Assembly (NCBI GenBank): GCA_041736305.1
Contig: JBGSTX010000290.1
Location: 1 to 14,312, forward strand
DNA from: Oligoflexus sp.
Lineage (GTDB): Bacteria > Bdellovibrionota_B > Oligoflexia > Oligoflexales > Oligoflexaceae
Reading direction: 5' to 3'
DNA: 14,312 nt
Below the pieces are notes generated by a model. It was not told the origin of the DNA and did no database searches. It saw only the letters and a list, made by a program, of their open reading frames with translations. Positions 1 through 14,312 of the stretch are shown piece by piece. The position numbers and the translations under genes were made by a program. The number at the start of each line of letters is the position of its first letter. Position 1 is the first letter of the stretch.

Positions 1-56
1 AGCGTACGACGGTTTTTGTAGGCCTCAACGAGGGCAGTATCCAAAGGAGATTTTTG

Positions 57-464
57 ATGAACGAGATTCTCAACAAGGTGCAGACTGATTTTAACAAATT
101 GCAGAAGACTCTAGAACGTGAGGGCGAAGTGTTGATATCGAAGATCAGGGATGCAGCTAACAAAGCCGCAAGCAACAAAAGCGTAGTGGCCAAGCGTAAA
201 GAATTCGAAAAAATGGTCGAATCCCAGTTTAAGAAATTCGAACCAGCTCTCGACAAATTCTACAAAGATCTCAAAGTGACGGCCCAAAAATACGGCGTAA
301 ATCTCGAGAAGATTGAAGAAGGCGTCAAATCTACGAGCGAAAAGGCCAAGGTCCGCCTCAAGCGTGAACGCACTTCGACTAAGACTAAGGGCGACGCTAA
401 AGACCGTCAAAGCAGTAAGAAAACCAACTCGGCTTCGAAAAAGAAAGCCAGTAAAAAGGGCTAG
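57..464 (+). CDS. Hypothetical lysine-rich alpha-helical protein with basic C-terminal tail (phasin/PhaF-like architecture possible)
   Basis: SD AAAGGAG at 43-49, ATG at 57, TAG at 462-464. The body reads as amphipathic helices and the tail is K/S/A-rich (SSKKTNSASKKKASKKG). No family motif recognised. Confidence 0.8.
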   Translation: MNEILNKVQTDFNKLQKTLEREGEVLISKIRDAANKAASNKSVVAKRKEFEKMVESQFKKFEPALDKFYKDLKVTAQKYGVNLEKIEEGVKSTSEKAKVRLKRERTSTKTKGDAKDRQSSKKTNSASKKKASKKG

Positions 465-466
465 GA

Positions 467-1591
467 TTGGACGGACAGGTACAGGAACTACTCGAGCAAG
501 GCCCAGGGCCTGAGCTCGGTTCTATTCTAGTAGAATGGTTTCAGCACAACCAACGCGAGCTGCCGTGGCGAACGCTTTTTGCGGAGACGCGCGATCCTTT
601 CGCTATCTGGATCTCAGAAATCATGCTGCAGCAGACGACGATTCAGGTTGTTATTCCCGCCTATCGCCGATTTCTCAAGGCGTTTCCCAACGTCCGGGCT
701 TTAGCTGCTGCCGACGAAGATACGGTTCGTTTGGCTTGTCGGGGGCTGGGCTACTACCGTCGCTTTCGTATGATGCACGCCGCAGCGCGTGAGCTCATAG
801 CACGAACTAGGGCGAAAGGTCCTTTTCCCTGGCCTCGCAACTTTGCGGGTTGGCGAGAGTTGCCAGGAGTCGGTGATTACACGGCAGCGGCTGTCGTCTC
901 TATTGCTTTCGGCATTCCTAAGGCAGTGGTCGATGGCAATGTCGAAAGAGTTTTCTGTCGACTTTTCGATCTGCGGGTAGTGCCCGATCCCAAGCTCAAA
1001 AAAGTATTTCAAAAAGTCGGCGATCAGCTTATCCCTGCTGATCATCCAGGAGCGTTCAATCAAGGGCTCATGGAACTCGGACAGACGATCTGCACGAAGC
1101 AAAAACCTGCTTGCCCAAGCTGCCCTTTGCAGGGCTTTTGCCTCGCTTATGCACGAGGCAGTCAAGCTTTGGCACCTCAGCCGAAGAAAGCACCCGATTA
1201 TCTTGATGTCGAACTGCACCTACTCGTCATGCGGAGAGACCAGAAGGTAGCGCTGGTTCAAAGGGCGGCTAACGCTCGCTTTTTAGGTGGAACCTTGGGC
1301 TTCCCGACTGCCATCGAGGAGGAAGGTGGTAGCCTGCGCTGGGAGACCAAAGGCGACTGGCCCGAACTCAAGAACTCCGAAGCTCTAGGCCTCTTCCAGC
1401 ATTCAATCACCAAGCACCGCATTTCAGCTCGCGTTCACCAAATCGATATGCCTCTCAAGCTGCCGAGCTTGGTTTGGGTTCCTCTCGAAGATCTCGAAAC
1501 TCAGCTCCTTTCCAATCTCGACCGTAAAGCTTTGCGCGTCATTCTCAAAAACTCTACGGCATTTGCTCTGGATACGGGCTTTCTCAACTGA
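467..1591 (+). CDS. mutY: A/G-specific adenine DNA glycosylase MutY
   Basis: Motifs RELPWR, WISEIMLQQT (catalytic Glu), GLGYY, HhH LPGVGDYTA, VDGNVERV (catalytic Asp), NQGLMELG, 4Fe-4S motif C-x6-C-x2-C-x5-C (CTKQKPACPSCPLQGFC), and a C-terminal NUDIX-like domain with HSITKH. TTG start 2 nt after the upstream stop; exact start uncertain. Confidence 0.95.
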   Translation: MDGQVQELLEQGPGPELGSILVEWFQHNQRELPWRTLFAETRDPFAIWISEIMLQQTTIQVVIPAYRRFLKAFPNVRALAAADEDTVRLACRGLGYYRRFRMMHAAARELIARTRAKGPFPWPRNFAGWRELPGVGDYTAAAVVSIAFGIPKAVVDGNVERVFCRLFDLRVVPDPKLKKVFQKVGDQLIPADHPGAFNQGLMELGQTICTKQKPACPSCPLQGFCLAYARGSQALAPQPKKAPDYLDVELHLLVMRRDQKVALVQRAANARFLGGTLGFPTAIEEEGGSLRWETKGDWPELKNSEALGLFQHSITKHRISARVHQIDMPLKLPSLVWVPLEDLETQLLSNLDRKALRVILKNSTAFALDTGFLN

Positions 1592-1616
1592 TTTCCCTTC
1601 TCTTTTGGAGTTGTAT

Positions 1617-2447
1617 ATGACAAAGGTCCGTTCTTTGCTGACGAGTTTCGCCTTATTCTCCCTGAGTTCTAGTCTCAGCCTAGCCGCCACGGGGGGCCGA
1701 CTCCTCACCTGCCGCGTTCCCTTCGACTATGATAGCGCCGAAGTTGAGCAAGACTTCGTCGCGCAGTGCATCAAAAATCTGCAGCTCACTTCACGCGATA
1801 CGCTACAAGTCGTGGCATCGGCAACACCGCAAGGGACTCGTAGCTACAATGAGGCTTTGTCGAAGAAGCGTGCGGAGAATCTCAGCAAGGCCTTTGTCGC
1901 CCGCGTTCCCGGACTCGAGGTGCGAGCCATTGCTATTGGTCCTATTCCAAAAAACGGTCTGCTAGCCCAAGCTTCAGCGCCCGAGACTACAACTGGCACC
2001 TCAGGTATGACTAAGGAAGCGAGCGCGCCGGGTACTGGCTATTGGAAAGTCGGCCCAAGGTTGGGACGCGATCGGACGTTTATCGAAGAAAAGACCAGCT
2101 ACTTCGCTCCAGGAGTCGAACTCAGCTACGTGCCGACTCTCGCTAATCCCAATATGTATGCGGAATTTTCTTTGCTGGGCAACGTCTACACCTTCGTCGA
2201 TAATACGAAAATGACCTCAGTTCACCTGGCGCCTATGCTAGGCTACATTGATCCAGGCAGCGGGATGATCGCCGGTCTTCGCGGTCTGGGTGGTCTCGTG
2301 TCGAGCAATGTCACGAAAAGTGATCTGGGCGACGGGGGAGCAGAACTTCGCATCGGCAAGCAAACGCGTCAGTGGACGGCATTTTTAGGAGTCGGCCAGA
2401 CTCGAATTTTACAACGAGTCGGCGTCGACCTAGGTTACCGTTTCTAA
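1617..2447 (+). CDS. Secreted protein: signal peptide + OmpA/MotB-like domain + predicted C-terminal outer-membrane beta-barrel
   Basis: SD GGAG at 1607-1610 and ATG at 1617 (the ORF-track start 1563 overlaps mutY). Signal peptide ends SLA. OmpA-like signature FDYDSA...G..SYNEALSKKRA...AIG. The C-terminal part has alternating amphipathic strands ending VDLGYRF. Confidence 0.75.
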   Translation: MTKVRSLLTSFALFSLSSSLSLAATGGRLLTCRVPFDYDSAEVEQDFVAQCIKNLQLTSRDTLQVVASATPQGTRSYNEALSKKRAENLSKAFVARVPGLEVRAIAIGPIPKNGLLAQASAPETTTGTSGMTKEASAPGTGYWKVGPRLGRDRTFIEEKTSYFAPGVELSYVPTLANPNMYAEFSLLGNVYTFVDNTKMTSVHLAPMLGYIDPGSGMIAGLRGLGGLVSSNVTKSDLGDGGAELRIGKQTRQWTAFLGVGQTRILQRVGVDLGYRF

Positions 2448-2448
2448 A

Positions 2449-3948
2449 TCAACTGTGTTGAAGCTCGGCAGCGCCTACCATTACGCGCAGTCCGAAGCCG
2501 CTGCCGCCGCTACCGTGATAGCCCGTAGCGCTGCAGCTCCAGGCGGTGCCAGCTACATCGAGATGGGCCCATTCACAGCGGTGATCCTTCACAAATTCTC
2601 TCAGGAAGAGCCCACCCATGATCGGCCCAGCTTTGACATTGGGTTTGGCGATGTTTTTGTAATCGGCTAGCTGACTCGAGACTTCAGAGTCGAGTTCGGG
2701 CCAGAAGGGCAGTTGCCACAAGGGTTCACCGACACGCTCTGCTACGTGCTTGAGATAATCTGCGGTCTTCTGCTCTTTGGTCATCAAACCAGCTCCCGCA
2801 TGGCCGAGACCGAAGATTACGGCTCCCGTTAGCGTCGCAATATCGATGACGAGATCAGGGTTGAATTTATCCAAGACATAACTCAAAACGTCGGCGAGCA
2901 CGAGCCGTCCTTCGGCATCGGTATTGAGTATCTCGATGGTCTTACCGTTGTAGGCCTTGACCACGTCGCCAGGTTTTGTCGCCTGCGGACCGAGCATGTT
3001 CTCAACAGCTCCCAGCGCACAGACCACGTCGATAGGTGGTTTGACAGCCAGGAAATAATGGGCTGCACCCAAGACAGCGGCAGCTCCAGACATATCATAT
3101 TTCATTTCTTCGAGACCGGCCGAAGGCTTGATATTGATGCCGCCGGCATCGAAGGTCACGCCTTTGCCAACCAAAGCTAGAGTCTTGCTACTATCGTGGC
3201 CCTGGATTCTGATCGTAATCAGTTTCGGCTCACCGTGCGAACCTTGGCCAACGCTGAGAAAAGAGCCCATTCCGAGCTGCTGCATTTCTTTTTTGCCTAG
3301 GACCTGCAGGGTAGCATGGCTTTGCTCGAAGAGATCGCGGCTGATCTGAGCGAACTGATCGGGGTCCATGAAATTAGCAGGCGCTTCTTGCATCCACTTG
3401 GTAAGAACCAGAGCTTTGGCAAGTTCATGCCGCTTTTTGATCTCAGCTGCTTCTTGGCTCACTACGCTTACGTGCTGCGGTAGCTCGAGATTCGATTTGG
3501 ATTTAAAGGCTGCACCGTCTTCGAAGCCGATCAGAAAACCTTCGAGGATATCGAGCGCGAGCAACTTATCGCAGCTGGCTATTTGTACGTCTTTGAGTTT
3601 GCTCTTAGCGAGAGCCGCGGCAGCATCGAGTCCTAGTTGTCGCGCTAGCTGCACGGGGCCGGTCTTAACACTGCTCTGGGCTAGCAAGAGGAATTTCTTC
3701 CCCTCAACGACGAGGCGCAATTGTTTCTCGGCAAGCGTCCAGGACTGAGCTTCCAGTTCCTTTTTCAGTTTTGCTTGCCACTGGCTATCCAGGACGGCGC
3801 TGCAAAGCTGCAGCTGGTCGTTCTCATTGCGTACCGAGACGAGATTCCATGCCTGCTCCGAGAGGCCTTTGGCCTGCTCTATTTTCAGCTGACCAAGCCA
3901 CTGGAAAGACTTGGGCAGGTAATCCTTCCACGAAGAATAAACCAACAT
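2449..3948 (-). CDS. pepA: Leucyl aminopeptidase (M17 family)
   Basis: Metal-binding/catalytic motifs LVGKGVTFDAGG, MKYDMSGAA, NTDAEGRLVLAD, DIATLTGA and WAHLDVAG are all intact. Confidence 0.95.
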   Translation of the reverse strand: MLVYSSWKDYLPKSFQWLGQLKIEQAKGLSEQAWNLVSVRNENDQLQLCSAVLDSQWQAKLKKELEAQSWTLAEKQLRLVVEGKKFLLLAQSSVKTGPVQLARQLGLDAAAALAKSKLKDVQIASCDKLLALDILEGFLIGFEDGAAFKSKSNLELPQHVSVVSQEAAEIKKRHELAKALVLTKWMQEAPANFMDPDQFAQISRDLFEQSHATLQVLGKKEMQQLGMGSFLSVGQGSHGEPKLITIRIQGHDSSKTLALVGKGVTFDAGGINIKPSAGLEEMKYDMSGAAAVLGAAHYFLAVKPPIDVVCALGAVENMLGPQATKPGDVVKAYNGKTIEILNTDAEGRLVLADVLSYVLDKFNPDLVIDIATLTGAVIFGLGHAGAGLMTKEQKTADYLKHVAERVGEPLWQLPFWPELDSEVSSQLADYKNIAKPNVKAGPIMGGLFLREFVKDHRCEWAHLDVAGTAWSCSATGYHGSGGSGFGLRVMVGAAELQHS

Positions 3949-4097
3949 GACAAAGTCCTTTCATATTTTAAAGGCCTAAGCCTTATCACAATCGCTTTCA
4001 ATTTGTCCAATACTCTAACCTAAGCCGAGGCCAGAGCCACGCTGTGATTGACTCATTGCCTTTCATGAGCTGAAAGTTCAATATACTGACCCACTAG

Positions 4098-5396
<1,299 letters not shown>

Positions 5397-5424
5397 GTTT
5401 TCCTCCACATACTCTCTTGCAATT

Positions 5425-5452
5425 CGGTCTCCGCTTGCCTGAGCGGGGACCG
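5425..5452. terminator. Hairpin between the convergent eno and HTH genes; possible bidirectional terminator
   Basis: CGGTCTCCGCT-tgcctg-AGCGGGGACCG forms an 11-bp stem with one G-U pair in the 58-bp gap between two convergent stops. U-tracts are weak on both sides. Confidence 0.5.
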
Positions 5453-5454
5453 CT

Positions 5455-5814
5455 TCACGAGAGCGGGGGATGCGCCGCCTCTTCCTCATGATGATGGTCC
5501 ATCCTACCCGGCCTATCCTTTGTCTTGATAAGATCGACGATGTCTCCTATTGTGCAATGGCTTTCGATGCGGTGACGCAAGGGTTTAGACAGATCGATAG
5601 CATAATTGTTCTTGCGTCCTTCCTTGCTCCGATGGATGTAACCATCCTCTTCAAGTTCAGCTACGATCCTTTGCACGGCCCGTTCTGTAATACCGACAGC
5701 AGCTGCCACTTCGCGTAGAACATTATCTGGATTTTGGGCCAATAGAATTAGTACATGAGCGTGGTTGGTCATAAAGGTCCAACCAGATCCGTCAGATTTT
5801 CTTACTTGTGTCAT
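5455..5814 (-). CDS. Winged helix-turn-helix transcriptional regulator (AsnC/MarR-like HTH, 'WTFxTNHAHVL' type)
   Basis: [11 protein letters not shown]...[42 protein letters not shown] at 5814 is preceded by AAAGGATGGGG on the minus strand; the longer ORF-track start (5976) adds sequence with no recognisable features. Confidence 0.88.
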
Positions 5815-6208
5815 GGTGCCCCATCCTTTGGTGCCCCTTTGGAGGGTCTGTGAACATTTGATCACTTCCTCACATGCAAGATAACTTAGTCTCCTTCCTA
5901 TTACGATCCGACAAACATGATTTTTTGTGCAGATAGCTAGAGAGTCACCGGTAGTAATGCCTGCCGTTCTTTCCAAGCGACAGCTACTTTCTTAGAATCT
6001 CCTATCGCATCGGCCGTGGCAAGAATGTTTCACGATCTTCGTAGCACAAAACCCGCGGCCCGGCTTTCAGCGCATCTTTTGTGGGGATAAGCTCGTAGAA
6101 TATTTTGAGGGACCGCGTTCGGCCCAAGCTCAACATCTTTACATTTATACAATTATTATAGGTGGTTATAGATTTTTTTTCACAAATATACAAGAAACTG
6201 CACGAGCC

Positions 6209-6236
6209 TCAAGTTTTCAAACTAAGCAGCCGAAAC
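6209..6236 (+). promoter_or_regulatory. Candidate sigma-28 (FliA)-type promoter for the STAS-cheA-cheW genes
   Basis: TCAAGTTT (6209-6216)-N12-GCCGAAAC (6229-6236) versus consensus TAAAGTTT-N11-GCCGATAA. It lies about 50 bp upstream of a chemotaxis gene cluster and downstream of an AT-rich tract. The spacer is 1 nt long and there are mismatches. Confidence 0.4.
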
Positions 6237-6283
6237 CTTAGAAGACAGCGATCTTGCTTTTGCAGAGAAGAAAGAAGGCACCT

Positions 6284-6790
6284 ATGGGTGAAAAAACGTT
6301 GGTCAGCTTCGTCAACCTCGTCATCGAGATTGAGGCCAGTGCTAAGGCTGTTCACTATACTGTCAAAGGTGAAATTGACGAAAACTTTCGTCAGAAGGAA
6401 GTTCCGCGCCTTGGCCGGGAGGAGATTCACCTCCACCTGCGTGAAGTCGGCAATTTCAACTCCTGTGGTATCCGGGAATGGATTCATCTCATAAATGACC
6501 TATCGCGGCTCGGTTCTCTTTCCTTTCATGAATGTAGCGTTTCAGCTATCGACCAAATAAACATGGTGCCGAGTTCTCTCGGTGGTGGAACGGTTCATTC
6601 GTTTCACGCTCCTTATTACTGTCAGTGCGGACGTGAGCACACCAAACTCATCCACGTCCTTGAGCATGAATCGCAGTTGAAGGAGCTGCAAGCTCCTCAA
6701 TTCAAATGCCAATGTGGGCAGGTTTTGGAATTTGATGCGTTGGAAGAAAGTTACTTCCAATTCTTGATCGCCTTACCTCGAGCTGGATAG
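6284..6790 (+). CDS. STAS (anti-sigma antagonist)-like domain fused to a C-terminal CxC...CxC zinc-ribbon-like domain
   Basis: KGEID...LHLREVGNFNSCGIREW matches the STAS pattern (G.lD...D.s.v..idSsG). The C-terminus has YYCQCG...FKCQCG...FD..YFQFL. ATG at 6284 follows purine-rich AAGAAGG. Confidence 0.8.
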   Translation: MGEKTLVSFVNLVIEIEASAKAVHYTVKGEIDENFRQKEVPRLGREEIHLHLREVGNFNSCGIREWIHLINDLSRLGSLSFHECSVSAIDQINMVPSSLGGGTVHSFHAPYYCQCGREHTKLIHVLEHESQLKELQAPQFKCQCGQVLEFDALEESYFQFLIALPRAG

Positions 6791-6812
6791 TTCGAAAGAG
6801 GAGAGACTGGGC

Positions 6813-9296
6813 ATGGATGCTCTGGTCAAAACGGCAATCGAATCTCTCGTTAAGAAAATCCTACCTTCGCTCAAGCAAGAATTGAGCGCTGCGCTGGCGC
6901 AATCGTCTGAACGTCCTTCTGCTGAGCTGCAATATCTCCTCACTGAAAGCCGAGGGCTACTCGACCTTCTTCAGACTTGGTGCCCCCAATCTACCCAAGC
7001 TTCCCCTAAGAATACGCTTTCACCGGCGGCGGAAGACTTGAGCGATGACGAAGCCATGATGCTCATGGCTGATATGGGCGAGGCTCCCAAAGCTCCTAAG
7101 TCGTCTGGTTCCGACGACGATGAGTTGAGCGAAGACGAAGCCCAAGCTCTACTGATGGAACTGGAGACGCCCGCACCCAAGGCTAAGCTCGCTGCTGCGG
7201 CAGCTCCTGCCAAAGCCAAAGCGGGACCTATGGAAAATGACGAAGCCTCTCGTTTGCTAGCTGAAATGGATGCACCCCTGCCTGCAAAAGCGGGAGCGAT
7301 GGAAGATGACGAAACCTCTCGCTTACTAGCTGAAATGGATGCGCCGCTGCCTGCAAAAGCGAAATCTATGGACGATGATGAAGCGTCTCGACTCCTCGCT
7401 GAAATGGATGACCCCGTGCCGGCTCCTGCCGCCAAAGCCAGCGTAGCTGCTCCCGCAGCTCCTCCGCCGGTGGCCGCTGCCGTATCAGCCGCTGATGAAG
7501 AGGAACTCAAAGAAATTCCAGAGTGGGAAGCCAACGACTTCCAATCTGATCCCTCGATGCTGAACGACTTTATCACCAATGCCGATGAACTCATGCAGAC
7601 TGTGGATGAAGCTATTCTCCGGCTCGAGCAGGAGCCTGGAAACAAGAGCATTATCGAAGAAATTTTCCGTGCAGCCCATACCCTCAAGGGTGGCTCAGGA
7701 ATGTTCGGTTTCAAGGGCATAGAGCGCGTCATGCACCGCATGGAAAACCTCTTCGACCTGATCCGTAAAGACAAACTAGTGCCGAATTCAGATATCATCG
7801 ATACGGTTTTCCAAGGTATCGACCTCCTGAGGACGCTGCTCAAAGCGATTAAAGACGGTAAACCCTCAGGTGTGCTCACCGCTCCCGTGGTCTATGCTCT
7901 CAGTCAGGCGGCTAAAGGCAAGGCTATGGCCAAGGGCAGTGTCAAAGCTCCAGCAGCTGCCTCTGAGGCCGCTCTAGCGCCAACAGCCGTGCGCACCGAA
8001 GCTAAAGACTCGCCAGAGAAGAAAGAGGATCCGGGTAAGAAAAAAGAACAATCGACTATCCGGGTCGACCTCGAGAGACTGGACGTGCTCGTCAATCTAG
8101 TCGGTGAACTTGTCATCGACCGCACGCGTTTTGCGAGTATCGAGGAAGAGCTCCGCACCAATCATCCGCAAATCAAGCTCGGCAGCAGCTTCTCTGAGAC
8201 TGTCCAGCTCTTCGGCCGCCATATGAATGAGATTCAGGACATAATCATGAAAGTGAGGATGGTCCCGATTGGCAACGCTTTCAATAAATTTACCCGCGTC
8301 GTGCGCGATTTAGCTCGCTCCCTCGATAAGAAGATCGATCTCGTCATCAACGGCGAAGCCGCTGAGCTGGATAAGACTTTAGTCGAACAAATCGGGGATC
8401 CGCTGATTCACCTGATTAGAAATTCCTGTGACCACGGTATAGAAATACCTGAAAATCGTGTTAAGCAAGGCAAGGATCCGACGGGCCGCATCTTCCTGTC
8501 TGCTTTCCAAGAAGGTAATCAAATCGTCATCAAAATCGAAGACGACGGCAAGGGGATGGATCCGCAGTGGATTCGGCGCAAGGCCATAGAAAAGGGCCTA
8601 GTGAGTGAAGAAGAGCAGATGTCAAATCGGGATATTCTGAATCTGATCTTTGAGCCCGGATTTTCTACCGCGGAAAAAGTCACCAACATCAGCGGCCGCG
8701 GTGTTGGTATGGACGTTGTAAAAAAGCAGATTCAAAAGCTCAAGGGTGTAATCGAACTCGACAGTGCTGCTGGCAAGGGAACGACGACGACGATCCGCCT
8801 ACCGCTGACTTTGGCGATAGTGCAGAGTCTGCTGGTCCGCTCGCGCGGCGAGACCTTCGCTATACCCCTCGGTACAGTTATCGAGTCGATCCGTATATCA
8901 CCTCGCGATATTCAACGCATCGGCGATGTCGAAATCTATCGCTTGCGTGATACAGTCTTACCCCTCGTGCATTTGGATGAAGCGATGAATCTGGCTTCGC
9001 AGGAGGGCAGCGTGTCTGATCTGCTCAAGCAGCGCCAGGTCTCCCGACGTACACGGATAAAGACCGACCGTCTATTTGTGGTCGTCGTCGGACAGGCCGA
9101 CCGTCCTACTGGTATAGTCGTGGATCAGCTCTTAAATCAGCAAGAAATGGTTATCAAGTCGATGGGTCCTCTGATGAAGAATATTCCATGTATCGCCGGC
9201 GGAGCCGTACTCGGCCACGGAGAAGTTGTTTTAGTTCTCGATATACCTGAACTAGAGGCCGTAAGCCGCGGCCGTGGACGCGGTCAAGCCGCATAG
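6813..9296 (+). CDS. cheA: Chemotaxis histidine kinase CheA with long N-terminal extension and no apparent P2 domain
   Basis: P1 IFRAAHTLKG (His289), P3 STIRVDLERLDVLVNLVGELVI, P4 HLIRNSCDHG / DDGKG / IFEPGFST / SGRGVGMDVV, and P5 LPLTLAI...VDQL..QQEMVIK. SD AGAGGAG upstream. Confidence 0.97.
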   Translation: MDALVKTAIESLVKKILPSLKQELSAALAQSSERPSAELQYLLTESRGLLDLLQTWCPQSTQASPKNTLSPAAEDLSDDEAMMLMADMGEAPKAPKSSGSDDDELSEDEAQALLMELETPAPKAKLAAAAAPAKAKAGPMENDEASRLLAEMDAPLPAKAGAMEDDETSRLLAEMDAPLPAKAKSMDDDEASRLLAEMDDPVPAPAAKASVAAPAAPPPVAAAVSAADEEELKEIPEWEANDFQSDPSMLNDFITNADELMQTVDEAILRLEQEPGNKSIIEEIFRAAHTLKGGSGMFGFKGIERVMHRMENLFDLIRKDKLVPNSDIIDTVFQGIDLLRTLLKAIKDGKPSGVLTAPVVYALSQAAKGKAMAKGSVKAPAAASEAALAPTAVRTEAKDSPEKKEDPGKKKEQSTIRVDLERLDVLVNLVGELVIDRTRFASIEEELRTNHPQIKLGSSFSETVQLFGRHMNEIQDIIMKVRMVPIGNAFNKFTRVVRDLARSLDKKIDLVINGEAAELDKTLVEQIGDPLIHLIRNSCDHGIEIPENRVKQGKDPTGRIFLSAFQEGNQIVIKIEDDGKGMDPQWIRRKAIEKGLVSEEEQMSNRDILNLIFEPGFSTAEKVTNISGRGVGMDVVKKQIQKLKGVIELDSAAGKGTTTTIRLPLTLAIVQSLLVRSRGETFAIPLGTVIESIRISPRDIQRIGDVEIYRLRDTVLPLVHLDEAMNLASQEGSVSDLLKQRQVSRRTRIKTDRLFVVVVGQADRPTGIVVDQLLNQQEMVIKSMGPLMKNIPCIAGGAVLGHGEVVLVLDIPELEAVSRGRGRGQAA
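7218..7424 (+). repeat. Three-copy 69-bp (23-aa) in-frame tandem repeat within cheA
   Basis: The ATG of each unit lies at 7230, 7299 and 7368 (period 69). Units: KAGPMENDEASRLLAEMDAPLPA / KAGAMEDDETSRLLAEMDAPLPA / KAKSMDDDEASRLLAEMDDPVPA. Many differences between units are synonymous. Confidence 0.95.
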
Positions 9297-9306
9297 GAGC
9301 ACCGTG

Positions 9307-9879
9307 ATGTCCTCGCATTTTCCGCAGTCTCAAGATAAGAATCGGCGAGAATATAGCATGTTCTCTATCCGCGGCGACCTCGATGGCGGCAAGGCGAGCC
9401 AAGATTTTGCCAATATTCGGCAGTTTATCGGGCTTTTGATCGGCAAGGAGGAATTTCTGCTGCCGATAGAAGTTACCAACGAAATTATCATGATGAACCA
9501 GCTGACCTTTGTCCCGCGCGCCCCGCGCTTCATCGAAGGTGTCATCAATCTCCGTGGGACTATCATGCCGGCGATCAATCTGCGTCGGATGATGAACATG
9601 CCCAATGAGATGCCTACCTCGCAGAGTCGCATTATCATCGCTCACAGCGAAGAAGTTATGGTCGGCTTGATTGTAGACGGTATCACCTATGTGATTTCTG
9701 TGGGTGCGGAACAGCTGCAGCAGCAGTCGCTACCTAACAAGGGTACGGGCGCCGAGCTGATTTCTTGGATCAGCAAGCGAGGCACCCAGGTCAATGGCGT
9801 ATTCGACATCGCCAAGGTTTTGGCCGAAACTGGTATCAATTTTCAAGCCCAAAATGAGGAGCATGAGGCTGTTGGCTGA
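9307..9879 (+). CDS. cheW: Chemotaxis coupling protein CheW
   Basis: EEFLLPIEVTNEII, TFVPRAPRFIEGVINLRGTIMPAINLR, RIII, VGLIVDGI. SD AGGAG at 9295-9299 overlaps the cheA stop; ATG at 9307 (GTG 9304 also possible). Confidence 0.95.
   Translation: MSSHFPQSQDKNRREYSMFSIRGDLDGGKASQDFANIRQFIGLLIGKEEFLLPIEVTNEIIMMNQLTFVPRAPRFIEGVINLRGTIMPAINLRRMMNMPNEMPTSQSRIIIAHSEEVMVGLIVDGITYVISVGAEQLQQQSLPNKGTGAELISWISKRGTQVNGVFDIAKVLAETGINFQAQNEEHEAVG
9778..9873 (+). repeat. Copy 1 of a diverged 96-bp direct repeat (3' end of cheW)
   Basis: Aligns without gaps to 11774-11869 at 73/96 identities (hand count). Confidence 0.9.
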
Positions 9880-9962
9880 ATGCCGGATGCAACCCAGTTT
9901 TTTTTCCCTGCTTTTTCTTACGAATCCTCCGAACAATCCCAGCCAAGATTACCCATTCAGGT

Positions 9963-9990
9963 TTCGCGAGCCGCGAAGGCTTTTTGCGGC
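9963..9990 (+). terminator. Hairpin cluster downstream of cheW; possible terminator
   Basis: AGCC-gcgaa-GGCT followed by TTTT. Overlapping alternative stems are TTCGCG/CGCGAA (9963-9977) and GCCGCGAAG/TTTTGCGGC (9970-9990). Confidence 0.35.
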
Positions 9991-10033
9991 ACATTTATCG
10001 CAACGCTGAGTTCTGTGGCCATCCATCTGCTTA

Positions 10034-10042
10034 TGTTATAAA
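10034..10042 (+). promoter_or_regulatory. Candidate extended -10 promoter element for the carboxypeptidase gene
   Basis: TGtTATAAA (TGn + 5/6 match to TATAAT) about 70 bp upstream of ATG 10111. No good -35 element. Confidence 0.3.
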
Positions 10043-10110
10043 ACCTGCCAGCGTCTTGACGGTCAAAAACGCAGGATCAATCACCAAGAACAGACTGGAC
10101 CCCCATATTC

Positions 10111-11607
10111 ATGCAACACTACCCGAAACTCCTCGAAACCTGGCATCGCGTCCACTTGTACTCATCTTCATGCAGCGTCCTTGGTTGGGATCAGAATTGT
10201 GTTATGCCCCCTGCCGCTGCGGCCTTCCGCGGGGAGCAGATCGGCTTTCTATCACAGCTTGCCCATCAAGAGATGTCGAGTGACGCCTACGAGACTCTGC
10301 TCAAAAAGTCTTTTGACGAAGTGGCCGAACTAGGCAGTTTGGATCCCCGCCGCCGTAACGTGGAGCGAGCGCTCCGTTTGCTGAAACGAGAGAAAAGTCT
10401 CAGTGCTGAACTGGTTAATGACTGGAGCCGCGCGACAGTCGAAGGACAGACCGCCTGGGAAGAAGCCAAGCAGAAGAGAGATTTTTCTCTCTTCAAGAAG
10501 CCTTTGCAGAAAATTATCGCACTTTCTCTGCAAAGGGCCGAACTCTTTGGCTATGAGAAAACTCCCTACGACGCTCTCCTACCCGACTACGAGTGGGGTT
10601 TCGATTCGCAAAAGCTCGACGAAATCTTTGTACCGCTCCAAGCCGGCCTCACGGCTCTCCTTCGCTCTTGCCAGAAGCGAGATGATATTAGCTTCCGTGA
10701 GCTTGGAACCGGCTTCAGCCCGGCGCTGCAGGAGCAACTCGGTCGCGAGCTAGCTCTGTCTCTAGGATTTGGGTTTGACGATGGCGTCTTGCTTACTTCA
10801 TCTCATCCCTTTAGCACGACACTAGGGCCGCGGGATTTTCGCATTACTACGCGCTATTCTGAAAAAGACTTCCTCTCATCGTTCTCCGCGGTCGCGCATG
10901 AAGTAGGACACTCACTCTACGAGCGAGGTCTACCCCAAGAGTATCTGGGACAACCTGTAGGCTCGGCTTCTTCGGCCGGCATACACGAATCACAGTCGCT
11001 TTTCTGGGAGAAACGCATTGCCCAAAGTCAGCCTTTTCTCAAGGCGTGGACCAGCAAGTTCAGACAGGCTTTTCCCGAACAGCTCGCTAAGCTGAGCGGC
11101 GATGATCTCTATCGCCAGGCTAATCGCGTCAGATCCAGCTTAATTCGCGTCGATGCCGATGAGGTGAGCTACAGCCTGCACATCATCATTCGCTATGAGC
11201 TGGAGAAGGCTCTGATCAACGAACGCTTGCCGCTTGATGAGCTGCCCCAGCTTTGGAACGAGAAGTACCAATCCTATCTGGGAATCACCCCCTCGCATCT
11301 CGGCGAAGGCTGCCTGCAAGATATCCACTGGTCCTGTGGGTCTTTCGGCTATTTCCCATCCTATGCCCTGGGCCACCTCTTTTCAGCTCAGTTCGCCGAG
11401 GCCATGGAGAAGGATCTGGGCTCGCTCGACAGGAGGATTGAAGCTCAGGACTTCGGCCGCATCCGCCAGTGGCTTAAGGACAAGATTCATAGCCGTGGTG
11501 CAAGCTTTGATTCGCAAGACTTAATCAGAGAAGTCAGCGGAAGAGAGCTGTCCATCGAACCATTCATGATCTACTTGCAGCAAAAGGTCGGGACCGTTTA
11601 TCAGTGA
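10111..11607 (+). CDS. M32 family metallocarboxypeptidase (carboxypeptidase Taq-like)
   Basis: LGWDQ..MP, YDALL.DYE, HPF, RITTRY, HEVGH (HExxH), HESQS, IRVDADE, HIIIRYELE, GCLQDIHW, GYFPSYALG; 498 aa. Confidence 0.96.
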   Translation: MQHYPKLLETWHRVHLYSSSCSVLGWDQNCVMPPAAAAFRGEQIGFLSQLAHQEMSSDAYETLLKKSFDEVAELGSLDPRRRNVERALRLLKREKSLSAELVNDWSRATVEGQTAWEEAKQKRDFSLFKKPLQKIIALSLQRAELFGYEKTPYDALLPDYEWGFDSQKLDEIFVPLQAGLTALLRSCQKRDDISFRELGTGFSPALQEQLGRELALSLGFGFDDGVLLTSSHPFSTTLGPRDFRITTRYSEKDFLSSFSAVAHEVGHSLYERGLPQEYLGQPVGSASSAGIHESQSLFWEKRIAQSQPFLKAWTSKFRQAFPEQLAKLSGDDLYRQANRVRSSLIRVDADEVSYSLHIIIRYELEKALINERLPLDELPQLWNEKYQSYLGITPSHLGEGCLQDIHWSCGSFGYFPSYALGHLFSAQFAEAMEKDLGSLDRRIEAQDFGRIRQWLKDKIHSRGASFDSQDLIREVSGRELSIEPFMIYLQQKVGTVYQ

Positions 11608-11662
11608 GCTGAGGCGCTTGTGAATAATCTTTTTCGACTATATACGGGAGCTGCGAGCTCGG

Positions 11663-11705
11663 CTGGGCTAAAATCCACCCGCGGGTTCAATGCCCAGATT
11701 TTTTT
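11663..11705 (+). terminator. Possible intrinsic terminator after the M32 gene
   Basis: CTGGGC (11663-68) pairs with GCCCAG (11692-97), enclosing the palindrome ACCCGCGGGT, and is followed by A and seven T. Confidence 0.4.
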
Positions 11706-11773
11706 GCGCCTTTGATAGCCTAGGAACGGATTTCTACTGCTGAATGAGGGCACAAATGAAATAATCATGACGG

Positions 11774-11869
11774 AGAAGCACCCACATCTATGGAGTGTTC
11801 GACATTGTCAAAGTTTCGGCAGAAGCTGGCTTCGATTTTCAAGCTCAGAAGGAGCAGCACTAGGCTGTC
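11774..11869 (+). pseudogene. Degenerate copy of the cheW 3' end (copy 2 of the direct repeat), overlapping the 5' end of the PEGA/TPR gene
   Basis: In the cheW frame it reads RSTHIYGVFDIVKVSAEAGFDFQAQKEQH*AV versus CheW RGTQVNGVFDIAKVLAETGINFQAQNEEHEAV. There is an in-frame TAG at 11861 and stops just upstream in this frame. Confidence 0.85.
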
Positions 11870-13589
11870 GCTCCTCTTCCCAGCTTTTCTTCCTTTAACT
11901 GCCTTACTCTTGCTCTTATTGTCCCTAGAAAGTGCAGCTGCTGAAAAGGCGCCTCCTCCACGTAAATCCCCTACGCCATCGGTAGCAGCTCCAGCAGCTC
12001 CCTCGCTTATACTGAGCTCAAGCAGCAAGGACTTGAGCCTTCTGCAAGACGGAATCCTCTCGGCCATCAGTCCTGGCAAAGCCCTCCCCCTTCGCGTTGG
12101 CCTCAACGAACTCATGGTGACGGCACCGGGGTATGGGATTCGCAAGCTCAGGATCTGGTTGAAAGAGGGCGAGCAACGGACCCTAGACGTCGCCCTCCAG
12201 AAAACAGTCAATCCTCTCGACCCAATCTGGGCCTCAGCGGAAAAGCCGATACCAAGCAAGCAGCTCAGCAAGAAACTGAGCGTCTGCGCGTGGTTTCGCA
12301 GTAAAAGCAAAAAAGCTGATATCTGCCCGCGACAGACTTGGCTGGAGGACATCCTCTTTGTCGAACCCGGCCTCTTCCCCTTTGACGAGATGCAAAGTCT
12401 GGCTGACAGCAAAGAGCTGACCCAATACAGGAGCCTCGTCAATCAGGTCTTCGACCCCAACCCTGAAGTCACGGCAAAAATCGAGGACTTTTACACTCAA
12501 CGCGGCCAGCTGAAAGCGGTCAAGCAGCTAACCACTATGCGCAGCTTCTTTCAGGGCGACTGCCCACGGGTCCACGCTCTCTATGTAGAAGCTCTGCAGG
12601 TCATGGAAGATCCTTCTGCCATCGCGTTGTTCAAAGGCTTCTGTGCTGAGTTCAGGAATAAAGACAGCGGCCTTGAAAATCTCATCAAATCGAGCAAAGC
12701 GCCGGCCCCCTATCTCTACTACCACCTAGGCCGCATGCTCCTTCCGAAATCCGCGAGTAAAGCCCTGGAAATTGCCAACACCTGCCTGAAGTCTAATCGC
12801 TTCGACCTCGGTTGCCAGGAGCTCGCCTTGATGGCCTCCGCTATTGAAAACCCCACAGGTCCAGATCTTAAGGTGCAGCGTTTTACTATTGAAGATGGTG
12901 CTTTCCGTACCCTGCTCACGCTCGAGACGACGGTACCTAAGGCTCAGTATGAGCAGGCTTTCTTCTCGGTTATTCCGCTTCTCAACACCTATCCCCAGAG
13001 CTTGGAGCTCTACCTCTACCTAGCGTGGATAAACGCGGCTGAAAAGCTGTCTGGAGGTTCAGGCTACATTGATCGAAAGTTTGACGTCAGCGCGATTCTG
13101 GGCGGACCAACTCTTGAGAAGATAATCGAAGACCTCGAAAAATTCGGCTTTTCATCTCTCTTAGCACCGATCTACCGTCTAAAAATTCGGCGCGATCCAA
13201 GTGATCCCAACCTCTGGATCCGCCTTATCCGGGCTTACTCCCAAGCGGGTAACTGTGAGGAAGTCCTGAGCAGCTTTAAGGATGGGGCGCAGGTTCTCCC
13301 TCGCTTCAATGCTTCTCTCCTACAGACCCAGGCCGCCTGCCTAGTCGAGCTGAAGCGTTTCGAGGAGGCAGCAGAAAGCTACCAGAAGATCTTGGAACTC
13401 AAACCCGGTGCATGGTCAAGTCCCTACAACCTAGCCACAGTCTACGAAAGGCTCAATCGCAGTCCTGAAGCACTGCTGCTTTACAAGAAGGCTCTCGAGC
13501 TGCAGCCCACGCCCGAAATCAAAGATGATATTCAGTTTAGGCTCCTAGATCTCGAGAAAAATCTGGGTACCGAAGCAGATACACCATAG
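11790..13589 (+). CDS. Secreted protein with PEGA-like domain and C-terminal TPR repeats
   Basis: Basic N-region, then hydrophobic LLFPAFLPLTALLLLLLSL and an AAA cleavage site. PEGA-like VTAPGY..RKLRIWLKEGEQRTLDVAL. TPR-type motifs EEAAESYQKILELKP, YNLATVYERL, EALLLYKKALELQP. Start uncertain: ATG 11790 or TTG 11805 (GGAG at 11792-95). Confidence 0.85.
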   Translation: MECSTLSKFRQKLASIFKLRRSSTRLSLLFPAFLPLTALLLLLLSLESAAAEKAPPPRKSPTPSVAAPAAPSLILSSSSKDLSLLQDGILSAISPGKALPLRVGLNELMVTAPGYGIRKLRIWLKEGEQRTLDVALQKTVNPLDPIWASAEKPIPSKQLSKKLSVCAWFRSKSKKADICPRQTWLEDILFVEPGLFPFDEMQSLADSKELTQYRSLVNQVFDPNPEVTAKIEDFYTQRGQLKAVKQLTTMRSFFQGDCPRVHALYVEALQVMEDPSAIALFKGFCAEFRNKDSGLENLIKSSKAPAPYLYYHLGRMLLPKSASKALEIANTCLKSNRFDLGCQELALMASAIENPTGPDLKVQRFTIEDGAFRTLLTLETTVPKAQYEQAFFSVIPLLNTYPQSLELYLYLAWINAAEKLSGGSGYIDRKFDVSAILGGPTLEKIIEDLEKFGFSSLLAPIYRLKIRRDPSDPNLWIRLIRAYSQAGNCEEVLSSFKDGAQVLPRFNASLLQTQAACLVELKRFEEAAESYQKILELKPGAWSSPYNLATVYERLNRSPEALLLYKKALELQPTPEIKDDIQFRLLDLEKNLGTEADTP

Positions 13590-13763
13590 GCAGTTCCTGC
13601 CCAATCGCACTCGCCACCTTCCGCGTAGAATGGACATAAAGCGATCACAATCGACTAGCTTGCTCTGCAGGCAAAGAGATTTTTCGCTTTGCTCAGCCCA
13701 AATTGAGATACAGCTGAATAGGGCTGATCTTATGGGCAATGCCAATCTCTTTTTTTACTGAGC

Positions 13764-13797
13764 ACATTAAGGATCGAAAGTGTTCGATACCTAATGT
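13764..13797. promoter_or_regulatory. 34-bp imperfect inverted repeat upstream of the lipoprotein gene (operator or RNA hairpin)
   Basis: ACATTAAGGATCGAA-agtg-TTCGATACCTAATGT: 13 of 15 positions pair, ending 31 bp before ATG 13829. Confidence 0.55.
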
Positions 13798-13828
13798 TCC
13801 ATAAGCTCACACTCTTGAGGAGAGTTAC

Positions 13829-14312
13829 ATGCGCATTCATTTTCTCGCCCTGACTTCACTTACTGCCTTGTCGCTGGCCACTGGATGTAAAGAGACTTCC
13901 AGTACTGGCGAAGGCGCAGCTGTCTATGCAGCAGATGCTGCAAAAGTAGCCTCTGGCGAAGAGGTACTCTTTAGTGCGAACAGTGTGCCGGCCCCTCAGC
14001 CTTCACCAAAGGCACGCGAAGGTGACCTCGATGGCAGTAAGTTCAAACTCGGGGAAGGCTTTCCCCGCGAACGCGTTGGTGAATTTCAGACTCCGGGCAG
14101 CGATTTAACCGGAACTCCCAGAGATTTGCAAGGCATCTGGTGGATGGACGGGAATCCCCTCCCCGACGAAACCATCTCGTTTGCAAAAGCGGACTTTACT
14201 CAGGAAAAGCCGCTCTTCGCCGTCTTCGGCGAAAATAACTTCAGCTTCCACGCTGGCGCTAACGGTACAGCTGACTTTCCTCAGGGTGACAGAGATTACA
14301 AGGCCGGCGAAG
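13829..14312 (+). CDS. Hypothetical lipoprotein, 3'-truncated by the window edge (not in the ORF track)
   Basis: SD GAGGAG at 13817-22, ATG at 13829, open to the end of the window. MRIHFLALTSLTALSLATG|C (lipobox, Cys20), then a low-complexity linker and a globular part containing LQGIWWMDGNPLPDE. Confidence 0.85.
   Translation, partial: MRIHFLALTSLTALSLATGCKETSSTGEGAAVYAADAAKVASGEEVLFSANSVPAPQPSPKAREGDLDGSKFKLGEGFPRERVGEFQTPGSDLTGTPRDLQGIWWMDGNPLPDETISFAKADFTQEKPLFAVFGENNFSFHAGANGTADFPQGDRDYKAGE

Follow-up and report, generated by a model that had tools for sequence, protein, structure and literature searches.

The C-terminal peptide of CheZ and the N-terminal peptide of FliM (FliM-N) bind the alpha4-beta5-alpha5 face of CheY. 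Repeats within CheA itself are described for gammaproteobacteria: passages of one report (10.1101/2025.10.27.684771) present three 19-residue repeats of P. putida CheA (DEITDAEFESLLDQLHGKG; core EFExLLD; positions 196-295), and the statement of the original prediction that such repeats exist is correct. The EFExLLD repeats overlap the LID, which is sufficient for ParP binding in V. parahaemolyticus, and AlphaFold models put ParP on the repeats (passages of the same report and of eLife PMC5706961). Judged from these passages, they are the closest described analogue of the array reported here, and they are linked to ParP and not to CheY. The P2 domain of CheA is dispensable and missing from many CheAs (passages of PMC10542144), and the STAS-only protein CheS of Sinorhizobium meliloti, encoded in a che cluster, binds CheA and alters CheA-CheY binding (passages of PMC12654446).

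The window analyzed here, a stretch of 14,312 bp from the genome of an Oligoflexus sp. (GCA_041736305.1, contig JBGSTX010000290.1), encodes a CheA with five copies of a short acidic motif in front of P1, and this array probably represents a lineage-restricted, multivalent docking arm. The arm bears on how P2-less CheAs find response regulators, and on array tethering without a ParP adaptor, outside the enteric model. It also offers a compact test case, with a 13-residue motif conserved across an order and natural variants that have zero to six copies; in one relative two Hpt domains flank the array, and sister clades have lost it. No description of the motif arm was found in the literature covered, including passages of the CheA-architecture survey (PMC10542144).

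Gene set and domain order of CheA

The CheA gene is preceded by a STAS-fold gene and followed by a CheW gene, as follows.

6284..6790, + strand: STAS-fold gene, 168 aa, with a C-terminal CxC...CxC extension, upstream of CheA (AlphaFold2 and Foldseek)
6813..9296, + strand: CheA histidine kinase, 827 aa (translation, Pfam, conserved N-terminus)
6819..6980, + strand: N-terminal helical hairpin of CheA, aa 3-29 and 37-56 (AlphaFold2 helices 3-29 and 37-56, block pLDDT 81-97)
7536..7853, + strand: P1 (Hpt) four-helix bundle, aa 242-347 (Pfam Hpt 249-347; AlphaFold2 helices 242-347, pLDDT 86-95)
8049..9254, + strand: P3 (aa 413-481), P4 (aa 529-666) and P5 (aa 672-814) (Pfam; genome search with PF02895)
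9274..9879, + strand: CheW (Pfam CheW, 2.4e-27), downstream of CheA in 14 of 14 loci

Translation, Pfam and AlphaFold2 together give the domain order hairpin, motif arm, P1, linker, P3, P4 and P5, and the N-terminus, MDALVKTAIESL, is kept among orthologues. The Pfam matches comprise Hpt (residues 249-347, 5.7e-17; P1 had been placed from about residue 249 beforehand), H-kinase_dim (413-481, 6.5e-18), HATPase_c (529-666, 7.5e-18) and CheW (672-814, 3.3e-21); hence an Hpt domain with conserved His, a dimerisation domain, a HATPase_c domain and a CheW-like P5 are all present, as in a CheA histidine kinase. The phospho-accepting residue of P1 is His289, within FRAAHTLKG. No P2/CheY-binding domain was matched by Pfam in this CheA (P0001) at E<=0.01, and the P2/CheY-binding models gave no match at E<=10 in P0002, P0006 and P0025. 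The CheW ORF opens with GTG at 9274; the relatives mostly align from about residues 15-29 onwards, and the true start may therefore be the ATG at 9358.

The motif array and its spread in Oligoflexales

The part of CheA that is N-terminal to P1 contains five copies of the pattern [LM]x[DEN][DE]E[AT]xx[LM][LM]x[DE][LM], at residues 76, 105, 140, 163 and 186.

7038..7076, + strand: motif 1, LSDDEAMMLMADM, aa 76-88 (predicted helix 78-88; 39.3 bits on the motif profile)
7125..7163, + strand: motif 2, LSEDEAQALLMEL, aa 105-117 (predicted helix 107-118; 27.0 bits)
7230..7268, + strand: motif 3, MENDEASRLLAEM, aa 140-152 (predicted helix 143-153; 35.2 bits)
7299..7337, + strand: motif 4, MEDDETSRLLAEM, aa 163-175 (predicted helix 166-176; 35.9 bits)
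7368..7406, + strand: motif 5, MDDDEASRLLAEM, aa 186-198 (predicted helix 190-198; 42.4 bits)
7218..7420, + strand: tandem DNA repeat with a period of 69 bp, containing motifs 3-5 (Tandem Repeats Finder: 2.9 copies, 82% matches, score 264)

The original prediction had given the motif starts as nt 7038, 7125, 7230, 7299 and 7368, which the translation reproduces exactly; the span it drew, 7038..7424, is right at the start and runs 18 nt past the end of the last motif (7406). It had also called the motifs helical and the linkers rich in Ala, Pro and Lys. Both descriptions hold: AlphaFold2 predicts five short helices (block pLDDT ~56-74), separated by A/P/K-rich segments with pLDDT <50, and the linkers (aa 57-236 without the motifs, 110 aa) consist of 32% Ala, 19% Pro and 11% Lys. 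The helices are of moderate confidence and have no fixed position (pTM 0.38). A SHOCT domain (PF09851) was rejected as an identity of the arm, with a protein-atlas feature score of 0.89 (below the 0.9 line) and no Pfam SHOCT match at E<=10 for the arm and three homologues.

The strict pattern matched five times in the 248-aa N-terminal part, and composition-preserving shuffles of this part gave one match in 3 of 20,000 cases and two matches in none, so that the five copies are beyond chance. The pattern was absent from all other six-frame ORFs of at least 40 aa in the genome (62,915 ORFs), and a motif profile built from 143 instances retrieved from the genome's ORFs the CheA ORF as its sole match (E 4.8e-25; runner-up E 0.48). 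Judged from their sequence, the five motifs are copies of one lineage-specific short linear motif with the consensus [LM]-S-D-D-E-A-x-[AR]-L-[LM]-A-E-M-D, and with a net charge of -4 or -5 per 14-mer the motif is read as a capped, strongly acidic amphipathic helix with A6, L9, L10 and M13 on its hydrophobic face. Motif 5 aligns to the last motif that is retained in close orthologues (M[GA]DDEA[SA]RLLAEM).

The CheA orthologues of Oligoflexales share the consensus LSDDEAxxLLAEMD in zero to six copies. The original prediction had named absence of the motif from orthologous CheAs as a result that would refute it; instead, two to six copies were found in 35 of the 36 database CheAs (one protein with none, seven with two, eight with three, five with four, five with five and ten with six copies). 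Across the 143 instances the columns D3 (127), D4 (127), E5 (140), A6 (140), L9 (132), A11 (132), E12 (129) and M13 (139) are conserved and positions 7 and 8 vary; every instance has Ala (140 of 143) or Thr at position 6. The motif sequence is thus nearly constant whereas the copy number shifts quickly, partly via tandem duplication, and the arm always lies directly N-terminal to a P1. Two variants stand out: the CheA of genome G001 (locus L075) has four copies between two Hpt domains and lacks both the hairpin and the upstream STAS gene, and the clade of G027 (locus L083) keeps CheA, hairpin, STAS gene, CheW and the CheY orthologue and lacks the motifs as well as the long P1-P3 insert.

In a wider set of 80 loci, collected by means of the N-terminal alignment, a match to the entire arm occurred in only 15, all of the Oligoflexales type, and 14 of the 15 have at least one motif. 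The remaining 65 CheAs belong to other phyla, in a set that contained no gammaproteobacterial CheAs, and they have no motif before P1 and never two or more copies of the generic pattern in the 400 aa past the His. When the arm (aa 72-203) was searched with phmmer in a set of 1.84 billion representatives, only seven matches reached E<=1e-3; P0025, P0014 and P0159 are CheAs or pieces of CheA, so that no non-CheA domain context occurred among these three examined matches, and the other four are sequences of 183-248 aa. Against PDB sequences, the same type of search found two engineered tandem-epitope chains (E 1.2), which were dismissed as chance matches.

Candidate partners of the arm

With the motifs on a flexible arm before P1, and in a CheA for which Pfam predicts no P2, a role as a multivalent docking arm suggests itself, and since the motif stays constant while its copy number varies, each copy would be a binding site and the arm a multivalent tether. 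Such an arm might keep multiple copies of a single partner, or a partner that is oligomeric, close to P1 and the receptor array. In the logic of the kinase it would take the place of P2 as a tethered docking element beside P1, but P2 is folded and sits between P1 and P3 whereas the arm consists of short helices before P1. This part of the original prediction, which had proposed a multivalent CheY-docking arm, therefore stands, and its choice of CheY is so far not supported, in view of the low score of FliM-N on the motif profile (below) and the tie of EFExLLD to ParP.

As a single best guess, and a tentative one, the partner may be a receiver protein, the best candidate being the CheY of E. 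coli type whose gene follows flhG-fliA on contig C276. A CheY-docking arm could do the work of the absent P2 or retain CheY-P, and it would constitute a new class of CheY-docking element in CheA. The motif and the FliM-N of the same genome (LSQSEVDALL) have [LM]-S-x-x-E-h-x-x-L-L in common, and capped acidic amphipathic helices with L-S-x-x-E-h-x-x-L-L are also the likeness to CheZ-C. FliM-N, however, is the single-copy extreme N-terminus of a C-ring protein whereas the CheA motifs are internal (aa 76-198) and repeated, and the host of FliM-N and CheZ-C is a switch protein or phosphatase and here a kinase. On the motif profile, the own-genome FliM-N 13-mer scored -4.7 bits, a value equalled or exceeded by 1,143 of 1,690,393 windows, whereas the five motifs reached 27-42 bits; the profile search of the genome did not retrieve FliM. 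The motif also lacks LSQxEIDALL with an acidic residue after the first hydrophobic position, its position 6 is Ala or Thr where the own-genome FliM-N has Val, and its position 7 is variable where FliM-N has Asp. Of the FliM-N likeness claimed originally, what is left on sequence grounds is a generic capped-amphipathic-helix pattern only, and the profile match failed.

The distribution of CheY was also considered. Among the genomes whose CheA-orthologue loci were fetched within the order, all have a strong CheY orthologue except G043, and G041, G022 and G053 have FliM and lack both this CheA and a strong CheY orthologue. In our own register to the E. coli protein, the CheY residues E96, I99 and E100 would lie on helix alpha4. 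In a grouping assigned by hand, their conservation is at least 98% across the 45 genomes that keep the motif-bearing CheA, and most of the 19 genomes that lack it show changes there; the signal is weak, since about three related clades stand behind it and the whole module has diverged there. Against CheY, the clade of G027 keeps the CheY orthologue and CheA and is yet motif-less. A predicted complex between the C276 CheY and CheA aa 134-205 (alignment A2), modelled without controls, had ipSAE values of 0.00 and 0.00 and counts neither for nor against CheY. In favor of CheY, Pfam predicts neither CheZ nor CheC in the genome (92.7% complete).

Docking of the motifs to a CheW-like (SH3-like) domain, i.e. 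that of the operon CheW, CheA-P5, CheV or a ParP-like protein, which would anchor CheA to the array or to a pole in the manner of the LID, appears rather unlikely; if it applied, the LID type of array tether would reach beyond gammaproteobacteria. In the passages named above, such a role together with ParP is proposed for the EFExLLD repeats in the CheA of Vibrio and Pseudomonas, and the two arrays share short acidic helical motifs repeated two to three times or more in a flexible CheA region, and the pattern [IL]-[ST]-D-x-E-h-x-x-L-L-x-x-[LM]. The P. putida repeat is slightly closer to the motif than FliM-N, at -0.2 bits on the motif profile, a score that is not significant, with 282 windows equal or better. 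The gene context of cheY, flhG-fliA-cheY-PilZ-DUF2802, is typical of polar-flagellate chemotaxis clusters, and in relatives from four families the STAS-CheA-CheW module is followed by a gene for a ParA-like ATPase, which has an orthologue in G000 (C87:5778-6656). The core, however, is DDEAxxLLAEM here and EFExLLD in the LID, and the arm lies before P1 (in L075, between the two Hpt domains) whereas the LID lies after P1/P2 and before P3. The LID would also be expected only together with ParC and ParP, whereas the 13 CheW-domain matches of the genome included no ParP-like protein (a CheW-like domain ending a longer protein). At E<=1e-40, at least 10 genomes whose CheA bears the motifs lack the ParA-like orthologue (e.g. 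G040, G054, G024, G025, G042, G043, G052, G083-G085), and it is present in motif-less clades (G027, G028, G032, G033, G090-G092, G094-G096), and with this phyletic dissociation in both directions it was rejected as an obligate partner of the motifs. The same dissociation and the weak FliM-N likeness make a MinD/ParA-type ATPase (FlhG or ParC-like) an improbable partner of the motifs, although the ParA-like gene adjoins the module in many relatives and flhG adjoins fliA-cheY; such docking would link the array to flagellar-pole placement with no need for a ParP adaptor. The MinD-like ATPase FlhG reportedly requires the EIDAL motif of FliM for binding, and this motif is reported to suffice (passages of 10.1101/2022.04.21.489128 and PMC12826062), and likeness to FliM thus does not single out CheY.

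The upstream STAS-fold protein as the ligand of the motifs, in resemblance to the CheS-CheA pair, in which CheS improves CheY binding, is very improbable. CheS binds CheA and changes CheA-CheY binding (passages of PMC12654446), and the STAS gene lies immediately upstream of CheA in 13 of 14 loci; L083, however, has the STAS gene and a hairpin CheA without motifs, its STAS protein scores like those of its motif-bearing sisters (~1e-81 as against 1e-83 to 1e-86), and L075 has motifs without the STAS gene. The family moreover occurs in 121 of the 131 genomes, frequently in the absence of this CheA, and the STAS protein itself reads as acidic and is thus unlikely to bind a peptide of charge -5. 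That the arm has no external partner at all, and is a spacer or an intramolecular regulator whose acidic helices occupy P1 or P4 as a pseudo-substrate, has little probability either. The moderate-confidence helices without fixed position (pTM 0.38) and the motif-less CheAs within the family are in its favor, but a spacer has no need for 12 of 14 positions conserved across an order, and an intramolecular regulator none for two to six copies.

The N-terminal hairpin and the STAS-fold gene

The hairpin had no Pfam match at E<=10. In 21 sequences, M1, D2 and W56 are invariant and A3, L4, A8, L12, K14, L17, P18, L20, E45, L49 and L50 nearly so. An origin of the hairpin from a former first Hpt domain was discarded, given an hhalign probability of 0.2%.

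The upstream STAS gene tracks the hairpin, not the motifs. For a CheS-like role of its product the one line of evidence is gene adjacency (13 of 14 loci); a small STAS-fold gene adjoining cheA, in a genome without Pfam CheZ or CheC, is what the locus shares with the CheS-CheA system, and the Oligoflexus protein differs in its extra C-terminal CxC...CxC part and in matching no Pfam STAS model. The STAS paralogues in G000 (C331, C196 and C98) have no hairpin-bearing neighbour and hence give no independent support for a STAS-hairpin pair. A wider proposal, which we regard as rather doubtful, combines both parts of the N-terminus: the hairpin would seat a CheS-like STAS/zinc-ribbon protein and the expandable array of up to six acidic helices would each capture CheY or CheY-P, as a new two-part N-terminal CheA module of Oligoflexales, where this CheA is Pfam-negative for P2 and the genome for CheZ and CheC, and the kinase would be a multivalent CheY concentrator or phosphate-sink platform with a capacity set by the copy number of the 23-residue repeat. 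If the partner were identified, a widespread STAS-fold family that is as yet unannotated would gain a function as well.

The STAS-fold protein itself had no Pfam match, including to Pfam STAS, and none of its 178 homologues, mostly of 164-183 aa, has a Pfam domain; its ORF is also open from a TTG at 6254. The fold is supported by AlphaFold2 (pLDDT 93.7) and by Foldseek against PDB, which matched anti-sigma-factor antagonists over about 95-100 aligned columns (4hyl_B, E 5.2e-4, probability 1.00; SpoIIAA, 1til_B; RsbV, 6m36_D) and also TM1442.

The N-terminal motif array of CheA

The 827-aa CheA carries five short acidic motifs on an arm in front of its P1 domain; a P2/CheY-binding domain was not matched by Pfam in this protein. 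The features of the gene and of its upstream neighbor are as follows.

6284-6790 (+), STAS gene, 168 aa, directly upstream of CheA
6813-9296 (+), CheA, 827 aa (ORF translation)
6819-6980 (+), helical hairpin, CheA aa 3-56 (AlphaFold2)
7038 (+), motif 1, aa 76 (translation)
7125 (+), motif 2, aa 105 (translation)
7230 (+), motif 3, aa 140 (translation)
7299 (+), motif 4, aa 163 (translation)
7368 (+), motif 5, aa 186 (translation)
CheA aa 249-347, Hpt (P1) (Pfam)
CheA aa 413-481, dimerisation domain (Pfam)
CheA aa 529-666, HATPase_c (Pfam)
CheA aa 672-814, CheW-like P5 (Pfam)

The original prediction, of five FliM-N/CheZ-C-like motifs forming a candidate CheY-docking arm, had placed all five at exactly these nucleotides. 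The motifs are acidic, with net charges of -4 or -5 each, and are joined by linkers in which Ala makes up 32%, Pro 19% and Lys 11% of the residues. A strict pattern matched five times within the 248-residue N-terminal part of CheA, whereas composition-preserving shuffles of this part yielded one match in 3 of 20,000 cases and two in none of 20,000; no match was found in the other six-frame ORFs of the same genome (5.0 Mb; 62,915 ORFs in total). A profile built from 143 motif instances recovered the CheA ORF as sole find (E 4.8e-25; next best, 0.48). The repetition is thus beyond chance expectation. A 69-bp tandem DNA repeat (7218-7420; 2.9 copies, 82% matches) spans motifs 3-5. A 302-aa antisense ORF (6971-7879, -) overlaps the arm; it is Ser/Ala-rich, mirroring the Ala/Glu/Asp-rich coding strand, and was taken to be spurious.

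When CheA residues 1-250 were used as a query, 35 other CheAs were retrieved; the handful with a named source are assigned to Oligoflexus, Pseudobdellovibrionaceae, 'Proteobacteria' or 'Pseudomonadota'. Including the query, 35 of 36 CheAs contain two to six copies before the P1 histidine (two copies in 7 proteins, three in 8, four in 5, five in 5, and six in 10); in the single zero-copy protein (P0024), degenerate copies are visible by eye. The consensus of the 143 instances is [LM]-S-D-D-E-A-x-[AR]-L-[LM]-A-E-M-D, with E5 and A6 in 140 each, M13 in 139, and L9 and A11 in 132 each, and with positions 7 and 8 free. Judged from this consensus, S-x-x-E would serve as the N-capping box of a helix, with A6, L9, L10 and M13 lined up on a single hydrophobic face.

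At E<=1e-5, 47 of the phylum's 131 genomes have a match to the N-terminal 250 residues, as do 19 of the 21 genomes in the window's own family; these figures are too low, since this query misses the more diverged arms. In a phmmer search of 1.84 billion representatives, the arm matched seven proteins at E<=1e-3; three of the seven are CheAs or CheA pieces. Among 80 loci of species-representative genomes, whole-arm matches were limited to 15 Oligoflexales-type loci, 14 of which have one motif or more; the motif is lacking in all 65 CheAs of other phyla. The array is real, under strong selection and variable in copy number, and it is restricted to Oligoflexales-type CheAs.

In an AlphaFold2 model of CheA residues 1-351 (21 aligned sequences), a helical hairpin (helices 3-29 and 37-56; block pLDDT 81-97) and a four-helix P1 (aa 242-347) are predicted with confidence. 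Five short helices (78-88, 107-118, 143-153, 166-176 and 190-198; block pLDDT about 56-74) coincide with the motifs and are separated by segments of pLDDT <50. With a pTM of 0.38, no fixed arrangement among hairpin, motif helices and P1 is predicted. The predicted anatomy is typical of short linear motifs in a disordered arm.

The STAS gene, the hairpin and variants of the module

The 168-aa upstream protein has no Pfam match and 178 homologues. Its model (pLDDT 93.7) resembles STAS-fold anti-sigma-factor antagonists (4hyl_B, E 5.2e-4; SpoIIAA; RsbV) over about 95-100 aligned columns, followed by a C-terminal part with CxC...CxC; the family shares an invariant NFNSxGIREW block and is multi-copy, with members in 121 of the phylum's 131 genomes (four copies in the window's genome). 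The order STAS-CheA-CheW is kept in 13 of 14 relatives' loci, and no MCP, CheY, CheB or CheR was found in the Pfam/BLAST-scanned parts of these 14 loci.

The hairpin, in which M1, D2 and W56 are invariant, is present in every CheA-like gene seen directly downstream of a STAS gene (13 loci, and loci L083, L084, L088 and L090). In L083 (genome G027), a 638-aa CheA with the hairpin and without motifs comes after the STAS gene, and CheW and a ParA-like ATPase come next; the STAS score in the motif-less G027-G033 is as high as in motif-bearing sisters. In L088 (genome G091), a 431-aa hairpin protein (4684-5979, -) directly follows the STAS gene and precedes a ParA-like ATPase gene. It has a region like the CheA C-terminal part (query aa 641-814, 27% identity) and no FRAAH/HTLKG His motif, and seems to be a derivative of the STAS-CheA module without the kinase; this arrangement is found in G091 and its sister genomes G090-G096. 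The STAS orthologue stands without an adjoining CheA in 11 of 15 further loci. The CheA of L075 (8108-10768, -; genome G001, another order) consists of an Hpt, four MSDDDAMAMLAEMD copies, a second Hpt and P3-P5; among the motif-bearing CheAs, only this one has no STAS gene next to it, an M28 peptidase gene lying upstream instead, and the hairpin is missing. Across these variants, the hairpin accompanies the STAS gene, and the motifs form a module of their own, always directly before a P1. The hairpin is a candidate STAS docking site; an Hpt remnant was rejected (hhalign probability 0.2%).

Of the other genes in the window, a divergent MarR/winged-helix regulator gene (5455-5976, -) lies upstream of the STAS gene, with homologues only in L078 and L079 among the relatives' loci fetched. 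The window also encodes a 599-aa TPR protein (11790-13589, +) that has a hydrophobic segment at its N-terminus; homologues at 37-45% identity are present in 4 of 14 such loci (L066, L067, L078 and L079).

Candidate docking partners

Conservation and architecture argue that the motif array very probably acts in docking; an arm working without an external partner is improbable. The partner may be a receiver protein, chiefly CheY, though we propose this tentatively. The genome encodes one FliM and 129 receiver-domain matches, and no Pfam match for CheZ or CheC was found in it (92.7% complete). Three further CheAs are on contigs C320, C147 and C352, where MCP, CheW and CheB matches are also found. 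An E. coli-like CheY of 137 aa is encoded in another cluster.

G000:C276:11107-14448 (L015; window's own genome), flhG, fliA, cheY, PilZ-domain gene and DUF2802-like gene, in this order

The predicted FliM-N likeness holds as far as the pattern L-S-x-x-E-h-x-x-L-L, common to the motif and the FliM N-terminus of this genome (MSQVLSQSEVDALLSAV). Scored with a profile made from 82 distinct motif 13-mers, the window's five copies reach 27-42 bits and this FliM-N reaches -4.7 bits, with 1,143 of 1,690,393 genome windows matching or exceeding FliM-N; hence, the likeness is generic. At position 6 the motif has Ala or Thr and FliM has Val, and position 7 is variable in the motif and Asp in FliM-N. Within the order, genomes of fetched loci with a CheA orthologue all have a strong CheY orthologue, except G043; G041, G022 and G053 have FliM and neither orthologue. 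In a CheY alignment of 64 genomes, grouped by hand, E96, I99 and E100, which we take to lie on helix alpha4 by register to E. coli CheY, are >=98% conserved in the 45 genomes keeping a motif-bearing CheA and changed in most of the 19 lacking one. Co-occurrence and these positions weakly link the module CheA to the C276 CheY; the position signal is a hint and no test, because the changed genomes fall into about three related clades, all with divergence throughout the module. Nor does this signal distinguish the motifs from P1. N30 and H83, like E96, I99 and E100, are conserved in the motif-keeping group and changed in three lacking clades.

A CheW-like or array component, bound in the manner of the LID (the CheA region binding ParP), is an unlikely partner, for which there is precedent. 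According to 10.1101/2025.10.27.684771, P. putida CheA has three DEITDAEFESLLDQLHGKG repeats (core EFExLLD, positions 196-295) that occur only in ParC/ParP organisms, overlap the LID sufficient for V. parahaemolyticus ParP binding, and make contact with ParP in AlphaFold models; the CheW-like domain of ParP binds the CheA-LID (eLife, PMC5706961). The P. putida repeat is nearer to the motif than FliM-N is, but still not significant (-0.2 bits; 282 windows equally good), and there is no ParP-like protein among the 13 CheW-domain matches of the genome. A MinD/ParA-type ATPase is more doubtful. Binding of FliM to the MinD-like ATPase FlhG reportedly requires its EIDAL motif, which is also reported to suffice (10.1101/2022.04.21.489128; PMC12826062). 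A ParA-like ATPase gene follows the STAS-CheA-CheW module in relatives of four families, and lies away from it in the window's own family.

G000:C87:5778-6656 (-), ParA/MinD-like ATPase orthologue
L083:8981-9757, ParA/MinD-like ATPase
L090:1751-2587, ParA/MinD-like ATPase
L084:9929-10768, ParA/MinD-like ATPase
L077:5184-6164, ParA/MinD-like ATPase
L088:2609-3511, ParA/MinD-like ATPase

These proteins are 59-65% identical between families and presumably resemble the ParC encoded in chemotaxis clusters of Vibrio and Pseudomonas. At E<=1e-40, at least ten motif-bearing genomes lack the orthologue and motif-less clades have it; it was rejected as an obligate partner because its occurrence dissociates from the motifs. 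The STAS protein is less probable still as the partner of the motifs. CheS of S. meliloti, a STAS protein, binds CheA and alters CheY binding (PMC12654446); it is a good model for the STAS gene and hairpin, less so for the motifs, and the STAS-gene protein may, by analogy, be a CheS-like CheA partner. The remaining probability falls to some other partner.

No published description of the arm was found in the main texts of the literature searched. Membership in the FliM-N, LID, P2 or SHOCT classes was rejected, as at least one tested defining feature failed in each; the arm would be a variant of accessory docking repeats in CheA.
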